Assembly (NCBI RefSeq): GCF_009834535.1
Contig: NC_045704.1
Span: forward strand, 43,586,001 to 43,650,000
DNA length: 64,000 nucleotides
Reading direction: 5' to 3'
Source of the DNA: Camelus ferus
Taxonomy: Eukaryota
Shown here: piece by piece, positions 1 to 64,000 of the stretch
Position numbering within the stretch: the stretch's first letter is position 1
Layout of the letters: every line of letters starts with the position of its first letter
Translations under genes and position numbers: made by a program
Notes under the pieces: model-generated
Seen by the model: the letters and a program-made list of their open reading frames with translations, nothing else
What the model was told of the DNA's origin: nothing
Databases searched by the model: none

Positions 1-625
1 GACCTGTGGCTCCCCATTGCCTGCAGGGTAGTGTCCAGCTCCTTGGCTAGGCCCACCAAGGTCCCCAGGTCCAGCCACCCTTCTGTCTCTTGGTTCTTGC
101 CCCCACAAGTATCTCCATGGAAGTTTCACCTCTAGACCTTTGTCTCCTTCCTATCGTAACCTCCCCTGCTCGTAGATCCCAAAGTGGTCGTTTCCCAGCA
201 GCCATGCAAATCACAATAGTCTGAAGCTAGAAAAACCCTGATGACCCTGAGGGTCACTTCCCTCAGTCACTTTGCGCTGCAGGCAAGGCCTGAAGAGCAG
301 GGCCTGACCAAGGTCACAGAGGACTTGACCACAGGAGAATTCCTCCTGGAACTGAGGACACCTGGTTCAGGGTCTCTAGGACCATTCTACCTCCCACTGC
401 CATCCTTCAGACATAGAGACCACCCCCCCCCCCCCACCGCCCAGGGCATGAGCCCTTCCCTCACCTTGGTGTTTCCAGCACTCAGTGTAGAACTGTGCAC
501 ACAGACCATGGACAGCCACTCCAGCCACTCCTGGGAATTCTTCCCTGGACGACAGGGTATTGTTTCTCCCCCCACTATCAACCCCAGCCTCAGTCCTGCC
601 CACCCCTCCACTCCCAGGTCCTCAC

Positions 626-775
626 CTGCCGGTGCCTAAGGCTGCCTTCCTGGGTGCAGCTGCCAGGTGAGAGGACTGTTTCAACAGGGAGCGCTGGCCA
701 GGCCAGACCGGGTAGAACAGGGCAGGGCGGACACTTGAGCAGGTAGGCGGGCCAGCCACGCTTGCTCAGGAGTGG
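626..775 (-). other. CDH16: CDH16 (Ksp-cadherin) non-coding exon 1; coding exons lie left of the window
   Basis: Minus strand ...ggcagctgcacccaggaaggcagccttaggcaccggcag|gtgag resembles the recalled CDH16 5'UTR. Donor GT at 625-624. Upstream HNF1 site and synteny with RRAD support the call. TSS is approximate. Confidence 0.7.
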
Positions 776-826
776 AAAACACCACTGGGCCCACAGCAGC
801 AGGCTTGGCCCTGCCCAGCCCCCCAA

Positions 827-839
827 GTTACTCATTGAC
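827..839 (-). promoter_or_regulatory. HNF1 site of the CDH16 proximal promoter
   Basis: GTTACTCATTGAC vs consensus GTTAATNATTAAC (2 mismatches). Minus-strand context CCAAAGTCAATGAGTAACTTGGGG resembles the recalled Ksp-cadherin HNF1 element. Confidence 0.7.
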
Positions 840-3359
840 TTTGGAAGGCTAGAGGCTGCTCAGCATCCATGACCACAAGCCCCAGGAGGTGGGGAGATCA
901 TCGAACTAGCACTTGTCCCACCCCGACATGGCCCAGTGGGTACTTCTCTGCCCTCTGGGTTTGGACACTAGTTCTTTTTCTGTGACTCCAGACTTACTCC
1001 CATTTCTTCCCCATGTGCCAGCATCTGCAGCTCCACCTTGGCCCACTCTGTTCCTCCTTCCTCTGTCTGTTGAGCATCTGCTCAGGCTTCAGTACTGAGC
1101 ACAAATATTTCCCTGTCCCAGGGAACCTTCCCTGGGCTCCCAGACTTATTCAGGCTTCTCCTCTAGGACTCCCTCAGCCCCCACCCCCATGCCAAGTGCA
1201 CCTTTGTCAACACAGAAATAACATGAGATTGTCATTGGCTTCCTCTTCCATCAGACTGGGAGGCCCTCCAGGGCAAGACTCAGGGACCCAGGAATGATCA
1301 GGCTCTTACCTGGCCCTGGCAGCCCCAAATGTCTTGTGGAACTAAGATAAGGAACTGGAGGTTGCACTTGCAGGCTAGGTGAGCAATGCATGACATGCAC
1401 CGGGTATGTGGGGCTCCAGACCATCCACCAGTGGGACCAATAGGTGGGGGAGGGCAGACATCAGGCTGTGAGATCCCCTAAGTGCTCACACTAGTTCCTG
1501 GACACCAACAGGCTGGGACAGTAGACTGTCCCGTGCCTCTGAGGAGGAGAGAGAAGACTGAGCCAGCTCAGGTGACCTTGAGGGAATTGCAGGGCTGACT
1601 AGGGGCCCTTGCCCTCAGTGAGGGCATCCAAGTGGAGCCAGGAGAAGTTTCTGGGGCCTGGGAGTCTGGGACGAAGAGGGAGGTTGGGAAGGGTCAGGGA
1701 TCCTGGTCTCCAATCCCTCTGGTAGTTTCCCCTGAGTCCTTCCCACTGCATATCTGTTTAGTTTCTCTCAGGCTGGAGGCTGGGCCAGGACCCCTTGGCT
1801 GACCCCAGCCTTGTCTGTCACAAGCTGAGTGCCAGCCTCAGGGTCCCTCAGGCACCTCAGCCTGGAGCAGGGCAGCGTGGGGATGTTGACGGGATCTCAT
1901 GTGTGTTAAGCTCCTACGATGTGCCTGGCACTGCTTGAAACACATACCTTCATTATTGCACCCATTCCATTCTGAAAGGGGCATTGTCCCCATGTCACAC
2001 ACTGGAGCACAGAGAGGTTCAGTAGCTTGCCCAGGATCACACAGCCAGTAAGTGGCAGAGCCAAGAAGGTCAGGATTCTTTTTCAGGCCTCGGGACCTTC
2101 ACCTATTCTGAGAAAACTATGTCTGCCACAGGCCTGGAAGTACGTTGGGGATGGGAGTAGGGAGTGGCAGCAGCTTTCAGCAGTTACTATTGCCCTGTGG
2201 GGCATGTGGGTTAGTCATGGTGGGTCACACATCTGAGGATCAGCCCTCAAACCTCCTCCTGCCATTGAGTAATTGCAATCAGGGTTCTGACCTGGTTTTG
2301 AGGGCTTCCAGGGATCTGTGAAATGAATAAATTGAACTAATAAAGGAATGTATGGATGCTGGCCTGGAACCTTCTCAGAAACTGTCCCTAGCCTTGCCCC
2401 AGGCTGTCTCCAGGCTTCTGATGTGGACAGACTATACACCAGTCCCGACTCAGCCCCTTCTGCCCATGCAGCCTCGGGCAAGTGCTTCAGTCCCCCATCT
2501 GCCATTGCTGGCTGGAGATGTTTGTTCCTGAAATGATGTAGGTAAACTACTAGCAGGCACCTGTGCCCAGAAGGCTCCCTTCCAGGGTGTGGGTGGTGGG
2601 GAGATGCACACCTCAAGCTGCTAAGTGCGTATGCAGACATTCACATGCAAATGCAAGGCCTGTCATTCCAGGCAGGGGGGGATTCAGGGTTCTGTTCCCA
2701 CCAAGACCAGATTAGCCAATGCCAAGCATGGGATTCTCTGGCCTGGCCTGGAGACAACAGTGAGCCCTCCCTGTCCTTCTCCTCCCACTTGCCCTGCCCA
2801 GTAGCCCAGCCTTAGGTGGGGAGCCATCCGAAGTCAAGTCCACCTGCATGTACCTTCCTCATCCTAACCTTAGCAAACCAGCTACCTCCTTCCCCAACCA
2901 GAGAGTCTCAGAAGTCTTCCATAGCCAGATTCTAGCCCTACAGGAGGGAACAGGGTAGAGACACCCACCTGAGTCAGACCCAGGATTCTTGTTTGGCCAT
3001 GAGAACTGGGGAAGGGCGTGGTCCCTCGGGCAGCCTCAATTTCCCTGAAATACAGTGGGGTGACTGAATCCTCAATCAGCTGGGCGATGCCAGTCCCCAG
3101 TGCAAAAGAATCTGGCTAACAGGCTGGGAGGAATTCGTGTCTCCTCCTGCTGTTTGGACCCCTAACCAGGCTCCAACCCACACCTGCCCCTTTGACCCAG
3201 CTGACTATACCTGGGCCCAAACATTAGGACAGTCAAGGCCACACACTAAGGTAGGGCAGTGAGGCCCCATTCCTCAGCTTCAGGAACCCTCCCTGCTCCT
3301 GCAGTCCGCGGACGGCAGAAATAATAGAGTTGACAGCCTCTACCTACCAGGAAATAGTC

Positions 3360-3365
3360 TTTATT
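3360..3365 (-). terminator. RRAD: RRAD polyadenylation signal
   Basis: AATAAA on the minus strand about 360 nt after the stop codon. Confidence 0.75.
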
Positions 3366-3722
3366 AAAAAAAAATTTGCATGTAAACAAATAGCCACTGC
3401 ACTGAACAGCCTCCCTCCAGGGCATGCACACCACAGGTGTAGAGAAAGGCAGAGTTCTCTACCCACCTCACAGGCCTGCCACTTGGGCTGGGCTCGGGCT
3501 GCTGCTTGGGACACACACGGACCTGCACAGGCATCTCTCTGTGGGCCCAGCCCTCGATGGCCACTGAAAGCAGCCTCGCTGGGCAGCACTGTCTGTCTGT
3601 CCATGACCATGAGGTGGGGGACGTCCAGAGTCTGAGCCAGCCCGGAGGCACCTTGGGCAGTTGGCTGGGCCAGCCCACCAATCTGCCCATCTGTCTGCAC
3701 AACACAGTGAGTGCCCATGGGC

Positions 3723-6292
3723 CTAGAGCACGGAGAGGTCATGGCAGGACTTGGACTTGGCGCGCAAGGCCATTTTGCGGCTGTTTCTCGCGACGATGCG
3801 GCCCAGGAAGCGCTTCGCCTTTTTGCCGAGGCTCTCTCGCCGCCGGGTACCGGCTTGCCGACGTGCGTTGGCCTCTTTGCTGTCCCTGCGCAGGCGGATC
3901 TGGCGAACGACACCTTCGAACAGCGCCTGGACATTGTGGTGCAGTGCAGCCGACGTCTCAATGAACTTGCAGTCGAAGACCACGGCGCAGGCCCGGCCCT
4001 CTGGTATGCGTGGGGACAGGCATATGTCAGTAAACAAATGGTGGGTGGGTGAGAGCCCCACTCAAACCCCGGCCACCCCAGGGCAGCTTCCACATTTGTG
4101 GAGGGGAAGCCCTGGGTCCTCCCCAGAAACAAAAGGACCCAGGCTCTTGTATGGAGGATGCATTGGGTTACCCAAATGGCAGAGTGTGCCCACGTTTAAG
4201 GAGCTCACAAAGGCCCACAAAAGAAAAGTCAGTTACTGAAATAATTTGAAGTCTGATATTTAAATGGAAGTGCTACAGTAGACAACACAGGAAAATGAGA
4301 ACTTTGTTAGGTAGCTTAGTGTTTTATGGCTTGATGTTACAGCATGATGAATGACAGATGGAATGGAGGGTGACATCACCAAATTACTGCCAGGTTCCTC
4401 TGAGGGGCTCAGGTCTGAGGGTCATAGAGGTGGATGCTGAGCACAGGATGGGTGGGTCCTTCCCAGGGGCAAGACTATACCAAGACTGGCCTGGGCCTGA
4501 AATCCAGGCTCTGCCTCCTGGCCTGGTTCCCTGAACTCTCCTCATCCCTCATCTGCCAAGCCACAGCCAAAGGGGACGGGAGAGGAGGGCCCTGAGATGG
4601 CCCAGCTCAGAGCCCAGCCACCTCCACCTCCCCTAGCACATTTGGTCCTTTCCCCAGAACTCAGGCCTTTGGGACTCCTGTGGGAGAGCAGCAGCTCTCC
4701 CCCTCTGTCCTCAAGTTTTATTCCTGAACATTTTTAGCCACCAATGATCCCCAGGGACTCAAGCTGAGTCAAGACTGAGTGGACCACGGCCCAGCCAGGA
4801 TCTCCCTCCCTTCCTGACCCACTCCCTGCTCACCATCCAAGGAGACCTCACGAGAACGCACAAGGTCGCTCTTGTTGCCCACTAGGATGATGGGCACGTC
4901 ATCTGTCTGCCGCACCCGCCGCAGCTGGACCCGAAGCTCTGAGGCCTTCTCGAAGCTGCCCTTGTCTGTCACCGAGTACACGATGACATATGCATCACCC
5001 ATGGCCATGCAGTGGCTGGGGAGCCAGCGGCCCCCATCCTAGGGAACATAGAAACATATTCACCCAACAGTCCTCATGCCCCAGCTCCCCAGCTACAAGG
5101 CCTGCACTCCCTGCAGGCCCCTACCCCCAGATCCCCCTCCCACCCTGCCCTGGGTCTCAGCCTGCATCTTACCTGCTCCCAAATGTCATAGACCATGAGT
5201 GATGCTTCTTCTCCGTCGACCATGATGGAGCGATCATATGTGTGCCCTAGGCAGGAGACCAGTAGTCAGGAGACCAGTAGTCAGGTTGCCTGCTGGCTGC
5301 CAAAAGCCCCCCTCCCTTATGAACCTGTTTTCTGTTCTGGTCACACCCTCCAACCCCTCCCCAAAGCCCCCCTAACCTTCTCCTCCACTGATGGCTGCTG
5401 TGTGGCAACAGAAGTGACAGGGCTGAGAAGTAAGGGGTGGAGAGCATGGTGTGCCTTACCCCCACCTAGACACCCATTCCCCAGGTTAGCAATGTCTTAG
5501 GTGGCCACTCTCATGCTTCCTGCCCTCCTGATGTTTGGGACCCACGTGGTTCTGACCACAGTGGCCTGAGTTAGAACAAACATCCCCTGGGGGCCTTGGT
5601 TACCTAGGACTCCTCTCCTAGAAACTGCCTCTGGCTGTGTTCTTGCTAGTCCTAACAGGGAGTCATAGCCTGTGCCCATCCTACAGAATAATCATACGTA
5701 TGCCCTGGACCTTCTACCCTAGGCATTTCTTTCTCTACCAAGGACTGGGGGTACCTTCTCCCTTAGTTTCTTCATCTGTGAAATGGGCGGGTAGAGGCGT
5801 GATTCTCAGAGTGTCATCAAAATCCCTTTGATATTTACTGCTTTTAGTCCTGCTCCCCAGTCCTGTAGCCTCCAGGCCTAACCCTGGGATTTTCCCTCCC
5901 TTGAATAGTCCCAGCCCCTCACCTGCGGCCTCTGCTTCAGGGCCATCCTCTACACCACCGAAAATGCGCGCCAGAGCGCTTTTGCCGACGCCAGGCGCGC
6001 CCAGCAGCAACACCTTGTAAACGCTCTCGTCTGAGTCGCTGCCTCCGGAGCTGAGAGAGTCGGAGGAGCCCTCGGGCCAGTCCACCCTCGGACCCTGGGC
6101 CCCTGTTCCGGCCTCCGCCGTTGTTAGAGCTCCCGGAGTCAGCGCTGCCTGCAGATCGCGCTCGTCCACCGGCATGCTTCGGCGGTGCAGAGGGGGCGCG
6201 GGGCCCCAGGGTGTGCTGCCCCGACGGCGTTCGCGCTCGCGGCCCCCGCCACGGCTCCCTCCCGCTCCGCTTCCGCCGCCGTTCAGAGTCAT
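3723..6292 (-). CDS. RRAD: GTP-binding protein RAD (RGK family), 308 aa, intact
   Basis: Coding exons 6292-5923, 5246-5173, 5038-4834, 4000-3723 (370+74+205+278=927 nt), all GT-AG. Motifs: MTLNGGGSGAGG, G1 GAPGVGKS, RGK-type DIWEQ, NKSD, C-terminal KSKSCHDLSVL. Confidence 0.98.
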
Positions 6293-6760
6293 AGCGTCCG
6301 CCGCCGTCTGGGGAACAGAATCGGATGGCCGCGTAAACCGCAGTGGAGACGGACTGGGAGGCTAGATCCGGCTCAGGCAAGATGCTCGGGGCCGAGGACC
6401 TGCCACAGAAGGTCCTTGCGCCCTGACTTGTGACCCATCCTCCTGACTGATGTATCCGCAATCCAGATGGTGCGACCACCCACACCCAGCTCCGCCGAGT
6501 ACACTCACCTACTCACACACGGACACGGTCGAAACAAGTCCAGGCTCGGCTACAATCCACTCACAGACCCAGGCGCGGACACTCGAAGCTGCCGCAGCCG
6601 CCGCCGTCTCACTCCGCACTGGGTCCGGGCTCCAGAGCCTCCTATTTAAGCCTTTGCCCGCCCCCGCCCCCCCACCCCCGCACTCGCCCCCGTCCACGCG
6701 GCGCGGGGGCTGACGTGTCCATCCCCCTCCCCCCGGGGGAATCCCCCACCCTCCTCCTAG
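5950..6760 (-). promoter_or_regulatory. RRAD CpG island/promoter with TATA-like box, GC boxes/G4 tract and kB site
   Basis: High CpG density. CTTAAATAGG at 6641-6650, C-runs at 6657-6691, TGACGTG at 6711-6717, GGGGGAATCCCCC at 6735-6747. Confidence 0.75.
6509..6620 (-). other. RRAD: RRAD non-coding exon 1
   Basis: Donor GAGTAG|gtgagt at 6509/6508; exon 2 acceptor ccccag| at 6307; TATA-like TTAAATA at 6643-6649. TSS is approximate. Confidence 0.65.
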
Positions 6761-6836
6761 GCCCTCACATCCACCGATAGCCCACCCCACCCGCCAGGGC
6801 AGGGCAGGGAGAAACTCTGCAGACAAAGCCCGGTCT

Positions 6837-6888
6837 GAGAGAGAGAGAGAGAGAGAGAGAGAGTGTGTGTGTGTGTGTGTGTGTGTGT
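6837..6888. repeat. Compound microsatellite (GA)13(GT)13
   Basis: Read directly. Confidence 0.95.
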
Positions 6889-7371
6889 AGGAGGGAGAAG
6901 GAAGGGGAGTATGTGAATTGACCGGGGAAGTGGAGGAGGCATTAGGTCTGGCCGTTTAAAAGCGAATTCTTTGCCTTTCCCCTAGTCCGGGCCTGTTGCC
7001 CAATGAAGCAGACCAGTTACTGGTATGACAGACTTCCCTCTTCTCTGCCCATTCCCCACTGGCCCATATCTGAACTAGAATTTAGGGGTCCTAAATCCAG
7101 GCTTCTAGCCGGTCTCACTCTCCTCCCTGACCTTGGGAATTGAAGATTCTGCCTGGCAAGCTTGCCCTTCTAGGTAAGGGTTAGTGTCACCTGAGCCCTG
7201 GGTTGGGGGGGGGGTGCCTTGGAAAGCTGTTTGGGGGAGGGGGCAAGGAAGGGAGGCCCTCTGGCAGTGTGTTTCAGGTAGAGGTGTGAGCCTGAATCTT
7301 GGGGCAGGAATACAGGCCCAGAGAGGGAAAAGGATTAACTCAGCACCACCTCCCCCTCAGCACCCTCAAGG

Positions 7372-7474
7372 CAGCTGCCAGCAACTCTGCTAAAAATACC
7401 TGGCCCTGGTCATTCCACTCCTGGGCTGGAAGTTACCCAAAGTTGGGGAAATCCTGGCAGACAGGTGTCAGATG
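7372..7474. promoter_or_regulatory. Candidate muscle enhancer module (E-box, MEF2-like, M-CAT)
   Basis: CAGCTG 7372-7377, CTAAAAATAC 7390-7399, CATTCCA 7411-7417, CAGGTG 7462-7467, CAGATG 7469-7474. Confidence 0.45.
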
Positions 7475-9355
7475 CCCATAGGAGCAGATAGGGGTGGGAC
7501 TATACCAGGGTCAGGGCTGGCTCCAGCCACTCTACGAGTCTTCAGTGTTTCCTTCTTTCCCTTTAGTCTCATACTAGACTTGCTGTTCAAGGCACACGCA
7601 GGGCCTGGATGTTCAGACTCCCATCCAAGAGGGGCATAGTTACAGAGAATGGTTGGAGTCAGGGGTGGAGGTGGGGTTAGCCGCCACTGCCCAGAGATTA
7701 GCCCTTCCTCAGACCTAGGGTGGGTGCTGGGGCACAGATGGGAGGAGATGTAATGAGGAGGCTTGGTTTCTAGTCCTGACTGCCTCTAGGCTCCTGGGTC
7801 TTCCTTCCAGCCTCAGGATGCCCAGCTCTAAATTGGGCCTGACTTATTCCTCACTTGCTCACATTTGGGGTGCGTGAGGATTGGGGGCAGGCAGGCTGTG
7901 AGGTACTTTGTGATGGGGATCTGGTATCAGACTTACATTTGATTGTGATGAGTGTGGTGGGGTTGGGGGGCACCCATTCAGGGCTCAGGTGACATCATGG
8001 ATGGGTGGATCCTAGTGGGTTGCTGTAGGTTATCATGGAGATCTGGGTCAGGGCTCTCTGGCTGCTGCATCAGTTTCCTTGGCAACATCTGAGAGAGACT
8101 TGGAATGAGGTGGTCCTGGCTAGATGAATGTTAGAGGGTTCATGCAGGCCCCTTTGGTTCTTGAGGTCCTCAAAGTAGGCAAGGCTGAACTAAGGGATGG
8201 TGTATACATTTGTGTTCTATACATGGCCTGGGGGATCTTGGAGGCCTGGGCAACCCCTTGCAGGCTCTAGCTTCCTGGACAACGTCCAGTAGGAAGAGAG
8301 AGTCATGGGTTGAGCCTCCCATCAAAGAACAAAAGTCTCAAGCGCTTGCAAACCACTTCCCATCAGGAATCCTGGATGGGCTGCCTTTGACCCCTCCTAA
8401 CTGCCTTACACATGACCTTGCCACTGACAAGAGCCCTTGGATGTCCAGCACAGGGTGGGTGTGGGGCTAGCTGGACCCTTCTAAGCAGGGAGCCATGCAA
8501 GGAATTAGGGCTGGGTTTCCCCTCTGATAATCTAAGCTCTTGACCTCAGCAGTGCTTCCTCATTGCCAAGGGAACTGCATCCACATGGGGCCACTCAGGC
8601 CCCAGGTATTCCCCAACAGGCCAGACACACCACAATCATCAGTATGGCCAGTGGCCCCTGGGAACCTTACGAGGACATGACCTTAAGACACCCCCATTCC
8701 CAATTCCTGGTTCTCTCAGTTTTCTGGGCTGAGCTTAACTGTCCAGAAGGAGCAGACTGAGGCTGGAATACCCCTAGGATAGCCCAGTCTTCAAATCCCA
8801 GCTCTGCACCTTGCTAGCTGTTTCACCTCTGCCCATGTAGCTTGGCTGAGCCTCAGTTCCCTCCTGTGTAGAACAGGGATAATGTCCCCATGACGGTTGT
8901 TTTAAGACACAAATAACATGAAATGCAGAGGTAAAGTGGTTGGCACATGTCTGGCATATAGTAATATCTCAATATGAGCACTTTTATTATCATTCTTGGT
9001 TGGACTGGACCAAGAATGAATCTAAGGGCCCTTTCCTGCTTCTTCTTTCCTGCTTCTGCTCTGTTCTCTCCAGAATGGTGATCTGCCCAGGAGAGGAGCA
9101 GTTGCAGATACCTCTCTCCCTCTACCCCATACACACCTTCTGTCTGTGGGACCCCATGCCCTTCCCCCTCCCTCAGATAGCAAAATGCTACAAAGAGGAC
9201 TTGGCTGGATTTCAGTAACCCAAGCTCTCCTCACACCACAGCCCCCATGCCCCAGTTCTTCTGTTCTTTTCTGTCTCCATTCATTCATTATTCCACTTAC
9301 TGTGTGCCAGGCCCTTGTGCTTCAGGCATAATGATGGGCAGAAATGAACATAGTT

Positions 9356-9375
9356 GGGCATGTTCATACATGTCA
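9356..9375. promoter_or_regulatory. Candidate p53 response element upstream of RRAD
   Basis: GGGCATGTTC (perfect half-site) + ATACATGTCA, zero spacer, both with CATG cores. Confidence 0.5.
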
Positions 9376-10184
9376 TCTGATCCCTGGGTCAATCTTATTT
9401 AGCTATGATTTGTTGTTCCCATTTTGTAGACATGGTAACCGAGGCCTGAGAAGTCACAGGCCAGAAACAGCAGAGGGAGACACACTTAGTGGACGACTTC
9501 AGGGAACTAAAACTTCACCAGCATCATTCCCCCCACCTGCTGCCCCATGTCCTCAGACAGCAGCTGGGATTCCAGAAAGTTCCCCGGGCATTAGCCCAGG
9601 ATTCACAAATGGTGTCCCTGCAGGCAGCCAGGGGCCAGGCACAGATGAGTCAAGACTGACAAGGGGACCATCTGATAGGCCAGCTGTGATATGAGCAGCT
9701 TGATGTCCCTTGTCCACTGTGGCTGGCTGCCGGCAGGGCCAGCTGAATGACTCAGTGACACCTGCCTCCCCCATGACCTCCCACCCCGAGCTGAACACAG
9801 ACACCATAGATACCAAGACAGATCTGGCTGTCAGTGCAGAGTACATATGTGGTGAAGTCTACAGCTGGGTATTGGTGGTTGGGAGGGCTCCCTGGGGCCT
9901 GAGGGGCCCTGGTTGGTCACCTGCCTCTCTGGAGCACTGAGTTTCCTCATGAGTGGAAATGGGGGTACTCTGCCTGGAAGATAGCTTGAAATGGGCCCAC
10001 ATCCATTGTAAATCTCCACAGAGCACTGCCAAGCTATTGTCACGACTCTCCCACATCACACGTGAAGAAAATTGGGTGACATGGGCTGATGGCTTCACCT
10101 CTCTGAGCAGCCAGATCTTGGTCACTAGGTGGACACCTGGAACTGGGGGTTGGAGGTGGGCGTAGGCCAGTTCAGCCAGGCGAC

Positions 10185-10199
10185 AGCGCCCCCTGCCAG
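10185..10199 (-). promoter_or_regulatory. Candidate CTCF site
   Basis: Minus strand CTGGCAGGGGGCGCT, 1 mismatch to the core motif; CpGs retained. Confidence 0.5.
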
Positions 10200-10334
10200 C
10201 TGAGCAATACCTGCTGAACTGCTTAGGTTCCTCTATTCCTTAACTGGAGGTCTTGGGGAATAAATTAGTTGATCTAGAAGCTTGTTTCCTCACCAGTAAG
10301 GAATAGCAACTGCTGCACAGGGCTGGATTGAGGA

Positions 10335-10459
10335 TTTTTGGGGGGGACGGAGGGAAGTAATTAGGCATATTTATTTAATGGAGGTACTGGGGATTGAACC
10401 CAGGAACTTGTGCATGCTAAGCATGTGCTCTTATCACTTAAGCTATACCCTTCTCCCCC
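10335..10459 (-). mobile_element. tRNA-derived SINE (camelid vic-1-like)
   Basis: gaggtactggggattgaacccagg...agctataccc, the reverse of a tRNA-like head with Pol III A/B boxes. Confidence 0.8.
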
Positions 10460-10984
10460 AGGTTGAGAGTTGACCAACGAGGTAATATATATAAAGCCTT
10501 CCACTAGTGCCCATTCTCAAGACTGGCTCAATATTGTCATTATGCTCTCAAGAACAGATTTGCCAGATGCCCAGGCTCCCTGCTGAGGCCTCTCAAGGTC
10601 TCTCCCCATGAGATGGGCACAGCAAGTCTTAATATCCCCATTTATCCTCAGAGAAAGAAATTGAGGCGGAGAATCCTGACATTATAACTCCTAACTGGCT
10701 GATCCAAAGTCTAAGCCCCTCAGTCTTTCCTGGTGACCAACTGTGTGGAGGGAGGCAGACGCCCCAGACTTGAGCACCAGGGGTGATGCACACCTCTAGG
10801 GGTGCTAGTGGACAGAGTGCTTCAGGTTGCTGTCAACAGAGAAGTCTGCTGTCACTGCCCTGACCAGGGAACCAGACTGAGCATCACCAACAGTGGGGAC
10901 AGGTTGACATCACACAGCTACTGGTGGATGCTAAGGATACAAATAACACTCCTGGGCAAGGTTCTCATTAATAAACTCAAACCT

Positions 10985-11480
10985 GAACACAATCAACTCC
11001 TAGTTTACAGGAAACACAGCAGGCAAAGGAACAAATCAGACTGTGGGACTCTCCAGGACAACTCACCTGGGCTTTTCAAAATAGTGTCAAGAAAGGGAAA
11101 AAGACTGGGGGAGGGGAGACAGTTCTAGAAGAGGCTAAAGAGAGATGACAACCAAATACATGAACCTTGACTAGAGCCTAGGTAGAAAAAAACAACTCTG
11201 AATGACATTTTGGGGAAATTCATATATGACTGGATATTAGGTATTAGTGTCAGAAAATTGTTCATTTTGGGGCCAGATAACATTACTGTGATTACAGGCG
11301 TATTCTCAGGAGACAAAGGATGAAGTACTTATAAGTGAAGGGTCATGTGTCTGCAGCCTACTCTCATACTTATATTCTACACACATAATAAAGCCAATGT
11401 TGCAACATGTTAACTGTTAAATACAGGTTGTTCACTACATTATTCTCTCAACTTTTTGACATACTTACAACTTTTCCTAA
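10985..11480 (+). mobile_element. Old L1 (L1M-type) 3' fragment
   Basis: Degenerate L1 3'UTR-like motifs (gactggatattag, ttattctctcaactttt). Boundaries approximate. Confidence 0.45.
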
Positions 11481-11631
11481 CCAAACCATTAGGAGAAATC
11501 TTAAAAATGAATGGTACTTCATCCACCCAGCCAGTACAGGCACTTACTACCACTCCCACCCCCAAACCCAGAGTCACCCCACCAAGATGAAAGACTCTCA
11601 GGCATGCTGGGAAATGAACATAAATTAACGG

Positions 11632-11637
11632 TTTATT
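11632..11637 (-). terminator. CIAO2B: CIAO2B polyadenylation signal
   Basis: AATAAA on the minus strand about 85 nt after the stop codon. Confidence 0.8.
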
Positions 11638-11720
11638 GCCAAATGTTAGTTTCTTATTGTCAGTGATTCAAGAAAACAAGGCTATGAGCCCTGCGTGAGG
11701 CTGGGGGCAAAAATCCAGGC

Positions 11721-13522
11721 TCAGGAGCGGGCTGACAGGCACTGGTTCACAACCTCCAGCAGGTGGGTGTTCTCCAGGGCAGCTGCCACCCGCTCTTTAT
11801 CTGCAAGCTGCTTGTTCACTGGGTGGAAAGGAGAGAGTGGTGAAATACATTTATACCCCCACCAACAAAGTTCTCCTATCACCTCCTTCCCAGGACCCCA
11901 AGCCTTGATCAGGCTACCCCAACCACCTGAGCCAACACCCATCCCACCTTCTTGTGACCCCTCCCACCTGGCCACTCAAGTCTGCCTCCTATACTATAAA
12001 CCTGACAAACCCTGGATCTTGAGTAGTTAGGAGAGGGAGAGGGCAGGAGTGGGAGAACATGATAAACACAGGAGACTCAAGTCAGTGCAGCTTCGATCTA
12101 GGGTCCTACCCACACTGAGGAGTCACCTACCTAGTGCTACACCCCCTCCCCTCCATCTTACCCTACAAACCACCACGGCAAGGGGGAAGCCTCAAGGCCA
12201 GTGCCTCAACATCAGCCCACACCTACCTGCATGCTCCGAGGCATGGGTCCCTGGTGTTATGTGCACATCCATCTGGGAGGGAGACAGGTGGGGCCTGAGC
12301 ACTCACACACCTGTCTACCCACCGTTTTCCCCAATCCCCACTCACCACCTGCAGCTGATCCCTTGTCCTACTCATGCCTCTGGACTCTGGCACTTCCATT
12401 ACACCCCAAACCCACCCACAGCCTCTCCAACTCTACCCAAAGGACTGGCCAACTGCTGCTGACTTAAAGGCCTGCCTGCACCCTATCCCTGCTACAAACC
12501 TATCTACAGCTCCCTACTGCCCTTCCTGCCTCCTCACTACTCTTCTGCACTTTCCAGCCGAGGCCTTTATTCTTGTCCCATCCATTTGAAAGTCTCCTCC
12601 CAGTTTCATCGCTGCTAGCTGGGATCCTTCTAGGTCTCACTCTAATATATATATATATTATTCTAATATATATATATATATATATATTCAGGTCCTCCAT
12701 ACCCTCTGCAGTAGTAGACACGCTTGACCCACCCCCAGGGCTCAGTTCCAACTTACCTTAAAACGCTGGGGAAGGGATCGCAGAAGCTTGACTTTGATGG
12801 ACAGGCCAATAAGGGTGGCCATACTGCAGTGTGGAATGGTGGGTGTGAAGGCCACGGCCACTGTGCTCTCGGGGTCGCTCACCTGATTGGGAGAATAGGA
12901 TATTAGGAGTCATGATCTGCCTAGCCCAGAGCTCCTCTTCTTAGTTTGTTACTTCAGGCAAGTTGTCTAACCGGTATGGGCCTGTTTCCTCATCCATGAA
13001 ATGGGCAGACGCACACTCCCCCCATCCTTCAAAGATTCCCTGAGGAGTCCATGAACTGAGAGAACGCCAGCCCCGTGGTGCACAGCTGAACTTTTCTGAC
13101 TCTCCCGAAGAAGCTGCTCCCCTTGGACGCTGGAAGTGACTCACCTGAACCCGGACTTGCTCTACTACGTTCAATTCTTCTAGCGTAAGTGGATGCTCCG
13201 GGTCATTGATGCAGCGAATCAGATGTGGCAAGTGAAGGAAAGGGGACTCTGCGCCTCTGTCCACTCACAACCCTCCGCCGGGAAAGCCTGGCCCTGATAC
13301 TGCTCCACCGACTACTGGAATCACTTCATCCCCCCTCCCAGGCCCCCGCGAACCCGCCCGCGCCCCGCTGCGACGGATATCGAAGATCTCGCGGGCGTCG
13401 ATGCTGTCTGGAACCTGCTCGTCCTCCTCGCCCGCGGTCACTGGCCGCTCCCCAGAGCGCTCGTAGATGAGGGGGTTAGCGTTCTCCAAGAGGCCGCCCC
13501 CCATCCCACTGCCGCCCACCAT
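11721..13522 (-). CDS. CIAO2B: Cytosolic iron-sulfur assembly component 2B (FAM96B/MIP18), 163 aa, intact
   Basis: Exons 13522-13381, 13224-13145, 12882-12757, 12272-12227, 11818-11721 (142+80+126+46+98=492 nt). Motifs [55 protein letters not shown]. Confidence 0.97.
12641..12688. repeat. Interrupted (TA)n microsatellite in CIAO2B intron 3
   Basis: tctaa(TA)n occurs twice in tandem. Confidence 0.9.
13225..13380 (-). other. CIAO2B: U12-type AT-AC intron (CIAO2B intron 1, 156 nt)
   Basis: 5'SS |ATATCCGTC, branch TTCCTTCAC (13240-13232), 3'SS ccac|. These junctions give the conserved EIFD-LIR reading. Confidence 0.9.
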
Positions 13523-14776
13523 TGCGGAACCGCGGCGGGCTACTGTAGGCGTGTACTTCCGCTCCTGCCTGCGCACTTCCGGGGAATGAGGAGGGGCGTG
13601 GTGTGGCGACGGGTTAAGGCGAGGGACACGCTGCGCTGCCGGTACTCCGCCTGAGGTTTGAGTGGATGAGTGACCTATGCTCATTTTCTGCGCAGACCTG
13701 GGAAAATGCGGAGCACTCCAGCAAAGGCACGGAGAAGAGACCCCGTGTGTGAGCCCGTAGCGTGCTGGACGGCGGAGGCCAAGGCTGGGACACTGAAGAC
13801 CCGTCTGAGATTGAGCCTGGCGTATCTTCCTTCAGGCATAACTTCCCCCGGGAATTCTGCCCCTTAGGCTGGGCGGGCGCTCCCTTGCCCAGAGTTGCCT
13901 CTCCTGGCACGGCTCACTGAGTTTCGCGACTTCACGGTGACGCACCTGCAGCCCCTGCTGCAACTTTGGTCCAGGAGTGCTCTCCTGGCCCCTAGCGCGC
14001 GGACCAGCAGTCATTCTTTCAGTTTTTGTCAAATGAATAAGTGAACGTGAACTCGATTTTGGCGGAAGGTGGGAAGAGGGAAAGACACGGGATGGGGCTG
14101 AGGGTGTCCTTAAGATGAGTGCCACAATCCGTTGTGCATTTCAAAAGACGAGGCATTGCCCAGTAGGGAGGGGGCCCGCAAAGACCCTCGGACCAGGCAC
14201 AGTAAGGCGATGAAGGCAGACCCAGGAAATTAATCCCTGAAAGCAAGGAGGAGTTTTTGGAATGATGGGCAGTCACACTTCCCTGCCTTTACTCAGGCGG
14301 TTCCCTTCTCTCTGACCGAAGGTCGAAGGTCGTTTCTGTTTCTCCGTCTTTGTGAATCCTGATCATGCACCTCAGGGAAGCTCTCCTGGTTTTCCCAATC
14401 ACAGCTGATTGCTCTCTCTCGCCCCCCAACACCCTTATCGGGCCTTTGACTGTAAGGATAGTGAACGCAGGTTTGAGGAGAGGGCTCTTGATACTGCGGA
14501 GGGGCTGCAGAAGCCACAAGGCCCCTTCGGAGAAGGCCTAAGTGGGCTTGGGCAGGGGGCAAGCGACCGTGACTGCCACTGGCCTTTGCCTGCTCAGTCC
14601 CACTCTCCTGCCAAACTCACCTTTCCCCGCCTACTCCCTGCCCAGTCTGCCCAGTCCAAACTCCGGGTCTGGTGGGGCACTCACTAATCGACTGCTGGAC
14701 CGGCCCCCGAGGAGCCTCTCGGTGAAACGCAGCTTGCTCCCCGGTAGCGCAAAAAAGAGAAGACTGTGAGCCCACC
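13523..14776. promoter_or_regulatory. Head-to-head CpG-rich promoter region shared by CIAO2B and CES2
   Basis: Divergent ATGs 1.25 kb apart. ETS/GABP ACTTCCGG at 13575-13582, ACTTCCG at 13555-13561, GC box GGGGCGTGG near 13593. Confidence 0.7.
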
Positions 14777-16859
14777 ATGCCACTGGACAGACTTCGCTTG
14801 TGGCTGAGCGCCGTGACCTTCGGGTTCCTGCTTCTCGTTCCGGGCCAGGGTGAGGGTCCCGCATAAGGCAACAGACACCGGGATAGCACTTACCAAATTC
14901 TGCAGAGTCAGGACCCGAGGCTGCGGGAGGACAGGCGTCGGGGAGGTGGGAACCATTGGAGAGCTATAGCCCCTGAACCGTGTGCCAGACCGGACACACG
15001 GTGACCAATGAGGGTGCGCCCCCTGAGGCGCATGGAGAGTAGGGGCTGTCCCAGGTCACAGTACACTGAGTGCCCAGCGGCCCCTAGGGACTCTGGCAGC
15101 ACCTGGTGGGCTTGGGGAGGGAAGGGCGGGTTTGGGACTTTCTTTCTTAGTGTTTGTGGTGGAGCTGGCGCTGCCCTTGGGTAATAACAGAAATAATAGT
15201 ATCTTTCTGCTGCCGTTTAGCTCTGAGTGTTGCATCCTTGGCTAAAGGGGCGTCCTGACACCCACTGAGCCCCCTTCCACAGGAACCCCAGGCAAGTTAC
15301 TGGCTCTGGCTATAGGAGCACACCTCCCAGCTCCCCACCTCCCCATCCTAAAGCCTATCAGATTAGCACCTCCTTCTCTTCACCCTATGTGCCAACCCTG
15401 GGGGAGGGCATACCTTGGCCTCCAGGGCAAAGGTGAGCGTTCTTTATGTCAACCCTTATAGGTAGCTTAGGCTATGTGGGGACTGTGCCTGGGTGTGTCT
15501 GCACCTCCTGCACCCCCTTTGGAAGGGCGTGATCCTCTTATCCAAACGGGCTCTGCCTGTGCAGCCTGACTATCCTCTCACTTCCCAGTGGAATCTGCCT
15601 GTCCACACTAATCCATCCCCTGTGGCCAACTCCACAGGGCTTCCCCCTTACCCATCACTGATCAGGCTCCAGGAGGTCACCAGAACCTTCCGCACCACGA
15701 TCTACTAGGCCTCGCTGACACCTCCTTTTAGAAATGTTGCTATGTTGGATTGGACCCACTTTCAGAAAGAAAGAATTGATAAGTACAGGTGATGGCTCTC
15801 ACCCTCTCCTGTCCCATCCAGTTCTGTGTTATCCAACAGGGACCATCAAGTTCTCTGGGACCTTCCACACACTGACCAGGAGTTTACCAGGAACAGATGT
15901 GTACATGCAGCCTTGGTTTTCACCTAAATGATCAGAAATTCCCTCCCTTTCTGGTGCCTAGCTTTTCCACTTCCTGACACAGGGGGTGACCTCACCACAC
16001 TTGCACATGGTAGAACTTCTTCATACTGTTTAATAGAAGGGCTTCTCTTCAAAGAGAAAGCATCCTGTATGTACCCAGCTTCTGATCAGGGACATTTTAG
16101 CAGGTTTTGTCCTTTGCTATAACAAACATCAAGCATTAGAGGCCACTGGCAACAGTGAAGTACAGGAACAGACATCACATCCCGTAAGGAGCTGTGTAGA
16201 CAATATGATACTGGGGAGAAGGGTGGGCCTTTTGAGTTGGAAAGATATTGCTCAGTTGCCCTCTTTGGGGCCTGTAGCTGCTGACTCTGGCTTCACCTAC
16301 ACCAGGTGGCATCAAGAATGTTGATCCACATTGATCTGATAGGTGTGGGATAGTATAGCTCCCTGAGCCTGTTTTTTTGTTTTGTTTTGTTTTGTTTTGT
16401 TAAACTTTTTATTATGAAACCAGGCTCAGACCTGCCAAATTCTGCAGAGGAAGAACCTGAGCCTGCAGGAGGAAAGGCATCGCAAGGTGGGAGCCAGTGG
16501 AGATAACACCGGGGGAATGGGGAGCCTGACTGGATAACTTCCTGCACCCTGAGGCACAGAGAGGGTCAGGGCTGCCCAAGACCACACAGCACCACAGGGC
16601 TCCCCATCTGAGGAGGAGAGGATAATGTAATAAACTCATGATCTACCTTCAACAAATATCAATACCTGGGCACCTTAGTTTTGTCTGGACTATCACCTCT
16701 CCTTTGCACCGTTATTTGTTTGAAGCAAATCCCAGACATCATATCATCTGTAAGTTTTTTTTTATCCTGTCCTAGTAAAAGAAAAGGTATATTTCTCTCA
16801 TAGTTCCTTAGTATAATCAAATATCTAATCAAATATTCTCATTTCATATTATCTCATAT

Positions 16860-17520
16860 TTATGATTTTTTAAAAACAATGATTTAAATAAGGTTTATAC
16901 TTTAAACATTGGTAGATGTACTTCTTTTAATAACAAATTTGAGATATAATTCACATAGCATAACTTTCACCCATTTAAAGTGGTTTTTAGTATATTCAGA
17001 GTTCATCACATCAATTCCCCTTTCGCCCCAACCTCAGCAGATGGGTTGCTTTCTGTCTNNNNNNNNNNNNNNNNNNNNNNNNNNNNNNNNNNNNNNNNNN
17101 NNNNNNNNNNNNNNNNNNNNNNNNNNNNNNNNNNNNNNNNNNNNNNNNNNNNNNNNNNNNNNNNNNNNNNNNNNNNNNNNNNNNNNNNNNNNNNNNNNNN
17201 NNNNNNNNNNNNNNNNNNNNNNNNNNNNNNNNNNNNNNNNNNNNNNNNNNNNNNNNNNNNNNNNNNNNNNNNNNNNNNNNNNNNNNNNNNNNNNNNNNNN
17301 NNNNNNNNNNNNNNNNNNNNNNNNNNNNNNNNNNNNNNNNNNNNNNNNNNNNNNNNNNNNNNNNNNNNNNNNNNNNNNNNNNNNNNNNNNNNNNNTTTTG
17401 AAAAACTGTCAGAATATCTTCCAAAGCACCTGCACCATTTTCCCTTCCCACTAGCAATGTATGAATGTCCTAGTTTTTCTACGTCCTTTCCAACATTTTT
17501 ATTGTCTTTTTGAAGTATTT
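16860..17520 (-). mobile_element. L1 fragment spanning an assembly gap
   Basis: tttgagatataattcacatagcataa... and ccattttcccttcccactagcaatgtatg are L1-like. Confidence 0.6.
17059..17395. other. Assembly gap (337 N)
   Basis: N run. Confidence 1.
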
Positions 17521-17662
17521 CATGAATCTCTTTCAATCTTCAGATTCCTCCTCTTCCTCTCTTTTATTTTCCTTGTAATTTTGTTGGTGTGTTGAAGAAA
17601 CTAGTCTGTCTGTTCTGGAGAGGATCCAGAATTGGGGTTTTGCTGATTACATCCCTATGGTA

Positions 17663-17875
17663 TCTTTTTTAAAAAATTATTTTATAGAATCAGATTTTAT
17701 TTAAAATTATCTATATGTTTACTTTTTTATTGAGGTATCGTCAGTTTACAATATTGTATCAATTTCTCAGTCATACATGAATATACATATATTCATTTTC
17801 ATATTCTTTTTCACTGTAAGCTACTGCAAGATATTGAATATATTTCCCTGTGCTATACAGTATAAACTTATTTAT
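17663..17875 (-). mobile_element. 5'-truncated younger L1 3' end with target-site duplication
   Basis: PolyT tail side at left. TSD tccctatggtatctttt (~17652) / tccctatggtgtctttt (~17877). Confidence 0.65.
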
Positions 17876-20800
17876 CTCCCTATGGTGTCTTTTAACTGTT
17901 TCTCTGTCCCTTGTATGTCTCTAAACTTGTATTTGTGTTCTAGAGGCTTGATCAGATTTAGAGTTTAGGTTTTGCTTTGCTTTGTTTGGGGGAAAGACTA
18001 CTTCATATGTGGTGCAGTGGACTTCCAGTAGAAAACATACAACATCTGACTGTCTTGTTTTTTGTGACAATGTAAGTTGTTGACCTCACAGATTTCAGTG
18101 TGCATTTCTCTTAGCACAAGGGAGATGAACATCTCATTTGTGTAAGAGCCATTTATTTATTTTCCTTGTTCTGTCTGAACATATTCTTTCTCCATTTCAT
18201 ATTCTTTTACCAAATATGTGCAGCTGGCATATTTCTTATTCATTTGTGGACATTCTTTATTTATGGTGAATATCAGCTCTTTCTCTGTGAGGTGACGTGC
18301 AGCCTCTTCAGGCCTCCCTGATCCCCACAGCAGGGCGGGCTGTACTGTTCACATTCTAGACTCACCTGCACTTCACCTTGTAGTTCTCTTCATAACATCA
18401 CTTTCTGGAGGATACTCTCTCTCTGTCATTTCTTTCCACCTAGAGTGTGAGATCCTTAAGGGCAGGAACCTTGTCTGTCCTGTTCCCACAGTTCTCCTAC
18501 TGCCTCCTAGGACCTGGCACACGGTGAGTGGAAAGGACACTCTCCCATCAAGCTCATGTGGCTGTTTGTTTGAAGCTCCTGGGGCTAAACCATGGGGCAA
18601 AGCCCCAGGGAGCCTCACTGAGTGTGGTGGGAAAGGCTGGCACCTTTCAGTGAAGGCAGTGGCAAGGGTCGGGGCAGAGATACAGGAAGGAAATCTGCAA
18701 AGCAAATGTTGGTACACCTGTGTCCCTTGAACTGAGCTGAGGACAGGAAGGAGGTAGCCATATCAACAGTTGGGGAGGGCAGCTGATGGGGGAGACCTAA
18801 CCCTGATATCCATCTCTCTGTGCACAGGCCAGGACTCTACCAGCCCTGTCCGGATGACACACACAGGGCAAGTGCGAGGGAGTCTCGTCCACATGAAGAA
18901 CACTGATGTGAGGGTCCACACCTTCCTGGGAATTCCCTTTGCCAAGCCACCTCTGGGGCCTCTGCAATTTGTGCCCCCTGAGCCCCCAGAATCTTGGAGT
19001 GGTGTAAAGGATGGGACCTCCCACCCGGCCATGTAAGCAGAGAGTGCAGGGAACTCTAGGCCCTGGAGATAGAAGGTACTCAGAGCTCTGGGCCAGGCCA
19101 CCATTGTCATTTTATCTAAATGCCCACAGCCAGTTTTCCCTCTGAGTTTGATGGATCCCCACATGCATTTTTCTGATGAGCATGCTGAGCCTTGAAAGGG
19201 TGGAGTAACTCCCAGGCTGAGGGCTTAACACTCAAAGAGCATTAGCTCCACATGCTGAAGGGATGAGCAGAGATACACATCTCCCCCACGTTCTAGTTAT
19301 GCCAAGAGGAGGTGTCTCTGGGAGAGGTGTGAACCTTGTAGCAGCAGATACAGTAGATCCCTGAGGAGTGGGGAACCCCCACTCTGCACAGTCACTGCAC
19401 CAGCTGACAGGGCTGGGTGCCATTGACCAAGGGGCATGTATATATTCTTGCAGCTGGAAACTATATGGGAGTGATGAGGTTCCTTGAGAGTCTGACTTGG
19501 AACAAGGGACATCCCACTCCCCTTCTTGTGAGAAATTAACATCCATTCATTCTGGCAGCACATGTATATGGGCTACTTCCCTGTTCCAGGCCTATCTGAG
19601 TACAGTGATATGGTGGTGAGTGTCAACACATGCAACCAATGGTTCTCATAGAGACCCCCAAGAGTCAGGATTTCTCAGCCTCAGGAGGACTGGTATCCAA
19701 GGACTTCATAAGCTTGACGCCTCTCCAGAAGACAGCTTCCCCAGAACCTGTGGCCTGTAACTTACTTGGTGCAAAGGGGCTTTAGGAAAGGACCATGTGC
19801 GAGCAGGGTATCGAGGGAAGTGGGACCAAGGGTAGGTGGGATCTGTTTATGGCCATGACACGGCTCCAGCACTGACTGCCTGCCACTGCCACCAGGTGTC
19901 TGCAGGATACGGCTAGCATGAATGCAATGTTTGTGAAAGTATTGAATATGACCCTGCCTTCCACCTCCATGTCTGAAGACTGCCTGTACCTCAACATCTT
20001 CACACCTGCCCATACCCACGAGGGCTCCAACCGGCCTGTGAGTGCCAGGTCACAGCTGGCTAAGGGGTGGGAGGACATTTTTTCTGCAAGAAGATTGAAA
20101 AAGGACAGGATCAGCCTGGGCTCCACTGCAGTGTGGACCCTATTAAGAAGCTTCTTACTATTAGATCTAAGAGAGTCCTTCTTACCCAGCATGGGTGGCT
20201 GACCCCTGGGCACAGGGTTGCAGAACCCTGGCTTCTCCCAGAGATCAGAAACGGTGGCCCTGGGAGGGACCCGGGACTCACCTAACCAACTCATGCACAG
20301 GAGACCCACTCAGGTGACTGAGGGCTGCCCGTTGAGGTGGCCAGAGACCCCAGCCAGGGATTATCTGTCGGGCCAATGAGAATAGAGAACACTTTCCTTA
20401 ATTGATATGCATGTGGGGTGATCAGGGAGACACCCCTTTTCTTTCCACCTCAGAGAGTGTTCTGGGAGAAATGGAGCCAGGCCTTGATACATGGGACAGA
20501 CCCCAAAGTGTGGGAGGCCAGCTTTCCTGATGGAACTTGGGTCACTTTCAGCCCCGGGGCATGAATATATCGAGTTTTGTCCACATTGTTAGACAGACAG
20601 AGCCAAGGTGGTGGTTAGTCTAAGCAGCATCCCTGGTGGGGTTTGGGCTGGGTGGGAGCAACGTGGTATCTGTGCCTTGGATTCTCCAGGTGATGGTGTG
20701 GATCCATGGTGGCTTGCTTGTGATGGGCATGGCTTCCATGTATGATGGGTCTGCACTGGCAGCCTTCGAGGACGTCATAGTGGTCGTTACCCAGTACCGC

Positions 20801-20973
20801 CTGGGTGTGCTGGGCTTCTTCAGGTGAGACTGGGGCTGGACTGGGCAGTGTGGGCTGACAAAGCCAGGACCGTTCCATGACCGCCATCCCTGCCCCCTCG
20901 CAGCACTGGAGACATACATGCAACTGGCAACTGGGGCTACCTGGATCAAGTGGCTGCACTACACTGGGTCTAG

Positions 20974-21234
<261 letters not shown>

Positions 21235-24200
21235 TAAATGGGGACAAGGACTCCCCTGTCATCAGAGCACCTTGGGAATAGCTGTCTATCCTGGGATTGT
21301 TTCAGGCTTAGAATCCACAGACCTCTACCAGCACAGAGACTGAGTCATTCTGTGGCCCCCAAAACTGACACCCTGGGGGCCCCCATCATGGGCCAGACCA
21401 TCTTGGCAGGTGGGATGGCCCCTCTAGCTGAGACCTCTGAGCATCAGGGAAATCAGAATAATTTCAAAAGTGTAGGAATCCACTCATGATACTCTGTGAG
21501 ATTTGGGGTACACCTGCCTCCAACTGGAGCATCAGGATAACCACTCTCCCTTACCTGGAAGGATGAGCTAGCCCCTACCTGGTCTCTTTATAGATAGTGG
21601 TCAACCTGTCTGCCTGTGGCCAGGTTGACTCAGAGGCCCTGATGAACTGCCTGCGGGGCAAGAGTGAAGAGGAGATTCTGGCCATCAACAAGGTTGGACT
21701 GAATGGGTGCGGGTGTGGAGGAAGGGGGCCCATAGGTGTAGGACAGGCAAACCTGAGTGCCCCTCATACTCCCTGGGAAGGTTACTCTATCTCCACACCT
21801 TGGGGTCCTCACAGCCCTGGATGGGGAGTTAAGGCCAGGCCATGCTAACGCAGGTGTCAGGACCTCCTGGTGTGGGTGTGAGCATCCTGGGATGAGCAAG
21901 GAAGGGGCAGAAGATGTCTGTGGCATCAGAAAATGTCTGCAACTTGACTTTGAGTGCCCCTTAGGCCTTCAAGATCATCCCTGGCCTGGTGGATGGGATT
22001 TTCCTGCCCAGGCACCCCCAGGAGCTTCTGGCCTCTGCTGACTTTCAACCTGTCCCCAGCATCATTGGTGTCAACAACGATGAGTACGGCTGGATCATCC
22101 CCTCGGTAAGGCCCATTCCCAAGCCTCTAGGTGCCGGGATCCCATTTCGTGGGGGAGCCTAGGGATTTCATAGCTCCAGGCTATCCCATCTCCAACTCGA
22201 GACTCCCCCCCACCACCCAGGATTTGATCAAATATGGTACCCAGACGGAAATGAACAGAGAGACCGTGAAGGCTGTTTTGCAGAAAGCATCAACAATGTT
22301 AGTGAGGCTTCTGGGGACCTGCCCCCATGGGAGGGGTTCCTCTCCTCTTCCAAGGCACGGGAAGCCCATCTCCTGGATACCCTGTCCATGCACTACCCCT
22401 GCAGAGCTTGGCCCCTTCCCCTGATTCCTTATCCCATCCCAGGATCCATCTCCCCAGTCCTGACCCTGCCGCCTCCCTGCCCCGGCCAGCCTGCCTAACC
22501 TGACTCTTCCTGATCCACCTGGGGCAGATGTTGTCTCCTGAGATGGGTGACCTGTTGATGGAGGAGTACATAGGAGACAGTGAGGACCCCCTGACCCTCC
22601 AAACCCAGTTCCATGAGATGATGGAAGACTACCTCTTTGTGATCCCTGCACTCCAAGTAGCAAACTTTCAGCGTGAGTACATCTGGAACTAAGGGAAGAC
22701 TGGCAAGGGAGAAACTCAGAGCTGCAGGTAACAGCTGAGGTCTACTGGTGTCCAGGTCCCAGCCCACGTCTGTTTATTGGGCTCAGGTGCCAGCCACTTA
22801 ATATCTTTCATCTTGGTAAATCCTCACGGCTAGTCTAAGAGACAGACATTTATTCCTTTTTACAGATGAGGAAATAGGTTCACTGACCTTCAGTGACTTG
22901 CCGAAGACCATACCTCAGGAAGTTCCAAAGCCACAGTTTAAACCCAGGCCCTTCCCACTGCCCTTGCTCCCGCCTGGGGCTCCCTCGCCTCATTGTCCAG
23001 ATCCCAACCAGCTTTGGATTTAGCTGTGTCATCACCATGGGTAATTCAAGAAAACTCCAGGTGAGAAGCCGCCACGTCATAGCCTGTCTACCCCACCTCC
23101 CCAGGTTCCCATGCCCCTGTCTACTTCTACGAGTTCCAGCATCAACCCAGCTTCTCCAAGGACATCAAGCCAAGCTATGTGAAAGCAGACCATGGAGATG
23201 AGGTTCTCTTTGTCTTTGGAAACCCTTTCCAGGGCCGCTATGGTGAGTCTTCCTGGGCGGGTTTCCTCAGAGGCCCCTCATTCCCAGGATGTGAGTCAGT
23301 ACACTGGCTGAGTCCCTGAGAGAGGGTAATTGCCCTCACTGTACAGATGAGGAAACTGAGGCTCCAAAACAGGACGGGATCAAGTGTCCAAGATCTGACA
23401 GCCAGAAAGACTGAGCTCACATTGGAGTACAGGGCTTTTCGAACAGGGACCTATGCGCCCTCCACCTCTCCCCACCCTGACTGTGGGTATCTGGCATGGG
23501 TGCAGAGGGGGCTGTTTCAAAGGCATATTTGCTTCTTAAATGCCCTTCCAGTATCAGAAGGAAGAAGGGAGCCCTCTGGGTCAGGCCTGAGCCTAGTGTC
23601 AGGTCAGCCAGAGCCTGAGATGAATATATGGGGTTTGGGCGAGGAGAGGGCCTGGGGAGCAGGCAGAGAGCCAGGTCTAGGCTGGCAGGGAGGGGCTGGG
23701 GAAAGCTACACCTGGGATGGTGAGAGTGGTTTGCGAAATGACCCACATGCTGCCCTGGAGCTACCCTGACCAGGACCTTTGTCCTACTGCTCTGTAGTCA
23801 AAATGACTGAGGAGGAGCTGCTGCTGAGCAGGAAGATGATGAAGTACTGGGCCAACTTTGCTCGAAATGGGTGAGATGTTGCATCCTTACTTTAACCTCC
23901 ACAGTTGAGGGGTGTATCTTGAACCAATCAGGACTCCCTTGTCTGTGGTGACCTCATTAGCATAGATGTCTTTAATTGAGTGGCAGCCCTCTCCCCAGCT
24001 CCAGGACCCTCTTGGACAAAGAGGGGCGTTATGGATGCTGGACACTTATGCCATCCCTGGGTCATCTGGAGGGGAGGTGACAGTGCTATTACTGACAGAG
24101 CCTCCCTCTGTCAGGAAAGAACACAGGCTGCTCTGCCACCTGGTGGAGCTGATGCTCTGGTGGGAGGTAGATTCTTTCCTACTTCTGGAAACCTCCCTGT

Positions 24201-24616
24201 TTCATTCCCTAAGCCCTGTTTGGCTGCCTTGCCTGGCCTCAGTCAGGATGTTCGGGTCTGGGCCTGGTAGGGCTCACAGTGACTCTCACACTGCTCCATG
24301 GGTGGGCATGTCTACAGGAACCCCAACAGCGAGGGTCTGCCCCACTGGCCCCTGTTTGACCAGGAGGAGAGCAATACCTGCAGCTGGACATGCAGCCTGT
24401 AGTGGGCCGGACCCTGAAGGCCCACAGGCTCCAGTTCTGGACAAAGACCCTACCTGAGAAGATGCAGGAGCTAATGGAGGCCAAGGAGAAGCACACAGAA
24501 CTGTAGCTTCCTGCATCAGGGGTTGGGGTGTGGGCTTGAGTGCAGGTGGGGGTCTGCCAGAGGTGCCCACACACACCCAGTGAGGAACCAGTAGTTTTTC
24601 CTTCATTTGCATAGCC

Positions 24617-24672
24617 CTTCCTTCCTTCCTTCCTTCCTTCCTTCCTTCCTTCCTTCCTTCCTTCCTTCCTTC
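24617..24672. repeat. (CTTC)14 microsatellite in the CES2 3'UTR
   Basis: Read directly. Confidence 0.95.
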
Positions 24673-24760
24673 TTCTATCCATCCCCCCAGCAAACATTTA
24701 AGAACTTACCACATGTTAGTTGCCAAGCCTGCCATGGGTCCTTTCTTGTTAGACACACTC

Positions 24761-24766
24761 AATAAA
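24761..24766 (+). terminator. CES2: CES2 polyadenylation signal
   Basis: AATAAA about 255 nt after the ancestral stop. Confidence 0.7.
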
Positions 24767-25309
24767 TCCTCCCACAAAGCTGGGGGTGGGCAAATCCCAA
24801 TGGAAGTTTACCTTTCCCAACATCCCACTGGGCCCTTGGCCCCATCCTCCCTTCCTCACCTCCACTCCCTTCCCACCCTCTCTCCTCTCCCTTTGAAGGA
24901 GGATGCTTTGGAGAATGTCTGCCCATACCTGGCTCAGCATCACTTGCTCTCCTATCTCACCAACTCACTGGGTGCATCCACATTATTTTCGTTACTTACC
25001 TCATTGTTTTCCCTAAACTTTTATTCTCACTTTACCCTCTCCCTGCAAAAACCCCTCTCTTATATTTTATCTCAACAGGTAAAGGTAGCAATTATGTTCA
25101 TTCTGCCTCTTTGTTCCACCAAAGCAGTTTCCCTCTGTCATTAAGAGGCTGCATTCCTCTTCTCATAGACCCAGGACTCCCCACCTCTGACCCTCTGGCA
25201 CTAGATTTCCCAGAAGGAAAGTCCCCCTTCTTTCTGTCTCGCTGTATTTAAGCCCAACTGTGGAACCTCCTTAAGTGAGGCTTGATGAAGATTCCAGCAT
25301 TGCCCACTC

Positions 25310-25326
25310 TGGCCACCAGATGGCAG
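25310..25326 (+). promoter_or_regulatory. Candidate CTCF site between CES2 and CES3
   Basis: TGGCCACCAGATGGCAG, close to the consensus. Confidence 0.6.
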
Positions 25327-25539
25327 AAAAGTATAACCTTAAGTTTGAAACGACCAACTCAGGAGAGGGAAGGGGCTTTCCTTTCAGTGAACACTTAACT
25401 GGTGCATAGTGCTTCCCCTGCATCCAGAAAGCATTTATTAAGCACTTATGGCACGCATGCCTCTGTACATTTTTCATCCTGCAGATGCACAGGATACTTC
25501 CACAAAGTGTATTCCTAGGACTAGCTTTAGTAATCTTAT

Positions 25540-26220
25540 TTTTTAACAGCTTTGTTGTAGAATAATTTACATACAATCATATTCACCCATTTTAGATGTA
25601 TAGTTTGATAAATTTGGATAAATGTATAAGACACACAACTACTAAGTTTTAGGGTGCATTTGTTGCTCCAAAATTTCCTTTATGACCCTTTGCACTGCCC
25701 TCACCCTGACCCACACAACCACTAAACCGCTTTCTGTCGCTATAGTTTGCCTTTTCCAAGTGTCATAGAAATGGAATCATCTTTTTACTGGCTTCTGTCT
25801 CTTAGTACACTGTTTTTGAGATTCAGCCAGTAGTTCTTCTCTTTTCTTGCTGAGTAGTATTCTATACATGACATGCCACATTTTATGCATTCACCCCTTG
25901 ATGGACATTTGAGTGATTTCTATTTTTTGTCTATTTTTAATAAAGTTCNNNNNNNNNNNNNNNNNNNNNNNNNNNNNNNNNNNNNNNNNNNNNNNNNNNN
26001 NNNNNNNNNNNNNNNNNNNNNNNNNNNNNNNNNNNNNNNNNNNNNNNNNNNNNNNNNNNNNNNNNNNNNNNNNNNNNNTTTCAAAGCAACTACCATTTTT
26101 GCATGCCCACCAGCATATATGCGGGTTCCAATTGCTCTATATTCTCACCAGCACTTGGTCTTATCAGTCTTTTACGTTTGATTAATTTTAATGGGTATGT
26201 AGTGGTATCTCATTGTGGTG
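25540..26220 (-). mobile_element. L1 fragment containing gap 25949-26078
   Basis: ccccttgatggacatttgag and gtatctcattgtggt are L1 motifs. Confidence 0.65.
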
Positions 26221-27144
26221 GTTTCTCTCTCTCTCTCTCTCTAACACCAGCTCCTGCATATACCTATGAATCAAGATTCAGGGAGAGGGAGCAGCCCCGC
26301 CAGGGAGGCTTCCAAAGAGGATCAGGAAGCTGCACTGGTTATTTTTGGCAGGACAGAACTTTGACCCTAAGGCTCCCCAGCTCAAGCTGCCAGCTGGAAC
26401 CCCAGAGAGGATCTGGCAAGTTGTCCTGGCACGACTCTCAGCCTGTCTCTCATCAAATCAGCACTGCCAACTGTTCAAATTAGCAAATATTTGCCAGTGC
26501 CCCACACCCTCCACATCCCCCGCCTCCACTCCCAGTCAGCCAGGTTCCTGACACTGAGGCCCAGAGGTGAGTCCTGCCCTTCCCTGGGTGAGGGTCTGCC
26601 ACACCAGCAGGGAGACAGACACCCTGACAGACCGCGTTGTGACACAAGAACAGGCTCCCACTGGCTCTGGTTTCATGCTGCGTGTTTTCACAATGTAACG
26701 TCACTTTGACCCTGTGAGCCAATTCCTCCTATCATCGCTGTTTTATGGATGATAAAACTAGGCCCAGAGCTGTGAAATAACTTGTACCAGGTCACACAGC
26801 TGTCACTTGGCAGAGCCAGGATTTGAGTGCAGGAGGTCTGGCTCTTAAGTCCTATCTTCCCTGGATTTGGAATGGGGTTTGAGTTGTTAATAGGAATCTT
26901 CCTCCCCGCAACCCACCCCCAGCATCCCTACCTGCAGACCCCAGCTCTCCCTGCCCTGGAGTCTCAGGGCCACCTAAGGGTAGTGCCCTGCATCTGCCTT
27001 GTCATCTGAGGGTCCTCCAAGAGAGTTACCTACATGAGAAGGTCACCCCAACATACACCCTGGGTGTCCTCAGTCCTGGGGCCCCATGGCAGGGCTGCTC
27101 CTGCCCAAGGCACTGAGGCTCTGTAAGAGCATCATCTAACCACC

Positions 27145-27890
27145 ATGGAAAAGAACTTGTCCATTTTTCAAAACATTAAACATAGAGTTACCATATCACC
27201 GGCAANNNNNNNNNNNNNNNNNNNNNNNNNNNNNNNNNNNNNNNNNNNNNNNNNNNNNNNNNNNNNNNNNNNNNNNNNNNNNNNNNNNNNNNNNNNNNNN
27301 NNNNNNNNNNNNNNNNNNNNNNNNNNNNNNNNNNNNNNNNNNNNNNNNNNNNNNNNNTACAGCCCTACGGTGAAATATTACTTAGCCATAAAAAGGAACA
27401 AAGTACAGGGAGGGAGGGTGTAGCTCAGTGGTTGAGTGCGTGCTTAGCATGCGCAAGGTCCTGGGTTCAATCTCCAGTACCTTCGTTAAAATAAAAAAAA
27501 AGGAACAAAGTACTGATAAGTGCTACAACTTGGATGAACCATAAAAACATGCTGCTAAGTGAAAGAAAACAGACACAAAAGCTCACATATTATATGATTG
27601 CTTTTATGTGACATATCCAGAATAGGTATATCTATAGAGGCAGAAAGTTTATTAATGATTATCAGGTTATCAGGGGAGGTGGGGAGAGGCATGGTAGGTA
27701 AGGGGCAGGGGTAGGAACAGCAAGTAACTAATTAATGGGTACAGGGTGTTTTGCTGGGGTAATGAAAGTATTTTGTAACTAGAGCAATATGGTAGTTGCA
27801 CAAAATTGCAAATACACTAAATGCCACTGAACTGTATACTTTATAATGGTCAGTTGTATGTTATGTGAATTTAACCTCAATTTAAAAAAA
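27145..27890 (+). mobile_element. L1 3' fragment containing gap 27206-27357 and a SINE
   Basis: aacattaaacatagagttaccatat, ctaagtgaaagaaaacagacacaaaa; ends tgaatttaacctcaatttaaaaaaa. Confidence 0.7.
27407..27497 (+). mobile_element. tRNA-derived SINE (vic-1-like) with TSD
   Basis: gggtgtagctcagtggttgagtgcgtgcttagcatg...ggttcaatctccag plus A tail. TSD aaaaggaacaaagtac at 27391-27406 and ~27498-27513. Confidence 0.88.
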
Positions 27891-28610
27891 AATAGTATCA
27901 ACTTCAGTTCCCTCCACCCTGCATCAGGGCTCAGACACACCTCCTGGCAGGCAGGACTAGACACCAACCCCCACCTCAGGCCTGACTGGGGTCATGGCCA
28001 CCACTTCCTCAGGTGGGTGATATGTGTATTTTGCAATGAGTGTACAAGATCTCATAGAAGTCATGGAGTCAGGAGACTGGAACTTGAACCTGGAGCTGCA
28101 GAGCCCTGGGCTGGCATGTCACCCAGGCCCCTGCAGGGCACTCTCCCTGCCCCGCCTCCCCCCTCCCCAAGTCTGGGCACTAGATGCTTGTTCTTAGGGC
28201 TGCCACCAGCCAGCTGGGGCTGGAGGCTGAGGTTTTCCTAGCAGCCCTTTAGAGACTGGTTGTGCCAAAGGGCAGGGATTTTATCTTATTCCACCTTCTG
28301 CCACTTCTGCCAGCAGCCAGTTGTGAGCGAGGAGCATGGAGGCAGCAGTAAGAACTGGGTCCAGGATCCTGGTCTGGGTGGCCTGTCTACTCCTGCCATT
28401 CTCTGCTACAGCCGCTGGTAAGACACCCCTGCAGGGCCTCCAGAGGTGGGAGCTTCTGGGTTTGTGGGAGGATTTGAGGGGAGGGGGCAAGAGTGAGGTA
28501 GGGACAGGAAAGGGTGGGCAGCCTGCCCAGGGAAGGAGCCCTCCATTCATTCGGAGGAATGCCAGGGGTTGTACGTCCTCTCTGGGCGGGGGCTCTGTCC
28601 TCACAGGCTG

Positions 28611-28634
28611 GTGTGTGTGTGTGTGTGTGTGTGT
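28611..28634. repeat. (GT)12 microsatellite
   Basis: Read directly. Confidence 0.9.
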
Positions 28635-31600
28635 GAGCTATCTGAGGTTCAGAGAGGGTGAGTGCCTTGCCCAAGGCCTGAGCCCACTCCCCATCCCCCA
28701 CCCCACAGGTCTGTGAGTTCCAGAAGAGCTTGGTTCCTTTACTCTAAGTAATAGTTTGGCCTGGAGGAGAAAGGTGGTGATGCAGGGTAGGGAGGAGGAA
28801 GTGGTGGGTAATCACAAAGACCATCTCACAGGCAGCCTGGGGAAGTTCACCTAAGGGCTCAGAACAGGGCGTGGCAGAGGTGCTCAGAGAGCAAACATTT
28901 TAGTGACTCCGTCTGCCACCCATCCTCTTGTGGAAGCTGCCACTCACCCACAGCCCCTCTGTCCTGCCCTCAGGACCAGGGATCACTCAGCCTGAAGTAG
29001 ACACCACCCTTGGCAGCATGCGGAGCTGGCAGGTGGGCGTGAAGGGCACAGACCGGCTCGTGAATGTCTTCCTGGGCATCCCGTTCGCCCAGCCACCCTT
29101 GGGGCCCAGCCAGTTCTCTGCCCCACGCCCAGCGCCGTCCTGGGAGGGTGTGCGGGATGCCAGCACGGTCCCTGCAATGTAAGGAGCCCCGGTGGAGGCG
29201 GGCAAGCTAGCAAGTAGTGGGAGTTCAGCTGCTAGGGTTTGTGGGGCTGACCTATTGGCCCTCGGGCTCCTCCCCAGCCACAGGTGCCTACAGGATATGG
29301 AGAGAATTAACAACAGCCGATTTACGCTGGACGGAAAACACCAGCTCTTTCCGATTTCGGAGGACTGCCTGATCCTCAACATCTACAGCCCAGCTGAGGC
29401 CACCTCAGGGGCTGGGAGGCTGGTGTGCAGCCCAGAGGGCCCTGTCCATCCAGCCCACTCCGCCTGGCCTGCCACCTTGCCATCCCTGCTCTGAAACCAC
29501 TCCGGGGGTCCCATGAATGACCTGCCCTGATAGGCTGGGGGGCGTCACTGACCCGTGGCCATCTCTGCAGGTCATGGCATGGATCCATGGGGGCTCTTTC
29601 GTGGTTGGCGCCGCCACTTCCCACAATGGCTCAGCCCTGGCCGCCTACGGGGATATGGTAGTGGTCACAGTCCAATACCGGCTGGGGATCCCTGGCTTCT
29701 TCAGGTGAGGTGGCAGTCCTGGCAGAGGATATTGACTGCACTGAGGAGAGGCCAGCTCGTGAGAGGAGCTGGGGATCTAGAGTGAGGGTCTGGAGCTTGA
29801 AGGAAGATCTCCTGGGCCAGCAGGATATCTGAGGCAGAGAAGGGTGCTTCCCCAGGCTCCACCCTGAGGGAGGGGCTCAACCAAAGCCAGCAGTTTTCAG
29901 TGGACTTTGTCCTTTGGGAAGAAAGTGTTGGCTTCTGGTCTGGGGCCAGCAGGGCATGGGGGTCAAGGAACAAAGAGCTTTAGCAAGCACTTAAGAGCCA
30001 GAGCTGGCAGTTGGCCTAGCCAGGCCCTCCCATTCCACGTGCTGGGTATATGAATACCAAGTGTGGTTCATAGCCAGGCCAGACTTGGGGAGCAGGAGAA
30101 AGTCTGGCATCCTAGTGGCTGGCTCAAAGCAAACCTGCAAAGGCTGAAGAAAGTTTGTCAGGGGAGCCAGCCCACCCTAACCACTGCCCCACTCTACCCC
30201 CAGCACTGGGGACAAGCACGCCCCTGGCAACTGGGGCTTCCTTGATGTAGTGGCTGCTCTGCGCTGGGTGCAGGGGAACATCACCCCCTTTGGAGGTGAC
30301 TTCAACTCTGTCACCATCTTTGGTGGATCTGCTGGTGCCTGCATCGTCTCTGCCCTGGTGAGTCACCAAAGGGGCTAGTGATGGTGTCTCCTGTGGCCCC
30401 AGACCTCCCAGATCTTCTGCCCTCTTCTGACGGCCATCTGTCCTCTACATTGCACCCAGGTCCTGTCCCCACTGGCTGCAGGGCTGTTCCACAGAGCTAT
30501 AGCACAGAGTGGAATCATCACCTTACCAGGATTTCTGAGTTCTGACCCCTGGCCCCTGGCTCAGGTCTGCATTTCTTTCACTCTCTTACCCCATTTGTAC
30601 CTGCCACATCCCACCCTGTGTTTGCCCTGGAGTCCCAGAGTGGAGGTCTTACCAGTAGAGAGCTTCTTGTTGGCAGAGAGGGACCAACTAGGATGAAGGA
30701 AGCACACAACCTGTGAGAACTCAGAGAAAACCATCAGTGCCACCAGGTATGACATGATCCAAGAAATTATCCCTTCAGCCTCGCTTCCTACTGACTCCCT
30801 GATCTGCTTCCAGCCTCAGCACTGACCCCCATTCCCTCCCTACCAGAGTAGCCCATGCTGGAATCCCTCCCCATCTAAACTATATCTCATTTCCTTATTC
30901 ACTCCACAAATCTTTACTGATCCCACTGGCTCTGAGAATAGAGTTAACTTGGTAATAACACTTTCCTCAGAAGGGTAAAGGAGACCTAAACACACATACA
31001 GATAATGACAGTATGATGTAATGGGGGACACAAAGGCTGCTTGGGGACCACCCAGGCTGGTGAGCAAGGAAGGCTTCTCTGGGTTGGTGGCAGGTGTCTG
31101 GCTAGTGTCAAGGTCCCATCTCTAACATCGTCACCCCAGCCCTCCTACGGATGCATCTCCTCTCTATGGGAGGCAGGGGGCTGGAAGGTGGGCAATGATG
31201 GATGAGAGAGAGAGGCAAGACACTCTTGTCTGTCCCCAGAGCTTTGCCAGCTCCTTGGCCTGTGGCTCTAACTCCTTGGCTGAGATGTTGCAGTGCCTTC
31301 GGCAGAAGTCAAGCAAGGAACTGATGCTTGCAGAGAAGTTGGTAAACCCACCTCTTAGGGGACAGTGGTGGGCAGTGGCACAGAAGGGGTCCTGTCCAGT
31401 TCCTGTGGGAGCAGAGAGGCAATTTGCAGTCCGGGGTGAGGCTTAAGGTAGCCACCTCTGAGAGGTAGTGGCTGAGGGCCCAACTAGGCCCGGCGCCATG
31501 AAGGCAGGGCCGCCCCAGCCTCAAGGGCAGGCCTGTCTTCTAAGGAAGAGGACTGCTCAGAAGCATCGCTTGACTGGTCTCCCGACCCTCACTGGTCCTC

Positions 31601-32570
31601 TCGCCCTAGTGACCTCATCCCCTCCCTTTCCTCAAGGTTTAGCCACTCAGACATGCAGCCAAGTGACCTTTGGGGTCCCATATTTTGAGGCTTGATCCTG
31701 ACTGGGAGGCCCTCTGACTTGCTTTCTCCTGCAAAAGGGTACAGCTTTCTATACCATTGACGGCACCTTCTTTCCCAAGAGCCCCAATGAGCTCCTGAGG
31801 GAGAGGCAGCTCCACTCTGTGCCCTTCCTCCTGGGTGTCAACGATCACAAGTTTGGCTGGCTCATCCCCAAGGTGAGTGTGCCCTTCAATGCCCTGCCCT
31901 AGACAGTGCTCTCCTGCCCCAGTACCATTCCCACAGCCTGTAAGCTGAGCACTTCTGTTTGATAGGTGAGAAAGCTGAGGTTGAGAGGTTTAAGGGACTT
32001 GCTCAAGGTTACCCAGCTTAATTTTCTGAAAGCAAATGTTTCCTTCCTGAGAACCAAATCTTTGCACTTTCTAGGCAGTGTCGATCCACAGCATACTCCT
32101 GCTTTGGTTCCTAGTTGATACATCAGGCTCTATGAGACTGGTTAGCATGACTCTGCCTGAGAGACTAACCATCAAAGACTCTCAGGTTTCAGACAGCAAG
32201 TCACAGCCCAAGTGCCTTCCAGCGCACTGAACTCCCCACACAGAGCATCAGCATTGCACTTTCCTTCTGAGCATCCTGTCCTATCATTCTCACTCTGCCC
32301 AGCTTCACAGTAACTGATTTAATGACTGCAAAACTGTCCACAAAAAAAAGGGTCTCATCATAATGTTCCTTCATTTCAGCACTTGGGCAGCTTCTTGTTT
32401 TTACCACTGAAGCTACTAGTGCAGTGAACCCCTTCATGTCCACAGCTTTTGTCCTCTGACTTAGTCCTTTGGATTTCATCCCCAGGAGGGGCATCTGAGT
32501 GCTTGCTGGATGAGAGCATCAAGGAATCTTGATACTCAAAGATGAAGTTTGTAGGGGTCTCCAGGCCAGT

Positions 32571-32573
<3 letters not shown>

Positions 32574-32608
<35 letters not shown>

Positions 32609-32628
32609 TGTGTGTGTGTTTGTGTGTG
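32574..32628. repeat. Interrupted (GT)n microsatellite
   Basis: Read directly. Confidence 0.9.
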
Positions 32629-34585
32629 ATGGCAGAAGAGTGTTAAGGGGAAACACTGCCCTGGACTCTGATAGGCAGCCTCACCCTGATACTGTCAACT
32701 TGGAGTTGTGAGTGTAAAAGAGAGCCAACCTTGCTGGTACCCAAGACCTGGGCAAACCTGCCTAGTGTGGAGTGCTATGTCCAGGACTTTGTAGCCAAAG
32801 ATGCTTCTCTGGAATTGAGTGCTGCCCACCCTACAGCTGGAGCAGATGTTCCCTCCACCCGCCTTGTTCTCCAAGAACAAAACTGTAAATTGTTCAGCCA
32901 ACCAGATTTCTACTAAATATCCTTGGTGAAAGCATTAGCCCTGGAAAGTAATTCATACCGCTCGTGGAGACCTCTCCACTTCTTACGTATTGCCTTTGGC
33001 ATAACACTTTCTGAAATTGCTCTGCCAATTTAAACTGCTGCCAGCAACTTGATTCTATAGGTTTGATTGCAACTATACCAGCATTTGCAGACCATAATTT
33101 TAGAAATATCAACTTTATTGAGATATAATTTGCATACCATAAAATTTACCCTTTTAAGAGTACAATTCAGTGGTTTTGAGTATACTCACAAAGTTGCACA
33201 ATTATCCCACTATCTTCTTCCAGGACATTTGCATTACCCTAAAAAGAAGTCTGTACCCATTAGCTGTCACTTCTCATTCCCCCTCCCCCCCAGCCCCTGG
33301 CAATCAGGAATCTACTTTCTGTCTCTGATCTACTTTCTGTGAAATCTATGGATTTGCCTATTCTGGACATTTCATATAAATAGAATCATACAATATATGG
33401 TTTTTGGTGTCTGACTTCTTTTACCTAGCATAATGTTTTCAAGGTTCATCCATGGTGTAGCATGTATCACTACTTCATTCTTTTTTATGGCTGGATAGTC
33501 CACTGTATGGATACACCACATTCTGTTTATCCAACCATCCATTGCTAGACAGTTGGGTTGTTTCTACCTTCTTGGCCATTATGGATTATCCTACTATAAA
33601 CACTCATGTACCAGTTTTTGTGCAAATATATGACAATTTCTCTTGGTTATATACTTAGGAATGGAATTACTGGGTCATATAGTAACTCTATGTTTTTAAT
33701 CATTTTAGGAACTGCCAAACTATTTTCCAAAGTAACTGCACCATTTTCCATTCCCCCCAGCAGTGTATGAGGATTTCAGTTACTCTGCATCCTTGCCAAC
33801 GCTTGTTATTATCTCTCGTTTTGGGTATAGTCATCCCAGGGGGTGTGCAGTGGTATCTCATTGTGGTTTTGAGTTGCACTTCCCTAATGACTAAAACGTT
33901 GAGCATCTTTTCATGTGCTTATTGGCTATTTTTATAATATTCTTTGGAGAAATGTCTTCTGAAATCCTTTGCCCATTTTCAAATTGGATTGTTTGTCTTT
34001 TTATTGTTGAGTTATAAATTTTTCATGTGTTCTAGATACAAGTCCCTTATAAGATACATGATTTTTGAATGTTTTTCCCATTCTCTGAGCTTTTTCACTT
34101 TGTTGTCAGTATTCTTCACAACACAAAAACTATTTTGTGAAGTTCAATTCATTTTTTCTTTGGTTGCTTGGCCTTTTAGTGTCATATCTAAGAAATGATT
34201 GCCTAATCCAAAGTCATAAATCTGTATGTCTTCTTCTAAGAATTTTATAGTTCTAGCCAATACATTTAGGTCTAGATTCATTTGAAGTTAATTTTTGTAT
34301 ATAGTATGAGTTAAGGATTCTTTTGCATGTGGTTATTCAGTTGTCCCTGCATCATTTGTTGAACAAATTATTCTTTCCTTATTTGAACTGTCTTGGTACC
34401 CTTATTGAAAATCAGTTGACCATGAATGAAGGAATTATTTCTGGACTTCGCACTCTACTTCATTAATTTCTATGTCTATCCTTATGCCACTGCCGCACTG
34501 TCTTGATTACTGCAGTTTTGTAGGAAGTTTTGAAATAGGAAAGTGTGACTCCTCCAACTTTGTTTGTTTGTTTGTTTGTTTGTAT

Positions 34586-34659
34586 TTTGGGGGAGTGGTA
34601 ATTAGGTATTTATTTATTTGCCACCACGCACTCTACCACTGGGCTATACCCACCCCTCC
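34586..34659 (-). mobile_element. Internally deleted tRNA-derived SINE
   Basis: Has the tail (gtggtaattaggtatttattt) and head (ctctaccactgggctataccc) but lacks the central B-box segment. Flanked by actttgtt-like duplicates. Confidence 0.6.
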
Positions 34660-34685
34660 ACTTTGTTCTTCTTTTTCAAGATTAC

Positions 34686-35128
34686 TGTAGTACTTTGCTA
34701 GGGTTGCCATAACAAAGGACAGCAATCTGGGTGGCTCAAACAACAGAAGGTATTGTCTCAGTTCTAGAGGTGAGAAGTCTGAAATCAAGGTGCTAGCAGG
34801 GTTGGTTCCTTCTGAGGGCCGCGAGAGAGAATCCGTGCCTCTTTCCTAATTTCTGGTAGCCTCAGCCATTCCTTGGCTTATAGATGGCGTTCTCCCTCTG
34901 ACTTCACATTGTCTTCCCTCTGTACCGTCTGTCTCTGTGTCCTAATATTCCCTTTTCCCAAGGACATTAGACATATTGGTCTGAGGCCCACCCTAATGAT
35001 TACTTCTGTAATCATCTTAATTTGCCAACTCTGTAAAGGCCTGACCTTTAAATAAGGTCACAGTCTGAGGTACTTGGAGTTATGACTCCACGTACCTTTT
35101 TTGTGGAACCACAATTCAATCCATAACA
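34686..35128 (+). mobile_element. MaLR (MLT1-type) solo LTR
   Basis: TG...CA ends; ctagggttgccataacaaa, gaagtctgaaatcaaggtg, aataaggtcaca...tgaggtact, cacaattcaatccataaca. Confidence 0.8.
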
Positions 35129-38100
35129 ATTGTTTTGGCTATTCTGGGCCTCCTGCATTTCCATGTGAATTATGATCAGCTTGCCCATTTCTGCCAAAAG
35201 AAAAAAAAAAAACCACCAAAAAACAAAAAAACCCAAAAACAAACAGCTGAGATTCTGATAAGGATCCTGCTGAATCTGTAGATCAGTTTGGGAAGTATTG
35301 CCACCTTAACAGTATTAAGCCTTCTGACCCGTGAACACAGACTACCTCCACTTAGGTCTTCTTTAATTTTCTCTCAATTATGTTTTCTGGTTTTTAATGT
35401 ACAGTTTTGTACTTCATTCATTAAATTTATTTCTAAGTATTTTATTCTTTTGATGCTATTGTAAATTGAATTGTTTTCTTAATATCATCTTTAGATTGTC
35501 CATTACTAGTGTACAGAAACACAATTGATTTTTGTATACTAATCTTGTAGACCATCTTTTTTTAAAAGTTTTGCTACTTTAACTTCTGTGGCCTTTAATT
35601 TAGTCCTTTTATTCCCAGTGAAGATTAATAGCTCCCTTTGGGTATAAACTCTTTGTGTTTATTCATTTGTGGATTTTCTGTACCTGTTCTTACAAAGATT
35701 AACAGAGCCTAGGAGCCATGAAATTAACTTTAATAACTAACATCTCCATCATGCTTACTCTGTATCAGGGTCTTTATATGTATTAATTCCATCCTCACTA
35801 CAATCCTACAAGGCAGGGTATTGTCACTCCTTTCACAGATTAAGAAACTGAGACACAGAGAGTTTAAGAAACTGGCCCATGTTGTGTGCCTAGTAAGTGG
35901 CAGAGCTGGGATTTGAACCCAGAGACTGTGCCCTTAAAACTGTAACATATAAAGCCAACATTTCACTTTAAAGACAACATTTGAACTTTCCCTGTAGCAG
36001 GGGCTACAGCATCTGGGGGTCTTGATGCTATTCTACAAAAATGTTGAACACATTCCCAAATTGCTGTTACCCACTTGCCTGTCGCTTTTTCCTCCCTCCC
36101 CAGTTGATCTCTTCGGGTCTGTGGACTGGTGGGTTTGGCTACCCTTGGCTCTGTAATGAATTCATGGGCACAGGGCTGTGAACACCTGCCTGCTCATTGC
36201 TGGGAGTTGGGCTGGGGGTGGGGTGGAGGTGATCAGGCTGCACTGAGAGGGCCTTGGTGTCCCTGCAGGGCTGGGGGATCCTGGATAAGATGAATCAGAT
36301 GAACCCGGAGGACTTGCTGGCCATCTTGAGGCCCTTCTTGACCAGTATGGTGAGACAAAAAGCAGGAAGGAGTAGTCCAGCGGGGGTTCTACCCAGCATA
36401 GTCTCTGCTTCTACCCTCCAACACCCATAGCTACCTCCCTACCGCCAAGCCCCATGGTCTAACTACTGACTTTTAGTTCCACCCACTAATCCCCTTGGAC
36501 AGGAATCAATGTGGTTCTCAAAGGAAGATTATCATCACCATCACCATCATCATCACCATCATTTTCATCACCAATAAGTGCATACCATGTGCCAGAGACT
36601 GTGCTGTGCTGAGCACAGGCATTCCTCTCCTTCAGTCTCATTACAACCCTGTGAAGTAGGGACTTCCATTAGACTCATTCTACAGATGAGGAAACTCAGG
36701 CTTATGGTGGATAAGGAGCAGAGGCAGAGCTCGAGCCAGCTGTCTGATCCCAGAGCTTCAGCTATTAAGAGCACACTGTCGTATGTGAAACCAGGTGGAC
36801 CTAGGGTCAAATTCCAACCTTGGCTACTTGTCCACAGTTATCCTAACTCCTCTGAGTCCATTTCTTCACCTGTAAATGAGGATGATACTTCTCGTCCACA
36901 TGAGCTGCTGTAAGAAGGATACTGGATGCTGCATTTGAAGAGTCTACCAGTGAGCTCTGGTACCCAGGAGGTGCTCAGTCTATGTGCATTTCCCTTCTTT
37001 GAGACCCCCCGGAGCCCTCCTCATTCACACAGCCTCATTACTGTTCTCTGGAGCTATGGGGAGTTCTCATGATTTGTTTTCCCACTAACATCCTGGTTAA
37101 CTTCAACTGAGCACTTGCTCCAGGCCAGAACCCTTTTACATAGGCTGCCAAACAAACTTCCAGGGAGGAACTGACTTTCAGAGAGGCTCAGCAACCTGTC
37201 TGAGGTCACAGAGCCAAGCAGTGATTGCAGAGCTAGCATATGACTCCAGATCTGACCTTATCCTGCCCAGACACCATCGAGAACTCCCCAAGGGGGCAAG
37301 TGGCCGGCCCCTGGCACATGAGCTCTGGGACATGAAAGAGGCCAGGCAGGAGGGTGTGGGGCCTCTTGGGAGTGTCTACTGTGCCTGTGGGACCTGAGCA
37401 GGCCTCTTGCTCCAGAATGTGCCTGCTGAGGTGATACCTACCATCATAGACGAATACCTAGGCAGCAGCTCAGATGGACAAGACAAATGAGAAGCCTTCC
37501 AGGAATTGATGAGTGACATTGTCATAAACTTTCCCATGCTGAATTTTTCAAGAAACCTCAGAGGTAAGCCCATCCTTGTCTGCCCGCCCCACCCTTCTCA
37601 CTTGGGCCCAGGGTTATCACAGGTGACATGGCCCCACATCCCATATCCCACTTCCTCTCTGGGATGCAGTGTCACAGCAGTGAGAAGTGACTCTGGTGGG
37701 GCACTCTGCAGAAGAGAAAACCAAGGCTCAGAGAGGTACAGTGACTTGTCAAAGGTCACCCAGGGCCTTTCATCAATTCTCAGGGATTCATTTGACTTAT
37801 GAGTGATTTCCTAAGCTTTCAGCCCTTCTCCTGGGAGGAAAGTCTTGCTTCCTCCAAGCCTCATGGTTAATCCCTAACACAGTCCTGAAACAGCTCCAGG
37901 TTCCTGTCTTTGTGACCTCAGGCAAGAAACCTAACCATTCTGTGCCTCAGTCTCCTCATTTGTAAAATGGGGATAATAATCTAATCCATAGGTTGTTATG
38001 AAGATGAAATGAACACATAAAGCACATGGAATGGTGCTCAACACCCAGCAAGTACTCAGTAAATGCTTGCTGTTCACCAGGTTGTCATCATCATTGTTAT

Positions 38101-40289
38101 TACTGATATTGGTATGATGATGAGCCTTTCCTACCAAAAATAGGACCTGACCAGGCTGTGGGTACCTAATGCTTATCCAGCCCTCTCTCCACAGATTCCA
38201 TCTTTTTCTATCTGTTCCAGCATCGACCCAGTTCTTTCGTGAAGTTCAAGCCGGCCTGGGTGCGGGCTGACCATGGGGCTGAGATGGCCTTCCTGTTCGG
38301 GGGTCCTTTCCTCACGGATGAGAGCTCCATGCTGGGTAAGGATGGACAGGCTGCCAGGCTCCGGGCGCGGCTTGCAGGAACAGAGGTCTCTGGTCAGCAC
38401 AGGGGACCCTTGGGTCTCCTCCAGGACCCATTTGACCCTGATCTAGATCTGCCCTCCCATAGCCTTTCCAGAAGCCACAGAGGAGGAGAAGCAGCTGAGC
38501 CTCACCATGATGGCCCAGTGGACCCACTTTGCCCGGACAGGGTGAGTGAGCCAGCAGGCATGCCTGGCTTTGGGCCTGGACTACTCAGAGCTGCCTCCTG
38601 GGGAGCAATACAGAGGCCTTTGTCTTCATTCATTCCTCCCACCCAGGAATCCCAATGACAGCGGGCTGCCTCTTTGGCCCTCCTTCAACCATTCAGAGCA
38701 ATATCTGGAAATCGGCCTGGTGCCACGGGTCAGCCAGAAGCTAAGGAAGGCCCGAATGCAGTTCTGGGCAGAGACACTTCCCACCAAGATCCAGCAGTGG
38801 CAGCAGAAGATGAAGGTCAGGAAGGCCCGGGAGGATCTCTAAGGCAGGGCCTGGGTCTTCTGGGCTCAGGGCCAACCCTAGGGGTGGGCAAGTCTCAGTG
38901 GGGCAGCCTCCTTCTCCCCCTGCTAAGAAACTTTAACTCAAACCAGGCTGATGAGTAGTCATGCCTCCTAAAGCTTCAGCCCCTCCATGACTGGCAATGT
39001 GCTCCTTTGAAATGTCATCTGCTCCCATAGAGGGGGGCTTTGCACAAACTTCCTCTCCCCACTTTTTTCATGGAAATTTCAGTTCATATTTCAAGCTTCC
39101 CAAAGGACCCTCCTCCTCCAGGACCTGCTTCAGGCCTGGCCCTATCTGTGTCCGTTACAGCTTGGCCCACTCTAGGCTAGCATTGTCTGTGTCTGTGTTT
39201 CTCTCCCACTCTGAGGAGTTCTCTGAGCATGGAAATCAGCCTGACCCCGTTCTGCATCTCTCATGCCAGGATTGGGCAGGACCTGGAGTCAGAGGATGTT
39301 TGGTGAATGAGTGAAAGACTGAGAAAGTATCAGAATGGTGGCTGCTGGACGTGAACCCAGGCCATTTAGGCACCAAAGCTATGCTTAATCCTGCACAGAT
39401 ATTGTCCCCCTGGCCAGAAGGGTGGATGGACTCCAGGGGCAGAAACTTGGGGTAGGGGAGTCCTGAAGCATCAGGGGATCCAGCCTAGAACAGATCTTAG
39501 CCCCCAGAAGCCTCTGATTAGAGCTGGGGGAGGTCCCTTTTTCCATGCTTGGCCCTTGCACAAGACAGAACAGAGTTCAACAGGGCCAGAACCCTGATCC
39601 TTGGACATGAGATGCAAGCTTCCCAGCCCTAGGGCCTCATCCCTTTAGGCCTGGTGGGGCTGCTTCCTCCCCACTCCAGCTATAGAAGACCAACTTCCAG
39701 GGGAGCTCAGCACAACTCTCAGAGCACCTATCAGGACACAGGAGAACAAGATAGGTGAGAGTGTCTGGACTGGTGCAACAGTCAAGTTGTCACAGAGAAA
39801 AGAAGAGATCTACCTGCTCAGGCTACAATAGGTGAAAAGCAGCCAGAGGATTTTGAGTAGGAGCACACATTTCTTCTTTTGCTGATCAATACACCATTCC
39901 CTTGTAACATCTGGACTTTAATACATAGCCCAGTGACTTCCCCCACCCCGACTACCCCATCCTACCTACTCCAATCTCACGTATACCCTTCCTCAGTCAG
40001 ACTAAATTCCTGGCTCCTAATGGTTACGTGAAAACCACTTACAGTTGGGACCAGTTCTGTTCTGGGAAGTTCGCTTGGGGCAGTAAAGAGAATCATAAAC
40101 CAGAGGGGTTCTGAGTGGTGCCACTCCCCTGCTCAAGAGCTCCCAGTGAATTCCTGTTACCCTTAGGGCAAGTCTAAGTTCTTTACGTGGCATCGAAGGG
40201 CTCCTCTTCTTATCCTCTTCTCTCCACCGAGGAAGCTTGTCCCGACAAGCTGGCAGACACCCAACAGGTAAATAGGCCACAATCACACA

Positions 40290-40720
40290 GTGTGTCACTG
40301 GGGACACAAAGGGCTGTAGGAGCCGGAGGCATAGACCAGCCTGACTAGGGGGACAGGGGAGATGGGACATCTAAGCTGAGACCTGAAGGACAAGCAGAGG
40401 TTGTACAGGCCAGAGGAGTAGCCTCGAGGGGTGGGGAGCAGGGGGAAAGGGTATTCCTGGCAGAAGGAACAGCAAGAACAAAGGCCTGGAGGGTGAGATG
40501 TGCTGAGAAAACACAATTCTGTAGGGCTGGAGAGGTCGGCAAAGAGCAGACTGGGAGAGGCCTTGTGGGCTGGGATGGGGCATGGACTAGAGGGTAATGG
40601 AGAGCCTTGTTAAGGTTTTAACCAGGGTATGACATGAGCAGTTTGGATGTGGCGGTGAGAGTGGGGCCAGGAGGGGGCCAATGTGGGCTTCCAGGTGGGC
40701 AGAAGGCCCAGTGGGCTCTA
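40290..40720 (+). mobile_element. L2 fragment
   Basis: aagctgagacctgaagga, gtattcctggcagaaggaacagcaagaacaaaggcctgga motifs. Confidence 0.6.
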
Positions 40721-42829
40721 GATTTAGGAATCAACAGACAGACCTGGTAGCTGACAGGACCCAAAGACAAGGGAAGAAAAACTCCCCAGGGCTGCCTGGG
40801 AGTGAGCCAGACCAGGCTGGGGATCAAAAGCTCGTGTTTTGACCATTCTGGGTGTATGAAGAGGCCTCTTCCTCCAGGCCTGAGGATGCACCACACCTGG
40901 CAGCCACGGGGAGGCGGAGTGGACCATCAGATTTGGTGCCATCATTGCCAGAGGGCTCTGAGGGGACAGGCAAGCCTGCTGGTGAGGCATCAGTCCCTGT
41001 TCTGCTGCCAGCTTTCCTGCTCCCCCTCCCTCCCCCGCACCCCCTAAACCGCCCAGCTTCTAGGGTTTTCTCCACACAGAGAGGGAGAGGAATGGCCTGG
41101 CCCCAGGGGAGTGCTCGCACAAGGTAGGTGCTCCTGGGATTCCAGTCCTCTGGCCTCTCTATTCTCCCTTCCCTGGGCCACTGCTTATGGAACTCCCATC
41201 CCCTGCCCGCCATGATGTCTTCTACCCACTGAGGGCCCCACCCTGAGGGCTCAGCAGCCATGGAGCTGAGGGGAGTGAGCCAGGGAGCACCCACAAACTC
41301 AGATGGGCCAGGCCCTGAAGTGGGGAGCTGGTGGACCCAGGGAGCCTCCCTATGGCAGGGTCACAGGAAAGGCCCTGTGAGCCATTTGAGTGTGTGAGCA
41401 CCACGGGGTACTGCAGGATCAGATGTGCACACCTGGGCTAGCCCCCGGACAAGGGACTCGTAGCTGCTCCCAAAAGACACAGACAAGTGTGTACATACCC
41501 AGCGCAAAACTTAGTTACTCACACACATGGGCAGTCTCACATATACATGTCCTCACTAGCAGGGTTCCAATCCAGTTTAGCAATTTACTAGTGTTTATCT
41601 TTGAGCAAGTTAGTTAGCTTCTTTGTGCCTTAGTTTTCCCACTTGTAAAATGGGTGCAATGATATTATTTCCCATGGATCCGCTGTGAGGACTGAACAAT
41701 AATTAGCTGGAAAGTTCTGAGAATAGTGCCTGACACACAGCAAATGCTCAGTAATTTCTCCCTGGTATAGGTATGGACACAGACTTCAATTGCACTGTCT
41801 AAAAACATCATATGGCTCCCTTGACCACAGTTCAAAGATAGAGGGATTAGGGGATGTTTAGGGAGTGTCATAATTTTAAGGCTCTTCCACCTTAGAATAA
41901 CTCTTGGGCCCTCGTCTACCCAGAAGAGGGGGCAGATAGAGCCCTGCGTTGTCCTGAATGGCAGGCTGAGTGCCCTCTGGGGGTCTCTGGCCCTCCCTGC
42001 GGGTCTCAGGGAAGCCATCATCCAAATTTGTCCTGATACTGCCTCCAGCTCCTCCTCTTGGATTTTAGGTGCACACTGCCTCTCAGAACTTGGTTCCCAG
42101 CCCAGCTTGCCCAGGCCCTGGGAAAGGTGTTCTGAGAACAGAGAGACACTTGGCATGGGGACACCAGCTCTGTTACCTGAGAACAGTGGTGCCCGCACTT
42201 CACTCCTTCCTCCACCCTGGCCCTTGGACTTCCCTTCCCACTAGCCCCCTCACGCCTAGAGGTATTACTGCCCACCAGAGGCTCACTTGATGTGGGGTTG
42301 CCGCTCCCTACTGACCCTGAGCTGACCTCTTTGATTCTGGGTGTTCTTGGCTGGGGCCCAGGGCACCAGGGAATCAGCTGGCCAGACCCCACCACCAGAA
42401 GTCTTCCTGAACTCTCTGCTGTGCTGAAGCTCACTCACATCCATCCTCTCCCTCAGGTCTCTGGACCTGAGGAGTTTCTCTCGTCCTGAATAGTCCTCTG
42501 ACTTTTGAGTAATCCTCTGGGGTCCTGAGTGGATCCCCACTTTACAGTTGAAAAAACTGAGAATCCGAGAGGAGAAGTGCCTTGCCTGTGGCCATACAGA
42601 GAATAAGGACAGAGCCAGGACTCAGATTCACGTCTCTGGGCCTCCAAATTGCATGTCCTTACCCCTCCAGAATATGCCCTCATGTCTAGAGCAAGCTTTC
42701 CATCTGCTAGAGTTGGGGTCTAAAGGGCTGATGTGGATGGAGGAACTGGGATTCCAAGAGGCCAGGGTGCAGGAGTTTTGCAACAGCTTCAGGTAGCACA
42801 GCCCACAGAGAGATGGCAGGGTCTTCACC

Positions 42830-43210
42830 TTCAAGAAGATTCATAAAAAGGACTTTTTGACAAGTGCAGGTTTCTTTTAAATCATACTGCTGAGCTGGTT
42901 TCTCAGATGGTAAAAAACCACCACCAAATGGAAGAAATTAACTACTTGATGATCATGAGCACGTAGCCCCCAGACCTTCTGGCACCTAAGGACCAATCAT
43001 CCTCAGCCCATCAGAGAATTGTGCACAGCTGATCACCTACTTTGGGACACCCCTCCCTCAGCTGGCCTTTAAAAATGCTCAGCTGAAACCATTTGAGGGG
43101 TTCAGGGCTTTGGGGGCCTTGCTTGGCCCAGCAATAAACCTTTCTCTGCTTCAAAAAAATAGGCCTCACATGTCTGCATAGGACCCCTCTGTCCTTTGGG
43201 CCCAAACTCT
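42830..43210 (+). mobile_element. ERV1-class solo LTR
   Basis: gagaattgtgcacagctgatcac; TATA-like TTTAAAAA at 43068-43075; AATAAAcctttctctgc at 43133-43138. Exact ends not resolved. Confidence 0.6.
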
Positions 43211-44421
43211 AGGCATTAGTGTTGGTCAGTGTGCACAGTGCTCCCCCACCCAGACTACAGGTCCTCACCGGCCACAGACCAGGTCTGCAAGTGTCAGGAA
43301 GCTTGCAGGGTAAAGGGCTGTGTTGAGCCTCCCTACCCACAAGGGGTCAGCATCCAGGCCATCCTTCTCCTTAGTCTCCAGACTCCATTACTCCCCAGAA
43401 CCATCTGAGGCCTCAAGGAAGTGAAGCTCTGAACTAGGCCATAAACTCCTCTTGGATAAGGTAGGTAGTGGCACGAGCACTGGGGCTCTCAGGCTCCCTA
43501 GGTGACCAGGCAGCCCCCAGAGCAGACCTGGTCAACACAGGAGTCTCAGAGCGGCAAAGTCAAATAGGTGGGTAGGTGGTCAGAATCCTATCATTCCTGC
43601 CTGGTCCCGCCTACTGCAGGGACTTCTGCGTAGATGAGGGGTGAGGCAGCGCCAGGGCAAGCCTCCAGGAGCTGGTGTCCAGCCTCTGCCAGACCAGTCC
43701 CTGGGATGGGAGCTGCCTAAAGTCACCACCCTGAAGGACTGGAGAAATCTGACTTGCAGTATGACTAGGACAAGCCCCTGTCAGGCTCTCTGTATCCCTC
43801 GTACCAAAATATAGATAAGGCTCCTGGCCCTCCCCAAGCCTCCCAGAGCCTCGCCCACACCTCAGTCCCCATGATCTCCATTCCTGCAGGGCTGCGCTCT
43901 GGCCCCAGTGTGGCCAGCTGGAGGCCCACCTGGGTCTCAGCCTGTGCCTGGGGAGTGATGCTGGAAATGCCAGGCCAGGTTTCTGGGAAAGAGTTCAGGT
44001 TCCCTTTTTACACAATACGCTAGGAAGACTGGTCTCATGCAGGAGGCTGCAGGGGTTGGGCTCTGTCTTGTAGGAGCATGGCCCATTCAGAAAGATACCC
44101 TGGAAGGGGATGAACTGAGTTTTGGAGGATAACTAGGTGTTCACTTGGTTGACAATGCAAGGAAGAGCATTCCACTCAGAGGGAACAGCATGAGAAAAGG
44201 CCCCATCCTTTTTCTCCTACTTGCACTAAGCTGCCTTCCTCTGTGGTGGTGCAACTCACACTTCCTTTGGGACCTTGGCCAGATCATTTCCTCACTCTAG
44301 GTCTCAGTTTCCTGACCTATACAACAGGAATAATGACAATGGTGATGACAATGACAGTAATAAAGACATTTGGGAAGAGCCTTGTCTGGGCCAGATCTAA
44401 GATTCTGATATGGAGCACTGG

Positions 44422-44809
44422 GTGACTCTTCTCCCGAGTCCCCCGGCATTCTCTGTTTTTGAGGGGAGACCAAGGCCCCATCTGATCCACTGTTGAACTT
44501 TACACGTACATAGACGTGTCTGGAAAGTGACATGGGCTCTCTATTTAGGTCAGATCGCAGGGTGAAGCCAAGGTCCTAGAGAAAGAAGGAGCCAGCTCAG
44601 CAGCTGGGTCTGGGATGAAGGCAGAGAGCATGGTTCTGGGCCCTCCAGGGTTCTGACCTGACCTCCCACCCACAGAGGATGGTAAAGGGTACCTTTGAGG
44701 GAGGACAAATCATCTCACTGTTGCTGAGATCCTGGGCCCAAGCAGCTGGGCTGTGGGAAGACCCTCACCAGAATATCTCCAAATGGGAGTAGTTACCCTT
44801 CTCCATTCC
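44422..44809 (+). repeat. Inverted repeat, left arm (388 bp)
   Basis: Reverse complement of 46527-46914; 381/388 identical by manual alignment. Confidence 0.95.
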
Positions 44810-44869
44810 TGAGGACTGAGTCACATCCAAGTTGCCAGGAAGTAAGTTTGAGAGCCCATGGGGCATGGA

Positions 44870-46160
44870 GGGACACATGTTTTTGTGTGGACATATATCT
44901 TCATTTCTCTTGGAAATCTATATACGTAGGAGGGAAATTGCTAGGTTATATGGTAACTCTTGTCTTTCATCACTTGGGGAACTGCCAGACTGTGCTCCAA
45001 AGTGGCTGCACCATTTTACATTCCCACCAGAAGTCAATGAGAATTTAGATTTATCCACTTCCACGGCAGCATTTATTATCTGACTTTTTAATTTTAACCA
45101 CCCTAATGGATATAAAGTGGTACCTGATTTGGGCTTGATTTGCATTTCCCGATGGCTAATGATACTGAATATTTTTCCATGTGTTGGTTTCCTTTTAAAT
45201 ATACTCCTTGGAGAAATAGCTCTTCAGATCCTTTGCCCATTTTTGAATTGGGTTGTTAGTCTTTTTGTTGTTGAATTGCAAGAATTCTTTATATATTCTG
45301 AATGCAAGTTCCGTAACAGATTTATGATTTACAAACACTTTCTCCATTTCTGTGGGTTGTTTTCGACTTTCTTCACTCTTTTGCATGTGGCTATCTAGTT
45401 GCCCCAACAACATTTGTTGAAAAGACCATTCTTTTGCCCATTAAACTGGCTTGGCATCCTTGTTGAAAATCAGCTGTTCATAGATAAGCGGATTTTTTTA
45501 ATGAATTCTCAATTTTATTCCATTGATCTATATGTCCAACTTATGCCAGTACTACCCTCTCTTGATTACCATTTCTTTGTAATAAGTTTTAAGATAGATA
45601 ACTATGAGTTCTACTTTATCCTTTTTTGTTAAATGAAATGCTCTTTTTATTTTATTTTTTACTTTTTTCCCCTTAGCTGAGGCACTGAGGATTGAACCTA
45701 GGGCCTCTTGCCTGCCAAGCACATGCTCTATCACTAAACTATACCCCCACCCCGCTTCTGCTTTATTTTTATTTTGGGGGGGAGAGGTTGTTAGGTTTAC
45801 TTGTTTATTTATTTTTAGAGGAGGTACTGAGGATTGAATCCAGGATCTCGTACATACTGAGCATGCATTCTACCACTTGAGCTATACCCTCCCCCCATCT
45901 TTTGCTTTATTCTTGTTCAAGATTATTTTGGCTATTCTAGGTCCTATGCAATTCCATATGAATTTTAGAATCTGGTTGTCAATTTTCTACCAAGAAATTG
46001 AGATTTCATATAGGGATGTCATTGAATCTATAGGTCAGTTTGGATAGTATTACCATCTTAACAATATTAAGTCCTCATCCATGAACATGGGAGGTTTTCC
46101 TATTCATTTCGATCTACTTTAACTTCTTATAACAATGTTTTGTAGTTTTCAGAGTATACA
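44870..46160 (-). mobile_element. L1 fragment in the inverted-repeat spacer with two tandem SINEs (~45645-45753, ~45763-45896)
   Basis: Antisense L1 motifs (ggctgcaccattttacattcccaccag). Each SINE has ggattgaac/atccagg and ends in ctataccc. Confidence 0.8.
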
Positions 46161-46526
46161 ATTTGGACTTTTTTTGGTTTGGGAGCCTCTGGGTTGTGTA
46201 GGGGCCCTAGGAGTTATTGAATTCACAGCTGAGTTGAGGCTGTGCTTCTGGAGCAGCCACATGTGGCTGCATAAGTGGCCAGCACACTGGCTGAGTCCCT
46301 CTCAGCAGGGGATCCTAGCTGTGTCCACCATCCATGGCTTGGTCTTGGCTGCACTCTCCTACCCTCATCTCCCCTATGCTACCCTTGGCACTGGCCTCCA
46401 GGCCATCTCAATGCTGGTCATCCATGAATCCCTGCTAGCCTAAAGGTCCACAAGTTTCCTTGATGGTGCCATCCTGATAGATAAACACTCTCCCTGACTC
46501 TGCAGCTATTACCTTTGATGTTCTTT

Positions 46527-46914
46527 GGAATGGAGAAGGGTAACTACTCCCATTTGGAGATATTCTGGTGAGGGTCTTCCCACAGCCCAGCTGCTTGGGC
46601 CCAGGATCTCAGCAACAGTGAGATGATTTGTCCTCCCTCAAAGGTACCCTTTACCATCCTCTGTGGGTGGGAGGTCAGGTCAGAACCCTGGAGGGCCCAG
46701 AACCATGCTCTCTGCCTTCATCCCAGACCCAGCTGCTGAGCTGGCTCCTTCTTTCTCTAGGACCTTGGCTTCACCCTGCGATCTGACCTAAATAGAGAGC
46801 CCATGTCACTTTCCAGACATGTCTATGTACGTGTAAAGTTCAACAGTGGATCAGATGGGGCCTTGGTCTCCTCTTAAAAACAGAGGATGCTGGGAGACTC
46901 AGGAGAAGAGTCAC
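46527..46914 (-). repeat. Inverted repeat, right arm (388 bp)
   Basis: Reverse complement of 44422-44809. Confidence 0.95.
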
Positions 46915-47859
46915 GTCATATTACATACAGGCTCCTACCCCTAAGGTAATGTTGCACCAGAGCCACCTGGCTGACCCAGCTTCCTGTTCAACATTCCCTG
47001 TGTCCCTTGTGAGCACTGGACGGGGCCACATGAGTCCTAGGCACTCCACTGAGGAATCTGGCCTGGCACGACTGCCACCCATATGGACCAGGGGAAAGGT
47101 TGTTTCTTCTCCCAGGGAGAGGTGGCAGGAGTGGAGCCAGCTGTTGGGAGGATCTGTCCTTAAGACCCACACAGAACTGGCCAAGTTGCTGCACAGCTGG
47201 ATTGGGGAGTCTACCTGTGACGAGCCCCAGGCCTGGCAGGTGGACTCATATTCTTGTCTGCCCTATCCACCACCCCTTTCCTTGTCCACACCACAGCTTG
47301 GCCCTTCCTTTGAGTGACACATGCCTAGTGCATATAGATAAACCAACCTTGTCAGAGCCTGGGCAGCAGAAACAAGTGGCTGTCACCCACCTAGACTGGG
47401 CTTCATACTCCTATTGATAGCCCACAGGGAGGCCAGCAGAGTGAGGTAATGAGAAGGGAAATATGGTCCAGAAAGAGGAACGTGGTCCAGGCCTGATGGA
47501 GCTGCTGGTAGTACCTACTTCTCTGGTCCTGCCTTCCTTGTCCTCCCACTCCTGCCCCTTTAAACCCCACAGTGACAGTAAACTCTCCACTGATGTTGGT
47601 TAAAGAAAATATGGAAAATACAGAAAAGTTAAAGGAGAAAAAGGAGAAAAAAAATCAATGTCACTGATGACTGAACAACTCAGAGCCAACCACAGACACC
47701 ATTTGGGCATCAGTCCTTCCAGTCTGTTACTCTAGACATCTCTGGAGTATTTTGGTGTATACTTTCTGTGGCCAATATGGTCATAGTCAATATACAATTT
47801 CAAATTCTGCCTTCTCAAGTTATTAAATCACATCAGCCTCTTCCCAAGTACTGATGACA

Positions 47860-48110
47860 ACAGTTGACACAATGGGTTTTCCCTGTTTTAAGTGCTTGAC
47901 CTACGTTACAGCAGTTAACCCTCACTACAACCCTATGAGATAAGTACTATCATTATGCAGAATTTACAGATGGAAAAACTGAGGTCCAGAGAAGTCAAGC
48001 AATTCTCCCAAGGTCACACAGCTCAAAAGTGGCAGTGCTGGGATTGAAACCCAGCAGCCTGGCTCAGAGCAACCACACTAAGCCATCGGCTGCTTTGGAG
48101 TCTTAGGGAG
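47860..48110 (+). mobile_element. MIR (one example; further MIR-like pieces near 1900, 8800, 22850, 26750, 35800, 36650, 37900, 41600, 57700, 61470)
   Basis: Core tttacagatggaaaaactgaggtccagagaagtcaagc...ccaaggtcacacagct. Confidence 0.75.
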
Positions 48111-50088
48111 CATGATATTATTGACCATGTAGTGTATATTATATTCTGTAGATGTAACATTCCTTCTTCACCCATTCCCTTTAGTTGTATTGAGATGAGG
48201 CTATTGTCAACAAGGCTATAGAACACTCATCATGTAAACAACTTTTTGTGTGTCTTGGATGATCTCCCAGACCAAATTTCTCAGTCAAAGGAGCAGTTTT
48301 AAGACTCTTGCTCTATGTTATTCAGTGACCTTAGGAAAGGCTGCATTATTCATATGCCCACTATCAGAGGATGAAGGCTCCTACTTTGCCAACAGGGAAG
48401 AACTTTCAGGGAGGGGACGCTGATGTGTCAACCAAGATCTCAGGCTGCAGTGGTCAGGAAGGTCCCCAAGCCACATCAGCACGTGAGAATTTTGTAGAAA
48501 ATGGTTTGAGGACCGTTTCCAGAATTCCCGTACCCCTCAGCCACTCAAGAGAGTGTGGAGGGGGAAGGAGTTAGGTGAGAGATGTTCTTTGGACAGGGAT
48601 GTTGTCTCACTGTGAATCCTCACCCCACTTTCTTCCCCTCAAGCTAGGGAATCCTTTTTCATGAGACCATCGGGGAGCCTGATAGGTGCTACCCACCGTG
48701 AGGAGGCTCAGCCAACTGGAGCCTGACTTCACCCAAAGGAAATATAGCAGCTTGTGACCATATAGGGTAGGATAGAGGGGCTGTAATGAGATGGGCCGTG
48801 GCCCTGCTAGGGCAGGCAAAGGATGTTGGAAGTTTGCCCAGGTAGACTCTGCAGAATTGGGGTTGGGGGAGGTGTCACCTTGGGCCCTCAGAGGGGCATA
48901 GGGCCCAGGAAGCAACGTTAGGCAGAGAATGCCACATTCCTTAAGACTGAGGAAGGGACACAGGATGGAAACTGGGGGAGAGGAGTCCTGAGGAAAGGGC
49001 ATTTCTGAAGAATTCACAAAACTGGCCATGAGAAAAGGAGTGAGAATTAACCATCTGCCAGGCCTACAGAGCAGGAGGCCAGGGATCAAGTAAGAACAGT
49101 GCTGGTCCCCTGAGCTTTCCCCTCCGCTGATTCTATACTGCTGGGGAGAGGAATCAAAGGAGCCCAGCACATCCCTTTTTCCTCAAAGGTGGGACAGGAC
49201 TCCAGGCTTTGGTGGGAGATAGGGAGGGGACCAGAATTACTTTTGAATGAAGATGGAACTGCCCTCTTCTCCCCCTCACATGCTCTTGCAGCTCCAGATT
49301 TCAGATAGGTCTCCCCCTTAGCCTGGATGACTCCTCAGCCTTCACCTAGAAGACTGGATCTTCTCCAGGGAACCTTTCTTCCCTGCTCACCATCACCGGG
49401 CTCTGGACTCCACTCCCAAATCATGATTGCTTCCAGATCCAGCTGCCCCAGCGGGATGGTGAGCCTGTGAAGGTAGCGACCATGTAGGAAGGCAGCTGTG
49501 CTTGCCAGGCACCAGCAGCACACATTAGCAACCACACAGGATGGCTCCCCAGGACTGCTACACCTGCACCGAGACCACTGCTCCATCACAGCCCTGGCTG
49601 AGAAAGTCAAGATGTGTGAGGAAGCGTGAGGGGGTGCCTGGAGAAGAGACTGGACAAAGCAGAGGGGAGCAGGGGAGCCTGAGGCCTTTGAATCCACAGG
49701 GAGGAAACCTAGGGTCTAGCAACCAGGGGCCCAGGTGTTCTGCCCCAACCTTAGCACCTATTGTGTGCCCAAAGCTTGACTCACACTATCTCAACATTAT
49801 GATCATTGCGCAGATGAGCAATCTTTGCAGGGATTGCAGGCTGGTCAGTTTTTTGAAGAGCCAAGATCATCTAGATCATCTATGGTGACCTGTCACCCCA
49901 AGGCAGAGACAAAGCTGTGGGCTGGTCAGACTATGCACAATTTCTCCCATCTCCGTACCTGCTCTTGGTGACCGAAGGAAAATACAAGTAGGACTGCCCA
50001 GTACTCACACGCCACATACACAGCTCTTATCTGACATCTGCGGTACAGACATCATTGCAGCCCGTGGCAGGAGCTAGAAAGCTGAAGC

Positions 50089-63356
<13,268 letters not shown>

Positions 63357-64000
63357 GTCCTGTGGAGGCTCCCTGTTGCTTCCAGGCCAGAGCCAGAGCC
63401 TTAGTCTGTTTGGGGCCCTGAACCATTCCCTTCAGCCTGACATCCCATGATGCTCACCTGTCTCACTGACCATCAGGTTAGTCCAGGCCCTTTCACTGCC
63501 ATACTGTGGGCTACCAGTTCTCAGAACAAATGCTTCTCTCCCTTCTCCAAATCCTTCCACCCATTAAGGTCAACTTGAAGCCACTTCTTATGGGAATTCC
63601 ACCCAGACTGCCACTGCCCCTATCATTACACCAGCTTGGACTTACTATTCATCTCACTCAACCTTGTGCCTGTTCACATTGGCCTGAGCCCTTGGGCAGG
63701 TTATATGTTACAAGAAGTGAAGTTTTGATAGCTTGAGATCTTCTCCCCCTTCCTACACATCTCCCGCAGGGCCCCTCCAAAGCCAGGGATGGTCCTCAAT
63801 AAAAACATGTTGACTTGCCCTGAATTTCTCCTTCTGTAAAATGGATGGATGAACCACATGGTTTCTCTATTTGAACCCTTAGAGGAAGGGAGCATTGCTG
63901 CCTGCTCCTTGTCGGGCTGAGCCTGCTATGCTACACTCAGTCAACGGGAGCTGCCGCAAAGTTGCCTGCACTGCAGAGCACTTAGTTTTTTTTCTTCATT

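What the first reader, a model, noticed from the sequence alone, without database searches (positions are those of the whole stretch)
31738..37563. CES3 lost its catalytic glutamate and has a premature stop
Seen: exon 8 reads GVNDHKFGW, with AAG at 31849-31851 where CES2 (NNDEYG) and CES4A (NSMEFS) have the triad Glu. Exon 10 has TGA at 37488-37490 (codon 404), upstream of the catalytic His and REDL. Both fit CpG deamination (cac-GAG to AAG; CGA to TGA; inference). Exon 10 is 148 nt, so skipping does not restore the frame, and the transcript should be an NMD target.
Basis: partly seen in the sequence, partly recalled or inferred. Interest (0 to 1): 0.72.

Follow-up and report, generated by a model that had tools for sequence, protein, structure and literature searches.

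The report
Camel CES3 is a dead gene

Summary
Both observations are real. CES3 lies at 28336-38842 (+), between CES2 and CES4A. It has 13 exons, all with AG acceptors and GT donors. AAG at 31849-31851 puts Lys at codon 345, where 26 other mammalian CES3 proteins and alpaca have the catalytic Glu. TGA at 37488-37490 is codon 404, upstream of the catalytic His (codon 455) and the C-terminal REDL.

Sampled words spanning the TGA occur in DNA runs under three organism labels and in six RNA runs. One RNA contig joins exon 9 to exon 10 with the TGA, then to a cryptic acceptor 26 nt inside exon 11.

In Camelus, 21 nonsynonymous and 6 synonymous changes give dN/dS of about 1.1, against 0.25 in alpaca.

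The inactivation is already published (PMC12127551, iScience 2025: early stop in all three Old World camels, not in alpaca). New here are only the Glu-to-Lys change, the deletion, the cryptic splice and the rate estimate. Degradation of the mRNA is predicted but was not measured.

The parts
28336..38842 (+). CES3 coding region, ATG to TAA. The 13 exons are 28336-28417, 28974-29178, 29284-29422, 29571-29704, 30204-30357, 30460-30564, 31240-31341, 31738-31872, 36269-36349, 37416-37563, 38195-38335, 38463-38541, 38647-38842.
   Evidence: 1701 nt, every intron GT-AG, one internal stop. Exon lengths match alpaca, cattle and horse CES3 except exon 8 (cattle and horse 3 nt longer) and exon 11 (9 nt shorter in the window). 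Locus identity is 96.8% to the alpaca CES3 locus and 99.4% to the dromedary locus.
30328..30330 (+). Catalytic Ser codon (Ser229, GGSAGA), retained.
31849..31851 (+). AAG = Lys345 in place of the catalytic Glu. G-to-A at 31849 within an ancestral CpG (CAC-GAG).
   Evidence: Alpaca has GAG; window and dromedary have AAG.
37488..37490 (+). Premature stop TGA, codon 404, exon 10. C-to-T at 37488 within ancestral CGA.
   Evidence: Present in an RNA contig and in words held by DNA runs of three organism labels. Published for all three Old World camels.
38195..38198 (+). Site of a 9-nt in-frame deletion at the 5' end of exon 11. Alpaca has ATTTCGGGGTCTCC where the window has ATTCC; three codons are lost (DFGVS becomes DS).
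   Evidence: Shared with dromedary; absent from alpaca, cattle and horse.
38219..38221 (+). Cryptic 3' splice site (AG at 38219-38220, first exonic base 38221), 26 nt inside exon 11. Used in the one RNA contig seen; shifts the frame.
   Evidence: the loose end after 37563 reads CATCGACCCAG..., which is 38221 onward.
38272..38274 (+). Catalytic His codon (His455, ADHGAE), intact but downstream of the stop.
38828..38842 (+). C-terminal REDL and the natural TAA stop.

Best explanation
This is the single-copy orthologue of carboxylesterase 3 in an Old World camel. The window is not the CamDro3 dromedary and is probably a two-humped camel (inference). The gene has become a unitary pseudogene. After the split from llamas and alpacas, and before dromedary and this camel diverged, three lesions arose: a CpG transition that turned the catalytic Glu into Lys, a CpG transition that turned Arg404 (CGA) into TGA, and a 9-nt deletion at the start of exon 11. 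Since then the coding sequence has evolved at the neutral rate. The promoter and all canonical splice sites survive, so the gene is still transcribed and spliced. Any product would stop at residue 403 and lack the catalytic His and the REDL tail, and the mRNA meets the position rule for nonsense-mediated decay. Shown here: the lesions, their sharing between two camel species, their absence from alpaca, the neutral substitution pattern, and a spliced RNA carrying the stop. Inferred: the order of the lesions, the date, actual mRNA decay, and loss of enzyme activity.
For: Gene model with one stop at codon 404. Glu invariant in 26 other mammalian CES3 and in alpaca; Arg at 404 in other artiodactyls and horse. 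Nucleotide states in window / dromedary / alpaca are A/A/G at 31849 and T/T/C at 37488, and the 9-nt gap is shared by window and dromedary. Parsimony on window, dromedary, alpaca, cattle and horse gives 6 synonymous and 21 nonsynonymous changes in Camelus (dN/dS about 1.1) against 14 and 11 in alpaca (0.25); Fisher p = 0.02. The count fits omega = 1 (p = 0.53) and is unlikely under omega = 0.35 (p = 0.007); the 403 codons upstream of the stop give 18:5. Coding divergence between the two camels (12/1701 = 0.71%) is no lower than non-coding divergence (55/11588 = 0.47%). At 154 sites invariant in 24 non-camelid placentals the window has 9 changes, dromedary 7, alpaca 2. An RNA contig spans exon 9, exon 10 with the TGA, and exon 11. 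Words spanning the TGA are held by DNA runs of three organism labels. Independent publication: PMC12127551.
Against: No raw-read genotypes were obtained: the two DNA runs laid gave nothing because of a filter, and the Lys codon could not be searched by words. The word search on the TGA rests on two sampled words. Substitution counts are small (27 events), and the parsimony and Nei-Gojobori site counts ignore transition bias. Whether a second intact CES3 copy exists elsewhere in the genome was not examined. The paper reports a further 5-base deletion in Camelus bactrianus that this window does not have.
Confidence: 0.9

Rival explanations
1. The stop and the Lys are assembly or sequencing errors, or rare alleles segregating in one species.
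For: The two DNA runs laid (X1, X6) returned no contigs, so there is no direct DNA read-level view.
Against: Both changes and the deletion are in an independent assembly of another species (dromedary). An RNA contig from an unrelated run carries the TGA. Words spanning the TGA are held by DNA runs under three organism labels, seven samples and at least five studies. The paper finds the stop in all three Camelus species.
Confidence: 0.02
2. The gene still makes a useful non-catalytic product. This could be the 403-residue N-terminal fragment. It could also be an isoform that skips exon 10 and uses the cryptic acceptor at 38221; 148 + 26 = 174 nt is in frame and would keep His and REDL.
For: All 13 canonical splice-site pairs and the start codon are conserved. 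The gene is still transcribed. The arithmetic of the double event restores the frame (my calculation). Catalytically dead members of this fold with other roles exist (neuroligins, thyroglobulin; own knowledge).
Against: dN/dS is about 1.1 in the 403 codons upstream of the stop (18 nonsynonymous, 5 synonymous). There are extra hits at otherwise invariant residues (G45S, R74Q, P142L, V145A, D161N, V171M). The only junction seen keeps exon 10. No exon 9 to 38221 junction was observed.
Confidence: 0.05
3. The TGA is read through or recoded (selenocysteine or programmed readthrough), so a full-length protein is made.
For: None beyond the codon being TGA and the downstream frame being open to the natural stop.
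Against: The ancestral codon is Arg (CGA) in alpaca and Arg in other artiodactyls. The catalytic Glu is lost as well, and the downstream part also takes a deletion and substitutions. The observed transcript shifts frame at exon 11. CES enzymes are not selenoproteins (own knowledge).
Confidence: 0.01

Closest known systems
CES3 inactivation in Old World camels (iScience 2025, PMC12127551)
   Same: Same gene, same lineage, same kind of lesion: an early stop codon in all three Camelus species, absent from alpaca, supported there by PseudoChecker and TOGA.
   Different: The main text and figure legends do not mention the Glu-to-Lys change, the 9-nt exon 11 deletion, the CpG origin of the lesions, the cryptic acceptor or a rate estimate; its supplement is not held. 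It reports a further 5-base deletion in C. bactrianus that this window lacks.
Functional mammalian CES3 (alpaca XP_072824931.1, cattle, horse, human)
   Same: Position between CES2 and CES4A, 13-exon structure, about 79% protein identity to horse and ruminants, nucleophile Ser in GGSAG, His in ADHGAE, and an REDL or QEDL type C-terminus.
   Different: Lys replaces the triad Glu, there is a stop at codon 404, three residues are deleted, and the rate is neutral.
Other lineage-specific unitary pseudogenes of metabolic enzymes, including the CES3 losses reported as enriched in Whippomorpha
   Same: One or a few disabling point lesions, conserved splice sites, residual transcription, and dN/dS rising to 1. 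The paper notes enrichment of such losses in Whippomorpha for 6 of its 10 genes.
   Different: I did not examine any cetacean or hippo CES3. No cetacean CES3 appeared among the listed proteins, which is not a test.

Membership tests
CES3 orthologue (type-B carboxylesterase, PF00135) | Position in the CES2 - CES3 - CES4A cluster, same strand | tested here: met
   CES2 ends with HTEL at about 24492, CES3 ends with REDL at 38828, and CES4A starts at about 56418, all on +.
CES3 orthologue (type-B carboxylesterase, PF00135) | Exon structure and sequence match annotated CES3 of relatives | tested here: met
   13 exons with the same lengths as alpaca except exon 11. The locus is 96.8% identical to the alpaca CES3 locus. 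Best protein matches are named carboxylesterase 3 and carry PF00135.
Active carboxylesterase | Complete Ser-Glu-His triad | tested here: not met
   Ser229 and His455 codons are present; the acid position is Lys345.
Active carboxylesterase | Uninterrupted reading frame | tested here: not met
   TGA at codon 404, also present in RNA.
Unitary pseudogene | Disabling lesion fixed in the lineage, with an intact orthologue in the sister lineage | tested here: met
   Window and dromedary share all three lesions; alpaca has none. Words spanning the TGA occur under three organism labels. Literature agrees.
Unitary pseudogene | Relaxed constraint (dN/dS near 1) after inactivation | tested here: met
   21 nonsynonymous and 6 synonymous changes in Camelus, against 11 and 14 in alpaca.
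Unitary pseudogene | No intact second copy in the genome | not tested
   Only this 64-kb window and the single loci fetched were examined. The paper treats CES3 as a 1:1 orthologue.
NMD target | Premature stop more than 50-55 nt upstream of the last exon junction | tested here: met
   The stop lies 293 nt upstream of the exon 12-13 junction.
NMD target | Reduced steady-state mRNA that recovers when NMD is blocked | not testable with these tools
   Only assembler contigs were available. One contig of word depth 3.6 carries the stop. Depth from such contigs is not a measure of expression.

The most novel reading that the evidence does not exclude
CES3 loss may be part of a wider decay of the carboxylesterase cluster in Old World camels. 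The neighbouring CES2 in this window also has an in-frame stop, at 20971-20973 (first-stage note s1-149135). If that stop is fixed too and no intact CES2 copy exists, camels would lack both the main intestinal carboxylesterase and CES3. That would matter for lipid handling and for ester drugs and prodrugs in camel medicine. A smaller point is that the Glu-to-Lys change may have made CES3 catalytically dead before the stop arose.
Probability: 0.25. Interest if true: 0.5.

Novelty: already known. Interest (0 to 1): 0.2.

Why it matters
It independently confirms a published lineage-specific gene loss and adds detail: a second active-site lesion, a third lesion, CpG origin of both point lesions, a neutral rate, and residual aberrant splicing. 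In practice it means camel CES3 should be annotated as a pseudogene, not as a 'corrected' low-quality protein or a model that avoids exon 10 (as in KAB1273074.1). Camel ester and lipid metabolism cannot be extrapolated from cattle or alpaca CES3. It opens no new question on its own.

Tried and rejected
The call was still counted.
- In the second and last laying call (37250-37750), DNA runs X1 and X6 gave no contigs, and RNA-labelled run X15 gave only an intron piece. Only RNA run X17 was informative.
- A 61-nt word search centred on the Lys codon had fewer than two sampled words. The Lys codon therefore rests on two assemblies, not on reads.
- The single representative-library search with exon 2 found only fragments and fused models, with no full-length mammalian CES3.
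- I reached orthologues by aligning exon pieces to a caecilian esterase and searching with that alignment. The alignment itself was poor, and a second one with horse was no better. Horse CES3 alone then found the alpaca and dromedary entries.
- Holmes et al. 2010 on CES3 is not held, and the supplement of PMC12127551 is not held. I could not check that the published stop is this same codon or where the reported 5-base deletion lies.
- Selenocysteine or readthrough and a functional truncated product were considered and rated low (see rivals).
- The crude date of about 13-14 Mya for inactivation uses split times from my own memory (16.3 and 4.4 Mya) and 15 substitutions. It is an order-of-magnitude figure only.

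Full report
**1. What is in the window**

Motif scans place three carboxylesterase genes on the + strand. CES2 ends with HTEL near 24492, CES3 ends with REDL at 38828, and CES4A begins near 56418. I built a CES3 model from open stretches and splice signals. It has 13 exons and 1701 nt. Every intron is GT-AG, the frame is continuous from ATG 28336 to TAA 38840-38842, and there is exactly one internal stop. Exon lengths (82, 205, 139, 134, 154, 105, 102, 135, 81, 148, 141, 79, 196) equal those of annotated alpaca CES3 except exon 11, which is 150 nt in alpaca. They also match cattle and horse, apart from one extra codon in their exon 8.

**2. The two observations**

- AAG sits at 31849-31851 in GVNDHKFGW. 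This is codon 345.
- TGA sits at 37488-37490 in exon 10, which is 37416-37563 and 148 nt long. This is codon 404.
- The catalytic Ser (codon 229, GGSAGA) and His (codon 455, ADHGAE) codons are intact. The His and the REDL tail lie downstream of the stop.
- In solved carboxylesterase structures the Lys aligns with the Glu of GVNNDEFGW. That this Glu is the acid of the triad is established knowledge for human CES1, from my own memory.
- One small correction: exon 8 ends at 31872, not 31881.

**3. Comparison with other species**

Twenty-six mammalian CES3 proteins, from platypus to primates, all have Glu at this position. Ruminants, peccary and horse have Arg at codon 404.

Alpaca CES3 reads NDHEFGW, DKREAF and RDFGVSIFFY. 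This holds for three database entries from two annotation rounds.

A dromedary gene model (KAB1273074.1) reads NDHKFGW and DSIFFYL. It avoids exon 10 with an invented exon.

I fetched the alpaca and dromedary loci. The window is 96.8% identical to alpaca and 99.4% identical to dromedary over 13 kb. The window is therefore a Camelus that is not the CamDro3 dromedary.

Site by site:

| Position | Window | Dromedary | Alpaca |
|---|---|---|---|
| 31849 | A | A | G |
| 37488 | T | T | C |
| Start of exon 11 | 9-nt gap | 9-nt gap | no gap |

The ancestral codons are CAC-GAG and CGA. All splice sites are conserved in the three camelids.

**4. Evidence from sequencing runs**

- In the second call the two DNA runs returned nothing because of a filter.
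- RNA run X17 gave a 207-nt contig with the end of exon 9, all of exon 10 with no differences (so with the TGA), and then CATCGACCCAG....
- That last sequence begins at 38221, 26 nt inside exon 11. The transcript therefore uses a cryptic acceptor and shifts frame.
- The AG at 38219-38220 exists in all species. In Camelus the 9-nt deletion removes a G-rich segment and a GAG/CAG-to-CTG change removes purines. The 26 nt upstream of the cryptic AG become an almost unbroken pyrimidine run. That this explains its use is my inference from one contig.
- A 61-nt stretch in which every 31-letter word covers base 37489, and all but one cover the T at 37488, is held at share 1.00 by DNA runs of three organism labels (seven samples, at least five studies) and by six RNA runs. 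Only two words were sampled.
- The same test for the Lys codon failed for lack of sampled words.

**5. Selection**

I ran parsimony on the codon alignment of window, dromedary, alpaca, cattle and horse:

| Branch | Synonymous | Nonsynonymous | dN/dS |
|---|---|---|---|
| Camelus stem | 4 | 11 | 0.86 |
| Window | 2 | 7 | 1.09 |
| Dromedary | 0 | 3 | - |
| Alpaca | 14 | 11 | 0.25 |
| Camelid stem | 39 | 55 | 0.44 |
| Cattle | 50.5 | 73.5 | 0.45 |

- Camelus in total has 21 nonsynonymous and 6 synonymous changes. This fits omega = 1 (p = 0.53) and is unlikely at omega = 0.35 (p = 0.007). It differs from alpaca with Fisher p = 0.02.
- The 403 codons upstream of the stop show the same pattern (18:5). 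This argues against a conserved truncated product.
- Coding divergence between the two camels (0.71%) is not below non-coding divergence (0.47%).
- At 154 residues invariant in 24 non-camelid placentals, the window has 9 changes, dromedary 7 and alpaca 2.
- A crude partition of the stem rate puts inactivation early on the Camelus stem, around 13-14 Mya. It assumes split dates I took from memory, and it rests on 15 substitutions.

**6. Mechanism**

The stop lies 293 nt upstream of the last exon junction, so the mRNA meets the position rule for nonsense-mediated decay. RNA carrying the stop is detectable in several runs, and no level could be measured. Any translated product would end at residue 403 and lack His455 and REDL, with Lys at the acid position.

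The order of the three lesions cannot be resolved. All three map to the same branch.

**7. What is known**

[quoted passage not shown] It reports an early stop codon in all three species, not in alpaca, and a further 5-base deletion in C. bactrianus. This window has no such deletion in the coding exons.

The paper's main text does not mention the Glu-to-Lys change, the 9-nt deletion or the splicing. Its supplement is not held.

The central claim is therefore already known, and the additions here are incremental.

**8. Rivals**

- Assembly error or polymorphism is excluded by sharing across two assemblies, RNA and many runs.
- Recoding of TGA has no support.
- A functional truncated or exon-skipped product is not excluded outright. 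Skipping exon 10 together with the cryptic acceptor would remove 174 nt in frame. The neutral rate and the single observed junction argue against it.

**9. In passing**

CES2 in the same window has an in-frame stop at 20971-20973. This agrees in part with first-stage note s1-149135. I found no paper on CES2 loss in camels and did not follow this up.

Noticed in passing
window 20971-20973 (CES2 exon with the nucleophile elbow, 20902-21186): CES2 has an in-frame stop ([14 protein letters not shown]), and its nucleophile elbow reads GQSAGG instead of GESAGG. Another first-stage note says CES2 carries two disabling mutations. I did not check this in dromedary or alpaca, or whether an intact CES2 copy exists. 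No paper on it was found.
   Followed up: partly
window 28366-29625 (CES3 exons 1-4 and introns): Ten of the 37 window-specific substitutions across the 13-kb locus fall in one 1-kb bin (27836+1000 to +2000 region, i.e. about 28.8-29.8 kb), and nearly all are C-to-T or G-to-A. Seven of them change amino acids, including P142L and D161N at otherwise invariant sites. This could be a decaying CpG-rich 5' region or chance.
   Followed up: partly
window 33104-33196: An L1 3'-end-like repeat in CES3 intron 8 blocks read laying on this stretch. Intron 8 is 4.4 kb and largely repeat-derived.
   Followed up: no
L002 (dromedary CM016635.2) and protein KAB1273074.1: The deposited dromedary 'Carboxylesterase 3' model (587 aa) avoids the stop-bearing exon 10 by using invented exons (extra segments after exons 1 and 6, and VVIIIVITDI in place of exon 10). 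It is an annotation artefact on a pseudogene.
   Followed up: partly
L001 (alpaca), codon 88: Alpaca CES3 has Trp where 24 other placentals and Camelus have Arg (GVRDAS to GVWDAS), also a CpG transition. It is the only alpaca-specific change at an invariant site.
   Followed up: no
runs X15, X16: Two small runs labelled RNA (about 650-740 million letters) hold 67-78% of the words of a stretch that is 94% intron. They contain either abundant unspliced CES3 RNA or genomic DNA.
   Followed up: no

Follow-up and report, generated by a model that had tools for sequence, protein, structure and literature searches.

A short inverted duplication upstream of camelid CES4A with a site pattern that points to gene conversion between its arms

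The genome of Camelus ferus carries, a little over 3 kb upstream of CES4A, a small inverted repeat that most probably originated as an inverted duplication in the camelid lineage and whose core seems to have been kept nearly identical by repeated gene conversion from one arm to the other, a reading to which we assign a probability of roughly 85%. The repeat lies in a 64-kb stretch of contig NC_045704.1 (positions 43,586,001 to 43,650,000, hereafter the window), and all coordinates below are positions in the window unless another locus is named. Here we describe its structure and age, identify the ancestral arm and document the sites at which the arms evolve in concert, and we infer the molecular pathway of conversion. 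The palindrome is small, autosomal and non-coding, and its arms look neutral, with no function indicated.

Structure of the inverted repeat

An automated repeat search of positions 43000-48500 returned a single inverted pair, 44422-44816 and 46520-46914, at 97% complementarity. Base-by-base comparison puts the clean homology at 388 bp, and taken together the search and the comparison define a left arm at 44422-44809 and a right arm at 46527-46914 (388 bp per arm, 98.2% identical) on either side of a 1717-bp spacer. The arms differ at seven positions, every one a transition, and six of these fall in the outer 43 bp. The mismatches are as follows (left arm/right arm):

44435 C/T
44441 C/T
44445 G/A
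44450 T/C
44461 G/A
44464 G/A
44516 G/A

The last of these, at 44516, sits in a CpG, and the inner 293 bp (44517-44809) contains no difference between the arms. If mismatches were placed uniformly at random over 388 bp, the probability of finding six of seven within 43 bp of either end would be 1.2e-5. An earlier reading made from the letters of the window (the sequence-only reading) had reported the same arm coordinates, the seven transitions and their distribution, the CpG at 44516, the identical 293-bp core and the length of the spacer, and all of its numbers were exact.

The features of the locus, from left to right, are:

44380-44421, forward strand: degenerate outer extension of the left copy, similar to the orthologous lynx and deer sequence immediately beyond the right arm
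44422-44464, forward strand: outer zone of the left arm, which appears mostly to escape conversion and holds six of the seven mismatches
44465-44809, forward strand: homogenised core of the left arm (345 bp), with a single difference from the right arm, at 44516
44810-44880, no strand assigned: 71-bp stretch between the left arm and the L1-like fragment, without a homologue in the lynx or deer loci
44881-45626, forward strand: first part of an old L1-like fragment, orthologous to 4770-5504 of the lynx locus (L009)
45627-45904, no strand assigned: 278-bp block absent from lynx, with two tRNA-derived SINE copies placed by self-similarity at about 45651-45773 and 45796-45917
45905-46526, forward strand: rest of the L1-like fragment and about 350-370 bp of unique DNA, continuous with the right arm in lynx
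46527-46871, reverse strand: homogenised core of the right arm (ancestral copy, still at its original site)
46872-46914, reverse strand: outer zone of the right arm, which appears mostly to escape conversion
46915-46945, reverse strand: right flank beside the arm; compared with lynx, deer and the left copy it shows deletions of 7 bp and 2 bp as well as clustered substitutions
50089-64000, forward strand: CES4A gene, with the annotated start taken from an identical C. ferus record and the gene continuing beyond the end of the window

Identity between the left and right copies differs by zone:

Core, 345 bp: 99.7%
Outer arm zone, 43 bp: 86%
Degenerate extension, about 40 bp: about half, with indels

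There is no third copy of the arm in the 64-kb window, and an Rfam search of the arms matched no family. Look-ups of open reading frames around the repeat junctions gave no result beyond one contig of about 1 kb from the Logan collection.

Presence of the repeat across camelids

Orthologous loci were reached through CES4A: the exon at 56998-57153 led to a possum CES4A representative, and from there a homologue search and cluster lists led to the other loci. The CES4A loci of alpaca, three Camelus assemblies, fallow deer and lynx were compared, each taken with 10 kb of upstream flank. The possum locus was left out as too distant, and a second dromedary assembly covers the right arm only.

The repeat is complete, with its two arms, four unchanged junctions and a collinear spacer, in a C. 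ferus record (GCA_009834535.1, 100% identical to window 40089-52000), in a second Camelus assembly that is probably C. bactrianus (99.75% identity to the window), in dromedary (99.5%) and in alpaca (about 96-97%). A repeat found at four camelid loci with the same junctions is therefore not an assembly artefact, and it predates the divergence of Old World from New World camelids. The sequence-only reading had proposed a comparison with the orthologous alpaca and camel loci and had named an assembly artefact as the result that would overturn it; the repeat is there in all of them with unchanged junctions, and the two arms in the Camelus, dromedary and alpaca assemblies exclude the artefact.

Many public sequencing runs from at least six studies, under two organism labels and with no PacBio run listed, contain 0.88-0.96 of the 31-mers, canonical k-mers being blind to the number of arms and to the orientation of the spacer. 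Only about 5% of these words separate one arm from two, so that fractions in this range would be compatible with a spurious arm, or with a core homogenised by mis-mapped reads during assembly or polishing. Against such an artefact stand five independent assemblies of four species, in which both arms and the four junctions recur, and a Logan short-read contig from a further run (SRR34793922) that matches 45871-46871 at 100% and spans the junction between spacer and right arm. Moreover, single differences within the core are preserved and reproduced across assemblies: the one at 44516 occurs in two assemblies and one at 44591 in two independent dromedary assemblies, and the identity of the core is therefore not a product of polishing. 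We regard an artefact as scarcely credible; the camel inverted repeat is a real structure and not an assembly error.

Origin and age of the two arms

The locus of Lynx canadensis (L009) aligns with the camel sequence on the same strand in three blocks, which pair 44881-45626 with lynx 4770-5504, 45905-46748 with lynx 5492-6309 and 46807-48549 with lynx 6819-8571. The second block is one HSP that crosses the 46526/46527 boundary, and the alignments run uninterrupted across both boundaries of the right arm. Lynx has a single copy of the arm: the left arm matches only the same lynx site as the right arm, in reverse, and there is no second copy in the lynx CES3-CES4A interval. In lynx, then, one unbroken stretch takes in the L1-like fragment, some 350 bp of unique DNA, the right arm and the flank to its right; it follows that the right arm is the ancestral one and that the left arm was derived from it as an inverted copy. 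On these alignments the arms appear to be paralogues from one duplication rather than two insertions of a mobile element. The possibility, raised in the sequence-only reading, that a young multicopy repeat had inserted twice is excluded by the continuity of the right arm with single-copy lynx DNA and by the junctions common to camelids.

In the fallow deer (Dama dama) locus (L007), too, no break separates the outer part of the right arm from the right flank. About 40 bp (L007 7506-7547) stands there in place of 3.9 kb of the camel sequence (42816-46742). This gap is a deletion in the deer lineage, because the L1 and the inner arm sequence are present at this place in lynx; deer, having no equivalent of the interval, is therefore uninformative on the left copy.

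The duplication is thus bracketed in time: it came after the split between carnivores and artiodactyls and before the divergence of Old World and New World camelids, which a review dates to 11-25 Mya (PMC4884201). A comparison of the left flank with the inverted right flank for traces of a larger original duplication gave chance-level matches only. About 510 bp inside the lynx orthologue of the arm (L009 6310-6818), between the equivalents of 46748 and 46807, is without a camel counterpart and is presumably a lynx or carnivore insertion.

Other modes of origin were considered and rejected. A DNA transposon or foldback element with terminal inverted repeats is ruled out by the presence of the right arm and spacer at the orthologous lynx site; no target-site duplication is seen at 44421/44422 and 46914/46915. 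An inversion through staggered breaks, which would leave flanking inverted duplications, is ruled out by the spacer, which is collinear with that of lynx and on the same strand.

The outer edge of the homology

The resemblance of the left copy to outgroup sequence does not stop at the limit of the arm. BLAST alignments of the left arm to lynx and deer extend to 44394 and 44397, respectively, and about 22 of the 29 positions in 44393-44421 match lynx in multiple and pairwise alignments. On the other side, the 7-bp deletion in the right flank is two bases from the right arm, and the changes in that flank are common to all camelids examined. Given the outward continuation of the left copy and the deletions in the right flank, the 44422/46914 edge is therefore a secondary heterology and not the duplication breakpoint, and the true breakpoint lies near 44380-44394. 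The limits given in the sequence-only reading stand as the edge of the clean repeat; they do not mark the end of homology, which continues into a degenerate extension of about 30-40 bp with indels. Judged by its position, the 7-bp deletion may act as a barrier to conversion tracts.

Concerted evolution of the arms

All camelid arms are 388 bp long and free of gaps, so that their columns can be compared directly; 15 of the columns are variable. In the outer 30 bp or so, 44441, 44445 and 44450 have one state in all left arms and another in all right arms, in Camelus and alpaca alike. These differences are therefore older than the split between the two and have never been erased. The 345-bp core shows the opposite arrangement. 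The camelid site table contains no arm-specific core difference common to several species, and at four core sites (44506, 44510, 44613 and 44679) both arms of all Camelus share one state and both alpaca arms another. With lynx as the outgroup, 44679 changed in Camelus and 44613 (a G>T transversion) changed in alpaca; both lineages have therefore spread a new substitution to the second arm. Counted as concerted versus paralogous sites, the core stands at 4/0 and the outer zone at 0/3 (Fisher's exact test, p = 0.03).

The amount of divergence gives a second line of evidence. Camel and alpaca differ by substitution at 2.77% of flank and spacer positions (182/6560), so that without conversion since before their split at least 9.6 differences would be expected between the two arms over the 345-bp core. 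The observed numbers are one in C. ferus, one in the second Camelus assembly, two in dromedary and one in alpaca (Poisson P(<=1) = 7e-4). Within a species the core arms thus differ at 1-2 sites, compared with five between the camel and alpaca orthologues.

Individual sites suggest where and in which direction conversion may have acted. At 44464 the left arms have G, the right arms of Camelus have A, as do the outgroups, and the alpaca right arm has G, a pattern that indicates a probable left-to-right conversion in alpaca. At 44516 the left arm reads G and the right arm A in C. ferus and in the second Camelus assembly, and the two arms agree in dromedary, with A, and in alpaca, with G. This would indicate either conversion in opposite directions or parallel CpG changes; 44516 and 44506 are both in CpG contexts, where parallel mutation is plausible. 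From these sites, conversion tracts appear to end repeatedly between 44450 and 44516, that is, 30-95 bp from the 7-bp indel. Single differences still stand between the dromedary arms at 44524 (left arm) and 44591 (right arm), the latter seen again in the second dromedary assembly. Dromedary and Bactrian camel separated 5-8 My ago (PMC4884201), and because single differences have persisted through that divergence, conversion is slow on this scale.

A gradient of identity could also have been laid down by the duplication itself, if error-prone synthesis after a template switch (MMBIR-type) had produced a recent copy that underwent no later conversion. With lynx and deer as outgroup, the derived left copy accounts for four of the five old changes at outer sites (44441, 44445, 44450 and 44464), some of which could have arisen during the copying; four against one is not a significant excess. 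However, the copy is older than the camel-alpaca split, yet it shows only 1-2 core differences where at least 9.6 are expected, and a one-off event cannot yield four substitutions that are each common to both arms within a lineage. We consider this account very unlikely, and a one-off error-prone duplication as the sole cause is ruled out by the presence of the repeat in alpaca together with the concerted sites.

Purifying selection on both arms, were they for instance two copies of a regulatory element or the paired strands of a hairpin RNA, is another way in which similarity might be maintained instead of conversion. The arms are 3-6 kb upstream of CES4A, and camel-alpaca divergence in the core (5/345, or 1.45%) is somewhat under the 2.77% of the flanks, a reduction that is not significant (Poisson P about 0.08). 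Selection of this kind would predict no change, rather than the identical change in both arms that we observe. Identity to lynx is 73-75% in the arm as against 72-77% in the flanks, most of the region is deleted in deer, and the arms are without a match in Rfam. All this makes selection a highly improbable explanation.

Arm-to-arm conversion in an old inverted duplication accounts for the cross-species site patterns, and this part of the sequence-only reading is borne out by them; recurrent inversion of the spacer, which it had offered as an alternative, finds no support. It had gone on to suggest a flip-flop polymorphism of the spacer near CES4A. Under that proposal, recurrent crossing-over between the arms would flip the 1.7-kb segment in camel populations, with conversion as a by-product, and the orientation might affect the regulation of CES4A. 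In principle 345 bp of perfect inverted homology could offer non-allelic homologous recombination (NAHR) a substrate. In primates, inversions mediated by repeats frequently recur (PMC8327919, PMC3961182), and about 50% of primate X-palindrome spacers differ in orientation between species (PMC8327919). In the camelids, however, five spacer-spanning assemblies from four species (effectively three independent lineages) all have one orientation: C. ferus, the second Camelus assembly, dromedary and alpaca share with lynx the orientation that is ancestral. Palindromes known to flip have arms 20 to 300 times longer, and neither the arms described here nor the spacer are better conserved with lynx than the flanks are (72-77%). 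Crossing-over alone, moreover, flips the spacer and swaps the inner parts of the arms but does not homogenise them. A flip-flop spacer is accordingly a quite improbable source of the pattern. There is a small chance that the 345-bp core suffices for occasional crossing-over, and that the 1.7-kb spacer exists in both orientations in living camel or alpaca populations, which would make it a tiny natural invertible segment about 3 kb upstream of CES4A.

The informative sites are few. The camel repeat shows the defining features of an inverted duplication that evolves in concert by arm-to-arm conversion.

Spacer, flanks and CES4A

The sequence-only reading had described the spacer as an old L1 with two SINEs and about 370 bp of other sequence, and this description holds: the L1-like part is common to camel and lynx, and the SINE pair sits in the block that lynx lacks. 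We take the fragment to be L1 partly from recognition of its sequence, together with its multicopy nature and its orthology with lynx. A copy 71% identical to it is present elsewhere in the window, at 33615-34572. Pfam gave no match for the open reading frames of the spacer. Inside the first spacer SINE, Rfam reports a tRNA-like match at 45677-45748 on the reverse strand, with 28.7 bits where the gathering score is 29; this is what a tRNA-derived SINE should give. The alpaca locus (L003) has about 141 bp more than camel (L003 4661-4801) at 44874/44875, at the left end of the L1-like fragment and inside the spacer; this is an indel between camelid lineages beside the left arm.

To the left of the repeat, the roughly 4 kb at 40346-44393 has no homologue in the lynx CES3-CES4A interval, and deer matches only 41691-42815. 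The stretch at 42816-44379, where the deer match has ended, is GC-rich, unique within the window and without a counterpart in lynx. The window also contains three runs of N in its CES2/CES3 part (17059-17395, 25949-26078 and 27206-27357).

To the right, the annotated start of CES4A at 50089 is 3175 bp beyond the right arm, in line with the distance of about 3 kb estimated from the sequence alone. The CES4A exon at 56998-57153 encodes GQSSG as its nucleophile-elbow motif. Other carboxylesterases have GESAG at this position. The form GQS[SA]G also occurs in CES4A of alpaca, dromedary, deer, cattle, lynx, possum, mole, rabbit and mouse, and it is therefore a trait of the family and not a lesion in camel. 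The repeat is without evident bearing on CES4A function.

A possible history of the locus

We propose that a segment of about 430 bp, 3.2 kb upstream of CES4A, gave rise to an inverted copy on the lineage towards camelids, later than the split from carnivores but earlier than the separation of Old World camels and alpaca. This copy would have come to lie some 1.4-1.7 kb farther upstream, beyond the old L1. Intrachromosomal (non-allelic) gene conversion would since then have repeatedly overwritten one arm with the other, so that a new substitution in the core would either be lost again or reach the second arm as well. Next to the right arm, a small deletion may have created a block of non-homology near the outer end, with conversion tracts then stopping some 30-95 bp short of it. 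The outer 40 bp or so of the arms, together with the degenerate extension, would be left to diverge freely, while the 345-bp core would stay nearly identical.

Gene conversion between inverted repeats has been documented mostly for sex-chromosome palindromes of tens of kilobases. The camel locus points to the same process on an autosome, in arms of less than 400 bp that have no gene content, operating since before the split of Old and New World camelids. Old arm-specific differences survive only within about 45 bp of the 7-bp indel. With the boundary of the converted zone so well resolved, the locus therefore offers a compact natural example of heterology that would limit conversion tracts and of a palindrome eroding from its edge. 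It could help to measure the minimum length at which a repeat still evolves in concert over more than 10 million years, and the way in which a small indel halts conversion tracts.

Comparison with known palindromes and inversions

In the staggered-break model an inversion is left with inverted duplications at its ends, and the segment between them is expected to run opposite to the ancestral orientation (Ranz et al., 2007, PMC1885836). As in those inversions, the camel segment is bracketed by an inverted duplication; unlike them, it is collinear with lynx. The locus also resembles the repeat-flanked inversions described in 2014 (PMC3961182) in having two inverted repeats around a unique segment, with NAHR as a possible outcome. 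Those inversions span 5.1-226 kb, compared with a spacer of 1.7 kb here, and in contrast to them both orientations were not found among the camelid assemblies.

The closest parallels are the human Y palindromes P1-P8 and the X palindromes of primates and mouse, whose arms are kept more than 99% identical by arm-to-arm gene conversion (PMC8327919, PMC3723533, PMC8600007). Large mammalian palindromes are defined by arms of at least 8 kb and at least 99% identity (PMC8327919); the camel arms, at 388 bp and 98.2% identity (99.7% in the core), fall outside this definition and are more than twenty times shorter. Unlike the large sex-chromosome palindromes, the camel locus is autosomal, its arms are free of genes and it bears no sign of selection. 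Unlike the primate X palindromes, in about 50% of which the spacer differs in orientation from species to species, its spacer is not inverted between the species compared. Its rate of conversion also appears to be much lower, because single differences persist over the 5-8 My of dromedary/Bactrian divergence. In its organization and behaviour it is nevertheless like them: inverted arms surround a unique spacer, identity from arm to arm exceeds orthologous identity between species, the structure persists for millions of years, and the probable mechanism is intrachromatid non-allelic gene conversion. The process itself is well known, and the camel locus is a small, clean new instance of it.
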